This document shows, piece after piece, positions 1-64,000 of a DNA stretch of 64,000 nt (position 1 is the first letter of the stretch; every line of letters begins with the position of its first letter). Location of the stretch: assembly GCA_902563075.1 (NCBI GenBank), contig CACEWC010000003.1, forward strand, positions 1,324 to 65,323. The letters are read 5' to 3'. The notes under the pieces are model-generated. The model was not told the origin of the DNA. It was given only the letters and a program-made list of their open reading frames with translations, and did not search any database. Position numbers and translations under genes: made by a program. The DNA comes from an uncultured Pelagibacteraceae bacterium. Lineage in GTDB: Bacteria > Pseudomonadota > Alphaproteobacteria > Pelagibacterales > Pelagibacteraceae.

Positions 1-291
1 CAAATTTGTTCATCATTGAAAATTCCAAAAGAAAAAAGAGTGAACCAATTAACTGATGATGAGATCCTGAAAATAAGAGAATACATTGATCAAAATTTCA
101 AAGTTGAAGGAGATTTGAGAAGAGATTATTCATTAAGCATTAAAAGATTAATTGATTTAGCTTGCTACCGAGGATCTAGACACAGAAAAAAATTACCAGT
201 TAGAGGTCAAAGAACTAGATGTAATGCAAGAACAAGAAAAGGTAAGGCAATAGCAATTGCTGGTAAAAAATTAACACCATTGAAAAAATAA
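1..291 (+). CDS. rpsM: 30S ribosomal protein S13, 5'-truncated by window edge
   Basis: [23 protein letters not shown] motif; frame open to position 1; precedes rpsK. Confidence 0.97.
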
Positions 292-293
292 AC

Positions 294-743
294 ATGGCTA
301 AAGTAGAAAAGGTTGAAAAAAAAGACCAAAAAAGTGAAAAGACTGTAAGTAAAGTAAAAAAAAGTTCTTACTCTAAAAAGAAAAAAGTTAAAAAAAATAT
401 TTTGAATGGTATTGCTTATGTTCAGTCAACTTTCAATAATACTATTATCTCCATCGCAGATACAAATGGAAATGTCATTTCATGGGCCTCAGCTGGCCAA
501 AAAGGTTTTAAGGGTTCTAGAAAATCTACACCATATGCTGCACAAATAGCAGCCGATGCAGCTGCATCGAAAGCATTAGAATTTGGTATGAAAACATTAT
601 CAGTTGAAGTTAAGGGACCAGGTTCAGGAAGAGAAACAGCTTTAAGAGCTTTACAAGCGAGAGGATTTAAAATTTTATCAATTAAAGATACAACACCGAT
701 GCCACACAACGGTACTAGGCCACCAAAAAAAAGGAGAGTTTAA
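294..743 (+). CDS. rpsK: 30S ribosomal protein S11 with Lys-rich N-terminal extension
   Basis: [37 protein letters not shown]. Confidence 0.98.
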
Positions 744-1771
744 TGGAAACTGAAAATGTAAATATAAAAAATTGGAAATCACTAATTAAACCATCAAAAA
801 TTGACGTGCAAATGAGTGATGATTTGTCTAAAGCAAAGATAGTAGCCGAGCCTCTTGAAAAAGGTTATGGTTTAACTTTAGGTAATTCATTAAGAAGAAT
901 TTTATTATCTTCAATTAGAGGAGCAGCTGTCACATCTATACAAATAGATGGTGTACTTCATGAGTTTACCTCTATAAAAGGTGTGAGAGAAGATGTTACT
1001 GATATAGTTTTAAACGTAAAATCTCTCGCATTAAAGTCGTCTTCTGAGGGAACTAAAAAACTTATTTTAGACGCAAAAGGACCTGGTGAAATTAAGGCTT
1101 CAGATATTACTCCTGTAGCTGATGTTGAAATTTTAAATCCTGAACTAGTAATTTGTAATCTAGATGAAAATACAAGCTTTCATATGGAAATGAATGTTAA
1201 TACTGGAAAGGGTTATGTTCCAGCAGAACTAAATAAACCTGAGGAACCACCTTTAGGATTGATTGCTATAGACTCTTTATATAGTCCTGTTAAAAAAGTT
1301 TCTTATTCTGTAAGTACTGCAAGGGAAGGTAAAGCTCTAGACTATGATAAACTTACAATGGAAGTTGAAACAGATGGTTCAATCTCAGCAGAAGATGCGG
1401 TTGCTTATTCTGCAAGAATTTTCCAAGATCAACTTAAAATGTTTATTAATTTTGATGAGCCAGTAGAGGCACCCGTTAAAGAAGTTTCAACAGAACCAGA
1501 ATTTAATAAAAATCTGTTAAGAAAAGTTGATGAATTGGAATTATCTGTACGTTCAATGAATTGTTTGAAAAATGATAACATAATTTATATTGGTGATCTT
1601 GTGCAAAAGTCTGAAGGGGAAATGCTTAGAACACCAAATTTTGGAAGAAAATCACTTAATGAAATTAAAGAGGTTTTAACAGGAATGTCTTTGTATTTGG
1701 GTATGGAGATACCAAATTGGCCACCAGACAACATTGCTGAAATGTCTAAAAAACTTGAGGAAGCAATCTAA
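743..1771 (+). CDS. rpoA: RNA polymerase subunit alpha
   Basis: [22 protein letters not shown]; alpha-[27 protein letters not shown]. Confidence 0.99.
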
Positions 1772-2221
1772 ATGAGACATGGATTTGCTAATAAGAAGCT
1801 TAATAGAACATCTGAGCACAGAAAAGCATTGTTAAAAAACATGCTTAATTCACTGATTAAATATGAGCAAATTAAAACAACATTACCAAAGGCAAAGTTT
1901 TTAAAGCCTCAGGCTGATAAAATTATTACATTAGGGAAGAGAGATACTCTTCATAACACAAAAGCTTTAGTTTCACAGTTACAAGATATTAAATCTGCAA
2001 ACAAAGTTAGAAAGACATTATCAAAAAGATACGAGAAAAGATCAGGTGGTTATACAAGAATAATTAAAGCTGGTTTCAGATATGGTGATAATGCACCGAT
2101 GGCAATTATTGAATTTGTTGACAGAGATGTTGAAGCAAAAAAAGTTGATAAAAAGAAAAAATCTGCTTCAAAAGAGCCTGAAAAAAAAGAAGATAAAAAA
2201 CCAGTTACTGTATCAAAATAA
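1772..2221 (+). CDS. rplQ: 50S ribosomal protein L17
   Basis: [19 protein letters not shown]; [23 protein letters not shown]. Confidence 0.98.
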
Positions 2222-2230
2222 TATTTTTAT

Positions 2231-3148
2231 ATGCTAAAAAGTTACATCGTTGATTCAACGTGTAATAACATGCGTGTTGATAGATGGATACGGAATAAAA
2301 TTGGAAGAATTCCTCAAGGACTAATTGAAAAATCTCTAAGATCAGGCAAAATTAAGGTTAATAAAAAAAAAATAAAAAGTTCACATAAGATAAAATCTAA
2401 TGATAAAATTAATTTTTATGGCTTTAAATTTGAAGAAAGAATTCGACAAAAAAAAATAAGTTTTAATCCCTCTAATCAAATAATCAAAGCAAATGAAAAT
2501 TTGATAATTGATAACAATGAAAATTTTATCGTCTTAAATAAAAGTGCTGGTATTTCTGTTCAAGGTGGAACAAAATCAAAAAAAAACCTAATTGATATAT
2601 TTAAAAAAAGTGAAATTTTTTCAGACTCAAAACCTTTTTCTGTCCACAGATTAGATAAAGATACATCGGGTGTTTTTTTAATGGCTAAAAATAGAGAAAC
2701 AGCACAATTATTAACATCATTATTTAGGTTGAGAAAAGTCCACAAAACCTACCTAGCTATATGTCATGGTGAGCTTGAAAAAAATTCAGGAGAATGGAAT
2801 GATGATTTAGTACGCTACGATAATGGAAAAAAAATTATTGAGAAAGCAAAAACAATTTACAAAGTTATTGATAAAAATTCTAACTCTAGTCTAGTTGAAA
2901 TGAAACCTATTACTGGGAGAAAACACCAATTAAGAAAACAACTCTTCAATATTGGTCACTCAATTTATGGGGATAATAAATATAAATCTTTCACCAAAAC
3001 AATTGGTTTTAATAAAGAACTAATGCTACACGCATATGAAATAAGATTTATGATTAAGGCTAAAAAATTTACTTATAAAGCTTTACTACCTGATTATTTT
3101 AAAAAATTATTAAAAATAAAAAGACTTACTTATTCAAATTTGAAATAA
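2231..3148 (+). CDS. RluA/RluC-family RNA pseudouridine synthase with N-terminal S4-like domain
   Basis: [10 protein letters not shown] catalytic motif; TGRKHQLR; LMLHA. Confidence 0.93.
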
Positions 3149-3746
3149 AGATTTCTACTAGTTTTTTTCCTAATTCTTTATAATCCTGATCTTTGATTTG
3201 TTTTAGATTTGTTATCCCTTTGTCTTTAACACCACATGGAATTATCGCTTTATATTTTTCTAAATTGTTATTAATATTAATTGAAAAACCATGATAGGCT
3301 ATCCATTTACTAATTCTTACTCCAATCGCAGCAACTTTTTTTGTTTGTTTGTTATCTTTGTACCATATGCCAATATTTTCTTTATCTGAAAAAGTTTTTA
3401 TATCAAAAAATTGCAGTGTATCTATTATTGTTTTTTCTATAATTGAAATAAAATTTCTAATATCTTTTTTTCTTTTTTTTAAGTCTATTACAAAATAACA
3501 AATTAGTTGACCTGGTCCATGATAAGTAATTTTACCACCTCTATTTGTCTCTAAAATCTTAATTGATTTATCTAAAATATCACTCTCATTATAGCTTGTC
3601 CCTGCTGTATAAATGTCTGGATGTTCTAAAGTCCAAATTAATTCATTTGATTTATTTAGATTCACATTTAATAATCTTTCCTCCATCAATTTTTTAGCAT
3701 CCTCATAAATGACAGGTTTTTCAGACTTTTTAATTTCTATACTCAT
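3126..3746 (-). CDS. lipB: Lipoyl(octanoyl) transferase
   Basis: [41 protein letters not shown]. Confidence 0.96.
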
Positions 3747-3806
3747 TTAAAAATTGTAATCTTTTGATTATGTATTAAAAGATCGACCTAAATAATAGAA
3801 AAATTT

Positions 3807-5180
3807 ATGACTTTAATTAAAAAAATCAAAGATAAAAAAGTCAATTTTGAATTTAATAAAGAGTACATAAAAGTAGTCACTGATAAAATTTCAAATAATG
3901 ATGCAACTTTTATCACAAATTCTTTTAAAGAAATGCATCCTGCTGATGCAGCTGATATCATAGAACACTTAAGTCTAAATGACAGAGAAAGTTTAATAAA
4001 ACTTAATAATTTCAAAATAGATCCTGAGGTTTTTATTGAATTAAATGAGTCAGTCCAAACTGAAATTATAAAATATCTTTCCTCTGATGCGATAGTTAGA
4101 ATATTAAAAAACCTGGAATCTGACGATGCTATAGCTATTCTTGAAAATGTAGATGAAAAAAATAAAAATTCTATTTTAAGTTTACTACCACCTAAAGATC
4201 GTTTTGCTTTATTGGAAGGTCTTAGTTATCCTGAGGATAGTGCAGCTAGAATAATGCAGAGAGAATTCACTGCAATACCAAGTAACTGGTCTGTTGGTCA
4301 AACTATTGATTATTTAAGAGAAAATAAAGATTTACCAGAACAATTTTTAGAGATTTATATTGTCGATGAAAATTTTAAACCTATTGGTGCCGTACCATCA
4401 TCAAAAGTTTTAAGAACACCAAGAGAAACAAAGATGTCATCAATAATGGATGATTCTATTTTTTTAGTGCCAGTAGATATGGATAGAGAAGAAGTTGGTA
4501 ACTCATTTGAAAATTATAATTTAAATTCAGCGTGTGTAATTGATAAAAATAACAAATTAGTTGGAATGATCACGTCAGATGATGTTCTAACAGTTTTAAA
4601 AGAAGAAGCGGAAGAAGATGCATTAAGATTAGCAGGTGTAGGAGATGAAGAAATCACAGATGGTGTAATAACAAAAACAAAAAGAAGATTTAATTGGTTG
4701 TTATTAAATCTTTTCACAGCTTTTTTAGCCACATATTGTATTAGTTTATTTGGAGCAACTATTGAACAAATGGTTGTTCTAGCTTTCTTGATGCCAATAG
4801 TTGCATCAATGGGTGGCAATGCTGGAATGCAGACATTAGCTGTAACTGTTAGAACTCTTGCCACCAATGATTTAACGAAAAATAATTTCAATCAAAATAT
4901 TTTTAAAGAATTTAATATTGGTATTTTAAATGGAATTATTTTTGCAATTATAAGTTCTTTTATTGTTCAGTTATGGTTTCAAGATATTATACTCTCTTTA
5001 ATAATTTCAATTTCAATGATTTTAACAATGATTGTTGCAGGTTTGTTTGGAATATTAGTTCCTGTCACACTAAAAAAAATGAATATAGATCCAGCGATAG
5101 CTTCAAGTGTTTTTGTAACAACTATAACTGATGTGATAGGTTTCGTATCTTTTTTAGGTGTGGGAGCTTACTTTTTATAA
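3807..5180 (+). CDS. mgtE: Magnesium transporter MgtE
   Basis: HPADAAD N-domain, CBS pair, ASMGGNAGMQT, DPAIASSVFVTTITDVIG. Confidence 0.95.
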   Translation: MTLIKKIKDKKVNFEFNKEYIKVVTDKISNNDATFITNSFKEMHPADAADIIEHLSLNDRESLIKLNNFKIDPEVFIELNESVQTEIIKYLSSDAIVRILKNLESDDAIAILENVDEKNKNSILSLLPPKDRFALLEGLSYPEDSAARIMQREFTAIPSNWSVGQTIDYLRENKDLPEQFLEIYIVDENFKPIGAVPSSKVLRTPRETKMSSIMDDSIFLVPVDMDREEVGNSFENYNLNSACVIDKNNKLVGMITSDDVLTVLKEEAEEDALRLAGVGDEEITDGVITKTKRRFNWLLLNLFTAFLATYCISLFGATIEQMVVLAFLMPIVASMGGNAGMQTLAVTVRTLATNDLTKNNFNQNIFKEFNIGILNGIIFAIISSFIVQLWFQDIILSLIISISMILTMIVAGLFGILVPVTLKKMNIDPAIASSVFVTTITDVIGFVSFLGVGAYFL

Positions 5181-5183
5181 AAA

Positions 5184-5996
5184 TTAAAAATTGTCTATTA
5201 GCCTTACTTTTTTAATATAATAGGCAATGAAAATTTTAGCATTTTTAATTTTGTTAGTTAATCTAAGTTTTTTTGCATCTCTTAATTCAAGATAATCAAT
5301 CTTAATATCATATTTTTTTTTGAGTTCATTTTTTTTCATAAAGATTAAATCTTTTAAATTTTTATTATTCGATAATTTTTTTTTAAAAATAAGAAGGTTC
5401 TTTGCTATTTTACTTGCTTTGCTTAAATCATCTTTTTTTAAAAGAGTATTCCTAGATGATAAAGCTAATTTATTTTTATCTCTTATTGTTTTGCAAGAAA
5501 TAATTTTAGAATTGAAATTTTTTTCAACAAATCTTTTTACTAATAATAACTGTTGGAGATCTTTTTCACCCATAAATATTTTTGATGGATTCACTATTTT
5601 TGTTAAACGAGTCATTATTTCAATCACTCCTTCAAAATGACCCTTTCTATACTTGGCACACATTATTTTATCATGCTTGTTTAGTTTAATTTTAATTCTG
5701 TTTTTAGCTTTATAGATATCTTTGATTTTAGGTAAATAAACAAAATCTACCTGTAGTTTTTTTAAAATTTTAAGATCTTTTTTTATATTTCTAGGATATT
5801 TCTTAAAGTCTTCTTTATTATTAAATTGTTTAGGATTTACGAATATACTTACAATGGTTTTATTGGATAATTTTAGAGATTTTTTAATTAATGAGATATG
5901 ACCATTATGAAGACTACCCATAGTTGGCACAAAGCCAATATTTGAAATGTCAAATAATGCCTCATTTAAATCAATATTGTTTAATAAAATTTTCAT
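5184..5996 (-). CDS. panC: Pantoate-beta-alanine ligase (start reassigned to ATG at 5996)
   Basis: GFVPTMGSLHNGHISL, SIFVNPKQF, GEKD.QQ, LALSSRN, VRLIDN. Confidence 0.95.
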   Translation of the reverse strand: MKILLNNIDLNEALFDISNIGFVPTMGSLHNGHISLIKKSLKLSNKTIVSIFVNPKQFNNKEDFKKYPRNIKKDLKILKKLQVDFVYLPKIKDIYKAKNRIKIKLNKHDKIMCAKYRKGHFEGVIEIMTRLTKIVNPSKIFMGEKDLQQLLLVKRFVEKNFNSKIISCKTIRDKNKLALSSRNTLLKKDDLSKASKIAKNLLIFKKKLSNNKNLKDLIFMKKNELKKKYDIKIDYLELRDAKKLRLTNKIKNAKIFIAYYIKKVRLIDNF

Positions 5997-6030
5997 TTGT
6001 ATAAAACATTTTAATAAGTAAAACATTTAA

Positions 6031-6846
6031 ATGATTAAACAAGCAATTATTCCATTAGCTGGTCTAGGTACAAGGTTATTACCTTTAACCAGTATATTTG
6101 CCAAAGAACTTCTTCCTATTAATGGAAAACCAGGAATTGAATATATTTTAGATGAATGCGCAGATGCTGGTATTAAAAAAATAGTTTTTATAATTTCAAA
6201 AAAAAAACAAATGATAAAAGATTATTTTTATAAGGATAGCTTTTATAAAAAGATAATTAAAAAGAAAAAAGATTCTAGAGTTATTAAAGAATATAAAAAA
6301 ATTTTAAAATATAAAAAGATGATTAAATTTGTTTATCAAAATAAACCTCTGGGAACAGGGGATGCAGTATTAAAAACAAAAAAATTTATCACAGATGATT
6401 TTTTTTTAATGTTATTACCAGATGATCTAATAATTAAAAAAAATTGTTCGAAGTCGATGATTAATATACATAATCGTTATAAATCATCTGTAATGGCAAG
6501 TATTAATGTCCCAAAAAAAACCGTTTCAAGATGGGGAATTTATAAATTAGGAAAAAAAATAAATAAAAATAATTATGTTATAAATGATGTTATCGAAAAA
6601 CCATCAATCTCTACAGCACCATCAAATAAAGCCGTAATAGGACGATATATTCTTCCAAAAAAAATATTTTCTAAATTATTAAATCAGAAACCAGGTAAAG
6701 GTGGCGAAATTCATATCACTGACGCTATACAATCATTGATACAAAACAATGAAAAATTTATTGCTCATAATTTTACTGGTAAATATTTGGATTGTGGAAG
6801 TATGGATGGCTATATCAAATCAACATTAGAAATCGCAAAATCATGA
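6031..6846 (+). CDS. galU: UTP-glucose-1-phosphate uridylyltransferase
   Basis: AIIPLAGLGTRLLP..KELLP; QNKPLGTGDAV; GEIHITDAI. Confidence 0.9.
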   Translation: MIKQAIIPLAGLGTRLLPLTSIFAKELLPINGKPGIEYILDECADAGIKKIVFIISKKKQMIKDYFYKDSFYKKIIKKKKDSRVIKEYKKILKYKKMIKFVYQNKPLGTGDAVLKTKKFITDDFFLMLLPDDLIIKKNCSKSMINIHNRYKSSVMASINVPKKTVSRWGIYKLGKKINKNNYVINDVIEKPSISTAPSNKAVIGRYILPKKIFSKLLNQKPGKGGEIHITDAIQSLIQNNEKFIAHNFTGKYLDCGSMDGYIKSTLEIAKS

Positions 6847-8144
6847 AACTCTGTATGATAGGAACAGGTTACGTAGGTTTGGTTAGCGGTGTATGCTTTG
6901 CTGATCTAGGAAATAATGTGATTTGTGTTGATAAAGATATAAAAAAAATAGATTTACTTTCTAGAGGAAAAATTCCTATTTACGAACCTGGACTTACAGA
7001 ATTAGTCAATAAAAATTATAAAAATAAAAGATTAAAATTTTCATCGGAATTAAAAAAATCAATAAAAGATTCTGATATAATTTTTATTTGTGTTGGAACA
7101 CCGACAAAAAAAACAGGTAGTAGTGCAGATCTAAGTCAAATCTTTCAAGTGGCAAAAGAGATAAGTTTATCAATTAATAAATTTAAGATAATAGTCACTA
7201 AGTCAACGGTACCAGTGACAACCGGTGATGCAATTGAAAAAATTTTACTAAAAAAAAAGAGTAATAAGAATAAATTTTCTGTTGTATCAAATCCAGAATT
7301 TTTAAGAGAAGGCGAAGCTATCCGAGATTTTATTTTTCCTGATAGAATAGTTGTCGGATCTAATGATAAAAAGTCCAACCGAGCAATGAATAATTTATAT
7401 GCACCTTTAATTTCTAAAGGAGCTCAATATATCCATACATCAAGAAGAGCTGCAGAATTAATCAAATATGCGTCCAATGCTTTTTTGGCTACGAAAATTA
7501 CATTCATTAACGAAATCGCAAATTTGTGTGAAAAAACAGGAATAGATGTAGAAGATATTTCAATTGGGATGGGACTAGATAAAAGAATAGGGAGCCGTTT
7601 TTTAAGAGCAGGGCCTGGTTATGGTGGATCATGTTTTCCCAAAGATACTAAAGCCATAACTTCTACAGCTGATAAATTCAAAATAAATCTTTCTGTCATT
7701 AAATCTGTCATAAAATCAAACGAGAGTAGATCTAATTTTTTACTTAATAGAGTCTATAAAATTTTAAATAATAAAGTTAAGAATAAGAGAATAACTTTCT
7801 TAGGTGTAACATTTAAAGCTAACACAGATGATATGAGAGACTCCTCTAGTTTAAAAATGATACCTGCATTATCAAAAAAGGGTGCTAAGATAAATTATTT
7901 TGATCCAACAGGTTTTAAAAAAGAATTCTCAAAAGTTAGAAATGTTTCTTATATTGATAATATAAGAGAGTCTGTAAAAGGCTCAGATCTTGTAATAATT
8001 CACACAGAATGGAATGATTTTAAATCAATTAATTTTAAGAATTTAACTAAAGGAAAAAAATTTATTATATATGATATGAGAAACATATACTCTCCTATGA
8101 AAATTAAAAAACAAGGTTTTAAATATTATAGTATTGGAAGATAA
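6843..8144 (+). CDS. ugd: UDP-glucose 6-dehydrogenase (start reassigned to ATG 6843, ATGA overlap with galU)
   Basis: IGTGYVGL, SNPEFLREG, GYGGSCFPKD, FKANTDDMRDS. Confidence 0.95.
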   Translation: MKLCMIGTGYVGLVSGVCFADLGNNVICVDKDIKKIDLLSRGKIPIYEPGLTELVNKNYKNKRLKFSSELKKSIKDSDIIFICVGTPTKKTGSSADLSQIFQVAKEISLSINKFKIIVTKSTVPVTTGDAIEKILLKKKSNKNKFSVVSNPEFLREGEAIRDFIFPDRIVVGSNDKKSNRAMNNLYAPLISKGAQYIHTSRRAAELIKYASNAFLATKITFINEIANLCEKTGIDVEDISIGMGLDKRIGSRFLRAGPGYGGSCFPKDTKAITSTADKFKINLSVIKSVIKSNESRSNFLLNRVYKILNNKVKNKRITFLGVTFKANTDDMRDSSSLKMIPALSKKGAKINYFDPTGFKKEFSKVRNVSYIDNIRESVKGSDLVIIHTEWNDFKSINFKNLTKGKKFIIYDMRNIYSPMKIKKQGFKYYSIGR

Positions 8145-8147
8145 ATT

Positions 8148-8609
8148 TTAATTTAGCTCGAAAATAGCATCGACTTCTACGGCAACACCTAAGGGAAGAC
8201 TATTTACACTTACAGCTGCTCTTGTATGCATTCCTGTATTACCAAAAACTGATGCAATTAAATCAGATGCACCATTTATTACTTTAGGTTGATCCTTAAA
8301 ATTATCAGTAGAATTAACAAAACCTGTTAGTTTAATACAAGATTTAATCTTTGTAAGATCATTGTCGCATGCCTTCATTATTTGAGAAATAATACTTAAA
8401 GCACATCTTTTTGCTGCATTATATCCAGAGTCGACATCTAAATCTTTTCCAACTTTTCCTTTTATTAGTTCACCTTTTTCATCAATTGAAATTTGTCCTG
8501 ACACGAATAACAACTTTCCTATTATTTTAGTTGCAACATAATTTCCTACAGGTGCTTTAGCATCAGGAAGTTTCAACCCAAGTTTTTCTAAATTTTTTTG
8601 ATAATTCAT
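8148..8609 (-). CDS. RidA/YjgF-family protein
   Basis: PVGNYV, LFVSGQI, VINGASDL, HTRAAVSV.SLPLGVAVEVD. Confidence 0.88.
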   Translation of the reverse strand: MNYQKNLEKLGLKLPDAKAPVGNYVATKIIGKLLFVSGQISIDEKGELIKGKVGKDLDVDSGYNAAKRCALSIISQIMKACDNDLTKIKSCIKLTGFVNSTDNFKDQPKVINGASDLIASVFGNTGMHTRAAVSVNSLPLGVAVEVDAIFELN

Positions 8610-11185
8610 TTTTTCTTTTTTTTCTTTTTTGTTTTATCGTATTCTTTTCTTTTCTCAATCAATATTAATGCTTCTTCCATTGTAAGTTCTGTTGGATCCT
8701 TTTCCTCAGGTATTGTCGCGTTTAGAGATTTATACTTGATATATGGTCCGTATTGTCCCTTCATGATTCTAACTGGTTTTTTATCCTCTGGGTGTTCACC
8801 TAAATCTTTTATCAATGAAGAAGACATTCTTCCTGGTTTAGCTTCAGCAATTAATGTTATGGCTCTATTTAAACCAATAGAGAAAATTTCTTCAATATTT
8901 TCTATTCGAGCCGATTTATTTTCACACTTTAAGTAAGGACCAAATCTTCCAGTATTTAAAGTAATTTCTTTTTGATTATCAGGATTTATTCCTAAAGATT
9001 TTGGTAGTGAGCATAAAAATTTTGCTTTCTCTAGATCAATATTTTCTAACGCCAAACCTTTTGGGATAGATACATTTTTTAAAAGTTCATTTACATCTGA
9101 TTTAAGTTTTTTTATTTTTCTTTTTTTCTTTGATGTTTTTTCAATTTCTATATCCTCAGGAATTTTTTCATATTGAAGATAAGGACCAAATCTTCCGTTT
9201 TTAAGATAAATATCATTACCGTTTTCGTGTTTTCCAATAAATTTTGGTTCAGCTAACTGAGCTTGGGCAGCTGCTTTAGCTTTAGATAAAGGTCTTGTAA
9301 ATTTACATTCAGGGTAATTTGAACAACCAATAAATGCACCGCCTCTAAAGCTATTTTTTAAGCTAAGTGTCCCTGAATTACATAATTGACACTTTCTTAC
9401 AATATTTCCTTTATCATCCTTATCGAAAACCAATTCTCCTAAACTATCATTTAAAAGATCTAAGACCTCTCTTGTTCTTTTTTCTTTTACTTCAGCCACA
9501 TTGTTATTGAAGTCTTTCCAGAACAGTTCCAAAACTTTTATCCAGCTTTCTTTACCAGTTGTAATCTCGTCTAATTGATCCTCTAAGCCAGCAGTAAAGT
9601 TATAATCCACATACTTTGAGAAGAGTTTTTCTAGAAAAGCTGAAATAAGTTTTCCTCTATCTGTAGGAAAAAATCTTTTATTCAATATCTCTGCGTAACC
9701 TCTATTTGCTATTGTAGAAATTATACTTGCGTAAGTAGAGGGTCTTCCTATTCCTAATTCCTCTAGTTTTTTTACTAAGCTAGCCTCAGAATATCTTGGA
9801 GGGGGTTGTGTAAAATGCTGTTCATCTATTAAGGACTCAATATTTACAAGTCCTTTAGACACAGATGGTAGAATGTTTTCATCATCATCCTTACCTTGAT
9901 TATTATATATCTTTAAAAATCCATCAAATTTGAGAACTGATCCACTTGCTTTGCATACTGTATCATTATTATTTGATGTAATCGTTATAGTATTTCTATC
10001 AAATTTAGCAGATTGCATTTGAGAAGATAAAGCTCTACTCCATATTAAATCATAAAGTTTATTTTGATCTGTGCTTAGATACTTTTTTACACTTTGGGGA
10101 GTTCTGATAATATCTGTAGGTCTTATTGCTTCATGTGCCTCTTGTGCATTTTTTGCCTTTTTACCAGAATAATTTAAGGCACTTTCAGGTAAATATTCAT
10201 TACCGATTTCTTTTTTGATATAATCTCTAAAAGTGACAACAGCATCTTTTGACAAATTAGTGCCATCTGTTCTCATATATGTTATCAAACCTATTGTTTC
10301 TCCTTCAATTTCGACTCCTTGGTAAAGCTTTTGGGCAATTTGCATAGTTCTTGATGCACCAAACCCTAATCGACTTGAAGCTGTTTGTTGAAGAGTTGAT
10401 GTAGTAAATGGTCCTGATGGATTACGATTTACCACTTTACTTGATATATCAGTAATACTAAATTTTTTTTGATTTATACTTGATATAGCTTTATTTATCT
10501 CATTTTTATTTCTAAAAGAGAATTTTTCAATTTTGTTGTTATCTAGTTGAGTAATACTTGCAAGGATATTTTGATTTTTTTCATCTTCAAATTTGACACT
10601 TAAAGTCCAAAATTCTTCTGGTTTAAAGGACTCAATTTCATGTTCTCTTTCAGTTATCAATTTTAAAGCTACTGATTGAACTCTTCCTGCCGATTTGGAG
10701 CCTGGAAGTTTTGTCCATAATATTGGTGAAATATTAAAGCCAACCAAGTAATCCAAGGCTCTTCTAGCCATGTAAGCATCAACTAAAAGCGGTTCAATTT
10801 GTCTTGGATTTTCAATTCCATGAATTACTGCTTTTTTTGTAATTTCGTTAAAAACAACTCTTTCTATTTCTTTATCTTTAAGAAGTTTTTTTTCATTTAG
10901 ATACTCTTTTACATGCCAAGCTATTGCTTCTCCTTCACGATCAGGATCGGTAGCTAATATAATTTTTGAGGAGTCTTTCGCTGCGTCAGTAATTTCTTTA
11001 AGATATTTTTTTGAAAAGCTATCGATCTCCCATTCCATTTTAAAATCTTGATCTGGATCAACAGAACCATTCTTAGAGGGTAAATCTCTAATATGGCCAT
11101 AACTGGCTAATACTTTATAATTATCACCTAAATATTTATTGATAGTTTTGGCTTTAGCTGGACTTTCTACAATGACCAAGTTCAT
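8606..11185 (-). CDS. topA: DNA topoisomerase I (likely start 11185)
   Basis: LVIVESPAKAKTI, ATDPDREGEAI, SAGRVQS, LITYMRTD, one Zn ribbon, C-terminal GRFGPY repeats. Confidence 0.98.
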   Translation of the reverse strand: MNLVIVESPAKAKTINKYLGDNYKVLASYGHIRDLPSKNGSVDPDQDFKMEWEIDSFSKKYLKEITDAAKDSSKIILATDPDREGEAIAWHVKEYLNEKKLLKDKEIERVVFNEITKKAVIHGIENPRQIEPLLVDAYMARRALDYLVGFNISPILWTKLPGSKSAGRVQSVALKLITEREHEIESFKPEEFWTLSVKFEDEKNQNILASITQLDNNKIEKFSFRNKNEINKAISSINQKKFSITDISSKVVNRNPSGPFTTSTLQQTASSRLGFGASRTMQIAQKLYQGVEIEGETIGLITYMRTDGTNLSKDAVVTFRDYIKKEIGNEYLPESALNYSGKKAKNAQEAHEAIRPTDIIRTPQSVKKYLSTDQNKLYDLIWSRALSSQMQSAKFDRNTITITSNNNDTVCKASGSVLKFDGFLKIYNNQGKDDDENILPSVSKGLVNIESLIDEQHFTQPPPRYSEASLVKKLEELGIGRPSTYASIISTIANRGYAEILNKRFFPTDRGKLISAFLEKLFSKYVDYNFTAGLEDQLDEITTGKESWIKVLELFWKDFNNNVAEVKEKRTREVLDLLNDSLGELVFDKDDKGNIVRKCQLCNSGTLSLKNSFRGGAFIGCSNYPECKFTRPLSKAKAAAQAQLAEPKFIGKHENGNDIYLKNGRFGPYLQYEKIPEDIEIEKTSKKKRKIKKLKSDVNELLKNVSIPKGLALENIDLEKAKFLCSLPKSLGINPDNQKEITLNTGRFGPYLKCENKSARIENIEEIFSIGLNRAITLIAEAKPGRMSSSLIKDLGEHPEDKKPVRIMKGQYGPYIKYKSLNATIPEEKDPTELTMEEALILIEKRKEYDKTKKKKKKK

Positions 11186-11221
11186 AAATGACAAACTACC
11201 TAAAAGAGTTAGATAGTCAAA

Positions 11222-11800
11222 TTAATAAATTTTTGTCTTAGTTTCTTCTTTATTTTTCAATCTTTTAATATTTTCTCGATGGGTAAAAAATATTAACACA
11301 AACATAATTATAAAAAAAAATATATCTTTAAATTGACCTATGACCAGTAAATAAACAGGAACTGATACAGAAGCAATTAATGAAGATAAAGATGAAAATT
11401 TTGTTATAGCAAAAATTATAAACCAAGATAAAGCAAAGATAATTCCAAAATAAATATTTATAGCAAATAGAATACCAACGTATGTTGCAACACCTTTCCC
11501 TCCTTTAAATTTCAGCCATACTGGAAACACATGACCTATAAATGCACATAATGATGCTAAATATAAGTAATCTGTGTAATAAATTTTAACAAATATTACA
11601 GGGATAACAGCTTTTAAAATATCAAGAGATAAAGTGATGTAACCAACTGTCTTGTTACCAGCTCTAAGTACATTTGTGGCTCCGATATTTCCAGATCCAA
11701 TATCTCTTATATCTTTTTTCAAAAAAATTTTTGTTAGTATCAATCCAAATGGAATTGAACCCATCAAATATGAAATTATACCTATGATTAAAATATCCAT
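11222..11800 (-). CDS. plsY: Glycerol-3-phosphate acyltransferase PlsY
   Basis: GSGNIGATNVLR, GHVFPVWLKFKGGKGVAT, HRENIKRL. Confidence 0.96.
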   Translation of the reverse strand: MDILIIGIISYLMGSIPFGLILTKIFLKKDIRDIGSGNIGATNVLRAGNKTVGYITLSLDILKAVIPVIFVKIYYTDYLYLASLCAFIGHVFPVWLKFKGGKGVATYVGILFAINIYFGIIFALSWFIIFAITKFSSLSSLIASVSVPVYLLVIGQFKDIFFFIIMFVLIFFTHRENIKRLKNKEETKTKIY

Positions 11801-11801
11801 G

Positions 11802-13088
11802 CTATAGCTTAAATAATTCTTTACCGTTTACAAATGTATTTGTGACTCTGCCTTGAAGTTTTTTATCTTCGATTGATGTGTTTTTTGATTTTGAGATAAG
11901 CTTATCTTTTTTTACAATCCATGGTTTATCTATATCAACTATACAAAGATCGGCATCATTACCAATAGATAGATCCCCTTTGTTTATTTTCAATATTTTA
12001 GCAGGATTTGATGTTAATGCTTTTATAATTGTCTCTAATTTGAGTGATCCGTTATGATATAATTCTAAACTTAGAGACAGAAGAGTTTCTATCCCTGACG
12101 CACCAGTTGCTGCTTGAGCAAATGTTAATCTTTTCGACTCTTCATCTTCAGGTTTATGATCTGAAACTATTACATCGATTAAATTGTCCTTTAAACCTTG
12201 GACTAAAGCTAATCTATCCTCTTCTCTTCTTAATGGCGGGGATAATTTCAAAAATGTTTTGAAATCTCCAATGTCGTTTTCATTTAAAGATAAGTTATTA
12301 ACCGAAACACCACATGTGAATTTTACTATTTCCTTTCTTGATTTAATTACTTCAATAGACTTTTGTGATGATAATTGAGAGATATGATATCTGCATTTAA
12401 CCTTTTCGAGTAATGTTAAATCTCTCTCGATCAGAATACGCTCAGCGATTTCAGGTATACCAGACAGACCTAATTTTGAAGCAATTATTCCAGAGTTAAT
12501 CATGCCATTTTTTGCTAGCTCGTAATCTTCAGCGTGCTGCATTATTAAACTACCCAAATCTTTAGCAGAGTTCATTATTCTAGACATCAATCTTGGATTT
12601 TGAATTGTTTTAACACCATCGGTAAATGCAATTATTCCTTTACTTTGTAACAAACCAAATTCAGTCATATTTGTGCCCTCAGTGTTTTTGGTTAAGGAGG
12701 CACATGGAAAAATGTTTATCTTTGATTTGTCTCTTCCTCTTCTTTTTAGAAAATCGACTATAGAAACGTTGTCAATAATTGGATCTGTATTAGGCATTGT
12801 TACAACTGAAGTAACACCACCTGCGAGTGCTGCATTGCTTAAAGTTCTAAAATTTTCTTTATATTCATATCCCGGTTCACCAACAAAAACTCTCATATCA
12901 ACTAATCCAGGAAATATATATTTACCTTTTAAATCAATTGGTTTTTCTCGACTCGGCAAATTATTAGTATTAACCTTTTTTCCAATGGCTTCAATTTTTC
13001 CATCTTCACTTATAATCAGACCCCCATTCTCATTCATTGAGTTATAAGGATCAATTATATTTGCGTTTATAAAATATTGTTTTTTCAT
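11802..13088 (-). CDS. pyrC: Dihydroorotase-like protein, possibly catalytically inactive PyrC' type
   Basis: Amidohydrolase motifs GGVTSVVTMPNT, KLSPPLR, SDHKP, next to pyrB; HxH Zn motif replaced by DMRVF. Confidence 0.85.
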   Translation of the reverse strand: MKKQYFINANIIDPYNSMNENGGLIISEDGKIEAIGKKVNTNNLPSREKPIDLKGKYIFPGLVDMRVFVGEPGYEYKENFRTLSNAALAGGVTSVVTMPNTDPIIDNVSIVDFLKRRGRDKSKINIFPCASLTKNTEGTNMTEFGLLQSKGIIAFTDGVKTIQNPRLMSRIMNSAKDLGSLIMQHAEDYELAKNGMINSGIIASKLGLSGIPEIAERILIERDLTLLEKVKCRYHISQLSSQKSIEVIKSRKEIVKFTCGVSVNNLSLNENDIGDFKTFLKLSPPLRREEDRLALVQGLKDNLIDVIVSDHKPEDEESKRLTFAQAATGASGIETLLSLSLELYHNGSLKLETIIKALTSNPAKILKINKGDLSIGNDADLCIVDIDKPWIVKKDKLISKSKNTSIEDKKLQGRVTNTFVNGKELFKL

Positions 13089-14030
13089 CTATGTACAAAA
13101 TATTTTTAGACAAGCCATTCTTACCGCAACACCTAATTCAACTTGTTCTTTAATTACACTTTTATTGATATCATCAGCTAAAATTGTATCTATTTCTATC
13201 CCTCTATTCATTGGACCAGGATGCATTATTAAAGCATCTGACTTGGCATGTTCTAATTTATCTGGAGTTAATCCATAATATTCATAATATTCTCTATTGG
13301 ATGAAAGATATGAACTCGTCATTCGTTCATTTTGCAATCTCAACATCATAACAATATCACAATCTTTCAATCCTTTTTTCATATCTGTAAAAGTATTAAC
13401 ACCAAATTTTTCAATTTCTTTTGGCATAAGATTTGTTGGAGCAACAATATTCACCTCTGCTCCTAACATACTAAGTAAATAAATATTTGATCTAGCAACT
13501 CTTGAATGAAGTATATCACCACAGATTGCTATTTTTAATCCTTGTATTTTTTTTTTACGAGTAATAATTGTTAATGCATCTAATAAAGCTTGAGTAGGGT
13601 GCTCTCTTCTTCCATCACCAGCATTAAGAACTGCGCAGTTTACTTTTTGTGAAAGTAGATTACAAGCTCCAGAATCTTGATGTCTAATTACAATAATATC
13701 AGGATGCATTGCATTTAGCGTCATTGCTGTATCTATCAATGTTTCACCTTTTTTAATTGCTGAGTTGCTAATATTCATTGACATAACGTCAGCCCCAAGT
13801 CTTTTGCCAGCTAATTCAAAAGAGCTTTGAGTTCTAGTGGAAGGTTCAAAAAATAAATTAATTTGAGTTTTACCTCTTAAAACATCAACTTTCTTATTTT
13901 TACTTTGATTTACTTTTATAAATGAATTTGCTTCATCAAGTATTAAATTAACATCATTGATTGATAAATCTTGAATTCCTAAAAGGTGTTTTTGAGAAAT
14001 TTTAATAGCCTGATTTGTTTTAATTGCCAT
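13089..14030 (-). CDS. pyrB: Aspartate carbamoyltransferase catalytic subunit
   Basis: [40 protein letters not shown]. Confidence 0.98.
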
Positions 14031-14072
14031 TAAAACAAACTCTATAACTATAAACTCCTATAATATCAAGTA

Positions 14073-14528
14073 TTAATTATTTAAAAAATCTAAAGCTCCT
14101 TGTAATATAAAAGCAGCAGCATTTTCATCTATCTTTTTTTCTCTTTTACTCACATTAATATCTAATTGGCTAGACAGATTAAAAGCACCTACAGTTGAGA
14201 GTCTTTCATCCCAGAGACAAATTGGTATATCTAAATTTCTTTCAATATTTTCTGTTGTATCTTTTACTGATTGAGCTGACCTGCCTGAGGATCCATCCAT
14301 ATTAAGAGGATTTCCAACAATGATTCCTTTTATGTCATTTTCATTAATGATTAACTTGAGTTCATTAATAAGATCCTTAAGCGAATTTCTATCTAATGTT
14401 TTTAATGGAGTAGCTATTAATTGTTTGTCATCACAGATTGACACACCAATTCTTTTAGAACCCAGGTCTAAACCTATCAATCTACACTTATCTAAGTGTT
14501 TTTTTTTAAATTCATCTAAAGTGATCAT
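14073..14528 (-). CDS. ruvX: YqgF/RuvX family pre-16S rRNA nuclease
   Basis: LIGLDLGSKRIGVS, GNPLNMDGS, WDERLST, IDENAAAFILQ. Confidence 0.92.
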   Translation of the reverse strand: MITLDEFKKKHLDKCRLIGLDLGSKRIGVSICDDKQLIATPLKTLDRNSLKDLINELKLIINENDIKGIIVGNPLNMDGSSGRSAQSVKDTTENIERNLDIPICLWDERLSTVGAFNLSSQLDINVSKREKKIDENAAAFILQGALDFLNN

Positions 14529-14578
14529 ATTGTATATTTTAAACTTAAGTGATACTTTGCCTCATATTTAAATAGCAT

Positions 14579-14866
14579 ATGAGTATAGATCTTAAAACAA
14601 TAAAACATATATCTAAATTATCAAGAATTTCAGTTGATGAGCAAAGAGCTAAAAAATTAGCTGGTGATTTAAATTCTATTTTTGATTTTATTGAAAAACT
14701 TAATGAATTAAAAACAGATAATGTAGAACCATTAACCTCTATTGCTGAAACAACTCTAAAATTAAGATCTGACGAAGTAAAAAGTAAAAATATAAGAGAA
14801 CAGATTATTAAAAATTCCCCTCAAGATAATGAGGATTATTTTGTAGTACCAAAGGTAATTGAATAA
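14579..14866 (+). CDS. gatC: Asp/Glu-tRNA amidotransferase subunit C
   Basis: HISKLSRI, VEPLTS, YFVVPKVIE; upstream of gatA. Confidence 0.95.
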   Translation: MSIDLKTIKHISKLSRISVDEQRAKKLAGDLNSIFDFIEKLNELKTDNVEPLTSIAETTLKLRSDEVKSKNIREQIIKNSPQDNEDYFVVPKVIE

Positions 14867-16323
14867 TGTCAGATATAACAAAACAATCTCTAACAGAGTT
14901 AGTTGAAAATATTAAAAATAAAAAACTTTCCTCAACAGATGTGACCAAAGCTTTTATTGATAGATCTGAAAAATCTGAGGAATTGAACGCTTATATTACA
15001 AATGACTTTACCTCTGCTTTAGAAAAAGCAAAAAAATTTGACCAAAAACCTAATTTAGATTCAAAACTGCCTGGTATTCCAATGGCTGTTAAGGATTTAT
15101 TTTGCACAAAAGATATTAAAACAACTGCTGGTAGCAAAATTTTAAATAATTTTGTACCAACCTACGAGTCAACAGTCACTGAAAATATTTGGAATGAAGG
15201 TGCAATACTTTTAGGTAAACTAAACTGTGATGAGTTTGCAATGGGTTCATCAAATGAAACAAGTTTTTTTGGTAATGTTCAAAGCCCTATTGATAGGAAT
15301 TTAGTTCCAGGTGGATCATCAGGCGGCTCAGCCTCAGCAGTAGCTGGACAATTAACTCCTGTTACAATTGGTACTGATACTGGAGGATCAATTAGACAGC
15401 CAGCTTCTTTTACTGGGATTGTTGGATTGAAACCTACATATGGAAGTTGTTCAAGATATGGAATAGTTGCTTTTGCTTCATCATTAGATCAAGCAGGACC
15501 GATGGCACAAAATGTTAAAGATTGTGCTTTACTACATGAAGTAATTAGCTCTTATGATCCAAAAGACTCTACTTCAATAGATTTTAAAAGAAATCATTAC
15601 AGCAAAGAACTTACAAATAATATTAAGGGAAAAAAAATTGGAATACCAAAAGAATATAGAGTTGATGGTATGCCTAAAGAAATTGAAGATCTTTGGCAAA
15701 AAGGTATTCAGTACGTTAAAGATTGTGGTGCTGAGACCATTGATATTTCTCTTCCAAACACAAGTTATGCCTTACCGACTTATTATATAGTTGCTCCTGC
15801 AGAGGCATCATCAAATTTAGCAAGATATGATGGTGTCAAATATGGATATAGAGCCAAAGGTGAAAATTTAATTGATATGTATGAAAAAACTAGATCAGAA
15901 GGTTTTGGAGCTGAAGTTCAAAGAAGAATTATGATTGGAACTTATGTTTTATCTTCTGGATATTACGATGCATATTATCTTAAAGCTCAAAAAGTAAGGA
16001 AACTTATCAAAAATGATTTTGATGAGGCTTATAAAAAAGTCGATGCAATATTAACTCCATCAACACCTAGCTCAGCATTTAAAATAGGTGAAAAAACAAA
16101 CGACCCGGTTTCAATGTATCTTAATGATATATTTACAGTTCCTGTTAACTTAGCTGGACTTCCAGGTATTTCAATACCTGCAGGTCATGACTCAAAAGGT
16201 TATCCTTTAGGTTTACAAATTATTGGTAAAGCTTTTGATGAGCAAAATATATTGAATATAGCTTATGCTATGGAAGAAAAGATTAATTTTAAAAATAAAA
16301 TTACTGATTGGTGGATAAAATGA
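14866..16323 (+). CDS. gatA: Asp/Glu-tRNA amidotransferase subunit A
   Basis: Amidase signature [30 protein letters not shown]. Confidence 0.98.
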
Positions 16324-17795
16324 GTAAAAAAGATTCAGAATACTTAATTAATCGAAAAGATAATCAGTATGAGGTTGTAATTGGTTTAGAAGTTCATGCT
16401 CAAGTTTTATCTGATTCAAAATTATTTTCTACTTCTGCAACTAAATTTGGAGCAGAGCCGAATACGCAGGTTAGTTTAGTTGATGCTGCATTTCCAGGAA
16501 TGCTACCAGTAATAAATGAATTTTGTGTCAAACAAGCAATCAAAACCGGTATTGGTCTTAATGCGAAAATTAATAAACGTTCAGTGTTTGATAGAAAAAA
16601 TTATTTTTACGCTGATTTGCCTCAAGGATATCAAATTTCACAATTTAAAGATCCAATAGTAGGTGAGGGCAAAGTTATTTTGGATATGCCTAATGGTCAA
16701 AAAGAAGTTGGTATAGAAAGATTACATCTAGAACAAGATGCTGGAAAAAGCATACATGATCTTGACCCACAAAATACCTTTGTTGATTTGAACAGATCTG
16801 GGGTAGCTTTAATGGAAATAGTAAGCAAGCCTGATCTGAGATCCCCAGATGAGGTTAATGCTTATATTAAAAAATTACGATCTATAATGAGATACCTAGG
16901 AACTTGTGACGGAAATATGCAAGAGGGTTCTTTAAGGGCTGATGTGAATGTTTCTGTTAGACCAAAAGGCTCAAAAGAATTTGGTACAAGGTGTGAAATT
17001 AAAAACGTTAATTCAATTAAATTTATGCAAATGGCAATAGAATATGAGGCTAATAGACAGGTTGATTTAATAGAAGAAGGCAAAACTATTGATCAAGAAA
17101 CAAGACTTTTTGATACGAAGAAAAATGAGACAAGATCAATGAGATCTAAAGAAGATGCTCATGATTATAGATATTTTCCTGATCCTGATTTGTTACCTTT
17201 AGAGGTTTCAGAAAAATTTATTGAAGAACTTAAAAATGATATTCCAGAACTCCCAGATGATAAGAAAAAAAGATTTATTGAAGATTTTAAATTGTCTCCT
17301 TATGAAGCGAATATTTTGGTGTCTGATATTGATACTGCGAAATATTTTGAAGAGGTTGTAGCTAAAATGGGCAAAAACAAAGATATTAAGTTAGCAGTTA
17401 ATTGGATTACAGGAGAACTATTTGCAGTTTTGAATAGCAAAGGTTTAGAAATTTCTCAAAGTCCAGTGAGTGCAAAGAATTTTGCCATATTGATTAATCT
17501 AATTAAGAATGGAACCATTTCAGGAAAAATAGCAAAAACTGTTTTTGAAATAATGATTGATGGAGATAAAGATCCACAAAAAATTGTTGAAGAAAAAGGA
17601 TTAAAGCAACAAAGTGATCCAAAGGCTTTAGAGGCTTTAATTGATAAAATAATTAATGATAACAGAGAAAAAGCTATTGAATATAAACAAGGTAAAGAAA
17701 AATTATTTGGTTTTTTTGTTGGTCAAGCAATGAAGGCATCGGGTGGAAAAGCTAACCCTCAATTAATCAATGAGATCCTAAAGAAAAAGTTATAA
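16320..17795 (+). CDS. gatB: Asp/Glu-tRNA amidotransferase subunit B (ATG 16320 overlaps gatA stop)
   Basis: [39 protein letters not shown]. Confidence 0.98.
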
Positions 17796-17799
17796 GGTT

Positions 17800-18450
17800 A
17801 TGGGTTCAGACCTTAATATCACAAAACATTTACAAGATTATATATTAAAGAATGGTTTAAAATTACATCCAATTCAAAGAGAAATAATAGATTATAATTT
17901 ATCACTTGGTGACTCACAAAAAATGCAAGTATCTATCTCACAATGCCAATTTCTACATTTGATAATTAAAGTTTCTAAAATTAAAAAAGTTCTCGAAATA
18001 GGAACTTTTACAGGTTTAAGTACACTATCCATGGCCTTAGCTTTGCCAGAAGAAGGTATAATAATTGCTTTGGATAAAAATGAGGAAACTAACAAAATTG
18101 CTCAAAACTTTTTTAAAAAAGCTAATCAAGGTCACAAGATTAAAACAATAGTTAAACCAGCTCTAGAAAGTTTAATGAGTATTAGAAATGAAAAATTTGA
18201 TTTAGTTTTTATTGATGCAGATAAAATGAATTACAAGAAATATTATGAAATTTCTTTGGATTTATTGAATAAAGAGGGCTTAGTAATAATCGATAATGTA
18301 CTATGGCATGGTGAAGTTGTTAACAAAGATATAAATGATAAATTTACAAAAAATATAAGAGATTTGAATGAATTTATCTCTAAGGATAAAAGAATTGAAA
18401 AGGTCATGGTACCTTTTGGTGATGGAATGACTGTTTGTAGGAAGATCTAA
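17800..18450 (+). CDS. Class I SAM-dependent O-methyltransferase (caffeoyl-CoA OMT-like)
   Basis: VLEIGTFTGLS, FDLVFIDADK.NY, IIDNVLWHG. Confidence 0.9.
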   Translation: MGSDLNITKHLQDYILKNGLKLHPIQREIIDYNLSLGDSQKMQVSISQCQFLHLIIKVSKIKKVLEIGTFTGLSTLSMALALPEEGIIIALDKNEETNKIAQNFFKKANQGHKIKTIVKPALESLMSIRNEKFDLVFIDADKMNYKKYYEISLDLLNKEGLVIIDNVLWHGEVVNKDINDKFTKNIRDLNEFISKDKRIEKVMVPFGDGMTVCRKI

Positions 18451-19358
18451 TGTTCACTGTATTTGGTTTTTATAAATTTCAAAAAATAAATAATTTAAAA
18501 AAAAATCAAAAAATATTGAGTAATCTCTTAGCTAATAATAATATCAATGGATCAATTATTATATCCAAAGAGGGTCTAAATGGATCAATATGTGGAATAA
18601 ATAAAGATATTAAGACTACAATTATTAGGCTAAAAAAAATTTTGAATATCAAAAAATTTGATAGTTTAAATAATTCTATAAGTATATTTAAACCTTTTCA
18701 CAAACCAAAAGTAAAAATTAAAAATGAGGTTGTTCCAATGGATCTTATAATGTCGAATAGGATCAATAAAAAGAATACCCATATTGATCCAACAAAATGG
18801 AATAAATTGATAAAAAAAAAAGAAACTCTTTTATTAGATGCGAGAAAACCTTTTGAACATAAAGTTGGATCTTTTAAAAAATCTGTAAATCCAAATATAG
18901 GTAACTTTAGAGATTTCCCAAAATATTTAAAAAAATTAAAAAAAGATCAGCCAATAGCAATGTTTTGCACTGGTGGGATTAGATGTGAAAAAGCCTCTGT
19001 ATATCTGGAAAAAAAAGGTTTTAAAAATATTTATCAATTAAAGGGCGGAATTCTTAATTATCTGAAGAAAATCAAACAAAAAAACAGTTTATGGAAAGGT
19101 GAATGTTTTGTATTTGACAACAGGGTAAGTTTAAAACATGGATTAGTACAAGGAACTTACTCAATTTGCGGTGGATGTAGACAACCAATCTCAGTTAAAG
19201 ATAAAAAATCTAAAAGATACGAGGAGGGTGTAACTTGCCCTAATTGTTTTGATAAACTCTCGAAAAACCAAAAATCTCGTTTTAGAATGAGACAAAGTCA
19301 GATATACAAGGCAAAGCTATCAAAAAAAAAATATAATTTTCAAAAAGAATTTAACTAA
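18450..19358 (+). CDS. trhO: Rhodanese-domain tRNA uridine(34) hydroxylase TrhO/YceA family
   Basis: EGLNGSI, MFCTGGIRCEKAS, LKGGILNY, GECFVFDNRV, YEEGVTCPNC. Confidence 0.88.
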   Translation: MFTVFGFYKFQKINNLKKNQKILSNLLANNNINGSIIISKEGLNGSICGINKDIKTTIIRLKKILNIKKFDSLNNSISIFKPFHKPKVKIKNEVVPMDLIMSNRINKKNTHIDPTKWNKLIKKKETLLLDARKPFEHKVGSFKKSVNPNIGNFRDFPKYLKKLKKDQPIAMFCTGGIRCEKASVYLEKKGFKNIYQLKGGILNYLKKIKQKNSLWKGECFVFDNRVSLKHGLVQGTYSICGGCRQPISVKDKKSKRYEEGVTCPNCFDKLSKNQKSRFRMRQSQIYKAKLSKKKYNFQKEFN

Positions 19359-19366
19359 GGATTTAT

Positions 19367-20737
19367 TTGTCACAATCTTTCAAATTAACTAAAGATCCGA
19401 TATGGTTTTTATTAAGAAAAGTTACTATTCCAGCAAGTGTTGGCTCATTATTTCAAACTTTTTACAATTTAGTAGATACTTGGTTTGCAGGAAGAATATC
19501 TGCTGAAGCAATAGCGGCGATTGCAAAATCTTTTCCAATTTATTTTACTATTATAGCTATAGGTGTTGGTTTAACTGCTGGAACAAATACTTTAATTGGA
19601 AATAATATAGGGGCTAATAATAAAAATAAGGCGTCATTATTTGTTGCTCAATCAATTATTTTTGCAATCTTTTTATCCATACTAGTTACTTTTTTTGGTT
19701 TGAATGTTTCAGATTTTTTACTTTCTCTAATGGGATCAGACCAAGAGGCAATTATATTAACAAGAAAATATCTAGATGTAATTTTTTATGGAACTATAAT
19801 TGTGTTAATACAAATTTCCTTAAATGGAACTCTAAATGCACAAGGGGATACAAAAAGTTACAGAAACGTTTTAATTTTTAGTTTCTTTTTAAATATTATT
19901 CTAAATCCATTATTTATTTTTGGTTATGGTTTTATTCCAGCATTTGGTATAGCTGGACTTGCAATAGCTACTGTAGTGGCTCAGTTTGTTGGTCTTTTGT
20001 ATTTAGCATATAAAGTTTATTGTTGTGAATTAAAACAATATCTTAAGCCTGAGTGTTTTATTCCAAAATTTGATCTTCTTGGGGAACTCTTGTATCAAAC
20101 GATTCCTGTGATGTTTAGCATGTTGTTGATTGGTGTAGGTTTATTCAATATCCTTTACTTCATTGGTCAATTTGGAGATTTAGCTACTGCTGGTTATGGT
20201 GCTGCTCTTAGAATTGAACAAGTTTTTCTACTTCCTGTAATTGGATTAAATACAGCGGTATTATCAATTGGAGGACAAAATTTTGGTGCAAAAAATTATG
20301 ATCGATTGAGAGAATTATACAGAAAAGCTTTAATGTTTGGATCATCTTTTATGATCTGTGCAGGAATAATAATATTTTTAGGTGCAGAGTTTTTAGTTTC
20401 ATTATTTACTGATAACCAAGAGGCAATAAAGCATGGTGCGATATATTTAAAAGTTGCTGCATTAATTGGCCCAATTTATCCTGTTTTTTTTATAACCACT
20501 GCAGTATTCCAAGCAGTGAAAAAACCATTGTACAGTCTTTATCTAAGTATTCTTAGATTAACAGCTCTCCCATTTTTAAGTTTATGGTATGTAATTAATA
20601 TTAAAGGTGGGGATTATGAGGATATTTTTTATACGATTTTAGTAACAAATTGGTTTATGGGAATTGCAGTTCTAATGTTTATTGGGTATTTTTTGAATAA
20701 TGTTTTCAAACAAAAAAAAAGTCTTTTTACTTACTAG
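19367..20737 (+). CDS. MATE-family efflux transporter (TTG start)
   Basis: YNLVDTWFAG, NIILNPLFIFG, GIAGLAIATVVAQ, GQNFGAK; about 12 TM segments. Confidence 0.9.
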   Translation: MSQSFKLTKDPIWFLLRKVTIPASVGSLFQTFYNLVDTWFAGRISAEAIAAIAKSFPIYFTIIAIGVGLTAGTNTLIGNNIGANNKNKASLFVAQSIIFAIFLSILVTFFGLNVSDFLLSLMGSDQEAIILTRKYLDVIFYGTIIVLIQISLNGTLNAQGDTKSYRNVLIFSFFLNIILNPLFIFGYGFIPAFGIAGLAIATVVAQFVGLLYLAYKVYCCELKQYLKPECFIPKFDLLGELLYQTIPVMFSMLLIGVGLFNILYFIGQFGDLATAGYGAALRIEQVFLLPVIGLNTAVLSIGGQNFGAKNYDRLRELYRKALMFGSSFMICAGIIIFLGAEFLVSLFTDNQEAIKHGAIYLKVAALIGPIYPVFFITTAVFQAVKKPLYSLYLSILRLTALPFLSLWYVINIKGGDYEDIFYTILVTNWFMGIAVLMFIGYFLNNVFKQKKSLFTY

Positions 20738-21179
20738 TATTTGTCTAATATTTTTCTTTGTTACATACCTTGATGTAAAATCTAGTGAAATAAAGGTTAT
20801 AGATGGAGATACCATTCATTTAAAAAACGAAAAAATTCGTTTTAGTGGGATTGATACTCCTGAAATTAAACAAATTTGTAATAAGAATAATGAGGTTATT
20901 AAATGTGGAGTTCAAGCAAAACAATTACTTATTAATAAGATAGGTAAAAACAAAGTAAGATGTGTCAAGGAGGGTACAGATAGATATAAGAGAATTTTAG
21001 CTGAATGTTTTGTAAATAATCAAAGTCTATCTAAGTATCTTGTTCGAGAAGGTTATGCTTTTGCTTACAGGAAATATTCAACAAAATATATTCCAGATGA
21101 GAATTATGCCAAAAAAAATAAAAAGGGTATGTGGGCAATGACTTTTGAATATCCTTGGGACTATAGAAGAAAAAATTAA
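20700..21179 (+). CDS. Thermonuclease (SNase) family protein with N-terminal signal/anchor
   Basis: VIDGDTI, IRFSGIDTPE, DRYKRILA, LVREGYA, PWDYRR. Confidence 0.92.
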   Translation: MFSNKKKVFLLTSICLIFFFVTYLDVKSSEIKVIDGDTIHLKNEKIRFSGIDTPEIKQICNKNNEVIKCGVQAKQLLINKIGKNKVRCVKEGTDRYKRILAECFVNNQSLSKYLVREGYAFAYRKYSTKYIPDENYAKKNKKGMWAMTFEYPWDYRRKN

Positions 21180-21907
21180 TCTTTTTGTAATTTTTTTTCT
21201 AATTTTCTTACAAGATAAGAAACAATTAATATCAAGACTAAATATTCTAGAATTAGAAATGTATATATTTCAAGTGGCCGATAAGTTGTCACAACCAATT
21301 CGTTTGCTTTTCTAGTCAGATCTCCAATACCAATTATCGATACAAGAGAGGACATTTTAAGCACATATACAAATTGATTACCAATAGCTGGTAAAATATT
21401 CTTTATTGCTTGAGGTAGAATTACTAATCTTAATTTTCTAAAAAAACTTAATCCTAAAGAACTTCCAGCTTCCCATTGTGATTTTTTTATTGAATTAATT
21501 CCTGCTCTAAATATTTCTGCTTGAAAAGCACTTTCGCTAATCGACAGCGCAATGATACCAGAAACGAATGGGCTAAAACTTATACCCGTCATGATTGGAA
21601 GACCATAATAAATCCATAAGATTAAAACCAGTAAAGGAATTGCTCTTACAATCTCAACATAACCAATATTTAGGTAGGTTAAGAATTTACTTTTAGCCAG
21701 TGATGGAATAGCAACTAAAAGACCAAGAATAATTGAAATAATGATTGAGACTATGCTAATATAAATAGTAGTTGTCAAACCACTAAGTAAAAACTTCAGA
21801 TTAGTTAACCCCTCAATGTTGTTTGGTGATAAGATTAACCAGTTCAATTCACTTTTACCACATGAGGTTAATGGAAAGATTAGAATTAATAAAAGTAGAT
21901 TTTTCAC
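21176..21907 (-). CDS. Polar amino-acid ABC transporter permease (HisM/GlnP type)
   Basis: YVEIVRAIPLLV, AEIFRAGI.SI...QWEAG.SLG (EAA loop), LKMSSLVS. Confidence 0.92.
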   Translation of the reverse strand: MKNLLLLILIFPLTSCGKSELNWLILSPNNIEGLTNLKFLLSGLTTTIYISIVSIIISIILGLLVAIPSLAKSKFLTYLNIGYVEIVRAIPLLVLILWIYYGLPIMTGISFSPFVSGIIALSISESAFQAEIFRAGINSIKKSQWEAGSSLGLSFFRKLRLVILPQAIKNILPAIGNQFVYVLKMSSLVSIIGIGDLTRKANELVVTTYRPLEIYTFLILEYLVLILIVSYLVRKLEKKLQKD

Positions 21908-21947
21908 TACTTAACTTATAAAGAATAAAAAATTAATTACTAATTTT

Positions 21948-22715
21948 TTATAAGCTCTTTAGATTATATTTAGCTAATAACTTTGTGAAGAAGCCTGAAG
22001 ATTTTTTGTCTTTAATCCATTTATTGACATAATCATTCCACTTAGTATCACCTTTTGGCACCATCATTGCTAAAAATGCTGGATTTTTTCCACCATCTGG
22101 AACGATTGCTAACTGAGGATATTTAATAACTAATTTATTTGCCTCTGTTGAACTTGTAATATTACCATCAGCTCTACCTGCTAAGACTTCTTGGAAGTCT
22201 CTTGCTGGTGCTTCAATTGAGTTTAATTTTGATTTTGGGAAAAATTCTTTTGCCTTTTCCTCTTGAGAAGTACCAAGAGTAGTTGCGATTGTTACATTTG
22301 AATTATTAAGCGAGTCCCAAGTAGGAAATTTTTTTAAGTTCTTTTTGAGAACAAGTGGCACAGTAGCATATTTGTAATAAGTATCGGTAAAACCAGCTAC
22401 TTCAGCTCTCTTTGGCGTTTTTGTAACACTAGTTGAGATATCATATCTTGCAGATGTTATTCCTGAAACTATAGTTTTCCATTCTGCGGGTACAAACTCA
22501 ATTTTTACACCCATATCTTTAGCTAATTGATTCATTACATCGATATCGAAACCTTTATATTTGTTGGTTGCAGGATCTTTGACTGTCATAGGATCCCAAT
22601 CTCCAGTAGTACCAACTTTAAGTACTCCAGAAGACAAAATTTTATCTAGATTAGATTCTGCGTTTAGTGAGAATGGTAAAAGAGCAAATAATGCTACTAA
22701 AAATAATTTTTTCAT
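21948..22715 (-). CDS. SBP family 3 periplasmic solute-binding protein, cyclohexadienyl dehydratase-like subfamily
   Basis: Signal peptide; [37 protein letters not shown]. Confidence 0.85.
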
Positions 22716-22749
22716 AATTTTATTTAACTTATTTGAGATCTAAATGTGA

Positions 22750-23313
22750 CTATAATCTTGACGCACTATCATTCATCCATGCGAATAAATGCTCAGAAAA
22801 TGAGCGTCTTACAAACAAATTCACTTCATTTTTATTTTGATTATGAATGATTACATCTATTTTTGCGAGAATTGTTTGGGTCACTGAGCCAATTTTACCC
22901 TTAAAATCATTAAAATTAAAAGGAGAGCCTGTTTGAAACAAATCATATATCTTATCTCCTTTGAGATTAATCCTCACGAATTGATCTGTGACATCCACCA
23001 CAGCTCCTAAATTTAATTTAGATATGTTTTTATTCAAAAGGGTTTCAGTTTCATAAGAATTTGTATTTTCTTTAACAACGCTATTTGAAAAAATCATCCA
23101 TTCATCAGGACTCAACCATAGAGCAGTCAATTTTTCACTTTGAGTGGAAGTATTTGCTTTTGTAGGCAAAACCATATTTAAAGATTTACCAACAGCTGAT
23201 AAAAATTCTCTTTTTTTACCTCTTACTATCAATTTCATAACAGGTTTAACCTCGTTCATTTGTAGACCTTGATATGATTTTTCCTCTTTAATTGTATGAT
23301 TATAATTTAGCAT
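22750..23313 (-). CDS. soxG: Sarcosine oxidase subunit gamma
   Basis: ALWLSPDEW, VVDVTD, LFVRRSFSEHL; last gene of soxBDAG. Confidence 0.92.
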   Translation of the reverse strand: MLNYNHTIKEEKSYQGLQMNEVKPVMKLIVRGKKREFLSAVGKSLNMVLPTKANTSTQSEKLTALWLSPDEWMIFSNSVVKENTNSYETETLLNKNISKLNLGAVVDVTDQFVRINLKGDKIYDLFQTGSPFNFNDFKGKIGSVTQTILAKIDVIIHNQNKNEVNLFVRRSFSEHLFAWMNDSASRL

Positions 23314-26311
23314 TTAATCTTTCACCTTCTTTATCTAAAAAAACTGGGTCAGCTACAGTTACATTAATATTCTTATTTTCCATTGGTATGATCAATTTTT
23401 GCCCCAACATATTTTTTCCACCTTTTACAACTCCTAATGCGATCGACTTTTTTAAATTTGGGCTGTAATAACTTGAGGTTACATGGCCAAGCATTTCAAT
23501 AGGTGATTTTTTTATATCAGCAACTATCTGTGCGCCTTCTTCTAAAACTTCCTCAGGATTTTCTGTCAATAAACCAACTAATTGTTTTCTATCTTCTCTT
23601 ATAGTATCAGATCTATATAATGATCTTTTTCCAATAAAATCATATTTCTTTTTGCTTACTATCCAATCCATCTGTAAATCAATTGGTGTTAGTGTTGCAT
23701 CAGTGTCTTGACCAACTATTATAAAACCTTTTTCTGCTCTTAATAAGTGCATCGTTTCAGTTCCATAGGGCGTAATATTAAAATCTTTACCTGCTTCCAT
23801 ACATTTTTCCCAAACAGATTTACCAAAGTTTGCTTGAATATTAATTTCATAACTATGTTCCCCAGTAAAACTAATTCTCATTATTCGACATTTAATGTTG
23901 TCTATTTTTGAATTTTTGAATGACATATGTGGAAACTTTTCATCAGAAAGATCTAAATCAGGAATAACTTTTGAAACAATTTTTTTACTATTAGGTCCAC
24001 AAACACTTATTGTGGCAAAATGATCAGTTACAGAAGATAAATAGACATCTAATTCAGGCCATTCTGTCTGAAGATAATCTTCAAGTTTTCCTAACACGTT
24101 AGCTGCACCACCAGTAGTAGTGGTCATGATATAATGATTTTCACCCAATCTAGTTGTAACGCCATCATCATAAACCATTCCATCTTCATTTAACATTAAA
24201 CCATAACGACATTTACCTATAGCTAGTTTTGACCAAGCGTTAGTATAAACACGATTTAAAAATTCTGAGGCATCAGTACCTTGAATATCAATCTTTCCTA
24301 ATGTTGATGCGTCTAGAATACCCGCTGAGTCTCTTGCAGCTTTACTTTCTCTTTGTACTGCTTGATGCATATTTTCATTATCCTTTGGATAGTACCAAGC
24401 TCTTTTCCATTGACCAACGTTTTCAAATTCAGCGTTGTTGGCAACATGCCAATCATGTATTGGAGTACGTCTAAATATATCAAAAAATTCTCCTACATTT
24501 CTTCCAACAATAGTTCCAAAAGTAAGAGGTGTATAAGGAGGTCTAAAAGTTGTAGTTCCGTGTTCGCCCATTTTAGTTCCCGCTGTTTCTGAGATAATTC
24601 CTAAAGCATGCATATTACCGAGTTTACCTTGATCAGTTCCCATACCTGTAGTGGTGTATCTTTTTACATGTTCTATAGATCTAAAACCTTCTCTTAGAGC
24701 TAATTTAATATCTTTTGCAGTTGCATCGTTTTGATAATCAACAAAAGATTTAGTTTTCCCTATGGATTTATCAGATGGTAATAACCAAATATTTCTCTTT
24801 GATTGATTTAAACCAGAGATTGTTTCAACAGTTTTGTATTCAGAATTATCAATATCAAGAAACTTTTTAATAGAAGACAAGGTATTCTTTATTATCTCCT
24901 CTAAACCAAAGTCTCCATTACAAGATCCAATACTTATTTGATCTGAGGGATAAACATTAGGTATAAATACTTGATCTTCTTCTCTAAATTTTAATTTACC
25001 TCCTGATTGTGTAAACAAGTGTACTGCTGGGGTCCAACCACCAGATACACCTAAACAATCACAATTCAACTTTGTTTTGTCACCAATGACTGTTTGACCA
25101 TCTTTTGAAAGTTTCATGATGGATATTTTATTAATTCTTCTATATCCGTAAGTATCAACGACAGTATAACCTTTATAAATTTTAATATTATTTTTCTCAA
25201 CTTCGTATGAAATTTTAGAGTCAATTTGTTCTCTATTATCAATTATTGCATTAATTTTAATTCCTCTTTGAATTAAACTCATGGCTGTTTCATATGCCGT
25301 ATCGTTATTGGTAAAAAGAATATTATTTTCACCACATGCCACACCATACAAATCAATATATCTTTTAACTGCTGAAGATAACATTATCCCTGGACGATCA
25401 TTATTATCAAATATTAAAGGTCTTTCTATAGAGCCAGTTGCTGTGATTACTTTTTTAGCTCTAATTTTTAATAATCTTTGTCTTACTTTATTTTCTCTTT
25501 GATTAATCGGTAAATGATCAGTGAGATTTTCACGAGCCAATAAAAAGTTGTATCCATGGAATGCTGCAACGCTAGTTCTTGTTTTTATTTCTAAATTTTC
25601 TAATTTAGATATTTCGTTGATTTCTTTTTCTAACCATGAACTTGTTATTTGATTATTAATTTTTGAAAATTCTGAGTTATCATAAATAGAAGATCCCCCC
25701 AAATAAGATTTTTCATCAACTAAAAGAGTCTTAAAACCATTTTTAGCTGCCATTTTAGCTGCCATTATTCCTGATATACCTGCTCCGATAACCAAAACAT
25801 CACAATGAATATATTTATGTTCATATATGTCTGGATCAGCTTCTTTAGGTGATTTACCTAAACCCGCAGATTTTCTAATAAAGTATTCATACTTTTCCCA
25901 GAAACTTGCAGGCCACATAAAAGTTTTATAATAAAAACCTGCAGGTAAGATAGGGGATAATAGATTATTAATTCCACCAATATCAAAATTAACGCTAGGC
26001 CAACAATTTTGACTAGATGCAACTAAACCTTCATAGATTTCGACCTCTGTAGCTCTTACATTTGGTTCAGTTCTTGAGGAATTATCATGCAATTGAATAA
26101 TTGCATTAGGTTCTTCAGAACCTGATGTCATAATTCCTCGAGGTCTATGATATTTGAAACTTCGTCCAACAAGATGAATTCCATTAGCCAACAAAGCTGA
26201 TGCTAGAGTATCACCTTTAAAACCAAAATATGTTTTGTTATTAAATTTAAAAGAAACTCGATAAGTCTCATCGATAAATTTACTTGTTTTAAATCTTAAA
26301 TTATTAGACAT
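23300..26311 (-). CDS. soxA: Sarcosine oxidase subunit alpha
   Basis: GDTLASALLANG, RSFKYHRPRG, EHVKRYTTTGMGTDQGK, GcvT-like C-terminal half. Confidence 0.96.
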   Translation of the reverse strand: MSNNLRFKTSKFIDETYRVSFKFNNKTYFGFKGDTLASALLANGIHLVGRSFKYHRPRGIMTSGSEEPNAIIQLHDNSSRTEPNVRATEVEIYEGLVASSQNCWPSVNFDIGGINNLLSPILPAGFYYKTFMWPASFWEKYEYFIRKSAGLGKSPKEADPDIYEHKYIHCDVLVIGAGISGIMAAKMAAKNGFKTLLVDEKSYLGGSSIYDNSEFSKINNQITSSWLEKEINEISKLENLEIKTRTSVAAFHGYNFLLARENLTDHLPINQRENKVRQRLLKIRAKKVITATGSIERPLIFDNNDRPGIMLSSAVKRYIDLYGVACGENNILFTNNDTAYETAMSLIQRGIKINAIIDNREQIDSKISYEVEKNNIKIYKGYTVVDTYGYRRINKISIMKLSKDGQTVIGDKTKLNCDCLGVSGGWTPAVHLFTQSGGKLKFREEDQVFIPNVYPSDQISIGSCNGDFGLEEIIKNTLSSIKKFLDIDNSEYKTVETISGLNQSKRNIWLLPSDKSIGKTKSFVDYQNDATAKDIKLALREGFRSIEHVKRYTTTGMGTDQGKLGNMHALGIISETAGTKMGEHGTTTFRPPYTPLTFGTIVGRNVGEFFDIFRRTPIHDWHVANNAEFENVGQWKRAWYYPKDNENMHQAVQRESKAARDSAGILDASTLGKIDIQGTDASEFLNRVYTNAWSKLAIGKCRYGLMLNEDGMVYDDGVTTRLGENHYIMTTTTGGAANVLGKLEDYLQTEWPELDVYLSSVTDHFATISVCGPNSKKIVSKVIPDLDLSDEKFPHMSFKNSKIDNIKCRIMRISFTGEHSYEINIQANFGKSVWEKCMEAGKDFNITPYGTETMHLLRAEKGFIIVGQDTDATLTPIDLQMDWIVSKKKYDFIGKRSLYRSDTIREDRKQLVGLLTENPEEVLEEGAQIVADIKKSPIEMLGHVTSSYYSPNLKKSIALGVVKGGKNMLGQKLIIPMENKNINVTVADPVFLDKEGERLNAKL

Positions 26312-26312
26312 T

Positions 26313-26588
26313 CTATTTTACTGGTGGCTTTTCACCCATTTTGTAAACAGCTTTTATTTGGTCGTTTGATGTATCTCTAACCATATTGAACCATTTTCTA
26401 CAACCATGAACATGGTTCCATCTTTCAAATTGAACTCCTTTTATGTTTTTTCTCATGAACAAATATTCTGCCCATTCATCATCACTTAGTTCTGTAGGTT
26501 GTTTTGGCCTTACAATATGTGCTTCACCACCAGCTTTAAATTCGCTTTGTTCTCTCTCACCGCAAAAAGGACAATTAATTAAAAACAT
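26313..26588 (-). CDS. soxD: Sarcosine oxidase subunit delta
   Basis: CPFCGER..EF..GGEAH, ERWNHVHGCRKWFN. Confidence 0.95.
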   Translation of the reverse strand: MFLINCPFCGEREQSEFKAGGEAHIVRPKQPTELSDDEWAEYLFMRKNIKGVQFERWNHVHGCRKWFNMVRDTSNDQIKAVYKMGEKPPVK

Positions 26589-27841
26589 TAGTGTGCAACA
26601 GCGGCTGCACCATGTTCATCAACTAGATCACCACTTACAAATCTATTTATATTAAACGCAGCATTTAATTTATGAGGTTCGTCATTTGCAATGGTGTGAG
26701 CAAACAAATCCCCTGAGCCAGGTGTAGCTTTAAAACCTCCAGTTCCCCAACCACAATTAAAGTATAAACCCTTAATTGAAGTTTTACTTATGATTGGACT
26801 TGCATCAGGACATATATCAACTATTCCACCCCACTGACGAAGCATTCTCATTCTACTAAATATTGGATATAGTTCTAAAATTGCATTTAAAGTTCCTTCC
26901 ACAATATCATAACTTCCTTTTTGAGAGTAAGATACATAATCATCAGTTCCTGCCCCAATAACTAATTCTCCCTTATCAGATTGGCTGACATATGCATGAA
27001 CAGCGTTAGACATTACAACTGTATCTATTATTGGTTTTACTGGTTCAGACACTAAAGCTTGAAGTGGTTTACTTTCCAAAGGTAATTTCAATCCAGCCAT
27101 ATTCGCTATTACACTGGAGTGACCAGCTGCTACTACTCCAATTTTTTTTGTTTTGATAAATCCTTTAGTCGTTTCAATTCCTTCAACTGTATCACCATTT
27201 CTTTTTATACCTTTTACTTCACAATTTTGAATTATATCAACACCCATTTCATCAGCACCTCTTGCGTATCCCCAAGCAACAGCGTCATGCCTAGCTGTAC
27301 CGGCTCTTCTTTGAAGAGTTCCACCTAAAACTGGATAACGAATATCTTGCGAGGTATTTATGATTGGACAAAATTTTTTAACTTGTTCAGTATTTAAATA
27401 AACTGCATCAATACCATTCAATCTATTAGCGTGAGTTCTTCTTTTTAAATCTCTAACATCTTGCAAATTATGTGCAAGATTCATAACTCCTCTTTGACTA
27501 AACATAACATTATAATTCAATTCTTGAGATAAACCTTCCCAAATTTTAAGAGCATGGTCATATAAACCCGCACTTGCATCCCATAAATAATTAGATCTTA
27601 TTATTGTAGTATTTCGACCAGTATTTCCTCCTCCTATCCAACCTTTTTCCACAACAGCAATATTCTTCATGTTATGTTTTTTTGCTAGATAATAGGCAGT
27701 TGCAAGACCATGTCCTCCACCACCAACAATTACTGCATCATATTCTTTTTTAGGCTCAGGATCTTTCCAAGCTTTCTCCCAATTTTCATGATAAGAAAAA
27801 GCGTTTTTAATAAGTGAAAATATTGAATACTTATTTTTCAT
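26588..27841 (-). CDS. soxB: Sarcosine oxidase subunit beta
   Basis: [51 protein letters not shown]. Confidence 0.96.
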
Positions 27842-27905
27842 AATTATTGAATAATTACTTTATAAATATTGATTATTCAATACAATCAGAAGTGACAAAT
27901 TTATT

Positions 27906-27997
27906 GGAAGAGTGGGTGAGAGGCTGAAACCAGTCGTTTGCTAAATGACCGTGCGAGGAAACTTGTACCGAGGGTTCGAATCCCTCCTCTTCCGCCA
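27906..27997 (+). tRNA. tRNA-Ser(GCT), CCA encoded
   Basis: Acceptor GGAAGAG/CTCTTCC then GCCA; anticodon arm GTCGT-TTGCTAA-ATGAC; long variable arm; GAGGGTTCGAATCCCTC T-arm. Confidence 0.97.
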
Positions 27998-28000
27998 TTT

Positions 28001-30220
28001 TTAGTATAAAGGATCATCCTTAAAGAAATTTATCATTGTAACTGGCTTTTGAGCTAAAATATAACGATAGACGTTGTAGTTCTCCAGTACTCTTTGCACA
28101 TAATTTCTTGTTTCTTTAAATTTGATTAATTCAATCCAGTTTACATAATCAATTTGGTTCTTTTGTGGATTTTTATTTATTTTTTTCCAATATCTGACTC
28201 TTTTAGGTCCGGCATTATAGGCCGCTATTGCAAAGGGATAAGCACCATCATATTCTAAAATTAGTCCAGCTATATAGTGAGAACCTAAATTGATATTATA
28301 TTCTGCATCTCTTGTTAATCTAGATTTTGAATAAGGAAGTTTTGCTTGTTTAGCAACTACTTTTGCCGTGTAAGGCATGAGCTGCATTAATCCTTTTGCT
28401 CCTGCGTGACTGTTAGCACTTAAATCAAATTCACTTTCTTGTCTTATTATTGACAGTATAAATGCAGTATCAGGAATTTTTCTTCCATTTATATAATTTG
28501 GAGTACTTATAATTGGATAATTATATTTGTTATGAAATCTTTTTTCATATGATGCAATTTTTGCTATTTGAATAGCAAAATCAAATCTATCAATACTTGT
28601 TGCTAATTCTGCTGCTAAAACTTCACTACCATTATTTATATCATCATTAGCCAAATGTCTTAAAATATGTTTTGTATATTTATCTTCGTTCAGCTCATCA
28701 AGAAGATAAACTGTTTTGACTAATTCTTTTTTAAAAAAGTAGTCTCTATATTCTTTTGAAACTTCAATATCTCTAGATAGTTCAAAAGGCTGATTGGGAT
28801 TTAACTCCATAAATGCTAACTGACCATAATATGTAGTTAGAAAATTAGATGCTTTACCAAACCATTCATTAGCTAATTCATTTTTACCAAGTTTCTGATA
28901 AGTTTTAGCTAACCAATAGGCTCCTCTCGAAGTACTTATCGGGTAACCAACATTATTATAAAAATTTTCAAAATGATCCTTAGCTAACAAAGGATCATCT
29001 AAGAAACTTAATGCTATCCATCCACTCATCCATTCCGCGGCCGCATATTCGGGTCCATCAGTCAAAGCATGATTACTTGCAATTTTATAAGCTAAAGCAT
29101 ATTTCTTTTTATAAATTAATGATCTTGAAATGATTTCTCTTTCAAACCACCACTTATCTGGTCTGACTAAATAATCTTTGGTATTTTTAATTTTTACTAA
29201 AATTTCAACAGAACTATCAACCCTTCCTCTTTTTCTTCTCCATTTTAATCTGTCGTAATTTAAACCCGCATCGTTTTTAAATTTTGCTGGAACTTTAGAA
29301 ATAGCATTATCTACACCATACGATTTACTCATTAACAATTGACGTGCTGTATAAAGCAACTCATAATCTTTAGGTAAATATCTTAATAATCTTTTTAAAT
29401 CCCAGTATTTATTATTCCAAGCCAAGTAATCTGCTCTTTTAATATAATCATCCGCATTGAGATATTTTTTGAATTTTTTTCTATAGAATCTTAATTCAGA
29501 TTTGCTTAATTCGGCAGTAATCCATCCTTCTTTAATATATGAAATACCTTTTTGTGTATTACCATTGAGAATTATACTTTCTCCAAGTATCATTTTTCCA
29601 AAACCACTTAAAGGTTCATCAACACCGAACCAATCGATAATTTTTTTGGGTGAAATAGTGTCTGTAGAAAGTTTATGCTCTGCTAAATATTTTACTCTTC
29701 CCAATCGTGGATAATCCTCATTTTTGTCTATAAAAGTTTTATAATCGTAATATGATGCTTTATTTCCTTTAGTTAGTAGATGTCTCCATTGTATGAAATT
29801 ATAGACTGATTTATCTCTTGCTTTTTTTGCTGTTTTCAATGCGGCAGGCCATTTTGCTTGTTTCATTTCTGAAATAGCCTTTTTCGCAATTTCGAAATCT
29901 TTCTTGTTATAATATTTGGATTTTTTCGCTGTATCAGTTTTTTTGGTTCCAGCTATTAAAGGTTTCTTTTTTGGTAGAATAATACCTAAGTCTTTTTCAG
30001 CTTTTAACTTTATTTCACCTTCAGGCTTTTTTTTAATTTCCTCTACTATTTTTTTGGGAATTGGTTTTGGCAGAGGCTTCATTACATCAATTAATAACTT
30101 CTGGTCCTTTTCTGCTTTAGTTTGGATCGGTTTCTTTAAAGGTATTATTTCAGTAGAAAACAAAATAGTAATAGCAGAGAAGAAAAATAAATTGATAAAA
30201 AATATGAATTTTTTTAGCAT
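28001..30220 (-). CDS. Soluble lytic murein transglycosylase (Slt70-like)
   Basis: IIRQESEF, GAKGLMQLMP, AAYNAGP, ETRNYVQRV. Confidence 0.93.
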   Translation of the reverse strand: MLKKFIFFINLFFFSAITILFSTEIIPLKKPIQTKAEKDQKLLIDVMKPLPKPIPKKIVEEIKKKPEGEIKLKAEKDLGIILPKKKPLIAGTKKTDTAKKSKYYNKKDFEIAKKAISEMKQAKWPAALKTAKKARDKSVYNFIQWRHLLTKGNKASYYDYKTFIDKNEDYPRLGRVKYLAEHKLSTDTISPKKIIDWFGVDEPLSGFGKMILGESIILNGNTQKGISYIKEGWITAELSKSELRFYRKKFKKYLNADDYIKRADYLAWNNKYWDLKRLLRYLPKDYELLYTARQLLMSKSYGVDNAISKVPAKFKNDAGLNYDRLKWRRKRGRVDSSVEILVKIKNTKDYLVRPDKWWFEREIISRSLIYKKKYALAYKIASNHALTDGPEYAAAEWMSGWIALSFLDDPLLAKDHFENFYNNVGYPISTSRGAYWLAKTYQKLGKNELANEWFGKASNFLTTYYGQLAFMELNPNQPFELSRDIEVSKEYRDYFFKKELVKTVYLLDELNEDKYTKHILRHLANDDINNGSEVLAAELATSIDRFDFAIQIAKIASYEKRFHNKYNYPIISTPNYINGRKIPDTAFILSIIRQESEFDLSANSHAGAKGLMQLMPYTAKVVAKQAKLPYSKSRLTRDAEYNINLGSHYIAGLILEYDGAYPFAIAAYNAGPKRVRYWKKINKNPQKNQIDYVNWIELIKFKETRNYVQRVLENYNVYRYILAQKPVTMINFFKDDPLY

Positions 30221-30263
30221 AATCTTTTAGTATATGAATCCACAAACTATGTTATAAGTATTT

Positions 30264-31145
30264 ATGTTCAAAGGATCAAATGTTGCTTTAGTCACTCCGT
30301 TTAAAAATGATAAACTTGATGACGAAACTTACATTAAGTTAATCCATTTTCATATTGAAAATGGGACAAATGGTTTGGTTCCAGCTGGAACAACTGGTGA
30401 GTCTCCAACTTTAAGCCATAATGAGCATGAAAGGGTAATTGATTTATGTGTCAAAGAGAGTAATGGAAAATTACCTGTATTTGCTGGTACTGGGTCAAAC
30501 TCTACTGAGGAGGCTATTTCATTGACTACTCATGCTGAAAAAATGGGAGCAGATGGAGCTTTAATTGTAACTCCTTATTATAATAAGCCTACCCAAGAGG
30601 GACTTTATCAACATTATAAAGCAATAAATGATAAATGTGGAATTCCAATTCTTATTTATAACATTCCTGGAAGATCAGTGATTGATATGTCAGTTGAAAC
30701 GATGGCAAGATTATTTGAATTAAAAAATATTATTGGTGTTAAGGATGCAACAGGAGATTTAACAAGAGTAGATAAAACATTAAAAAAATTAGGTAAAGAT
30801 TTTATACAATTAACAGGAAATGATGATAACGCTTTAGAGTTTAATAGAAAAGGTGGAGTAGGTGCTATAAGTGTAACAGCTAACATTGCCCCAAAACTTT
30901 GCTCTGATTTCCAAAGATTTTCAAAGTCTAACAATGATAATGAAATTAAAGAGTCTGAGAGATTAAATGAAATATTGCAGCCTGTTCACCATGCTATGTT
31001 TGTTGAAAGCAATCCTAGCCCAGTAAAGTACGCTGCAAAATTATTAAATTTATGTGATGATGATGTAAGATTACCATTAGTAAAAGTAACAGATACTACC
31101 AAAGAAATTGTTAAAAAGGCTCTTCATACAGCTAAATTAATTTAA
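30264..31145 (+). CDS. dapA: 4-hydroxy-tetrahydrodipicolinate synthase
   Basis: [35 protein letters not shown]. Confidence 0.97.
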
Positions 31146-31615
31146 TGAACAAAAAAACCAATTCTGGTTTAAAAATAATATGTTTGAATAGAAAGGCTAC
31201 TTTTAATTATTTTTTTGAAGATTTATTAGAGGCTGGGATTGTCCTTAAAGGCTCTGAGATTAAATCAATAAGAGAAGGAAAAGTAAATATTGCTGATTCA
31301 TATGCTGTTGAAAAAGATGGCGAGTTGATTTTAATTAATTCTCATATAGCATCTTATAAACAAGCTAGTTATTCTAACCACAATCCAACAGATGAAAGAA
31401 AGTTACTTCTAAATAAACGGGAAATAAATAAATTAATAGGAAAGATTCAAAGAGATGGTCTTACCATTGTTCCCACCAAAATGTATTTTAAAAAAGGAAA
31501 AGCAAAAATTGAACTTGCTGTAGCAAAAGGAAAAAAACTGCATGACAAAAGAGCAAGTAAAAAAGATAGGGATTGGAATCGTGATAAGTCAAGATATTTT
31601 AGAAAATCAAGCTAA
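31145..31615 (+). CDS. smpB: SsrA-binding protein
   Basis: [37 protein letters not shown]. Confidence 0.97.
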
Positions 31616-32093
31616 TCGTATTTATTTAGGTATTGGCTCAAATTTAGGAAACAGAAGATATAAAATCGAACAAGCTAAGTATGAATTATCGTTAAGAAAT
31701 ATTAGACTTGTCAAATCATCAAATTTTTATGAGAGTTTATCATGGCCAGATGAAAGTAAACCTAAATACTTAAATATTGTCTTAGAAGTTATTTCTGATC
31801 TAAAACCTTTAGAGTTACTTAAAGTATCTAAAGACATTGAAATCAGCCTCGGTCGTAAAAAAAGGTATAAAAATGCCCCTAGAGAATGTGATATAGACAT
31901 AATTGATTATAAAAGTAAAAAAATTAGTCAAAAAATCATTTTACCTCATCCAAGAATGCACAATAGAAATTTTGTCCTTTTTCCATTATTTGAATTAAAT
32001 AAAAATTGGAAACACCCAATTTCCAAAGATCACATTAAAAAACTCATAATATCATTACCAAATAGAGACATAAGATCTATTAAACAAATCTGA
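31581..32093 (+). CDS. folK: 6-hydroxymethyl-7,8-dihydropterin pyrophosphokinase (probable GTG start 31581, overlapping smpB end; start uncertain)
   Basis: [38 protein letters not shown]. Confidence 0.92.
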
Positions 32094-32114
32094 ATTAATG
32101 ATATAATAAGGTGT

Positions 32115-33860
32115 ATGCTTAATTCAGATGATTTAATAAATAAAGTAAAAGGATATAATAAGTTTTTAAATCCAGATAGGTTAAATAAGGCTTATGACTT
32201 TGCGGTTAAGGCCCATAGCAATCAAAAAAGAGCCTCAGGTGATCCATACTCAGTTCATCCAATTGAAGTAGCAAATATATTAACTGATTTAAAATTAGAT
32301 AGTGCAACCATAACTACGGGTTTATTACATGACACAATAGAGGATACATATGCAACTTATGAAACTATCAAAGGTGAGTTTGGAGATGAAGTTGCAGATT
32401 TAGTTGACGGTGTTACAAAGATTTCTGCACTTGAAAATAATGCATCATCCAATTCTAAAGCAGAAAATTTTAGAAAATTAATTTTAGCTACCTCAAAAGA
32501 TATTAGAGTTTTATTAGTAAAAATTGCTGATCGACTGCATAACATGAGAACTATAAAAGCAATTTCAAAAGAGGAAAAAAGAAAAAGGATTTCTCAAGAA
32601 ACAATGGAAATTTATGCCCCATTAGCGGACAGAATGGGAATGCATAGAATTAGGGATGAGTTAGAAGATCTCTCTTTTGAAATTTTAAATAATGAAGCTA
32701 GGTTATTAATTCAAAAAAGACTTGATGAGATAAAATTAGATAAAAAAGATATTTTTGAAACTTTATCAACTGAAATAAAAAAATTATTAGATCAAAATAA
32801 AATTTCCTCAAAAATTTATGGAAGAGAAAAAACACCTTTTTCAATCTGGAGAAAAGTTCAGAAAAAAAGAGTTTCTTTGGAACAAATTACCGATATCATT
32901 GGATTTAGAATTATTTTGGATAATGTTGATGACTGTTATAAAACTTTAGGAATAATTCACAAAGAATATAATTGTATACCTGGGAAATTTAAAGATTATA
33001 TATCTTCAGCAAAAATTAATGGTTATAAATCAATTCATACTGCAGTTATTGGATCTAATAGAAAACCCATAGAAATTCAAATAAGAACTAAAGAGATGCA
33101 CGATTTTGCTGAGAGAGGAATAGCTTCTCATTGGCAATATAAGTCCTCAGAAAAATTTAACTCTCTCACCTGGAAAGAATATGATTGGTTGAAAGATTTA
33201 GTTGAAATTATAGAAAAAAATGAAAATCCTGAACACTCTTATGAATACACTAAACTTCAAATGTTCCAGGAAAATGTTTTTTGTTTTACTCCCAAAGGTT
33301 CAGTAATCAAATTACCCAAAGATGCAACAGCAATAGATTTTGCTTATGCCGTACATACAAAAATTGGTGATACTGCAGTTGGATGTGAAATAAACGGAAA
33401 TAAGAGTGAACTTCAATCAATTTTAAGAAATGGTGATAGAATAAAAATAATTACTTCAAAAAATCAATCACCATCACTTCACTGGATTCCAACAACAAAG
33501 ACTGGAAAAGCCAGAGCTGCTATAAGAAGATATTGGCATGATAGGGGTGAGGAGAAGCAGGAAAGAATAAAAAAATATAATACCACTTTATGGATTTCAT
33601 TACCTGATAAACCAGGTCAATTAGGAAATGTAAGTTCATTAATAGGTGAACATAAATTAAATATTTCAAATTTAGTAATGGCTGGAAAAAAACCTGACTA
33701 TATCAATTTTAAATTTCAGCTGATAATAAGAGATTTGAAAAATTTTACTAATTTTATTGCAGAGCTTAAACAAAAGGGTATAAAATTTAAGATAATTAGA
33801 CACGAAGATAAAAGAAATGCTTTCACACAAAAAATCCTTAGATATTTTAAGAAAGACTAA
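32115..33860 (+). CDS. spoT: Bifunctional (p)ppGpp synthetase/hydrolase (long RSH, internally shortened)
   Basis: HD domain LLHDTIED, ADRLHNMRT; synthetase KDYI, NGYKSIHT, EIQIRT; TGS FTPKG..DFAYAVHT; C-terminal ACT. Confidence 0.95.
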   Translation: MLNSDDLINKVKGYNKFLNPDRLNKAYDFAVKAHSNQKRASGDPYSVHPIEVANILTDLKLDSATITTGLLHDTIEDTYATYETIKGEFGDEVADLVDGVTKISALENNASSNSKAENFRKLILATSKDIRVLLVKIADRLHNMRTIKAISKEEKRKRISQETMEIYAPLADRMGMHRIRDELEDLSFEILNNEARLLIQKRLDEIKLDKKDIFETLSTEIKKLLDQNKISSKIYGREKTPFSIWRKVQKKRVSLEQITDIIGFRIILDNVDDCYKTLGIIHKEYNCIPGKFKDYISSAKINGYKSIHTAVIGSNRKPIEIQIRTKEMHDFAERGIASHWQYKSSEKFNSLTWKEYDWLKDLVEIIEKNENPEHSYEYTKLQMFQENVFCFTPKGSVIKLPKDATAIDFAYAVHTKIGDTAVGCEINGNKSELQSILRNGDRIKIITSKNQSPSLHWIPTTKTGKARAAIRRYWHDRGEEKQERIKKYNTTLWISLPDKPGQLGNVSSLIGEHKLNISNLVMAGKKPDYINFKFQLIIRDLKNFTNFIAELKQKGIKFKIIRHEDKRNAFTQKILRYFKKD

Positions 33861-34404
33861 TGCTTTATTAGAAGGACACTTCATTTTATCTTCTGGATTA
33901 CATTCTTCAAAGTATATCCAGTGTGCTAAACTTTTAAGTTATCCATCAAAAGCAGAAAAAATATGTAAATCATTGGCTTTAAAAATCAAAAAAAATTTTA
34001 GAAAATTTGATTTAATTTTGGCACCAGCCATTGGTGGTATTGTGATAGGTTACGAAATTGGTAGGATTTTGAAAAAAGAGACGATTTTTTGTGAAAGAGT
34101 TAAAGGCAAATTCACTCTGAGAAGAGGTTTTAAAATTAAAAGAGGCTCTAAAGTTATCATTATTGAAGATGTAATAACCACAGGAAAATCCAGCATGGAA
34201 TGCGTAAAACTAATAAAAAAATCTAATGCAAGATTAGTTGGTTTTGCGACAATTATTGATAGATCATCAAAGAAAACATTGAAAATAAAAAAAAAGATAA
34301 TTTCACATCTTAAAATTGAAGTACCAACTTATAAATCAAACAAAATACCAAAGGAATTAGACTCAATTCCCATTTCAACACCAGGAAGCAGATTTATTAA
34401 ATGA
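33817..34404 (+). CDS. pyrE: Orotate phosphoribosyltransferase
   Basis: LLEGHFILSSGLHS..YIQCA; IIEDVITTGKS. Confidence 0.95.
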   Translation: MLSHKKSLDILRKTNALLEGHFILSSGLHSSKYIQCAKLLSYPSKAEKICKSLALKIKKNFRKFDLILAPAIGGIVIGYEIGRILKKETIFCERVKGKFTLRRGFKIKRGSKVIIIEDVITTGKSSMECVKLIKKSNARLVGFATIIDRSSKKTLKIKKKIISHLKIEVPTYKSNKIPKELDSIPISTPGSRFIK

Positions 34405-35120
34405 AACGGTTAGGTGTAAATATTGATCATATTGCGACAGTTCGAAATGCCAGAGGTGAATTTCATCCTGACCCATATAAAGCTGCATTATTTGTCAAAA
34501 AAAAAGGTGCCGACTCTATTACAATACACCTTCGAGAAGACAGGAGACACATAAGAGATTTAGACGCAAAAAAAATTTGTTCAATAAAAAAATTATTAGT
34601 AAATTTAGAAATTTCAACAAATAGGAATATTGTTAAGAATGCTTTGAGAATAAAACCAAAATTTATTTGTATTGTACCTGAAAATAGAAATGAAATAACA
34701 ACAGAAGGTGGTTTAAATTTAAAGAAAAATAAAAATAAAATTAAAAAGATAATATCACAATTTAAAAAAAAAAAGATTAGAACGAGCCTATTTATAAATC
34801 CAAATATAAAAGATATTTATTTGTCTAAAGAAATAGGTGCTGATTGTGTTGAAATACATACAGGACATTTTTCAAATCTGATAAAATCGAAAAAATCTTT
34901 CATTAAGGAATTTTTAAAGATTAAGAAATGTGCAATATTATCATCAAAAATTGGTGTGGAGGTACATGCTGGACACGGTCTGGATTTCAAATCTACTAAA
35001 ATACTAACCAAGATAAATGAAATAGTAGAGTTTAATATTGGGCATTTTATTATTGGTGAGTCTATTTTTTATGGTTTACCATTTGTCATAAAAAAGTTTA
35101 AAAGAATTATCAAAAATTAA
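34401..35120 (+). CDS. pdxJ: Pyridoxine 5'-phosphate synthase
   Basis: LGVNIDHIATVRNAR, HLREDRRHI, TTEGGL, HAGHGL, NIGH. Confidence 0.97.
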   Translation: MKRLGVNIDHIATVRNARGEFHPDPYKAALFVKKKGADSITIHLREDRRHIRDLDAKKICSIKKLLVNLEISTNRNIVKNALRIKPKFICIVPENRNEITTEGGLNLKKNKNKIKKIISQFKKKKIRTSLFINPNIKDIYLSKEIGADCVEIHTGHFSNLIKSKKSFIKEFLKIKKCAILSSKIGVEVHAGHGLDFKSTKILTKINEIVEFNIGHFIIGESIFYGLPFVIKKFKRIIKN

Positions 35121-35121
35121 A

Positions 35122-35514
35122 ATGAAAATTTTAGGTATCGGTGTAGATATTGTTGAAAATAAAAGGCTTAAAAATTCTATTAAAAATAAAAGTTTTATCT
35201 CAAGATTATTCACTTTACTTGAAATTAAAAATTCTAGTTTGGTAAAAGATAAATCTATCTATTTTTCAAAAAAATTTGCAGCAAAAGAATCATTCTCTAA
35301 AGCGCTTGGCACTGGTTTCAGAAAAGGGTTAAATTTTAAAGATGTTGAAATTTTAAATGATAATTTAGGTAAACCATATTTTAGATTAAATAACAAAACC
35401 AAAAAAATTATAATGAAAACGTTAAAAGTTAAAAATTTTGATATATTTCTTTCAATATCTGATGAAAAAGAATATTCAATTGCATTTACTATAATTCAGG
35501 CCAAAAATGTTTAA
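35122..35514 (+). CDS. acpS: Holo-ACP synthase
   Basis: GIGVDIVE, FAAKESFSKALGTG, LGKP, LSISDE. Confidence 0.95.
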   Translation: MKILGIGVDIVENKRLKNSIKNKSFISRLFTLLEIKNSSLVKDKSIYFSKKFAAKESFSKALGTGFRKGLNFKDVEILNDNLGKPYFRLNNKTKKIIMKTLKVKNFDIFLSISDEKEYSIAFTIIQAKNV

Positions 35515-36241
35515 TAAAAAATTTTTTATAGAAAACTTTAAGACACTTTTTTATGCTTTTATTATAGCTATAATTATTAGATCCTTAATCATCCAACCAT
35601 TTTATATTCCATCTTCATCCATGGAACCTGGTTTATTAGTTGGAGACAGACTTTTTGTAACAAAATATTCATATGGTTATAGCAAGCACTCATTTCCATT
35701 TAGTCCACCTATTTTTGAGAATAGAATTTTTTCTAGCAAGCCAAATAGGGGTGACGTAATAGTTTTTAAAACCCCTGCAGATAATAGAACAGATTATATT
35801 AAAAGACTTATTGGTCTACCGGGAGATAGAATTCAGTTTGTGGATTCCAATTTATATCTAAATAATAGTGAAATTCTTAAATCGAAAGTTTCAGAAAGAG
35901 ATACAATTTATTGTGGGGAGAAGACTATTAATGTTTTTACATTTGAGGAAAAATTACCAAACGGAAAAATTTACAAAACCGTCTATCTCAAAAATTTCGC
36001 TTTTGATAATTCTGATGTTTTTACTGTTCCTGATAACCATTACTTCTTTTTAGGTGATAATAGAGATTGTTCAAAAGATAGCAGGTATTTAACCAGCGTG
36101 GGTTATGTTCATGAAGATAATCTAGTTGGTAAAGCAAGATTTATTTTTTTTTCATCTGATAGATCAGTTGGTAGTATTTTTGCTTTTTGGAAATGGAACA
36201 AATCTATTCGATTTGACAGATTTTTTAAGAAAATTATTTGA
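35507..36241 (+). CDS. lepB: Signal peptidase I
   Basis: PFYIPSSSMEP, YIKRLIGLPGD, GDNRDCSKDSR. Confidence 0.96.
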   Translation: MFNKKFFIENFKTLFYAFIIAIIIRSLIIQPFYIPSSSMEPGLLVGDRLFVTKYSYGYSKHSFPFSPPIFENRIFSSKPNRGDVIVFKTPADNRTDYIKRLIGLPGDRIQFVDSNLYLNNSEILKSKVSERDTIYCGEKTINVFTFEEKLPNGKIYKTVYLKNFAFDNSDVFTVPDNHYFFLGDNRDCSKDSRYLTSVGYVHEDNLVGKARFIFFSSDRSVGSIFAFWKWNKSIRFDRFFKKII

Positions 36242-36906
36242 TGAAAATTAATTATTCTAAACTTGAAAAAAAAATAGATTATAAGTTTAAAAATAGAAAT
36301 TTACTTGTTCAAAGTCTTACTCATAAAAGTTTTAATAAAATGAATAATAATGAAAAAATAGAATTTTTAGGAGACAGAGTTTTGGGTTTAGTTATCGCAA
36401 AAAAACTTTTAGAGATCTATCCAGATGAAAAGGAAGGAATTTTGGATAAAAAATATGCTTCATTAGTAAATAAAAAGACATGTTTGGAAATTGCTAAAAG
36501 TATTAATTTGCAAAATTATATTTTAATTTGTAATCCTAGAAATAGATCAGTTACAATTGAGGATAAGGTGATATCAGACAGTTGTGAAGCTTTAATTGGA
36601 GCTATTTACCTTGATAGGGGATTTAATATAACAGAGAAAATTATATTAGAATTGTGGAAAGAAAAAATAAAAGAAAGTGTGATTACTCAAATTGATGCAA
36701 AAACAAAACTTCAAGAGTTTTCATTGAAAAAGTTCAAAAGACTGCCTACTTATAAAATAATCTCTAATACCGGCCCGAGACATAAGCCTATTTTTAGAGT
36801 TGCTGTAAAATTACAAAATACGAAATTTTATAATGGTGAGGGAAAGTCTAAAAAAGAAGCAGAGCAGAATGCAGCTTTACTTTGTTTAAATGATAATTTG
36901 ATTTGA
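36241..36906 (+). CDS. rnc: Ribonuclease III
   Basis: LTHKS, NEKIEFLGDRVL, EALIGAIYLD, dsRBD KTKLQE..GKSKKEAEQ. Confidence 0.96.
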   Translation: MKINYSKLEKKIDYKFKNRNLLVQSLTHKSFNKMNNNEKIEFLGDRVLGLVIAKKLLEIYPDEKEGILDKKYASLVNKKTCLEIAKSINLQNYILICNPRNRSVTIEDKVISDSCEALIGAIYLDRGFNITEKIILELWKEKIKESVITQIDAKTKLQEFSLKKFKRLPTYKIISNTGPRHKPIFRVAVKLQNTKFYNGEGKSKKEAEQNAALLCLNDNLI

Positions 36907-37586
36907 TGAATTGGGACGATACAGGTTTTTTACTTTCAAAAAATAGATATAACGAGAATTCTCTTATTTCAGAATTTTATACTAAAAATCATGGAAAAAT
37001 ATCGGGTATCGTTTTTGGTGGTACCTCAAAAAAAATCAAAAATTATCTTCAAATTGGTAATCAACTTCATCTAAATTATAACACTAAATCTGAGAATAAA
37101 TTAGGATATTTTAAATTAGAAATCCAAAAAGTTTATTCACCTATATATTTTGAAAATTCTCAAAAACTTTCATGCATTAATTCTGCAATGAGTTTAATTC
37201 GTTTACTAACAGCTGAGTCTCAATCTAATATAAAAATATTTAACCTTATTGAAAAATTTTACTTGATACTCTCAAATGATGACTGGTTAAAAGATTATAT
37301 TTTTTGGGAATTAGAATTACTTAAGACCATAGGTTTTGATTTAGAATTAAGTAATTTTGCAACTAAAGAGTTATTAGATGATAAAATAATATATGTAGTT
37401 AAATCTAAAAATGAAAAAAAGATAATACCAAATTTTCTAATTGATAAGAAAATTGTAGTTAATGATTTGAATATACTTTTAAATGGATTGAAATTGGTAA
37501 GTGATTTTTTAGAAAAAACCATATTAAAACCAAATAACTTAAACTATCCAATTAGCAGAACTCAGTTCATAAATTCATTGAGATAA
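36906..37586 (+). CDS. recO: DNA repair protein RecO
   Basis: MNWDDTGFLLS..YNENS...FYT..HGK, FWELELLK.IGF.L; follows rnc. Confidence 0.88.
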   Translation: MNWDDTGFLLSKNRYNENSLISEFYTKNHGKISGIVFGGTSKKIKNYLQIGNQLHLNYNTKSENKLGYFKLEIQKVYSPIYFENSQKLSCINSAMSLIRLLTAESQSNIKIFNLIEKFYLILSNDDWLKDYIFWELELLKTIGFDLELSNFATKELLDDKIIYVVKSKNEKKIIPNFLIDKKIVVNDLNILLNGLKLVSDFLEKTILKPNNLNYPISRTQFINSLR

Positions 37587-38576
37587 TTAAAGTAAAATTT
37601 CATTTAATCTATCTGCGTAATAAGTTACTATTGCGTTTGCACCAGCTCTTTTAAAACTCATTAAATTTTCAAATATCGCATCTTTATTTATTATTTTTTT
37701 TTCTACAGCATTGGATAACATGCTATATTCACCAGAAACTTGGTAGGCAAAAACTGGAATTTTAAATTGATTTTTTATTGATCTGATAATATCAAGATAG
37801 GGTAACCCAGGTTTTACCATGACCATATCTGCACCCTCTTTTATATCTAAAGCCACCTCTCTTATTGCTTCATCATAATTCCTAAAATCCATTTGATAAG
37901 TTTTTTTATCTCCTTTTAGGGCAACCTTAGATCCTACAGCATCTCTAAAAGGGCCATAAAAGTTAGAGGCATATTTGACTGCGTAAGAAAGAATTTGAGT
38001 ATTTTTGAAATTTTCTTTGTCTAGAGCTTTTCTAATTCTACCAATTCGTCCATCCATCATATCTGATGGTGCTAACACATCACATCCCATTTGAGCTTGT
38101 AATAAAGATTGCTGAATTAAGATCTCTATAGTTTCGTCATTCATTATATTGTTTGATTTGAGAATTCCATCATGACCATGTTTTGTATAAGGATCCAGAG
38201 CCACATCACACATTATTCCAATTTTGTTTTTGTATCTTTTTTTAATGTATTTTATAGCTTTACATACTAAATTATCTTCATTTATAGCTTCACTCCCTAA
38301 ATCATCTTTTAATTTAGGTGATGTATAAGGAAATAAAGCAACCATAGGTATTTGATTTTTAATAGCTCGATCTAAGATTATTCCCAATCTATTAATAGAA
38401 TATCTATATACACCTGGCATAGATTTTATTGGTTGGGTCTTGTTTTTACCCTCAATCAAAAATATGGGAAGTATAAAGTCATTAGGTGATAAATTGTTTT
38501 CTGAGACTAGTCTCCTTGACCAGCTGTTTTTTCTATTTCTTCTTAGTCTCAGACTAGGATATTTTCCTGTAATCAT
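37587..38576 (-). CDS. hemB: Porphobilinogen synthase (start reassigned to ATG 38576)
   Basis: RLRRNR, DVALDPYTKHGHDG, APSDMMDGR, FYGPFRDA, MVKPG. Confidence 0.96.
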   Translation of the reverse strand: MITGKYPSLRLRRNRKNSWSRRLVSENNLSPNDFILPIFLIEGKNKTQPIKSMPGVYRYSINRLGIILDRAIKNQIPMVALFPYTSPKLKDDLGSEAINEDNLVCKAIKYIKKRYKNKIGIMCDVALDPYTKHGHDGILKSNNIMNDETIEILIQQSLLQAQMGCDVLAPSDMMDGRIGRIRKALDKENFKNTQILSYAVKYASNFYGPFRDAVGSKVALKGDKKTYQMDFRNYDEAIREVALDIKEGADMVMVKPGLPYLDIIRSIKNQFKIPVFAYQVSGEYSMLSNAVEKKIINKDAIFENLMSFKRAGANAIVTYYADRLNEILL

Positions 38577-38649
38577 ATTTAATTTTATTTTAAAAATGCG
38601 ACAAATGTAATATACACATATATAGTAAAAAGGGTACAAAGCAATCACG

Positions 38650-39288
38650 ATGACAGTCGAAAATACAAAGATAATAAATTTGAATGTAAAAAAAGAAGAA
38701 CGGGTTTTAGATTTTAGTGACTTCCAAAAACAAGAAATAAAATTTGACATCTCAAAACTTCAAGAAGCGTATAATCAAATTATTCAGACTAAAAAGTTTG
38801 AGGACGCAGGTGTTACCCATTTTGGCGCCATATCTTTAACGCAAATTCCTGGTGATCCAGATTCTATTAAAGGAAATAAAGCAAGAGGTCTTTATTGGAC
38901 TAAACCTGACAGATCCGGCAAAGAAGTAATGAGGGAAGGAGCGATAAATGAATCTGCATATAGTGAATTTATTAAAGATTATGATAATACTTACTTTAAG
39001 CATGTGTATGATGTTTTGTCCTCAAAGTATAAATTAGGTAGGATGAGAATTTTACTTAAGGAACCACGATCAACCTTAAGTTGGCATAGAGATCCAGAGC
39101 CTAGATTACATATACCTATAATTACTAACCCCGGTTGTATTATGGTTATAGATAATGTTGCTAAACACATGCCAGCAGATGGATCTGTTTGGATTACAAA
39201 TAACACAAAATACCATAATGCCTTTAATGGTGGTGAAGAAAATAGAATACATCTTGTTGCATGTGTTTTAGATTACAAATTCAATTAA
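38650..39288 (+). CDS. Aspartyl/asparaginyl beta-hydroxylase-like 2OG-Fe(II) dioxygenase
   Basis: GRMRIL, LSWHRD (HxD), RLHIPIITN, HNAFNGG..RIHLV. Confidence 0.75.
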   Translation: MTVENTKIINLNVKKEERVLDFSDFQKQEIKFDISKLQEAYNQIIQTKKFEDAGVTHFGAISLTQIPGDPDSIKGNKARGLYWTKPDRSGKEVMREGAINESAYSEFIKDYDNTYFKHVYDVLSSKYKLGRMRILLKEPRSTLSWHRDPEPRLHIPIITNPGCIMVIDNVAKHMPADGSVWITNNTKYHNAFNGGEENRIHLVACVLDYKFN

Positions 39289-39289
39289 T

Positions 39290-39715
39290 TTGAAAAAAAT
39301 TTTTATTTCCTCAGATCACGCCGGATTTAAATTAAAAGAAGACATAAAAAAACACCTTAAAAGTTTAAAATTAAATTTTAATGATCTTGGACCTGTAAAT
39401 GATAATAGAGTTGATTATCCTGACTACGCACATAAATTAGCAAAAAAAGTTAAAATTGGTAAAAATAATGTTGGAATCTTAGTATGTGGCTCAGGTACAG
39501 GAATGAATATTGCGGCAAATAAGCATAAAAATATACGTGCAGCTCAGTGTTTTAACGCAAAATCTACCAAATTATCCAGATTGCATAATGATGCAAACAT
39601 CATTACATTGGGATCTAGATTAATTAGTAAAAAAAATGCTTTCAAATTTATAAAAATTTTTTTAAATACTAAATTTGACGGTGGTAGACACTTAAGAAGG
39701 GTTAAAAAGATTTAA
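39290..39715 (+). CDS. rpiB: Ribose-5-phosphate isomerase B (TTG start)
   Basis: SDHAGF.LK, VDYPD, CGSGTGM.IAANK, HNDAN, GGRH.RRV. Confidence 0.95.
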
Positions 39716-39717
39716 TT

Positions 39718-41025
39718 ATGTCTAGTGAAAAGAGTTATTTAAATGATAGCTATAAAAGTTTTTTTGAGGATGGTTTATCCATAAAAGATCCTGAATTATA
39801 TAAAGCTATTAAAGATGAACTAATAAGACAGCAACAACATATTGAGTTAATTGCTTCAGAAAATATAGTTTCTCAAGCTGTCTTGGAAGCCCAAGGTTCA
39901 GTGTTAACAAACAAATATGCAGAAGGCTATCCAGGTAAGCGTTATTACAACGGTTGCGAACATGTTGATGTCGCAGAAAATCTTGCAAATGATAGATTAA
40001 AAAAATTATTCAATTGTAAATTTGCAAACTCTCAACCTCACTCAGGTGCACAAGCTAATGGTGCTGTATTTTTAGCTCTATTAAGTCCAGGTGATACATT
40101 TATGGGAATGAGTTTAAATTCTGGTGGACATATAACTCACGGTTTAAAAATTTCAATGTCTGGTAAATGGTTTAATGCAATTAGTTATGACGTCGATAAA
40201 AAATCTGAACTCATAGACTATGATAATGTTGAAAAACTTGCCTTAGAACATAAACCGAAATTAATTATAGCTGGTGGAAGTGCTTACTCGAGAGTAATAG
40301 ATTTTAAAAGATTTAGAGAAATTGCTGATAAAGTTGGTGCTTATCTTATGGTTGATATGGCACATTTTTCTGGATTAGTTGCAGGAAAAGGATATCCAAA
40401 CCCATGTGATCATGCCCATGTTGTTACATCAACAACACATAAAGTTTTTAGAAGTGCAAGAGGTGGAATAATTTTAACTAATCATGAGGATCTTGCGAAA
40501 AAATTTAACACTGCGGTTTTTCCTGGATACCAAGGTGGTCCATTAATGCATGTTATCGCAGCTAAAGCTGCGGGTTTTCTAGAAGCTTTACAACCAGAAT
40601 TTAAAGATTACATAAAGTCAGTCCTAGCGAATGCAAAAATGTTAGCTGAAACTTTAAAAAATAATGGTTTTAAAATTTATTCTAACGGAACTGATACACA
40701 TTTAATGTTGGTAGATTTGAGACCTTACAAAGTTAAAGGTAATCTTGCTGCTGAGAGTCTTTCAAGAGCAAACATTACTTGTAACAAAAATGGAATTCCT
40801 TTTGATACTGAAAAGCCAATGATTACCTCAGGTATAAGATTAGGAACTCAAGCAGCTACAACACGTGGCTTTGGTTTAAATGAATTTAAAACTGTTGGTG
40901 AATTAATTACAAAAACTTTAAAAGGTTTATCCGAAAATCCAAACGATAACAGCAAAGTAGAAAACGAAGTTAAAAATGAAGTTATTTCTTTAACTTCATC
41001 ATTTCCGATATATAAGAACTTATAA
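39718..41025 (+). CDS. glyA: Serine hydroxymethyltransferase
   Basis: [33 protein letters not shown]. Confidence 0.98.
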
Positions 41026-41028
41026 TTA

Positions 41029-41487
41029 ATGATTTGTTCAATATGTAAAAAAGGGGAGACCTCTGTTGTCGACTCACGTCCTACAGAGGATGGTACAGCA
41101 ATAAGAAGAAGAAGACTTTGTGTTTGTGGCGCACGCTTTACAACATTTGAGAGGGTTCAATTTAGAGAAATTATGGTAATTAAAAAGAATGGCAGAAAGT
41201 CTGCCTTTGATAGAGATAAATTATCAAAATCAATTTATATAGCTTTAAAGAAACGCCCAATCGATACAGAAACTGCTGAAAAATTCATAAGTAAAATTTC
41301 AAGAACTCTTGAAGAGCTAGGTCAAAGTGAAATATCAACAAATACTATTGGCACTATGGTTATGGAAGGCTTAAAGGAATTAGATCCTGTTGCATATGTT
41401 CGTTTTGCATCTGTTTATAGAAATTTCCGAGAGGAAAAAGATTTTGTACAATTCGTGGACAAGCTTGATGTCTACAAAAAAAGATAA
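41029..41487 (+). CDS. nrdR: Transcriptional repressor NrdR
   Basis: VVDSR, IRRRR.C, RFTTFER, ATP cone, [10 protein letters not shown]. Confidence 0.96.
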
Positions 41488-42574
41488 ATTTTCAAGCAAA
41501 GATAAATTATATATGGAGATAGCCTTGAAACTGGCTAAATCTCGATATGGTCATACAGGATCAAATCCTTCTGTTGGATGCGTGATTGTTAAACACGATA
41601 AAATTATTTCTATTGGTCAAACTTCAATAAATGGTAGACCCCATGCGGAGTCTAACGCAATAAAAAACTCAATAGATAATTTAAATGGATCGAAAATGTA
41701 TGTCACCTTGGAACCATGTTGTCATCATGGTGTGACACCACCTTGTACAAATTTAATTATAAAATCTAAAATTTCAGAAGTAATTTACTCAGTTCCAGAT
41801 GTAGATATTAGAGTTAAGAATAAAAGTTTTAAAATTTTAAGATCAAAAAAAATTAAAGTTAAAAAAGGACTTCTAGAGAAAAAAGTTAAAAATTTTTATT
41901 CAACATATTTTTTTAATAGAAAGAAAAAATTGCCATATGTTACTGGTAAGATAGCTGTTTCAAAAAATAATCTGATTTATAGTAAATTAGATAAAAAGAT
42001 TACAAACACTAAGGCTGATAAATTTACCCATCTATTAAGATATAAAAATGACTCATTAATGATTTCATACAAAACATTGAATAATGATAATCCAAAATTA
42101 AATTGCAGATTAAATGGTTTAAAGAAATATTCCCCGAAAAGAATCATCTTAGATAGTAAACTTAATACTAATATTAATAGTTTTATTATAAAAACAGCAA
42201 ACAAGTCTAATACTATTATTTTTTACAATAAAGCTGATAATTCACAAATTTTAAGTTTTAAAAAAAAAGGAATAAATTTGATTAGATCTAAGATTGATAA
42301 CAAAGGAAGATTTGATATCAAAACTATATTAAGAAAATTATATAAATTGAGATGTAGAAATTTATTAGTAGAAGGAGGTGATGAGTTAACAAATTATCTT
42401 TTAAGGAACAAAATTTTCAATAGATTCTATTTATACAAAAGTGATAGAAAACTCTCAAAAAAAACAGAATATTTGAATTTTAATAGTTTAAATTTATTGA
42501 AACAAAAATATAAAAAGAAAATAGAATTAAAACTAGATTTAGGAAAAAATAAAATAACATTATATAAAATTTAA
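41468..42574 (+). CDS. ribD: Riboflavin biosynthesis deaminase/reductase RibD (likely start 41468)
   Basis: [34 protein letters not shown]. Confidence 0.93.
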
Positions 42575-42575
42575 T

Positions 42576-43169
42576 ATGTTTAATGGAATAATATATAATC
42601 AGGGTATAATAAAAAAAATTGTCAAAAGACCTAAAGGCATTAATATTTTTGTAAAAAGCAATCTTAAAGTATCTAAAAAAGATATTGGATTATCGGTAGC
42701 CTGTGATGGTGTATGTTTAACATTAATTTCTTATAAATCAAAATTGATGGAGTTTTATCTTTCAAAAGAAACGATAATCCGATCTAAATTTAGATATATA
42801 AAGAATAAAGATATAATTAATTTAGAGTTACCACTAAAGTATGGAACAAAAATTTCAGGACATATTTGCCAAGGTCATGTTGATACAGTTGCGAAAGTTT
42901 TAAGTATAAAAAAAATTGATAAATCATTTGTTTTTGACTTTGAGATACCCAAGAAAGAAAAAAAACATCTCATTGAAAAGGCTTCAATTTGTGTAAATGG
43001 AATATCACTTACAATTTCAAAAGTAACCAAACAAGGTTTTCAAATTTGGATAATTCCACATACCTATAAAGAAACAAATTTATCAAAAATCAATAAATAT
43101 AATTTAGTAAATATTGAGATAGATATCTTATCTAAATACGTTAGAAATTATTTTTATGAAAAAAAATAA
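42576..43169 (+). CDS. ribE: Riboflavin synthase
   Basis: MFNGII, SVACDGVCLT, GHICQGHVD, IIPHT, VNIEIDI. Confidence 0.94.
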   Translation: MFNGIIYNQGIIKKIVKRPKGINIFVKSNLKVSKKDIGLSVACDGVCLTLISYKSKLMEFYLSKETIIRSKFRYIKNKDIINLELPLKYGTKISGHICQGHVDTVAKVLSIKKIDKSFVFDFEIPKKEKKHLIEKASICVNGISLTISKVTKQGFQIWIIPHTYKETNLSKINKYNLVNIEIDILSKYVRNYFYEKK

Positions 43170-44256
43170 TTTTGCACCTATAGAAACAATTATAAGTGTC
43201 GCTAAAAAGGGAGGTATGTTCATATTAGTTGATGATGAAAAAAGAGAAAACGAGGGTGATTTAGTGATTTCATCATCAGACTCAACAGCAAAAAATATTA
43301 ATTTCATGGCAAAACATGGTCGTGGTTTAATTTGTTTAGCATTGGATAGTTTACAAGCTAAGAGATTAAATTTATCCTTAATGTCTCCTATAAATCAATC
43401 GAGAAATCAAACAGCTTTTACAATTTCTATAGAAGCAAAAAAGGGGATTACAACAGGTATATCGGCTAAAGATAGGGCTAAAACAATTAAGATCGCATCA
43501 AAAAAAAATGTTAATAAAAAAGATATAGTATCACCTGGTCATATTTTTCCAATTATTGCTAAAGATGGAGGTGTTTTAGTAAGGGCAGGTCATACAGAAG
43601 CCTCTGTCGATATATCAAAACTCGCAAAAAAAAATAATTCAGCGGTTATTTGTGAAATTATGAACGAAAATGGTACAATGGCCAAAGGCCAAGATCTATT
43701 TGATTTCGCAAAAAAACATAAGCTTAAAATTGGAAAAATAGAAGATTTAATTGCTTATAGATTAAAAAAAGAAAAATTAATAAGGTTAAAGAAACAAAGT
43801 CAGATCAGTGTCAAAAACCAAAAATATAAAATTAGAATTTATGAGAATTTGTTAGATGGTGCAGAACATTTTGCTCTTATAAAGGGTAAAATTAAAAGTG
43901 GTATCACTCCAAGAGTTAGGGTAATTTCATCAAATATTGTTCAAAATTATTTAATAAATCAAAAGCTGCCAAATTCATTTAATAAAACTTTAAATTATTT
44001 TAAAAAATATCAAAATTGCGTTTTAGTCTTTATAAAAGATTCAAATTTAAGGTCAGTAACGCAGACATTAAAAAAATATAAGAACAAAGAATTTATCAAA
44101 AAGGGAAATGATAAATTAATTAGAAATTATGGAATTGGAGCTCAAATAATTAAAGATCTAAAAATTAAAAATATGATATTAATTACTAGATCTTTAAAAA
44201 AAGTTATTGGACTTGATGGATATGGAATTAAAATTAAAAAACAAGAATTGATATAA
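43156..44256 (+). CDS. ribB: DHBP synthase fused to degenerate GTP cyclohydrolase II-like domain (RibBX type)
   Basis: DDEKRENEGDL, TTGISAKDRA, RAGHTEA; C-terminal RNYGIGAQIIKDL but no RibA Cys motif. Confidence 0.92.
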   Translation: MKKNNFAPIETIISVAKKGGMFILVDDEKRENEGDLVISSSDSTAKNINFMAKHGRGLICLALDSLQAKRLNLSLMSPINQSRNQTAFTISIEAKKGITTGISAKDRAKTIKIASKKNVNKKDIVSPGHIFPIIAKDGGVLVRAGHTEASVDISKLAKKNNSAVICEIMNENGTMAKGQDLFDFAKKHKLKIGKIEDLIAYRLKKEKLIRLKKQSQISVKNQKYKIRIYENLLDGAEHFALIKGKIKSGITPRVRVISSNIVQNYLINQKLPNSFNKTLNYFKKYQNCVLVFIKDSNLRSVTQTLKKYKNKEFIKKGNDKLIRNYGIGAQIIKDLKIKNMILITRSLKKVIGLDGYGIKIKKQELI

Positions 44257-44645
44257 TGAATAAAAAAATTCTAATAGTTTTAGCTAATTATTATAAAGAT
44301 ATAAGTGATGGATTGCTAAAAAGTGCTTTAAAAAATATACCTAAGTCAAGCCATGTAAAGATTATCAGAGTTCCAGGTGTTTTTGAAATCCCAGTCACAA
44401 TATCAAAAAATATAAAAAAGTTTGATGCATTCCTAGCTTTAGGATGCGTTATCAAAGGTCAAACACCTCATTTTGATTTTATATCACAAACATCTACTAA
44501 CGCCATAATGGATATATCTGTAAGCCAGAAAAAACCTATTGGTAATGGTATTATTACTTGTTTAAATATGAAGCAAGCAAAAGCAAGAAGAAGTAAAGGT
44601 GCTGAGGCTGCAACCGCGGTGATTTCCATATTATTTCAAAAATGA
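44256..44645 (+). CDS. ribH: 6,7-dimethyl-8-ribityllumazine synthase
   Basis: VPGVFEIP, ALGCVIKGQTPHFDFI, PIGNGII. Confidence 0.95.
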   Translation: MNKKILIVLANYYKDISDGLLKSALKNIPKSSHVKIIRVPGVFEIPVTISKNIKKFDAFLALGCVIKGQTPHFDFISQTSTNAIMDISVSQKKPIGNGIITCLNMKQAKARRSKGAEAATAVISILFQK

Positions 44646-45038
44646 AGACTCACTTTAAGCCAAAAAATAATCCTAGAGTAATCATTATTCAAAAAACTTT
44701 ATGGGAAGTTTTATAATGAAGATAATGATTTAAATTTTCCTAAACATAGGTTTAAAAAATTTATTAAAGATATTGTTCTAGGCACTATTGAAAGAAATGA
44801 TCTTATTCTAGAGGAATTAAATAACAAACTTGGGGATCAGTTTATTTTTAAAAAACTAGATAAAATTTTTCAAACTATTCTTAAAGCTGCAACTTATGAA
44901 TTTATGTATAAACCAAATTTATCAATAAATATTATTATTAAAGAATATCTGAATTCCTCTAATTTTTTTCTCGAGGACTCTCAAACAAAATATCTCAATG
45001 CTCTATTAGATGATTTAGGAAAAAAATTGCGATCTTAA
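44642..45038 (+). pseudogene. nusB: Transcription antitermination factor NusB, frameshifted as given (one extra A in A6 run 44691-44696); may be a sequencing error
   Basis: ATG overlaps ribH stop; removing one A gives a 131-aa ORF with RVIIIQKLY, LDKIFQTILKAATYE, IIIKEYL, YLNALLD; canonical ribH-nusB-thiL position. Confidence 0.88.
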
Positions 45039-45039
45039 A

Positions 45040-45999
45040 ATGCAAGAATTTGAATTAGTAAATAATTTTTTTTCTAAGTTATCTAAAAATAACGTATCTG
45101 CCCTAGGTTTAAATGATGACGTTTTTTTTGATAAGACAAAAAATACAGTAATTTCTGTTGATACTTATAATATAAATACTCATTTCGTAGATTTTAAATC
45201 TCCTGATCTTGTAGTTAAAAAGATTCTAAGATCATCAATATCAGATTTGATTTGTAAGGGTGTCAAACCAAAATTTTATTTTATTTCAGGATCTGGTAAT
45301 AAAAATCATTTTTCAAAAAAAAATTTATCAAAAATTTCCAAGTCACTTCAGAAAGAGCAAAAAAAATATGCTATTAGTTTGTGTGGAGGAGATACAACTT
45401 TTTCAAATAAATTAAGTTTTACAATTATTTCATTAGGTTATTCAAAAAGTATAGTTTACAGAAATAAATCTCGATTAAACGACGATATTTATGTAACTGG
45501 AAATTTAGGCGATAGTTTTATTGGTCTTCAAATACTTAAAGGTAAAATCAAAGTAAATAATAAAATATCTAAATATTTTATTAAAAAATATTATGAACCT
45601 GATCTTCAATTAAAATTTATAAATAGTTTATTAAAACTAGCAAATACTTCAATTGATATTTCAGATGGATTAATTGATGATTTAAAAAAAATGATTAATA
45701 GACAAAGTGTTTCCTTTCATATTTTTGAAAAAAATATACCTATATCAAACACTTTAAGTCAATTGATTAAGTTTAAAAAATTTAGAAAAATTGATATTAC
45801 ATCTAGAGGTGATGACTACCAGATACTTTTTACAGCTAATCCTTTTAAATCAAGAATCATTAAAAGAATATCAAATGATACAGGTATAAAGATTACCAAA
45901 ATTGGTAAGATTATATCTGGTAAAAATAAATCTAAGATTATTAATATAAAAAATAAGCAAATTGAGGCTAAAAACAAAGGTTATATTCACCAATTTTGA
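45040..45999 (+). CDS. thiL: Thiamine-phosphate kinase
   Basis: MQEFELV, LNDD, SISDLICKG, GGDT, YVTGNLGDS, IDISDGL, GDDYQILFT. Confidence 0.92.
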   Translation: MQEFELVNNFFSKLSKNNVSALGLNDDVFFDKTKNTVISVDTYNINTHFVDFKSPDLVVKKILRSSISDLICKGVKPKFYFISGSGNKNHFSKKNLSKISKSLQKEQKKYAISLCGGDTTFSNKLSFTIISLGYSKSIVYRNKSRLNDDIYVTGNLGDSFIGLQILKGKIKVNNKISKYFIKKYYEPDLQLKFINSLLKLANTSIDISDGLIDDLKKMINRQSVSFHIFEKNIPISNTLSQLIKFKKFRKIDITSRGDDYQILFTANPFKSRIIKRISNDTGIKITKIGKIISGKNKSKIINIKNKQIEAKNKGYIHQF

Positions 46000-46076
46000 A
46001 AGTTAATCGTTGTCTTTTTCATTCTTTTTTGTATTGTCCGGCTTAAAAATTTAACAATCAATAACTTAGGGTTTAT

Positions 46077-48182
46077 ATGAACACAACAGCAGAAACTATT
46101 TTAGTATACACAATTGTAGCTGGTTTATTATCTATCGTTTATGGATATTTAACTGGAAAGAATATTCTTAATTCAAGTGCAGGAAATTCAAAAATGCAAG
46201 ACATTGCTTCAGCCATTCAAATTGGAGCAAAAGCATATCTAGCAAGACAATATAAAACTATAGCTATTGTTGGTGTTGTTGTTTTGGTAATTGTTAGTAT
46301 AGCCTTTAGTCCGCTTGTTGGTCTTGGTTATTTAATTGGTGCTGCTCTATCTGGAATTGCTGGCTATGTTGGTATGTTAGTTTCTGTGGAAGCCAATGTT
46401 AGAACTGCTGAGGCATCAAGAAAAGGTTTAGCAGAAGGACTTTCTGTTGCATTCAAATCTGGTGCTGTAACAGGAATGTTAGTTGCAGGTTTAGCTTTAT
46501 TAGCAATAGCAGTTTATTATTTTTTATTACTAAAATTTGATGTTGATGAAAGAGAAATTGTAAATGCACTAGTTGCATTAGGTTTTGGTGCATCCTTAAT
46601 CTCAATTTTTGCAAGATTAGGTGGTGGAATTTTTACCAAAGGTGCTGATGTTGGTGCAGATCTAGTTGGTAAAGTAGAGGCAGGAATACCAGAGGATGAT
46701 CCAAGAAATCCTGCTGTTATTGCAGATAATGTTGGTGATAATGTTGGAGATTGTGCTGGTATGGCAGCAGATTTATTTGAAACTTATGCTGTTACTATTG
46801 TTGCAACAATGGTTCTTTCATCTATTTTCTTCATGGGAGATTTAAATATGATGGTTTACCCTTTGACAATTGGTGCCGCATGTTTGATTACATCAATTAT
46901 TGGAACCTTTTTTGTAAAACTTGGAAAAAATAATAACGTAATGAATGCTTTATATAAGGGTTTTATAGTGTCTGCTATAGCTTCACTATTAATCCTTTGG
47001 CCAGTCACTGATTATGTGATTGGTTTTTCAAATGAATATACAATAAATGACAAAACTTTTAATGGTAAGGATCTATATTATTGTGGAGTGATTGGTCTTA
47101 TAATTACAGGTTTATTAATATGGATCACTGAATATTATACTGGAACAGGATATAGACCTGTCAAATCAGTGGCTTTATCATCTACAACAGGACATGGTAC
47201 TAACGTAATTCAAGGATTAGCTGTATCTATGGAGGCTACCGCAATACCTGCTTTAATTATTGTTGCAGGAATTTTAATTACCAATTCAATTGCTGGACTT
47301 TTTGGAATAGCTATTGCCGTTACAACAATGTTAGCATTAGCTGGAATGGTTGTAGCATTGGATGCATATGGACCAGTAACAGATAATGCAGGTGGTATCG
47401 CTGAGATGTCAAATCTTGACAAGAAAGTTAGAAAAACTACTGATGCATTGGACGCAGTTGGAAATACCACAAAGGCTGTGACTAAAGGTTATGCCATTGG
47501 TTCTGCAGGTTTAGGTGCTCTAGTTTTGTTTGCTGCTTACACAGAAGACATAAAACACTTTTCGAAAGAGGCAGGATCTGCATTAGAAGGTATTGTGGTA
47601 ACTTTTGATTTATCAAACCCTTATGTTGTTGTTGGTTTATTAATTGGAGGTATGTTACCATACTTGTTTGGATCAATGGGTATGCAGGCTGTGGGTAGAG
47701 CAGGTGGTGCTGTGGTTGTTGAAGTAAGAAGACAATTTAAAAAATACCCAGGTATAATGAAAAGAAAACAAAAGCCTGACTATGCTAAATTAGTAGATTT
47801 ATTGACAGTCGCCGCAATAAAAGAAATGATAATACCATCTTTATTGCCTGTTCTTTCACCAGTTGTATTATATTTTATAATTCTTTCTATTGGGGGACAA
47901 GTTGCTGCTCTTGCAGCAGTTGGTGCAATGTTACTTGGTGTTATCATAACAGGACTTTTTGTTGCAGTTTCTATGACTGCAGGTGGTGGTGCATGGGATA
48001 ATGCAAAAAAATATATTGAGGATGGTAATCATGGAGGCAAAGGATCAGAAGCACATAAAGCTGCAGTAACTGGTGATACAGTTGGAGATCCATACAAGGA
48101 TACAGCTGGACCAGCTGTTAACCCGATGATTAAGATAACAAATATTGTTGCTTTATTGTTGTTAGCGGTTATTGCTAGTTAA
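46077..48182 (+). CDS. hppA: Membrane H+-translocating pyrophosphatase, K+-independent type
   Basis: [34 protein letters not shown] (Lys at the K+-dependence position), [11 protein letters not shown]. Confidence 0.96.
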
Positions 48183-48183
48183 A

Positions 48184-48651
48184 TTATTTTTCTAATGATC
48201 CTCTCTTTTTACCTAGAGGGTCATTGATTTTTGTTTTGAGTCCCGATAAACTTTTACTAATAAAAGATTGTTTATTAATCTCAACATTTGTTTCTTTCTC
48301 AGTAAATTTTATCTTGTTAAGATCTTTTTGTGTTAGGAATTCTTTTTTAATTAAAATACCTTTATTATTAATTTCTAAGATTAAAACATTATTAGCTATT
48401 AATTTTCTTTTACCAAGTCTAAAAAGTCTAGAGTTTGAGGTTTTTCTTTCAATATAAATTAGTACATCATTATCAAAATAACTTTTTGTTGATGGAGGGC
48501 CGAGTAAAGACCTAATCTTATTTATATTCGTTTTTTTTACAAATATTTCCTTACTTTTATTTTCTAAATTATGTGTTCCATGATGGTTTACAACTTTATT
48601 TAATTTACAACTACTTAAAAAAATTGCTAAAATAATAATTATAAATTTCAT
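48184..48651 (-). CDS. bamE: Outer-membrane assembly lipoprotein, BamE/SmpA-like
   Basis: Lipobox LSSC; LLGPPST; position upstream of the rpmF-plsX cluster as in other alphaproteobacteria. Confidence 0.75.
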   Translation of the reverse strand: MKFIIIILAIFLSSCKLNKVVNHHGTHNLENKSKEIFVKKTNINKIRSLLGPPSTKSYFDNDVLIYIERKTSNSRLFRLGKRKLIANNVLILEINNKGILIKKEFLTQKDLNKIKFTEKETNVEINKQSFISKSLSGLKTKINDPLGKKRGSLEK

Positions 48652-48654
48652 TAA

Positions 48655-49116
48655 ATGAACTATATCAATTTTTATAATAAATTAATAAAATTAACTACAA
48701 ATAAAACTCTTTATAAAAGGCTTGATAAACAAGATACTTTTAACGATCGTTTAATTATATTTCTTTTTCATTTTGCTTTTTTTTTGAAGAATTATAAAAA
48801 TCATGAAAATGAAAAAATACTTCAAGAAATATATGATTTTAACTTTAGACAATTAGAATTAAGTATTAGAGAAATTGGATATGGAGATCAGTCAATTAAT
48901 AAAAAGATGAAAGATTATATCAATATGTTTCATGCGATAGTCTCAGAAATACATTTTTGGGATGATCATGATATTTCAAAAAAAAAAGATATTATCTCTA
49001 AATTCTTAGAAAATTTTAAGAATAATGAAGAATTATTAGAATATTTTGAAAATTTTTATCTAGAATTAAAAAAAAAATCTTTAAATTCTTACTTAAAAAG
49101 TGTAATTAGACATTAA
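48655..49116 (+). CDS. Ubiquinol-cytochrome c chaperone (Cbp3) family protein
   Basis: DTFNDR...[20 protein letters not shown]. Confidence 0.78.
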
Positions 49117-49118
49117 TT

Positions 49119-49301
49119 ATGGCCGTACCTAAACGAAAACAAACTCCATCAAGAACTGGTATGAGAAGATCTCAAAATATGAAATTTTCCTCTAAGAATG
49201 TTATTGAGGACAAAAAATCAGGTGAGTATAGGTTGTCTCATCATTTAGATCTAAAAACAGGCATGTATAAAGGTCGTCAAGTTATAGACCCCAAGGATTA
49301 A
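49119..49301 (+). CDS. rpmF: 50S ribosomal protein L32 (Cys-free form)
   Basis: [18 protein letters not shown]; GE.RLSHH; G.YKGRQV. Confidence 0.96.
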
Positions 49302-49319
49302 ATCATTTAATATTTGAAA

Positions 49320-50321
49320 ATGTCAGATGTTGTAAAAATTGCAGTTGATGCAATGGGTGGTGACAACTCACCTAAAAAAATTATAAACGGCATTATTCAT
49401 AATCATAATAAAAATGAGAATATCTTTTATAAAATTTTTGGTGATAAAGAAAAAATTAATAAACTGATTAAAGGAAATATTAAAAATAAGTCTTATGAAA
49501 TAATTCATACACAGGATTTAGTATTAAGCACAGATAGTCCACTGGAGGCAGCAAAAAAAGGTAAAAATACAAGTATGTGGCTTGCTATAGAAAGTGTAAA
49601 AAAAAAAGAAGCTGATATAATCATTTCTGCCGGTAATACCGGAGCTTTATTAGTTATCTCAAAATTAAATTTAAAGATGATTGATACTATAGACAAACCT
49701 GCTCTTTCAGCATTATGGCCAAATAAAAATGGAATGAGTGTTGTTCTCGATCTAGGTGCGAATATTGAATGTAGTTCTAAAAATTTATTTGATTTTTCTA
49801 TTATGGGTGCATCTTTATTTACATCACTTTATCCAAATCAAAAACCAAATATAGGTTTGTTAAATATTGGGTCTGAAGAACTTAAAGGAAATGAAACTAT
49901 TAAAGAAACATTTAAAATTTTGAATGAAAAAAAATCAAGTAATTATGATTTTGCTGGTTATATCGAGGGTAATCAAATTATGGATGGTGATATAAATGTA
50001 ATTATTTCTGATGGTTTTACTGGAAATATAGCTTTAAAAACTGCAGAGGGTACAGCCAATTTTATAATTAAAGAACTAAAAAAAACTATGACAAATACAA
50101 TTTTAGGAAAAATTTCTGCTGCTTTGAATTTTGTTAATTTAAATAAGTTTAAAAAACGTCTTGATCCAAGATTATATAATGGAGCAATTTTTTTAGGTTT
50201 GGATTCACCTGTTGTTAAAAGTCATGGAGGTACAGATTTTATTGGTTTTTCGAATTCTTTAGATGTTTGTGAAAGAATTGTTAAAGGAAACTTAATAGAA
50301 AAAATAAAACGTAATATTTAG
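49320..50321 (+). CDS. plsX: Phosphate acyltransferase PlsX
   Basis: IAVDAMGGD, SAGNTGAL, LDLGAN, DGFTGNIALKT.EG, VVKSHG. Confidence 0.96.
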   Translation: MSDVVKIAVDAMGGDNSPKKIINGIIHNHNKNENIFYKIFGDKEKINKLIKGNIKNKSYEIIHTQDLVLSTDSPLEAAKKGKNTSMWLAIESVKKKEADIIISAGNTGALLVISKLNLKMIDTIDKPALSALWPNKNGMSVVLDLGANIECSSKNLFDFSIMGASLFTSLYPNQKPNIGLLNIGSEELKGNETIKETFKILNEKKSSNYDFAGYIEGNQIMDGDINVIISDGFTGNIALKTAEGTANFIIKELKKTMTNTILGKISAALNFVNLNKFKKRLDPRLYNGAIFLGLDSPVVKSHGGTDFIGFSNSLDVCERIVKGNLIEKIKRNI

Positions 50322-50624
50322 ATGAATAAGAGAATAAATTTAACTAAAAAAGATTTAGTTAATGTAATTTATATGCAATTAGGATTTTCAAAACTTGTTT
50401 CTGAAAATCTTTTAAATGATTTTTTATCAATCATAATTTCTAATATTAAAAATGAAAAGATATTAAAACTGTCTAATTTTGGAACTTTCACAATAAGACA
50501 AAAAAAATCTCGAATTGGAAGAAATCCTAAAACTAGGGAACCCAAAGTTATTTCAAGTAGAGATGTAGTTTTATTTAAACCATCAAAAGAATTTAAGGAA
50601 TTTATTAATAATAAAAATGACTGA
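50322..50624 (+). CDS. ihfA: Integration host factor subunit alpha
   Basis: LTKKDL, KLSNFGTF, RIGRNPKT, VVLFKPS; plsX-ihfA-merR context. Confidence 0.88.
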   Translation: MNKRINLTKKDLVNVIYMQLGFSKLVSENLLNDFLSIIISNIKNEKILKLSNFGTFTIRQKKSRIGRNPKTREPKVISSRDVVLFKPSKEFKEFINNKND

Positions 50625-51000
50625 TAAATCTGAGAATGCTTATAAAACTATTGGTGAAGTGGCTGAAATTTTAGAATTAAAGTCAAAAAAAAAGAAAGTT
50701 TTTTCAACCCACACTATTCGGTTTTGGGAAACGCAATTCAAACAAATTAAACCAAAATTATTAAATTCTAATAGAAGATATTATGATCAAAAGACTATAG
50801 ATATTTTAAAAAAAATAAAATTTCTTCTTAAGGATCAAGGCATGACTATAAATGGAGTGAAAAAAATCCTAGATAATTCAAATAATAACGATACTTTAAA
50901 TCTTGACGAAATTTCAAATAATTCTATAAGGACTACTAATTTTAAAAATAAAGTTTTAAAAATTTCTAAAATTATTAAAAATTTAAAAAGTTATAAGTAA
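50617..51000 (+). CDS. MerR-family HTH regulator
   Basis: YKTIGEVA, HTIRFWETQF, RRYY, LLKDQGMTINGVKK. Confidence 0.9.
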   Translation: MTDKSENAYKTIGEVAEILELKSKKKKVFSTHTIRFWETQFKQIKPKLLNSNRRYYDQKTIDILKKIKFLLKDQGMTINGVKKILDNSNNNDTLNLDEISNNSIRTTNFKNKVLKISKIIKNLKSYK

Positions 51001-51191
51001 TGGCAAAAAAAACACACGTTAAAGTTAGATTGGTACCCGAAAGTAAACCAGATAGCCCGTTTTTTTATTATGTAAAAAAACCAGCAGGTGGTGAAAAAGC
51101 AAAAGTAAAACTCTCAGCTCGTAAATATAATCCGAGCACAAGGAAACATGAAGTTTTTGTTGAAAAAAAACTTCCCCCTCACAGTAAGTAA
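51000..51191 (+). CDS. rpmG: 50S ribosomal protein L33 (Cys-free form)
   Basis: VKVRLV, FYYVKK, KL..RKYNP..RKHEVFVEKK. Confidence 0.9.
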   Translation: MAKKTHVKVRLVPESKPDSPFFYYVKKPAGGEKAKVKLSARKYNPSTRKHEVFVEKKLPPHSK

Positions 51192-51482
51192 TTACCTTTT
51201 TTTGAAATTTCTTTTTTCGTAATCAATATAAGACCATATCATATTTCTCCAAATACGATTGGTAATTTTAGGATCTATCTTATTTGCAAGAGATTTTTTT
51301 CTTATATTTTTTAAGATAATTTTAATTCTTTGATTATCAATAATTTCTTTTTTTTTATCCTTAAGTTTTAAGACTTGATTTACAAGATTAGTTCTTTGTT
51401 TTATTAGTTTAATTAACGAATTATCTAATTTATCTAGCTTTAATCTTATCTTATTAAGTTTTTTTCTTTTTAAAGGCGACAT
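51192..51482 (-). CDS. AroQ-type chorismate mutase family protein
   Basis: LNKIRLKLDKLDNSLIKLIKQR, LK....IIDNQRI. Confidence 0.78.
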   Translation of the reverse strand: MSPLKRKKLNKIRLKLDKLDNSLIKLIKQRTNLVNQVLKLKDKKKEIIDNQRIKIILKNIRKKSLANKIDPKITNRIWRNMIWSYIDYEKRNFKKR

Positions 51483-51525
51483 TTATATATTTGGATAATA
51501 GGAAAATTATTATATTTATCCCCAC

Positions 51526-52542
51526 ATGTATACAACAAATACAGAAATTAATAATCAGCTATCAATTTGGTTAATTGTTATGTTTTGGATTATATCTTTT
51601 ATGATAATAGTTGGTGGTTTAACAAGGCTTACTGATTCAGGTCTTTCAATAACAGAGTGGGAATTATTTTCTGGATTTTTTCCACCTCTTAATCAAAACG
51701 ATTGGATTGTTTATTTTAATCTTTATAAACAAATTCCTGAATTTAAATTACAAAACTATAATATGACTTTAAGTGAATTTAAGGTTATCTTTTGGTGGGA
51801 ATGGGCACATAGATTTCTTGGAAGATTAATTGGTCTTGGATATTTAATACCACTAATTTATTTTTCTTTTAAGATAAAGATCACTAAATTATTAAATCTA
51901 TATTTCATTTTTTTTCTCATATGTTTTCAGGGTTTCATCGGTTGGTATATGGTTAGTAGTGGATTAGTTGATAGAGTGGATGTAAGTCACTTTAGATTAT
52001 CCTTACATTTATTTGTGGCTTTTTTGATTTTATCTTTGATTTATTGGAATTATTTAAAAATTAACATATCAAGAAAGATAACAAATAAACTAAACGTATT
52101 CATTCCTTTGTTTTTTTTAATTTTAGTTTTTTTACAAATTTCGATTGGTGCTTTTGTTTCCGGTATGGATGCTGGCAAAATCTATAATTCATGGCCACTG
52201 ATGGGTGATACTTATTTTCCTAATGATAATAATATCAATAATCTATTTGAATTTGCAGCTCTAAGTGATCCTTCATTAGTACAATTTATTCATCGTAATT
52301 TAGCTTATTTAATTGGATTTTTTTACATTTTAATTTTCTACAAGATTTATAAGAACAAGATGTATGATTTATATAAACCTATTAATTATTTGGGAATATT
52401 TATAATTCTTCAAATTATATTAGGTATTTTCACAGTATTATATGGTGCACAGATTTACGTTGCATCTATGCACCAAATAAGTTCAATTTTCTTGGTTAGC
52501 TCAAGTATTTATTTTTTTTATTTAAATACAAAATTTAACTAA
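51526..52542 (+). CDS. ctaA: Heme A synthase (COX15/CtaA type 2)
   Basis: VGGLTRLTDSGLSITEW, FWWEWAHRFLGR, QGFIGWYMVSSG, QFIHR. Confidence 0.94.
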   Translation: MYTTNTEINNQLSIWLIVMFWIISFMIIVGGLTRLTDSGLSITEWELFSGFFPPLNQNDWIVYFNLYKQIPEFKLQNYNMTLSEFKVIFWWEWAHRFLGRLIGLGYLIPLIYFSFKIKITKLLNLYFIFFLICFQGFIGWYMVSSGLVDRVDVSHFRLSLHLFVAFLILSLIYWNYLKINISRKITNKLNVFIPLFFLILVFLQISIGAFVSGMDAGKIYNSWPLMGDTYFPNDNNINNLFEFAALSDPSLVQFIHRNLAYLIGFFYILIFYKIYKNKMYDLYKPINYLGIFIILQIILGIFTVLYGAQIYVASMHQISSIFLVSSSIYFFYLNTKFN

Positions 52543-53863
52543 CTGCTTTTAAGCTTCCTTTCGATGATTTGTTCAAAGCTTGATCTAAATCATCAATAAT
52601 ATCATCAATGTGCTCAATACCTATACAAAGTCTAACATAACTTTGAGTTACACCTGATGCAGCTAACTCTTCTTCATTTAATTGACTATGAGTAGTACTA
52701 GCAGGATGTATAGCTAAACTTCTTGCATCACCAATGTTTGCTACATGGTAGAACATTTTCAAAGACTCAATAAATTTTTTCCCAGCCTCAATACCACCTT
52801 TAAGTTCAATACCAACCATTGGTCCATTTCCACCTTTAAGATATTGTTTAGCTCTATCAGCTATTTTCTTCTCATGTTCAGTGGAATATATAACCTTAGT
52901 AACTTCTTTATGTTTTTTTAAAAAATTAACTACTTTTTCAGCATTTTCACAATGTTGCTTCATTCTTAGAGCTACGGTTTCTAGTCCCTGAATTATTGCA
53001 AAAGCATTATCTGGTGCTAAAGCTGAACCTAAATCTCTAAGCAAACAAACTCTTGCTCTGACTGCAAATGGTACATTAGCTCCGGTTAATTCTGGTACAG
53101 CTTTTCCCCAAACAACACCTCCATAACTTGCATCAGGCTCATTGAATAAAGGTTGTCTTTTAGGATCTGCGGTCCAGTCAAAGTTACCACTATCAACTAT
53201 GCTTCCAGCAACAGCAGTTCCATGTCCACCAATATATTTTGTTAATGAATGTATGACGACGGCCGCTCCATGTTCTATTGGTTTACATATTATTGGCGCA
53301 GCAGTATTATCCATTATTAATGGAATATTATATTTTCTTCCAATATCAGAAACTTCTTTGATAGGGAACACTCTCAAATATGGATTAGGTAATGTCTCAC
53401 CATAAAAAGCTCTGGTCCTATCATCTATTGCCTTCTCAAAGTTTTTAGGATCACTTGGATCAGCATATCTAATTTCAATCCCAAGTTTACTTAACGTATG
53501 TGTAAATAATGAAACTGTTCCACCGTAAAGATCCGTAGAACTAACAATATTATCACCTGATTGAGCGACATTTAGAACTGCAAAACTCGAAGCTGTTTGC
53601 CCTGATGAAACCGTTACACAAGATAATCCACCTTCCAATGCTGCAATTCTTTTCTCTAAAACATCATTAGTTGGATTCATAATCCTAGTGTAAATATTTC
53701 CAAATTCCTTTAATGCGAATAAATTTGCTGCATGTTCAGTGCTTTGAAATTGATATGACGTTGTTCTATATATTGGCACAGCAACAGCATTAGTTGCTGG
53801 GTCACTTCTGTAATCACCACCATGTATGGCAATGGTTTCAGGATTATTTCTTTTTTTACTCAT
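52535..53863 (-). CDS. metY: O-acetylhomoserine aminocarboxypropyltransferase
   Basis: FGNIYTRIMNPT, HSLTKYIGGHG, ANIGDARSLAIHPASTTH; SAM riboswitch leader. Confidence 0.95.
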   Translation of the reverse strand: MSKKRNNPETIAIHGGDYRSDPATNAVAVPIYRTTSYQFQSTEHAANLFALKEFGNIYTRIMNPTNDVLEKRIAALEGGLSCVTVSSGQTASSFAVLNVAQSGDNIVSSTDLYGGTVSLFTHTLSKLGIEIRYADPSDPKNFEKAIDDRTRAFYGETLPNPYLRVFPIKEVSDIGRKYNIPLIMDNTAAPIICKPIEHGAAVVIHSLTKYIGGHGTAVAGSIVDSGNFDWTADPKRQPLFNEPDASYGGVVWGKAVPELTGANVPFAVRARVCLLRDLGSALAPDNAFAIIQGLETVALRMKQHCENAEKVVNFLKKHKEVTKVIYSTEHEKKIADRAKQYLKGGNGPMVGIELKGGIEAGKKFIESLKMFYHVANIGDARSLAIHPASTTHSQLNEEELAASGVTQSYVRLCIGIEHIDDIIDDLDQALNKSSKGSLKAVS

Positions 53864-53867
53864 TTTA

Positions 53868-53923
53868 CTCCTTTTTTAGTGCTTTAGCTTTATGCTAGGC
53901 GCACAATATAGTTCAAATGCCTA
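53868..53923 (-). promoter_or_regulatory. SAM-V riboswitch abutting the metY Shine-Dalgarno sequence
   Basis: Minus strand UAGGCAUUUGAACUAUAUUGUGCGCCUAG...AAAGCACUAAAAAAGGAG resembles the SAM-V consensus; ends at the GGAG upstream of the metY ATG. Confidence 0.88.
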
Positions 53924-53941
53924 CCGATTTTGTATGATGGT

Positions 53942-53983
53942 TTCCTCTTTAGCTGTAAGCCCGCAATAGGAACAAATCGGCAT
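53942..53983 (-). promoter_or_regulatory. SAM-II-type riboswitch aptamer, upstream member of a tandem
   Basis: Minus strand GCCGAUUUGUUCCUAUUGCGGGC-UUACA-GCUAAAGAGGAA: GAUUU, AUUGC and GCUAAA-AGG landmarks of the SAM-II pseudoknot. Confidence 0.8.
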
Positions 53984-54066
53984 TTTTAATATAACAAAAA
54001 AAAGGCTTAAAACAATAAAAATATCAATTTGACTTTGATCTTATTAATAGTATTAATCCACGCACA

Positions 54067-54525
54067 ATGACAAAATTCCTTAAAAAAGATCAATTATCAT
54101 CAAATTGGTATGAAATAGACGCTAAAAATGCTGTAGTAGGCAGACTAGCAACTGTCATATCAAAAATTATTAGAGGTAAAAACAAAACAACTTTCACACC
54201 ACATATGGACGATGGAGATTTTGTAGTTGTTAAAAATATAGAACAAATCAAATTCACTGGAAATAAATTTCAAAATAAAAAATACTTTAGACATACAGGT
54301 CATCCTGGTGGAATAAAAGAAACTACACCTGAAAATCTTGCTAAAAAAAAACCTGGTGAAGCTCTAAAACTTGCAGTAAAAAGAATGCTTCCAGGGGGAG
54401 TGTTGGGAAAAAAACAACTTACTAAATTGAAAATATATGTTGGAAATGATCATCCTCATACAGCCCAAAATCCTCAAGTAATACAATTGGATAAATTAAA
54501 CTCTAAAAACATAGCACGAAATTAA
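54067..54525 (+). CDS. rplM: 50S ribosomal protein L13
   Basis: WYEIDA..VVGRLA, FTPHMDDGDFVVV, HTGHPGG, AVKRMLP. Confidence 0.98.
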   Translation: MTKFLKKDQLSSNWYEIDAKNAVVGRLATVISKIIRGKNKTTFTPHMDDGDFVVVKNIEQIKFTGNKFQNKKYFRHTGHPGGIKETTPENLAKKKPGEALKLAVKRMLPGGVLGKKQLTKLKIYVGNDHPHTAQNPQVIQLDKLNSKNIARN

Positions 54526-54526
54526 A

Positions 54527-54964
54527 ATGGAAAATACTCAAACGTCAGCTAAAGCCCCTAAAATAAAGTTGGACTTCAAAGATAGCAAGTACGCTACTGG
54601 AAGAAGAAAAACTTCAATAGCTAAAGTTTGGTTAAAAAAAGGCTCAGGTAAAATTTATGTCAATGGTAAACTTTTTAGCGAATATTTTTCAAGTGATAAT
54701 CATAAAATGCAAATAGTTAGACCTTTTGAACTTATAAATCAAGCAACAGAATATGATGTAAAGTGCAGTGTAAAAGGTGGAGGACCAACAGGACAAGCAG
54801 GTGCAATGGTTCACGGTATTTCTAAAGCTTTAGTTTTATTTGACGAAAAACTGAAATCTACACTTAAAACTGAAAAATTGACCACCCGAGACTCCAGATC
54901 AGTTGAAAGAAAAAAACCTGGACGTAAAAAAGCTAGAAGAAGCTTTCAATTTTCTAAAAGATAA
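54527..54964 (+). CDS. rpsI: 30S ribosomal protein S9
   Basis: ATGRRKTS.AKV, GGGPTGQAGA, ERKKPGRKKARRSFQFSKR. Confidence 0.98.
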   Translation: MENTQTSAKAPKIKLDFKDSKYATGRRKTSIAKVWLKKGSGKIYVNGKLFSEYFSSDNHKMQIVRPFELINQATEYDVKCSVKGGGPTGQAGAMVHGISKALVLFDEKLKSTLKTEKLTTRDSRSVERKKPGRKKARRSFQFSKR

Positions 54965-54997
54965 TTCTTTTTTAACTTTTAACTGTTATAATATAAA

Positions 54998-56020
54998 ATG
55001 CCTAAGCTTAATGTACTAATTGCTGGATCAACTGGATATATTGGTGTTCAATTAATTAAATTATTAATTAAACACAAGAATGTTAATATTAAATATTTAT
55101 GTGGTAATTCATCTGTTGGAAAAAAAATCTCATCTTATGATACTTCGTTAAAGTCAAAAAAGTTACCTAAAATTACAAAATACAATAAAAAATACTTAAA
55201 TAATGTTGATATTATATTTACTGCTCTACCAAATGGAGAAGCTCAAGAAATCTCAAAAGATTTATTAAAGAAAAATACTTTAATTGATTTAGCTGCAGAT
55301 TTTAGATTAAAAAAAGGTTCTGAATATTTAAAATGGTATAAACAAAAACATAAAGCATTAAATAATATAAAAAATAGTATTTATGCTTTACCTGAAATAA
55401 CAGGAGAAATAGTTAAAAAATTTAGTATTATCGGATGTCCTGGCTGTTATCCAACTTCGATACTTTTACCACTTATACCATTAGTTAAAAGAAAATCTGT
55501 TAACTTAAAAAGTATAATTATAGATTCAAAATCTGGATATTCTGGAGCGGGAAGAGGTATACATAAAAAATTTAAAAACAAGAATTTATACGAATCTCTT
55601 AGTGCGTATGGTGTAGGGTTTCATAGACATAATTCTGAAATTCAACAAGAATTAAAAAATTATTCTTCTTCAAAAATTAATTTTACATTTACACCCCATA
55701 TTATTCCAATGTTTAGAGGAATTTTAAGCACTATTTATTTGGATTTAAAACCAGGCATTACTCTAAATAAAGTACAAAATATTTTGAAAAAATTTCATAA
55801 AAAGAATAAATTTGTAAAAGTAAAGAGTGTTAACTCTTTTCTTAGCACAAATGACGTTATGAATACTAATTACTGCTTTATTTCTGTCTGCAAAACTAAA
55901 TTTAAAGATAAGATAATAATTTTATCGGCTATTGACAATCTTATTAAAGGAGGGGCAGGTCAAGCAGTTCAAAATATGAATTTAAAATTTGGTTATAAAA
56001 TTAGTGAGGGATTATTATGA
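54998..56020 (+). CDS. argC: N-acetyl-gamma-glutamyl-phosphate reductase
   Basis: GSTGYIG, PGCYPT, SGYSGAGR, HRH..EI, IDNLIKGGAGQAVQNMN. Confidence 0.96.
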   Translation: MPKLNVLIAGSTGYIGVQLIKLLIKHKNVNIKYLCGNSSVGKKISSYDTSLKSKKLPKITKYNKKYLNNVDIIFTALPNGEAQEISKDLLKKNTLIDLAADFRLKKGSEYLKWYKQKHKALNNIKNSIYALPEITGEIVKKFSIIGCPGCYPTSILLPLIPLVKRKSVNLKSIIIDSKSGYSGAGRGIHKKFKNKNLYESLSAYGVGFHRHNSEIQQELKNYSSSKINFTFTPHIIPMFRGILSTIYLDLKPGITLNKVQNILKKFHKKNKFVKVKSVNSFLSTNDVMNTNYCFISVCKTKFKDKIIILSAIDNLIKGGAGQAVQNMNLKFGYKISEGLL

Positions 56021-56178
56021 AAAAATTACCATTATTGATTTTATTACTAATTATTTCTTGTGCTCCTGTTCAAACTGAGAAAAAGATAGATTTTTCAAAA
56101 GATCTAACTTTTGAAGAATTTAAATCAAATTTAAAAGTTTACGTAGATAACAGTGATTATCCAAATATAGATGAATAA
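56017..56178 (+). CDS. Small putative lipoprotein, 53 aa (not in ORF track)
   Basis: MKKLPLLILLLIISCAPVQTEKKIDFSKDLTFEEFKSNLKVYVDNSDYPNIDE; lipobox IISC; ATGA overlap with argC stop and 8-nt overlap with hom start. Confidence 0.75.
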   Translation: MKKLPLLILLLIISCAPVQTEKKIDFSKDLTFEEFKSNLKVYVDNSDYPNIDE

Positions 56179-57463
56179 AATAGTTAACATTGCAATTGTT
56201 GGTTTGGGTCAAGTAGGCATTTATCTTTACAACGAATTAAGGTTAAAAAAAAAAGAAATAGAAATAAAAACAGGAAAAAAGATAAATATCGTTGCAATTT
56301 CTGCAAAAAATAAAAATAAAAAAAGAAAGTACAATATTAATAGGAAAATCTTATATACTAATCCTCTCAAAATTTTAAAAGAAAAAAAGATAGATATTTT
56401 ATTTGAGTCTATTGGTCAATCTGATGGAATTTCAAAAAAAATTGTTGTAATGGCTTTAAAGAATAAGATTAACGTTATTACACCAAATAAAGCTTTAATT
56501 TCAAAACACGGTAATGAATTAGCTAAATTAGCTGAGAAGAATAATGTTAATTTAGAATTTGAAGCATCTGTTGCTGGAGGAATTCCAATACTTAGAACAA
56601 TTAAAGAGGGTTTAGCTACAAATAAGATAAAGAAAGTCTATGGAATTTTAAATGGAACAACTAATTATATTCTAACAGAGATGGAAAATTCAAATGAGAC
56701 TTTTGATAAAGTCTTAAAAAAAGCTCAAGAACTTGGTTATGCTGAACCAGGTAATCCTAAATTAGATTTGAATGGTTTTGATGCTTTTGCAAAAGTAAGG
56801 ATTTTATCAGCACTTGCATTCAATAATAAAATTTCACATCATAAATGTATAATGGAAGGTATAGAAAATATTGACTTAAAAGATATCAAAATTGCAAATC
56901 AATTAAATCTTAGAATTAAGTTACTTGGTATATGTGAAATGATAAATAATCGTTTATTTGAAACTGTTCATCCATGTTTAGTTAGTAAAGACACATACAT
57001 AGGTAATGTAAATGGAGTTATGAACGCTGTTATTACGGAGGGAAAGCCCGTTGGTGAGAGCATACTTCAAGGGGAGGGCGCAGGACCAGGACCTACTTCA
57101 TCTTCTTTATTATCTGATTTATTATCTATTCTAAGAGGAAATATAAAATATCCCTTTGGAATTTCTTCAAATAAAAGAAAAGTTGTAAAGGCTTTTAATA
57201 ATGATGACTACTCAAATTCTCTATATTTAAGATTTGAAGTTAAAGATAAACAAGGTGTTTTATCCTCTATAACTAATCGACTAGCTAAATATAGAATGTC
57301 TGTAAAAAGAATTATACAAACACCTGATAAAAAAAGAAATTCAGCTACTATTGTTATAATTACCCATAAAACATCTGAAAAAAATGCAAGAAATTGTTTA
57401 TCTATATTTAGAAAAAATAAAAATATTCTTAAATTTCCAACATTAATTAGACTATATAGTTAA
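56171..57463 (+). CDS. hom: Homoserine dehydrogenase with C-terminal ACT domain
   Basis: IVGLGQVG, FEASVAGGIP, GILNGTTNYIL, AQELGYAE, GAGPGPT. Confidence 0.95.
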   Translation: MNKIVNIAIVGLGQVGIYLYNELRLKKKEIEIKTGKKINIVAISAKNKNKKRKYNINRKILYTNPLKILKEKKIDILFESIGQSDGISKKIVVMALKNKINVITPNKALISKHGNELAKLAEKNNVNLEFEASVAGGIPILRTIKEGLATNKIKKVYGILNGTTNYILTEMENSNETFDKVLKKAQELGYAEPGNPKLDLNGFDAFAKVRILSALAFNNKISHHKCIMEGIENIDLKDIKIANQLNLRIKLLGICEMINNRLFETVHPCLVSKDTYIGNVNGVMNAVITEGKPVGESILQGEGAGPGPTSSSLLSDLLSILRGNIKYPFGISSNKRKVVKAFNNDDYSNSLYLRFEVKDKQGVLSSITNRLAKYRMSVKRIIQTPDKKRNSATIVIITHKTSEKNARNCLSIFRKNKNILKFPTLIRLYS

Positions 57464-58365
57464 TGGAAATTTATATAAAACTTTTTGAGGTTTTGTTTCC
57501 TGTCTTTTTTGTTGTCGGGATTGGTTACTACTTAGGTAAAAAAAATCCTAAAATAGATACTACTTTTATCACTAATTTTGCAGCTAATGTAGGTACACCT
57601 GCAATGATAATTTATGCTTTAAACCCGGTAAACATCTCATTTGATATTTTCATCAATTATTTTTGGTATTACGCAATAGCTATTTTAGGATTTATGATAG
57701 TTGGAATAGTAATATTATATCTTTTAAAAACTAAAGATATTATTAGAGAGCTTCCACCACTTACAATGCCCAATACTGGTAATATGGGATTACCAATTTG
57801 TTTATTTGCTTATGGTTCACAGGGGCTCGGAGTTTCAGCTGCAATTTCTGCATTAATAATTTTATGTCACTTTACACTAGGTGTATTTTTGGCTGATAGA
57901 AAATTTAGTTTACAAGTCATAATTAAAAGCCCACCATTCTATGCAATCATTGTTGCTGTTTTTTTACTCTATTATGATTTAGAACTGCCTGGTTTTGTTG
58001 AAAATACTACCTTTCTTTTAATGTATGCAACAATTTTTTTAATCTTAATGTCATTAGGAATTGCATTGACAAGGCTAAAGGTTTTTTCATTAAATAAAGC
58101 TATAGTTTCCTCAATAGGACGTGTAATTGCAGGACCTATAATTGGATATTTATTAATTTTATATTTCAATTTAGAGGGATTTGCTGCAGGAGTTCTATTG
58201 ATACAATGTTCAATGCCTAGTGCTGTTCTAAATTACCTTGTTGCATCAATATATTCCCCTAAAAAAATTGTTGATAGTGTAGCCAGTACAATAGTTGTTT
58301 CAACCTTAATGTCTTTTATAACTATTCCAATTGTTGTATTCTTTTCTTTAAAATACTTCAATTAA
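57463..58365 (+). CDS. AEC (auxin efflux carrier)-family transporter
   Basis: GTPAMI, PNTGNMGLPI.LFAYG, SMPSAV, IVVSTLMS. Confidence 0.88.
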   Translation: MEIYIKLFEVLFPVFFVVGIGYYLGKKNPKIDTTFITNFAANVGTPAMIIYALNPVNISFDIFINYFWYYAIAILGFMIVGIVILYLLKTKDIIRELPPLTMPNTGNMGLPICLFAYGSQGLGVSAAISALIILCHFTLGVFLADRKFSLQVIIKSPPFYAIIVAVFLLYYDLELPGFVENTTFLLMYATIFLILMSLGIALTRLKVFSLNKAIVSSIGRVIAGPIIGYLLILYFNLEGFAAGVLLIQCSMPSAVLNYLVASIYSPKKIVDSVASTIVVSTLMSFITIPIVVFFSLKYFN

Positions 58366-58381
58366 TCTATATCTATCTATA

Positions 58382-59233
58382 ATGAAGGCTATAATTTTTA
58401 ATCTTTTGGCCTGGGTAATGCTTCCAATAATGGATGGATTTGCAAAATATTTAAGTGCAGATCTTCCTGTATTACAAATTACATGGGCTAGATATTTTTT
58501 TACAGTCGCCTTTACTCTTCCATTTATGTTTTTCTTTTTTCGAAAAAATCTAGTTTGGACAGAAAAACCAAAATTACAATTTATTAGAGGATTAATACTT
58601 TTAACTGCAAACATTTGTTTTTTTTATGCAATATCAGTTATTTCTCTTGCAAAAGCATTAACCTTGGCTTTTGTGGCACCTTTAATAGTAACTGCATTTT
58701 CTCCAGTTTTTCTAGGTGAAAAAGTAGGCTTTAGAAGATGGTCAGCTGTTATTATAGGATTTATCGGATCTTTAGTTGTTATAAGACCTGGTTTTGTTGA
58801 AATTAATCTAGCGAGTTTTGCAGCTCTTGGAACAGGAATTATGTACGGTTTTTATTTAATAATAACCCGTAAATTAAGTACTTCTGACAATCCTTTATTA
58901 ACTTTATTATTAACAGGTGTAGTAGGAGCAGTTATAATTTCTTGCGTAATGCCTTTTGTTTGGGTTCAACCAACTACTAGTCAATGGTCTATGATGGCTG
59001 CAATAGGAGTTTTTGCTTGTATAGGTCATTTATTTTTAATCTTATCTTTAAAATACGCCGATGCTTCTAAATTGGCTCCATTTAGTTACTTTGAAATAGT
59101 AACAAACATCATAATAGGCTACTATTTCTTTAGTGACTTTCCAGATAGTTGGACCTTTTTAGGATTAGCTATAATTGTGATAAGTGGTATCTATATTTAT
59201 CAAAGAGAACAATCAATAAATAAAACTACTTAA
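58382..59233 (+). CDS. DMT/EamA-family transporter
   Basis: QITWARY, LAFVAPL, FLGEKVG.RRW.AV.IGFIG.LVVIRPG, ASKLAPFSY. Confidence 0.92.
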   Translation: MKAIIFNLLAWVMLPIMDGFAKYLSADLPVLQITWARYFFTVAFTLPFMFFFFRKNLVWTEKPKLQFIRGLILLTANICFFYAISVISLAKALTLAFVAPLIVTAFSPVFLGEKVGFRRWSAVIIGFIGSLVVIRPGFVEINLASFAALGTGIMYGFYLIITRKLSTSDNPLLTLLLTGVVGAVIISCVMPFVWVQPTTSQWSMMAAIGVFACIGHLFLILSLKYADASKLAPFSYFEIVTNIIIGYYFFSDFPDSWTFLGLAIIVISGIYIYQREQSINKTT

Positions 59234-59254
59234 ACCATCCATTAGAACCTTTAA

Positions 59255-59276
59255 TAACGAGTTATATAACTCGTTA
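59255..59276. repeat. Perfect 22-bp palindrome TAACGAGTTATATAACTCGTTA
   Basis: Sequence equals its own reverse complement; begins 22 nt after the DMT stop codon. Confidence 0.9.
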
Positions 59277-59751
59277 ATATGCTATTTTATTGTTAGCCCA
59301 TTTTATCAATACTCAAAAATATAATGATGTATATAGGTAATGTTTATTTACTAATATATAAAGTATTACTTTAAGTTATATTTGTAAATTATTGTAATTA
59401 TTGAATTAATTAAATTTTATAAATATTGAAAATTTATGAAATTTTAGCATATTAGCTGTAAAGAGAGATCACTTAAACTCATGAAATTTGTTACTAGAGT
59501 AAGAAAATCAAATAATCGTTTAAAATACCGACTTTTGGAGCTGCTTAATAATTAAAATTGCCTAAAAATAGGGTAGTCTAAAACCATTGATATTGTTGAA
59601 TAGTAGAGCGATGCACTAATTGAATATACCTTTTAAACGCCCATAGGAGGGTCATTTTTTAGTGAAGGCTCATATACGGTACAACTGAAGGGTGAATTAA
59701 GTTATTTTGATTATTCAAGGTTCAAATCATTAAAAAACGCTGATTTTACTA

Positions 59752-59772
59752 GCTTTTTTATAGCAAAAAAGC
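59752..59772. terminator. Weak hairpin GCTTTTTT-ATAGC-AAAAAAGC just downstream of ogt; possible terminator
   Basis: 8-bp inverted repeat 12 nt beyond the ogt stop; no clear U-tail. Confidence 0.35.
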
Positions 59773-59784
59773 CTTAAAATAAGA

Positions 59785-60060
59785 CTAAATAGGAGCTTTT
59801 TCAGATCTTAATAATTTTAGCTTTTTCTTGGTTCCACCTATTCCAGAGTAACCTCCAAGCCCTCCATCTGACCTAATTACTCTATGACAAGGTATTTTAG
59901 GGGCATATGGGTTTTTGGCACAGGCATTAGCTACAGCTCTAGCTGATTTAGGGCTTTTTATGCCAATAGCCACCTGTTTATAGGTTTTTACCTCACCTTT
60001 TTGAATGGTTTTGAGATATTTCCAAACTTTTAATTGAAATTTTGTGCCTTTAAGTTTCAT
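59785..60060 (-). CDS. ogt: Minimal O6-methylguanine-DNA methyltransferase (C-terminal domain only)
   Basis: GTKFQLKVW, GEVKTY, ARAVANAC..NP, active-site IPCHRVI, LGGYSG. Confidence 0.92.
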   Translation of the reverse strand: MKLKGTKFQLKVWKYLKTIQKGEVKTYKQVAIGIKSPKSARAVANACAKNPYAPKIPCHRVIRSDGGLGGYSGIGGTKKKLKLLRSEKAPI

Positions 60061-60069
60061 TATTGGCTA

Positions 60070-60251
60070 AAAACCCCTGTTTCCTTGCACTTTTAAGGGT
60101 GCAAAGAACAGTTGTTTTGGCACGTCGTTGATGCGCTACCGCCATGCCTCCCGCTCCACATGTTCAGCGATGCTTTGTGAAGCTTTCTGCCCCCTGGAAT
60201 TGTACCTCTCGGCTTTTCTCCAATTGGCCAGTTAAGAGTTGCCCCTTAATT
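60070..60251 (-). ncRNA. Multi-hairpin structured RNA directly upstream of ogt, family not assigned
   Basis: GC-enriched island with five consecutive stems, two GNRA tetraloops (GCAA, GAGA) and G-U pairs that work only on the minus strand. Confidence 0.78.
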
Positions 60252-60344
60252 CATATTTAGCTTATCAAATACAGATTTTTAAATGTATCACTTTTTAGGT
60301 GATTTTGTTATTTTTCTCATTTCCTTGTGAACAGTGGGGATAAA

Positions 60345-60521
60345 TCAAGCTTTAAAAAGTAATACAAAATAGCTTAAGAAAAATAAAACAGCCATTATGC
60401 TTAAAAAAATAGTATTAATACTTTTCCCAGTGTTTTTATATTGAATTAAACTTAAAATAATAAAACCAATTGAGCTGATCAAAAACCATACTGCCGGAAT
60501 TTCTCCATCAATTGAACCCAT
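60345..60521 (-). CDS. Small membrane protein, 58 aa, two hydrophobic segments (not in ORF track)
   Basis: MGSIDGEIPAVWFLISSIGFIILSLIQYKNTGKSINTIFLSIMAVLFFLSYFVLLFKA; fills the gap divergent from the recombinase. Confidence 0.55.
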   Translation of the reverse strand: MGSIDGEIPAVWFLISSIGFIILSLIQYKNTGKSINTIFLSIMAVLFFLSYFVLLFKA

Positions 60522-60563
60522 AATTTTTAATTTAAACTATTGACATTAGAAATCACTTGATAT

Positions 60564-60598
60564 ATTACTAATGATAATTAATTGTTATCAATAGTAAT
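60564..60598. other. lox-like putative recombination site, 14-7-14 inverted repeat
   Basis: ATTACTAATGATAA-TTAATTG-TTATCAATAGTAAT; arms match 13/14; ends 3 nt before the recombinase ATG. Confidence 0.75.
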
Positions 60599-60601
60599 CA
60601 T

Positions 60602-61555
60602 ATGAATGAACTGACAACAGACTTAAAATCGCTTCATGAGGCAACATTAAATAACCTCAAAAGCTCTAAAGCAAATAATACTCTTAGAGCTTATAAGTCG
60701 GACTTCAAAGACTTTGGAGCTTTTTGCGCAAAACATGGATTAAATTCATTGCCAACAGAGCCGAAAATAGTTTCCTTGTACCTTACCCATCTCTCTAAAA
60801 ACTCAAAAATAAGCACTTTAAGACGAAGGTTGGTTTCAATAAGTATGGTTCATAGGCTGAAAGGGCATTATCTAGACACTAAACATCCAATCATAGTTGA
60901 AAATTTAATGGGAATAAGAAGGGTTAAAGGTAGCATTCAGAAAGGTAAAAAACCTATATTAATCAATCATTTAAAATTAATTATTAATGTAATAAATGAA
61001 CAAAAAACTGAGGAAATAAAAAAACTTAGAGATAAATCGTTAATCTTAATTGGCTTTGGAGGTGGTTTTAGAAGAACTGAGCTTATTTCAATAGACCATG
61101 AGGATTTGGAATTTGTTCCTGAGGGTCTAAAAATCACTATTAAAAGATCAAAAACTGATCAATTTGGAGAAGGAATGACTAAAGGACTACCCTACTTCGA
61201 TAATGAAATTTACTGTCCTGTTACAAATCTAAAAAAATGGTTAGAAATTTCAAGAATTAAGTCTGGACCTATTTTTAGAAGATTTTCTAAAGGTTTATCA
61301 TTAACAGATAAAAGATTAACTGATCAAACTGTAGTTTTATTAATGAAACACTATTTAAATATAGCAGGTATCGAAAACAAAAATTTTGCAGGTCATAGTT
61401 TAAGATCGGGTTTTGCAACAGTAGCTGCTGATTCAGGTGCTGATGAGAGAAGCATAATGGCTATGACAGGTCACAAAACAACTCAAATGGTTAGAAGATA
61501 TATTAGAGAGGCAAATATATTTAAAAATAATGCATTAAACAAAATTAAGATATAA
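60602..61555 (+). CDS. Cre-like tyrosine recombinase
   Basis: NTLRAYKSD, STLRRRL.SI, LRDKSLIL.GF.GGFRRTEL (R), RSKTDQFGEG (K), YCPV, GHSLRSGFAT (HxxR), TGHK (H), VRRY (Y); full catalytic set. Confidence 0.92.
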   Translation: MNELTTDLKSLHEATLNNLKSSKANNTLRAYKSDFKDFGAFCAKHGLNSLPTEPKIVSLYLTHLSKNSKISTLRRRLVSISMVHRLKGHYLDTKHPIIVENLMGIRRVKGSIQKGKKPILINHLKLIINVINEQKTEEIKKLRDKSLILIGFGGGFRRTELISIDHEDLEFVPEGLKITIKRSKTDQFGEGMTKGLPYFDNEIYCPVTNLKKWLEISRIKSGPIFRRFSKGLSLTDKRLTDQTVVLLMKHYLNIAGIENKNFAGHSLRSGFATVAADSGADERSIMAMTGHKTTQMVRRYIREANIFKNNALNKIKI

Positions 61556-62402
61556 TCTTATAAAATAGATATTTTATTTTGTTAATAATTAATTCATAAA
61601 ACATTAAAATATTATGTTTTGGCTCATTTAAAAGTCCTTTGTATGGAATTATTGAATTGTTTCCTTGTAAATAATATTTTCTAAAAAAATTAGGATTAAA
61701 ACCATATTTTAATAAAAATGTTTTAGTACCATTATTCAATTTAACTTTGCCGTTTCTAGTTGTTAGTGAATTAAAATGATAAACTTTAAATTTAGATATA
61801 CCTTTAAAAACTCTTACATCATTCAACCATAATTTCATGCAAAAATCTGGATCTGATCCATCTCCAGGATTAAATTCTTCACTAAATCCACCTATTTTAT
61901 TCCACAATTCTCTATGAATTAAATGTGGTGCCCAATGAGAACTTTGTAAATCTGGGGTATTATCATCGTCACAAAATTTTAAAAATTTTTGTTCATTAAA
62001 ATTTTCTATATCATTGCCGCAATCATAATTTATTAAGCCGAATCTGGTAGAAACATTCGTTCCAGATAAATAATATAAATTATTTTGTTGTTTTTTAATT
62101 TCATTTATTAAAAAAGTATCCCAATTTTTACAAAAATACATATCATCATGGGCATATAAAATGAAATCTGTTGTAGCCAATGAAAATGCCCTATTCATTG
62201 AGGAGCATAAACCAATATTCTCATGACTTTGTGAAAATTTGATACCACTTGTTGAAATAAAATCCAATGTACCATCAGAACCATCATTAATATGAATTAT
62301 AACCTCATGTTCAAATTTAGAATTTTTTTTTAATGTTTCTAAAAAAAATTTTAAATAAGGTAAATTATTAAAAGTAGGAACTATGATTGATAATTTCATC
62401 AA
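61545..62402 (-). CDS. Glycosyltransferase family 2
   Basis: LSIIVPTFN, NDGSDGT, NIG...MN, AHDD, IGGFSEEF..G.SDPDF. Confidence 0.9.
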   Translation of the reverse strand: MMKLSIIVPTFNNLPYLKFFLETLKKNSKFEHEVIIHINDGSDGTLDFISTSGIKFSQSHENIGLCSSMNRAFSLATTDFILYAHDDMYFCKNWDTFLINEIKKQQNNLYYLSGTNVSTRFGLINYDCGNDIENFNEQKFLKFCDDDNTPDLQSSHWAPHLIHRELWNKIGGFSEEFNPGDGSDPDFCMKLWLNDVRVFKGISKFKVYHFNSLTTRNGKVKLNNGTKTFLLKYGFNPNFFRKYYLQGNNSIIPYKGLLNEPKHNILMFYELIINKIKYLFYKIIS

Positions 62403-64000
62403 TACAATATTGTTTTATTACCAAGTGATTTATCAATAATATACTTTGTAGTTTTTAACTCGTTAAATAAATCAAAATATTTTTTTTTACCATTTTTTGC
62501 TACTTTAATTCTGGATTTATCATTTTTTTTATAGAATTTGATTTTATCTGATAAATCATTAATTCCTTTGTAAAAAATTATTTCATTATTGTTGAAGAAA
62601 TCATTCATTTGTGTTTTTTTATCAATAAAAGTTAATAAGCCATTTCCCATCAAAGAAGCAATTCTATTGCTAGAATAATATTTAGTTGGCAAACCACGAC
62701 TTAAGTTTAATCCCATCTTTGAATTTACAAGAGCTTTATAAAAATTATCACCCCATATTGGCTCTTTATTTGCAAAACCGTAAAAATCATAATTTATATT
62801 GTCAATTTTTTTAATTAAATTATTTAAAAAATTAATTCTGCTGTCAGTTTTACCTTTTTTTAATTTTGCTCTATTAACACCATGGCTCATAGCATAAAAT
62901 ATGTCCTTAGTAGGATTTAATTTATAAACATCAAAACATTCTATATTACGATCAACAGGTACAAAGAAAAAATGTAAATTTTTGATTTTAGCGTTTTGCT
63001 TTTTAAATACACTTGGATCAGTCGTAATAAAATTGTGATCCACATTATTCGCATAATAAGAAATATTTTTAATATTTGTTTTAGAATAATCTAAACTCGG
63101 CATTATAGGATCTTCATTCCATTGTGAGATAATTAAAGTTTTATTAATAGATCTGAATTGATCAATAGTATCTAATTCAAGATTTTTTGTATGTCCAAAA
63201 AATAAAAAATCTGGATTATAGTTTTTAAATGTTTCAATTAAAAATTTCTGAAATTTATTAGAACTATTTTCAAATGAAAAATTTCTGTTTTGCCTTATGA
63301 AGTCTCTATCACTAATTTCTAAAACATCATGACCATTTCTAATAAATCCATTTGTAAATTTTTTTCCAAGGGAGATGTTGTACAATCGATGATTCAACTT
63401 TTGTCCAGTGTTGTAAATATTAATAATTCGTAACTTATTACGTACGAAATTTAGATTAAATTTTTGAACACAGTTTTCTCTGATTTTATCAATAAATTTT
63501 GAATTATCCTTAATAAGATGTTTTACATTTCTAAAACCTTTTTGCTGAATTTTTTTTCGATATTCAGTATTTTGAATTAATTTCTTTATTTTTAAATATA
63601 GGTTATGTGAATCTAGTTTTTTTAAAATTACACAATGGTCAGTAGTTTCAGGCAATCCTCCCCTATTAGAAATTATTGTAGCACATGCTCTAGAAGAAGA
63701 TTCTAATGCTGTCCTTCCAAATGGTTCTTCCCAGCGTGAAGGTACGACGGCTATCTCAGATTTATTTAAAAATTCAAGAACTTTTCTGTGTTTAAGAAAT
63801 CCTAATTCAAAATGATTCTCATGATTTATTATTGGTCTGCTTCTGCTTTCGTCACCAATGGAATATGCTTTCCAATCTTTAAATTCATTCAATATTTTTA
63901 TAACCGCGCCTTTATAAATGTCATAGCCTTTTGACTCATTTAGTTTACCAACAAAAGTTATTTTTTTTTCTTTTCTAAATATTCTCTTTTCTTTATGTAT
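62399..64000 (-). CDS. Fused glycosyltransferase (GT4 domain plus CgeB/Glyco_trans_1_2-like domain), 5'-truncated by window edge
   Basis: Frame open to 64000 (ITFVGKLNESKG); VPSRWEEPFGRTALE, SNRGGLPE; second domain SKMGLNLSRG, YSSNRI. Confidence 0.85.
   Translation of the reverse strand: MHKEKRIFRKEKKITFVGKLNESKGYDIYKGAVIKILNEFKDWKAYSIGDESRSRPIINHENHFELGFLKHRKVLEFLNKSEIAVVPSRWEEPFGRTALESSSRACATIISNRGGLPETTDHCVILKKLDSHNLYLKIKKLIQNTEYRKKIQQKGFRNVKHLIKDNSKFIDKIRENCVQKFNLNFVRNKLRIINIYNTGQKLNHRLYNISLGKKFTNGFIRNGHDVLEISDRDFIRQNRNFSFENSSNKFQKFLIETFKNYNPDFLFFGHTKNLELDTIDQFRSINKTLIISQWNEDPIMPSLDYSKTNIKNISYYANNVDHNFITTDPSVFKKQNAKIKNLHFFFVPVDRNIECFDVYKLNPTKDIFYAMSHGVNRAKLKKGKTDSRINFLNNLIKKIDNINYDFYGFANKEPIWGDNFYKALVNSKMGLNLSRGLPTKYYSSNRIASLMGNGLLTFIDKKTQMNDFFNNNEIIFYKGINDLSDKIKFYKKNDKSRIKVAKNGKKKYFDLFNELKTTKYIIDKSLGNKTILY

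Follow-up and report, generated by a model that had tools for sequence, protein, structure and literature searches.

The 64,000-nt stretch of Pelagibacteraceae DNA analysed here (the window) carries on its minus strand an RNA that is, with near certainty, a complete copy of IMES-2 (Rfam RF02035), and we hold with very high confidence that IMES-2 is a stand-alone RNA gene rather than a switch for the neighbouring alkyltransferase gene, ogt. The RNA forms four covarying helices, is patchily present within one bacterial family, and is independent of ogt. As an element IMES-2 is already catalogued and not new. Its description in 2009 is said to be that of Weinberg et al. (Nature 462:656) and Shi et al. 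(Nature 459:266), in which it reportedly was very abundant in ocean RNA, outnumbered ribosomes in Pacific samples and was left without an assigned function.

Identity and fold of the RNA

A cmscan of the whole 64-kb window gave three matches at gathering score, among them IMES-2 at 60117..60256 (-), which is matched at full length (model positions 1-141; 143.6 bits against a gathering score of 54.7, E 2.9e-37). One copy is present in the assembly, which is 67% complete. The window copy shares with RF02035 the same four hairpins (H1 to H4), the full extent of the model and a marine SAR11 host, but the model ends before a fifth hairpin (H5) and its U-run, which lie beyond it downstream, the promoter is outside it, and the cmscan print displays no pseudoknot. 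The original prediction of a stable non-coding RNA, perhaps catalogued among the IMES motifs, was borne out by this search, which it had itself proposed. It had also held that a confident hit to a functionally characterised Rfam family would remove the novelty; the Rfam match is indeed confident, whereas no described function was found in a literature search on the IMES names and RF02035. In the parts of these sources that were available, the only mention of IMES-2 in PMC6962438 is as a family from marine metagenomes, PMC13414033 credits Shi et al. with 66 groups of putative small RNAs, and PMC2704228 and PMC2864571 contain nothing on IMES-2. Elsewhere in the window lie a SAM-V riboswitch (53865-53931, -; 85.1 bits) and a tRNA with a long variable arm (27906-27994, +).

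The minus strand at 60065-60255 (191 nt) folds at -65.2 kcal/mol (z -3.82, with 0/200 shuffles as stable), while the plus strand is unremarkable in the same test (z -0.55), and the five hairpins were found on the minus strand where they had been predicted. The further claim of a G-U pair in every stem stands in so far as every helix, when folded by itself, contains one or more; that of H1 is strain-specific, occurring in 5/90 copies at that pair. The covariation analysis called for by the prediction was made on 90 distinct copies, namely 88 of the 102 distinct cores and two added by hand, and in these homologues H1-H4 covary: 96.7% of cells are paired and 24/44 pairs show two-sided change, with 0/500 shuffles as high and slid controls at 33-40%. 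H1 (60232..60249, -) has 7 bp and a GCAA tetraloop, one pair with two-sided change and 100% of cells paired, a figure biased by the fact that most rows were found via the H1 pattern. H2 (60187..60231, -) is a long stem with an A-rich 4x4 internal loop and a GAGA tetraloop, and 9/15 of its pairs show two-sided change. Its base is formed by CUG/CAG with a CC/GG closure; in this register 11 pairs hold 93.8% of cells paired, against only 72.1% for the register first proposed (CUGG/CCAG with AAUUG/CAAUU), which was given up. All 8 pairs of the H3 stem (60153..60183, -) show two-sided change, and 99.6% of cells are paired in H4 (60119..60148, -). The inner helix GCG-GUAG-CGC that had been drawn within H4 did not survive: its pairs never change on both sides, 13 cells over the 90 rows are broken, and its loop bases pair better with loop 3; inner mini-hairpins of loops 3 and 4 were rejected altogether because two-sided change was absent. 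The invariant unpaired bases are those of the GNRA loops and the A-rich loops, which are typical of tertiary contacts, and an invariant core, CUG-CC/GGCAGAAA, lies at the H2/H3/H4 junction. A leader peptide starting from an AUG in H4 was considered and rejected: the AUG is out of frame with ogt here, is in the ogt frame in 6/22 loci, and does not occur in other lineages.

A run of 5-7 bases is complementary between loops 3 and 4, and the covariation leads us to predict, with high confidence, that loop 3 (60165-60169, CGCUG) pairs with loop 4 (60134-60138, UAGCG). In the 90-row alignment three of the six loop-loop pairs show two-sided change (10 cells; 0/500 shuffles). For a count of the loop centres diverged copies were added, of which 175/177 could be parsed: the centres are CG/CG in 165, CA/UG in 5, UA/UA in 3 and UG/CA in 2. 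All 10 copies with a changed centre are still complementary and the two central pairs are without uncompensated change; the complementarity has been kept via compensatory changes. A tree of 42 rows (the 10 changed copies and 32 drawn from the others) was built with the loop-centre bases masked, and in it the changed copies fall in four separate parts, although IMES-2 copies are mutually related and include some duplicates, so that these counts should not be read as independent events. In 18/90 rows, the window copy among them, the outer loop pair (columns 80/120) is broken, and a metagenome scan for extra loop variants returned two chance matches only. The centres are palindromic in 168/175 copies and non-palindromic in 7/175, and because of these seven a pairing of loop 3 with loop 4 is favoured over a repeated protein-binding motif. 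Covariation is blind to whether the loops pair within or between molecules, and other orphan RNAs have both intra- and intermolecular loop pairing, according to the available part of PMC12286853. A shortened IMES-2 in genome G121 (L300; G121:C1:309576-309703, -; 69.7 bits) has a tetraloop-capped H4 with no loop-4 partner, and its loop 3 is an 8-nt palindrome; this short copy is a natural test of homodimer kissing.

Promoter, transcript and 3' end

The upstream alignment reveals a conserved element, ATCAC-N7-GTGAT (60287..60303, -), of which GTGAT(A/T) recurs at -40 to -43 from H1 in 135/138 distinct upstream stretches and is preceded ten bases ahead by a C in 118/118 aligned. Downstream of it is a predicted extended -10 of the form TGnTAnnnT (TGATAAGCT; 60259..60267, -), conserved over the 118 aligned upstream stretches at T94 G92 n T98 A85 n n n T97 percent; a consensus promoter scan did not call it. 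The fixed spacing of GTGAT and TGnTAnnnT places the predicted start near 60251 (60250-60252). Some 75-90 nt upstream of this start are two abutting 9-mers (TTATCCCCA, CTGTTCACA; 60326..60343, -), which resemble the DnaA-box consensus. A match to TTWTNCACA with at most one mismatch is found in 127/132 distinct upstream stretches, compared with about 21% of shuffles, and frequently takes the form of a pair of adjoining copies that are degenerate to varying degrees. Since the upstream stretches are related, this indicates conservation and not binding; we lean slightly towards the view that DnaA acts at these predicted boxes. They accompany the RNA in the gene contexts described below with ogt, mnmA and a nuclease (genus g5), while in G121 neither they nor GTGAT are seen. 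The promoter motifs move with the RNA across contexts and are gone with it in the close relative G064. Profile scans for promoter elements of this type elsewhere found none in G064 and one in G061, at a gene end, but the scan is insensitive because it missed the diverged promoter of G061's own IMES-2.

Downstream-stretch folding places H5 and the U-run at 60069..60118 (-), with the core of the hairpin at 60077-60111, a basal extension AAAAC/GUUUU, and the U-run at 60069-60073. In 127/127 distinct downstream stretches H4 is followed by a hairpin of 15-23 pairs, with a median fold of -20.9 against -7.7 kcal/mol when shuffled, and the tail after it has at least 5 T in 8 nt in 111/127. Two main sequence types account for 90 and 23 of these stretches and other sequences for the remaining 14, several of them unrelated to one another. 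A conserved shape with a free sequence fits a terminator, and H5 with its U-run is likely to be an intrinsic terminator that may possibly double as an RNase III site; the hairpin, the pyrimidine tail and the free sequence are shared with both, the length of the stem and its internal loop would suit RNase III as well, and RNase III is present in 7/7 genomes. However, at 15-23 pairs, and with an internal loop 11-13 bp below its top, the stem is long for a terminator, and one lineage has UUCUCUUC-type tails. A simple terminator scan did not call H5.

Cover was compared in eight runs, seven of them RNA (metatranscriptome) runs, all in the form of contigs, from which neither level nor strand nor ends can be read; runs X19-X22, with almost no matching words, were left out. 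In 6/7 RNA runs the depth is centred on 60116-60247, drops over H5 and is much lower over ogt, a comparison in which a conserved RNA recruits more strains than genes do; in 6/7 the cover also stops near 60250, being zero or near zero upstream of ~60253. Run X3 has flat cover across the locus, and in X15, a run of unrecorded kind, cover runs on past both sides. Loose ends carrying adapter or poly(A) were found at 60118 (X1, X9), 60120 (X4, X11), and 60121 and 60115 (X14), in five studies. Further adapter ends lie inside H5 (60084-60100), and in one study, again as contigs alone, X14 has three contigs that end at 60070-60073. Four runs also have adapter ends at 60236-60238, which could be an artefact of the libraries and were not taken as the 5' end. 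One X2 contig spans 60014-60151 (H4-H5-ogt) with no mismatch, though one transcript is not thereby proven. These observations hint weakly at a main form trimmed to the foot of H4 (60115-60121), a long form reaching the U-run, and slight read-through. Some cover in X3 also lies at 59544-59719, within the ~550 nt that separate the EamA gene from the end of ogt (59234-59784), a stretch that has no ORF of 50 aa and is long for SAR11.

Gene neighbourhood and distribution

The ogt-like gene of the window (59785..60060, -) encodes an alkyltransferase of 91 aa with a PCHR active-site motif (Pfam PF01035, E 3.5e-30), and its start codon is 9 nt past the U-run. A census of gene context took in 142 loci, and after removal of 42 with too little downstream DNA, 100 could be scored. 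In these ogt is directly next to the RNA in 73, behind a 58-aa gene in 2 and absent in 24, and one holds a broken or chimeric copy. At the 24 loci without ogt the RNA lies behind a gene that we presume, from its SGGVDS motif, to be mnmA, and 23 of them face a convergent gene. In genus g5 the RNA is placed between a thermonuclease gene (identified by Pfam) and a convergent gene, while the shortened copy of G121 has different neighbours in a fourth context; contexts other than that with ogt are seen in G061, G069, G071 and G121, and there are at least four gene contexts overall. A constant downstream gene on the same strand, by which a riboswitch is recognised, was not found across the loci. The gene also occurs without the RNA, in 3/3 RNA-negative loci of the same genus that were examined (G024, G013 and G026) and in G064. 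The last is a complete genome with a median protein identity of 95% to the genome of the window, and it keeps ogt but is without everything from ~60345 to 60061. The unit that is gained or lost is the promoter, the RNA and H5. The absence of ogt from 24/100 loci, the other contexts and the insertions in 2/100 therefore do not support the second half of the original prediction, a cis leader of an alkylation-repair gene, and ogt is a neighbour outside the RNA gene, likely expressed via read-through.

Several other features lie close by. A hydrophobic ORF of 58 aa without a Pfam match (60345-60521, -) is upstream of the RNA in 49/142 loci and downstream in 2/142, and is present without the RNA in G024 and G064. 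At one locus (L182) IMES-2 breaks in loop 3 into recombinase coding sequence, as a rearranged copy or a single-cell chimera. An inverted repeat with 13-bp arms and a 7-bp spacer (60565-60597) lies just upstream of a gene for a 317-aa tyrosine recombinase (60602-61555, +; Pfam PF00589). The complete genome of G064 has this repeat once, at 674.7 kb, where the cumulative GC skew reaches its maximum, and repeat and recombinase are likely to be a single-recombinase dif system at the terminus.

Among relatives IMES-2 is present as a single copy in 22/61. It was found in 53/150 genomes of the order that are at least 90% complete (53/137 in family f1 and 0/13 in family f2) and is absent from the other 97/150, G064 included; a search of five RNA-negative near-complete genomes for hidden diverged copies gave none over the cut-off (best E 0.67). 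Across the class one of 150 drawn genomes has it, and that one is from the same family. The H1 pattern was found in 120 stretches in 13/64 parts of the genome collection, for an estimated ~630 overall, and 80/80 titles among the matches listed are Pelagibacterales. Allowing one mismatch in this pattern, over 212 genomes, gave many chance matches and was used solely to choose genomes. The H1 pattern had 0 matches in viral contigs, and a looser pattern gave 119 loci from 11/64 parts with no convincing profile match (best E 0.019).

Possible functions

We propose that IMES-2 would be transcribed from its own promoter, starting near 60251 and possibly tuned by DnaA, and would terminate at the U-run after H5; most molecules would be trimmed to ~135 nt at the foot of H4, and a small read-through would feed ogt. 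The RNA likely folds compactly, locked by the pairing of loops 3 and 4, and likely works in trans, its shape serving as a decoy for a core protein of the cell. We advance the decoy step, which rests on exclusion and on reported abundance, tentatively and as a reading that could well go either way. The binding partner is a guess, for which RNA polymerase would be the first candidate by analogy to 6S.

Hfq, ProQ, CsrA, Ro60 (TROVE) and 6S were each found in 0/5 genomes, with positive controls, and the marks of a CsrB-type sponge (CsrA in the host, repeated GGA loops) were not found. The polymerase-binding 6S (RF00013) and Ms1-type RNAs are abundant, free-standing and of similar size to IMES-2. 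Unlike 6S, IMES-2 has four short hairpins and kissing loops instead of one long hairpin with a central bubble, and cmscan gave no RF00013 match at its locus at gathering score. Furthermore, 6S was found in none of G095, G074, G061, G064, G013 and G000, with or without IMES-2 (the Caulobacter control was positive), and is thus missing also where IMES-2 is missing (G064, G013). A comparison of 806 proteins of the assembly showed 74 to be missing or weak in G064, of which 23 are matched in the RNA-positive G061; most of these 23, part of which were scanned against Pfam, belong to a type IV pilus cluster. This cluster (G000:C2:14-48 kb; L444, L445) includes two SpoIIE-type phosphatases, an anti-sigma-type kinase and a STAS protein and is absent from G064; its PilC is found in 76/150 genomes and is stop-broken in several. 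The cluster was rejected as a partner because PilC does not track the RNA, being present in 31/41 RNA-positive and 36/73 RNA-negative genomes of the genus, and in genus g8 in 1/9 where the RNA is in 7/9. No co-inherited RNA-binding protein was evident in three genomes, with the window assembly 67% complete, so that any partner is likely to be found among the core proteins. The 97/150 near-complete genomes without a copy, a close relative among them, suggest that the function is dispensable.

An assembly made of RNA only, in which loop 3 would pair with loop 4 of the next molecule and GNRA/A-minor contacts would build dimers or rings, is unlikely, even though the covariation fits intermolecular as well as intramolecular pairing. 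The palindromic centres of 168/175 copies speak for it, as does the G121 copy, which is without loop 4 yet has an 8-nt palindrome in loop 3; against it are the seven non-palindromic centres and the ability of two neighbouring hairpins of similar length to kiss intramolecularly. Precedents are ROOL, GOLLD and OLE, abundant orphan structured RNAs with kissing loops and A-minor contacts such as are proposed here; in the available part of PMC12286853, kissing loops first seen by covariation proved intermolecular, and ROOL is abundant yet non-essential. The raiA RNA (PMC10861870) is another RNA of this kind. IMES-2 has no sequence or Rfam relation to any of these four; it is chromosomal, was not found in viral contigs, and at ~135 nt has about one-fifth of the length of ROOL, and a multimer of it is hypothetical.

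It is distinctly unlikely that IMES-2 is an accessory defence or addiction RNA, an antitoxin or anti-phage decoy carried on a cassette that is gained and lost. Its patchiness among close relatives (53/150) and its movement as a promoter-RNA-terminator unit would agree with this, and the order of promoter, RNA, leaky terminator and small ORF is like a type III toxin-antitoxin layout. However, IMES-2 is a single unit without the tandem repeats of a type III antitoxin RNA, its downstream gene is variable with no fixed toxin, and no co-inherited gene was found; it is also single-copy, lies between core genes, and was not found in viral contigs. A regulator that base-pairs with mRNA independently of Hfq is improbable: it would have its own promoter and terminator and a discrete transcript, as here, but the sole conserved loops containing G or C covary with each other, unlike an mRNA seed, and Hfq and ProQ are each found in 0/5 genomes. 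A ribozyme or free-standing binder of a small molecule, to which the invariant CUG-CC/GGCAGAAA core at the H2/H3/H4 junction and the kissing loops might point, is very improbable, as cmscan gave no match to a ribozyme or riboswitch family at gathering score and the gene context has no link to a ligand. Finally, a cis leader or riboswitch controlling ogt through an H5 terminator or a ribosome site hidden in H5, for which the 73/100 loci with ogt directly after H5, the lack of space for an ogt promoter and the X2 contig across H4-H5-ogt could be cited, is extremely improbable and is largely refuted by gene context, that is, by the 24/100 loci without ogt (23 facing a convergent gene), the contexts of G061, G069, G071 and G121, the 58-aa gene inserted before ogt in 2/100, the H5 sequences swapped between lineages, and ogt without the RNA in G024, G013, G026 and G064.

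IMES-2 is present in about a third of the near-complete SAR11-order genomes sampled. The pair of close genomes with and without it, its unusual promoter, the covariation of loops 3 and 4, and the natural variants that swap the paired loop bases make its function easier to test. The decoy reading has a more specific form, in which a DnaA-controlled, replication-coupled RNA would assemble by kissing of loops 3 and 4 and titrate RNA polymerase or DnaA. We regard this as quite doubtful; if it is true, growth-state control of this kind would replace 6S RNA in a large share of SAR11.

What the first reader, a model, noticed from the sequence alone, without database searches (positions are those of the whole stretch)
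60540..61555. Stand-alone Cre-like recombinase with a lox-like 14-7-14 site at its own start codon: candidate one-protein chromosome resolution system
Seen: a 317-aa tyrosine recombinase with an intact R-K-HxxR-H-Y set and Cre-family motifs (RSKTDQxGxG, CPV, GHSLRSGFAT) rather than the LPK/HxLRHSFATHLL motifs of XerC/D. Three nt upstream of its ATG is ATTACTAATGATAA-TTAATTG-TTATCAATAGTAAT (60564-60598), with 13/14 matching arms and an asymmetric 7-bp spacer. A TTGACA at 60540-60545 places a possible -10 on the left arm. No phage, plasmid or tRNA-att context is visible. Known: Cre-type enzymes act on palindrome-spacer-palindrome sites that often lie next to their genes, and single-recombinase XerS/difSL systems have the site beside the gene. 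From memory, unverified here, the Rhizobium etli IntA att core is also GATAA-N7-TTATC. Inference: this is the cognate site, it probably mediates autorepression, and the pair may replace XerCD/dif in a streamlined genome. It is also a candidate new orthogonal recombinase/site pair.
Basis: partly seen in the sequence, partly recalled or inferred. Interest (0 to 1): 0.85.

Follow-up and report, generated by a model that had tools for sequence, protein, structure and literature searches.

The report
SAR11's Cre-like chromosome dimer resolver
SAR11 ocean bacteria of this family lack the usual XerC/XerD pair and instead carry one Cre-like enzyme beside its single palindromic site at the end point of replication, which likely separates fused sister chromosomes; the pair comes in two sequence types, and many SAR11 phages carry copies of one or both sites, likely to borrow the host enzyme.

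Summary
The gene is the core tyrosine recombinase of Pelagibacteraceae: 116 of 123 family genomes, with a Cre-like fold. The 14-7-14 site is single-copy (185 of 284 genomes have one, none two). It lies opposite parB in 24 of 25 complete genomes, where KOPS polarity flips (139 of 155 motifs). No XerD-like protein was found in 22 genomes. The sister family lacks this enzyme (0 of 27) and keeps XerC plus XerD (5 of 5). Enzyme and arms come in two co-varying types; type B arms equal the proven IntA att arms of Rhizobium etli. Pelagiphages of three lineages carry the site beside their terminase genes, often types A and B in tandem. No integrated prophage was found. This scan reported the module and the phage copies before on other SAR11 genomes; the two types, tandem phage sites and sister-family swap were not in the notes I saw. 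New variant of single-recombinase dimer resolution.

The parts
60602..61555 (+). Cre/IntA-like tyrosine recombinase, 317 aa, type A
   Evidence: PF00589 and PF02899; far below XerC, XerD, XerS, XerA cut-offs; model matches Cre and its variants first, TM about 0.7; catalytic residues aligned to Cre
60564..60598 (.). Candidate resolution site, 14-7-14 palindrome, one copy per genome
   Evidence: best half-site-matrix score of the whole assembly, 39.1 against 16.4 for the next
60564..60577 (+). Left arm (type A)
60578..60584 (+). Asymmetric 7-bp spacer TTAATTG
   Evidence: 87 of 121 host loci TTAATTG, 28 TTAATGG, 6 other one- or two-base variants
60585..60598 (+). Right arm (type A), ending 3 nt before the start codon
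60540..60545 (+). Predicted -35 hexamer TTGACA at a fixed distance from the site
   Evidence: 27 nt from the arm core in 98 of 100 type A loci, 25-28 nt in 21 of 21 type B loci
60563..60568 (+). Predicted -10 hexamer TATTAC (17-nt spacing), overlapping the left arm
   Evidence: 95 of 100 type A loci; promoter activity not tested
61277..61312 (+). Codons 226-237: beta-hairpin present in type A, absent in type B enzymes
   Evidence: aligns with Cre residues about 240-256
57071..57078 (+). The window's only GGGNAGGG (KOPS-type) motif, pointing towards the site
   Evidence: one motif, weak on its own

Best explanation
This Cre-like recombinase and the palindrome at its start codon likely form the chromosome dimer resolution system of Pelagibacteraceae, having likely replaced XerC/XerD and dif. 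Shown: the gene is core and usually the only tyrosine recombinase; the site is single-copy and lies at the replication terminus; enzyme type and arm type vary together; the sister family has XerC and XerD instead. Inferred: two monomers bind each site, four make a synapse between the two sites of a dimer, and strand exchange across the 7-bp spacer splits the dimer, with FtsK probably only bringing the sites together, as for loxP put in place of dif in E. coli. Inferred: bound enzyme covers the -10 box and the 5' end of its own message, so the gene represses itself. Inferred: the module came from a plasmid or island resolvase of the IntA kind. Inferred, less firmly: some lytic pelagiphages copy the site next to their packaging genes so that the host enzyme closes or monomerises their DNA, as P1 does with its own Cre, and tandem A plus B sites serve hosts of either type.
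For: Core: profile match in 116 of 123 family genomes; one PF00589 match in 22 of 36 single-contig genomes (counted). No XerD-like protein: best TIGR02225 score 82 bits or less in 22 of 22 genomes, chosen to include those with extra recombinases, against 314-322 bits for XerD and 300-315 for XerC in 5 of 5 sister-family genomes, which lack this enzyme (0 of 27). Single site: 185 of 284 genus genomes have exactly one exact match, none two, control pattern 0. Terminus: 0.45-0.50 of the genome from parB in 24 of 25 complete genomes; in G084 cumulative GC skew over 840-1,140 kb peaks at 996.0 kb, site at 998.8 kb; GGGNAGGG points to the site in 139 of 155 cases in 9 genomes, with the best switch interval holding the site in 8 of 9. 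recA present in the own assembly; FtsK gamma domain in 5 of 5. Cognate site: both arms change together between types, and arm type needs 2 changes on the 41-protein tree against 14 when shuffled; 7 of 13 non-SAR11 homologue loci picked by protein have a GATAA-N6-8-TTATC palindrome just upstream; type B arms equal the experimentally used IntA att arms (PMC4928290; site upstream of a 24-25% identical integrase on p42a). Cre-loxP can replace XerCD-dif in E. coli (PMC2680272). Phages: 47, 19 and 18 viral contigs with type A sites of 7, 6 and 8 bp spacer against 11 hits for the twelve other spacer lengths together with a slightly stricter pattern; 52 with type B sites; terminase beside the site in 46 of 47 and 43 of 52; PF00589 in 1 of 50 whole records, mostly fragments; A and B within 80 bp in 14 of 47, 6 of 19, 7 of 18 and 14 of 52 phage loci, 0 of 120 host loci; P1 lox lies 4 kb from pac.
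Against: No binding, cleavage, recombination or knockout data exist here. The gene is frameshifted in 2 complete genomes, G133 and G232: sequencing error or a dispensable gene. 7 of 123 family genomes, all multi-contig, gave no match. G063 has the site only 0.10 of the genome from parB, though 11 of 13 KOPS still point to it. In G027 only 8 of 13 point to it. The reverse-read control motif is as frequent and also polarised in the G084 samples (10 of 13), so GGGNAGGG marks replichores but does not show FtsK loading. parB was used as a stand-in for the origin. Spacer conservation may reflect enzyme preference or the promoter rather than strand-exchange homology: IntA's spacer is similar. A 2026 preprint says Arctic Pelagibacterales genomes hold XerC and XerD; I could not check whether these are labels for this protein. 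Phage sites are patchy: strong in 4 of 15 pelagiphage records examined, most only near the terminase, weak in 2, absent from HTVC010P, HTVC023P and HTVC027P. The packaging mode of site-bearing phages is unknown.
Confidence: 0.85

Rival explanations
1. The palindrome is only an operator for autorepression of a domesticated integrase with some other or no chromosomal role.
For: The site overlaps the predicted -10 and fills the 5' untranslated region at a fixed distance from TTGACA; two frameshifted copies.
Against: Catalytic residues are invariant in 41 proteins; an operator does not need to sit at the terminus or to alternate with XerCD between families; phages carry the site without the gene.
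Confidence: 0.05
2. The pair is mainly an integration platform: the enzyme captures or shuffles gene cassettes or phages at the site.
For: Variable glycosyltransferase cassettes lie right behind the gene; phage sites resemble the host site, 12 of 52 type B and 3 of 47 type A spacers equal a host spacer; IntA and Legionella LME-1 are precedents.
Against: No genome of 284 has two sites; no second site in 80 loci; the variable genes lie beyond the gene's 3' end, not at the site; no phage-host hybrid found; most phage spacers differ in sequence or length.
Confidence: 0.06
3. For the phage copies only: they are decoys or tethers that bind the host enzyme (to block host division or position phage DNA) and are not recombined.
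For: Spacer length varies 6-8 bp and spacer sequence varies; tandem sites 29-40 bp apart.
Against: Lengths outside 6-8 are rare; 6-8 bp is the range of working Xer sites (PMC5357621) and of this family's own sites; the fixed place 188-1,087 bp before the terL start in 42 of 42 measured loci fits a genome-end role.
Confidence: 0.2

Closest known systems
XerS/difSL (streptococci, lactococci) and XerH/difH (Helicobacter, Campylobacter)
   Same: One recombinase, gene next to its site, site at the terminus (PMC5357621 passages).
   Different: Those enzymes are 354-362 aa Xer-subgroup proteins with 11-bp or 6-10-bp centres; this one scores 40 bits on the XerS model (cut-off 267) and folds closer to Cre than to XerH.
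XerL/dif of Legionellales
   Same: A single-recombinase system missed by homology searches in a group listed as lacking Xer; symmetric arms; sufficient alone; mimicked by a mobile element (PMC9765430, abstract and Results).
   Different: XerL has its catalytic tyrosine at 387-389 and 10-bp arms, and its orthologues were reported only in Legionellales; here Y300, 13-14-bp arms, gene fused to the site. Not aligned directly.
IntA/att of Rhizobium etli p42a
   Same: Arms TCCGATAA and TTATCGGA with a 7-bp centre, equal to type B arms; site upstream of the gene; bidirectional single enzyme.
   Different: 24-25% identity, 382 aa; plasmid cointegration, not a core chromosomal function.
Cre/loxP of phage P1
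   Same: Fold and catalytic positions; site near gene; lox near pac and the terminase genes; can stand in for XerCD-dif in E. coli.
   Different: 20% identity; different arms; here the enzyme is chromosomal and the phages carry only the site.
IMEX and plasmid Xer sites (CTX, VGJ, TLC phages; cer, psi)
   Same: Mobile DNA carrying sites for a host recombinase, with 6-8-bp centres.
   Different: Here tailed lytic dsDNA phages, no integration seen, and two site types in tandem.

Membership tests
Tyrosine recombinase | R-K-H-R-H/W-Y catalytic set and catalytic domain | tested here: met
   PF00589; residues invariant in 41 proteins and aligned to Cre
XerC/XerD-dif | Two paralogues scoring as XerC and XerD | tested here: not met
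   70 and 60 bits; 82 bits or less in 22 genomes against 300-322 in the sister family
XerC/XerD-dif | Canonical 28-bp dif sequence in the genome | not tested
   No dif pattern search was run; PMC2731167 reports none in P. ubique
Single-recombinase dimer resolution systems (XerS, XerH, XerL kind) | One site per chromosome at the terminus | tested here: met
   one positional outlier of 25
Single-recombinase dimer resolution systems (XerS, XerH, XerL kind) | Sole conserved recombinase, no XerCD | tested here: met
Single-recombinase dimer resolution systems (XerS, XerH, XerL kind) | Recombination at the site and a segregation defect on loss | not testable with these tools
   needs experiments
Single-recombinase dimer resolution systems (XerS, XerH, XerL kind) | FtsK dependence | tested here: inconclusive
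   FtsK gamma present; motif polarity not specific to KOPS
XerS or XerH protein family | Orthology, 354-362 aa | tested here: not met
   (XerS 39.9 bits, cut-off 267); XerH ranks below Cre
XerL protein family | Orthology to Lpg1867 | not tested
   No XerL sequence was aligned; size argues against; the 314-aa Coxiella plasmid homologue is too short to be XerL
Cre/IntA-like simple recombinases | Cre fold over both domains | tested here: met
   top Foldseek hits all Cre or Tre, TM about 0.7; profile best hit Cre over positions 25-291
Cre/IntA-like simple recombinases | Symmetric arm-spacer-arm site beside the gene | tested here: met
IMEX (for the phage copies) | Site mimic without own integrase | tested here: met
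   most records are fragments, three are complete isolates
IMEX (for the phage copies) | Integration at the host site | tested here: inconclusive
   none found; searches were narrow

The most novel reading that the evidence does not exclude
SAR11 replaced XerCD/dif wholesale with a captured Cre/IntA-type resolvase that exists as two exchangeable specificity types, and three unrelated lineages of 'strictly lytic' pelagiphages carry sites for one or both types at their genome ends to have the host enzyme close or monomerise their DNA: P1-style cyclisation outsourced to the host, with the host's enzyme type acting as a host-range or fitness factor.
Probability: 0.4. Interest if true: 0.9.

Novelty: new variant of a known kind. 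Interest (0 to 1): 0.78.

Why it matters
P. ubique is cited as a free-living bacterium without dif/Xer (PMC2731167). This gives SAR11 a concrete, testable resolution system and an exact terminus marker. It would be a natural case of what was engineered in E. coli (loxP in place of dif), and a case of a mobile-element enzyme displacing Xer, which PMC8138268 treats as against the usual vertical pattern. The phage copies give a testable host dependence for abundant marine phages, and the two enzyme and arm types are a natural specificity switch of use to recombinase engineering.

Tried and rejected
Phage-host hybrids: a protein search of viral contigs gave one unrelated 64% GC hit; one metagenome pattern gave nothing and another gave 3 hits, all ordinary host loci. 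Second sites near the gene: none in 80 loci. tRNA att context: none. GC skew of the window alone is uninformative because the contig ends 3.6 kb after the site. The loose 3-mismatch pattern has background (control hits in many genomes) and was not used for copy number. The NCBIfam XerD cut-off is a poor test, since the sister family's XerD also falls just under it; the score gap was used instead. The homologue search returned only close SAR11 proteins. The Coxiella plasmid homologue has no such site within 600 bp. Sites were not found in HTVC010P, HTVC023P, HTVC027P, HTVC011P and HTVC019P whole records. PMC3025954 does not name Pelagibacter in its main text (supplements not seen). PMC11769102 and PMC11876622 passages did not bear on the question. 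IMES-2 and the ogt-like gene upstream were considered as parts and rejected as neighbours: nothing links them to the site.

Full report
Observation. The site, spacer, promoter hexamer and 317-aa ORF are as described. A 14-7-14 repeat with one mismatch occurs 3 times in the 787-kb assembly against a mean of 0.75 in 20 local shuffles, so the palindrome alone is weak evidence; its place and conservation carry the case. Related loci are titled Pelagibacteraceae or Pelagibacter, so the window is SAR11. The assembly is 67% complete and has one PF00589 gene, this one.

The enzyme. It matches Pfam PF00589 and PF02899 and stays far below the XerC, XerD, XerS and XerA cut-offs. By single-sequence search XerD scores best over the catalytic domain, while Cre aligns over both domains; with a 36-sequence profile Cre is first. 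The AlphaFold model (mean pLDDT 83) matches Cre and Tre chains first at TM about 0.7, XerH at 0.52-0.61. R157, K184, H265, R268, H291 and Y300 are invariant in 41 proteins and align to Cre's catalytic positions.

Distribution. The profile finds the gene in 116 of 123 family genomes and 0 of 27 genomes of the sister family in the same order; the 7 misses are multi-contig assemblies; G133 and G232 have it in two frames. 22 of 36 single-contig genomes have a single PF00589 match (counted; the tool warns that matches are not copy numbers). The XerD model scores at most 82 bits in 22 of 22 family genomes, among them those with extra recombinases, whereas 5 of 5 sister-family genomes tested (5 of the 27) have a XerD at 314-322 bits and a XerC at 300-315 bits. 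The two systems therefore alternate. In a class-wide sample 6 of 298 genomes outside the family have a weaker homologue, and 74 plasmid records have one, the 25 listed at 34-43% identity, which suggests capture from mobile DNA (inference; no rooted tree was built).

The site. It is kept with its spacer in 81 of 81 close loci while flanks diverge (these are the best 80 of 544 hits plus the own locus) and in 40 of 40 loci chosen across eight genera. 185 of 284 genus genomes hold exactly one exact match, none two, control 0; the 99 without include type B genomes, variants and gaps. Host spacers are TTAATTG (87 of 121), TTAATGG (28) or near variants. TTGACA stands 27 nt before the arm core in 98 of 100 type A loci, which puts the -10 on the left arm.

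Terminus. With parB as stand-in for the origin, the site lies 0.45-0.50 of the genome away in 24 of 25 complete genomes for which I had exact lengths (25 of the 36); G063 gives 0.10. In G084 gene orientation and GC skew flip at about 1,000 kb and cumulative skew over 840-1,140 kb peaks at 996.0 kb; the site is at 998.8 kb (about 60% of that genome was sampled). GGGNAGGG (motif recalled) points towards the site in 139 of 155 cases over 9 genomes, and a best switch interval holds the site in 8 of 9, as narrowly as 5.4 kb in G028 and 8.6 kb in G084; G027 is the weak case (8 of 13). The reverse-read control is as common and also polarised in G084, so this shows replichores, not FtsK loading. Genes converge on the recombinase in most of the 80 close loci, and five show gene blocks swapped across it. 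FtsK gamma is present in 5 of 5 genomes, recA in the own assembly.

Two types. Type A enzymes (317-334 aa) go with arms TACTANY-GATAA, type B (301-310 aa) with TTCC-GATAA; both arms change together. Arm type needs 2 changes on the tree against 14 in shuffles, one change involving two long branches. Both types occur within genera g1, g2, g4 and g9, so the module likely moves or is exchanged in place. Type B lacks the hairpin 226-237 and has S/K for T240/Q242; Q242 aligns to Cre R259, which I recall as a base-reading residue (no call). This predicts where specificity lies.

Relation to a proven site. PMC4928290 (passages) gives IntA's 23-bp att with arms equal to type B and reports integration and excision by IntA. 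A phage type B site retrieves rhizobial plasmids, among them p42a, where the site lies about 110 nt upstream of a 382-aa integrase, 24-25% identical; the record's spacer differs by one base from the printed one. 7 of 13 other homologue loci picked by protein carry a GATAA-N6-8-TTATC palindrome upstream. This is the best indirect support that the site is the enzyme's substrate.

Phages. Type A sites occur in 47, 19 and 18 viral contigs with 7-, 6- and 8-bp spacers, against 6 and 5 hits for 9-14 and 0-5 bp with a slightly stricter pattern; type B sites with 7 bp in 52 (6 and 8 not searched). None of the 47 has the recombinase or host genes within 3 kb; 46 of 47 and 43 of 52 have terminase genes beside the site, 188-1,087 bp before the terL start in the 42 measured. 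The terminases belong to HTVC106P-, HTVC010P- and HTVC023P/027P-like lineages, described as lytic and without integrase (PMC8477408 and 10.1101/2019.12.14.876532, passages). PF00589 was found in 1 of 50 whole records, most of them fragments. A and B sites stand in tandem, mostly 29-40 bp apart, in 14 of 47, 6 of 19, 7 of 18 and 14 of 52 loci (sets overlap) and in 0 of 120 host loci. Among 15 pelagiphage records (3 whole, 12 near the terminase) Greip, HTVC106P, HTVC035P and HTVC100P have strong sites, HTVC024P and Lederberg weak ones, nine none; whole-record searches of HTVC010P, HTVC023P, HTVC027P, HTVC011P and HTVC019P were empty. The site is thus optional. In P1, lox lies 4 kb from pac and cre is annotated as cyclisation recombinase; PMC10504331 places the ends of an HTVC010P-type genome at terL (passages). 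No integrated form was found. I read the phage copies as a way to borrow the host enzyme at the genome ends, at about even odds.

What is known. PMC2731167 (one passage) lists P. ubique as lacking dif/Xer. PMC5357621 (passages) describes XerS, XerH, cer, psi and IMEX. PMC9765430 (abstract and whole Results) describes XerL, the closest precedent in kind. PMC2680272 (passages) shows Cre-loxP replacing XerCD-dif with FtsK. PMC8138268 (passages) discusses domestication of integrases. Against: 10.64898/2026.10.07.757358 (passages; supplements closed) names XerC and XerD in Arctic Pelagibacterales genomes; a source also labels relatives of this protein 'XerD', so a label is likely, but this is unchecked. 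Nine library searches showed no paper describing this module; most subscription papers and all supplements were not seen. Five earlier notes of this scan reached the same reading on other genomes, three of them with phage copies; a word search for the tandem two-type arrangement gave nothing.

Verdict. Real, conserved, and very likely the dimer resolution system of Pelagibacteraceae (0.85). It works like XerS/XerH/XerL but is not a member of the Xer protein families tested; it is a Cre/IntA-like enzyme. New variant of a known kind; interest 0.78.

Noticed in passing
window 60117-60256 (-): Complete IMES-2 RNA (Rfam RF02035, 143.6 bits) between the ogt-like gene and the recombinase promoter.
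   Followed up: partly
window 59785-60060 (-): 91-aa ogt-like protein with only the PF01035 domain; upstream neighbour in 73 ORFs across the 80 loci.
   Followed up: no
window 61545-64000 (-) and L002-L081 downstream of the gene: Variable glycosyltransferase and sugar-modification cassettes tail-to-tail with the recombinase: a small flexible island at the terminus.
   Followed up: partly
L043, L046, L065, L069, L072: Gene blocks swapped across the recombinase locus, as expected for terminus-centred inversions.
   Followed up: no
G063:C1:662156: Site only 141 kb from parB, KOPS still pointing to it: unbalanced replichores or misassembly.
   Followed up: partly
G133:C1:571219-572134 and G232:C1:595396-596348: Recombinase frameshifted in two single-contig genomes.
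   Followed up: partly
L332:284-320 (Protochlamydia plasmid pPNK) and L334:175-210 (Skermanella plasmid): Near-perfect 15-7-15 and 15-8-15 palindromes with the same GATAA core upstream of 39-40% identical plasmid recombinases: candidate enzyme-site pairs.
   Followed up: partly
L229, L230, L228 (viral contigs, 50-61% GC): Type B sites in GC-rich viral contigs without a pelagiphage terminase nearby; perhaps phages of other hosts with IntA-like enzymes.
   Followed up: no
L090 (G159): The one type A viral hit without terminase nearby, and the one record with its own PF00589 gene; probably unrelated.
   Followed up: no
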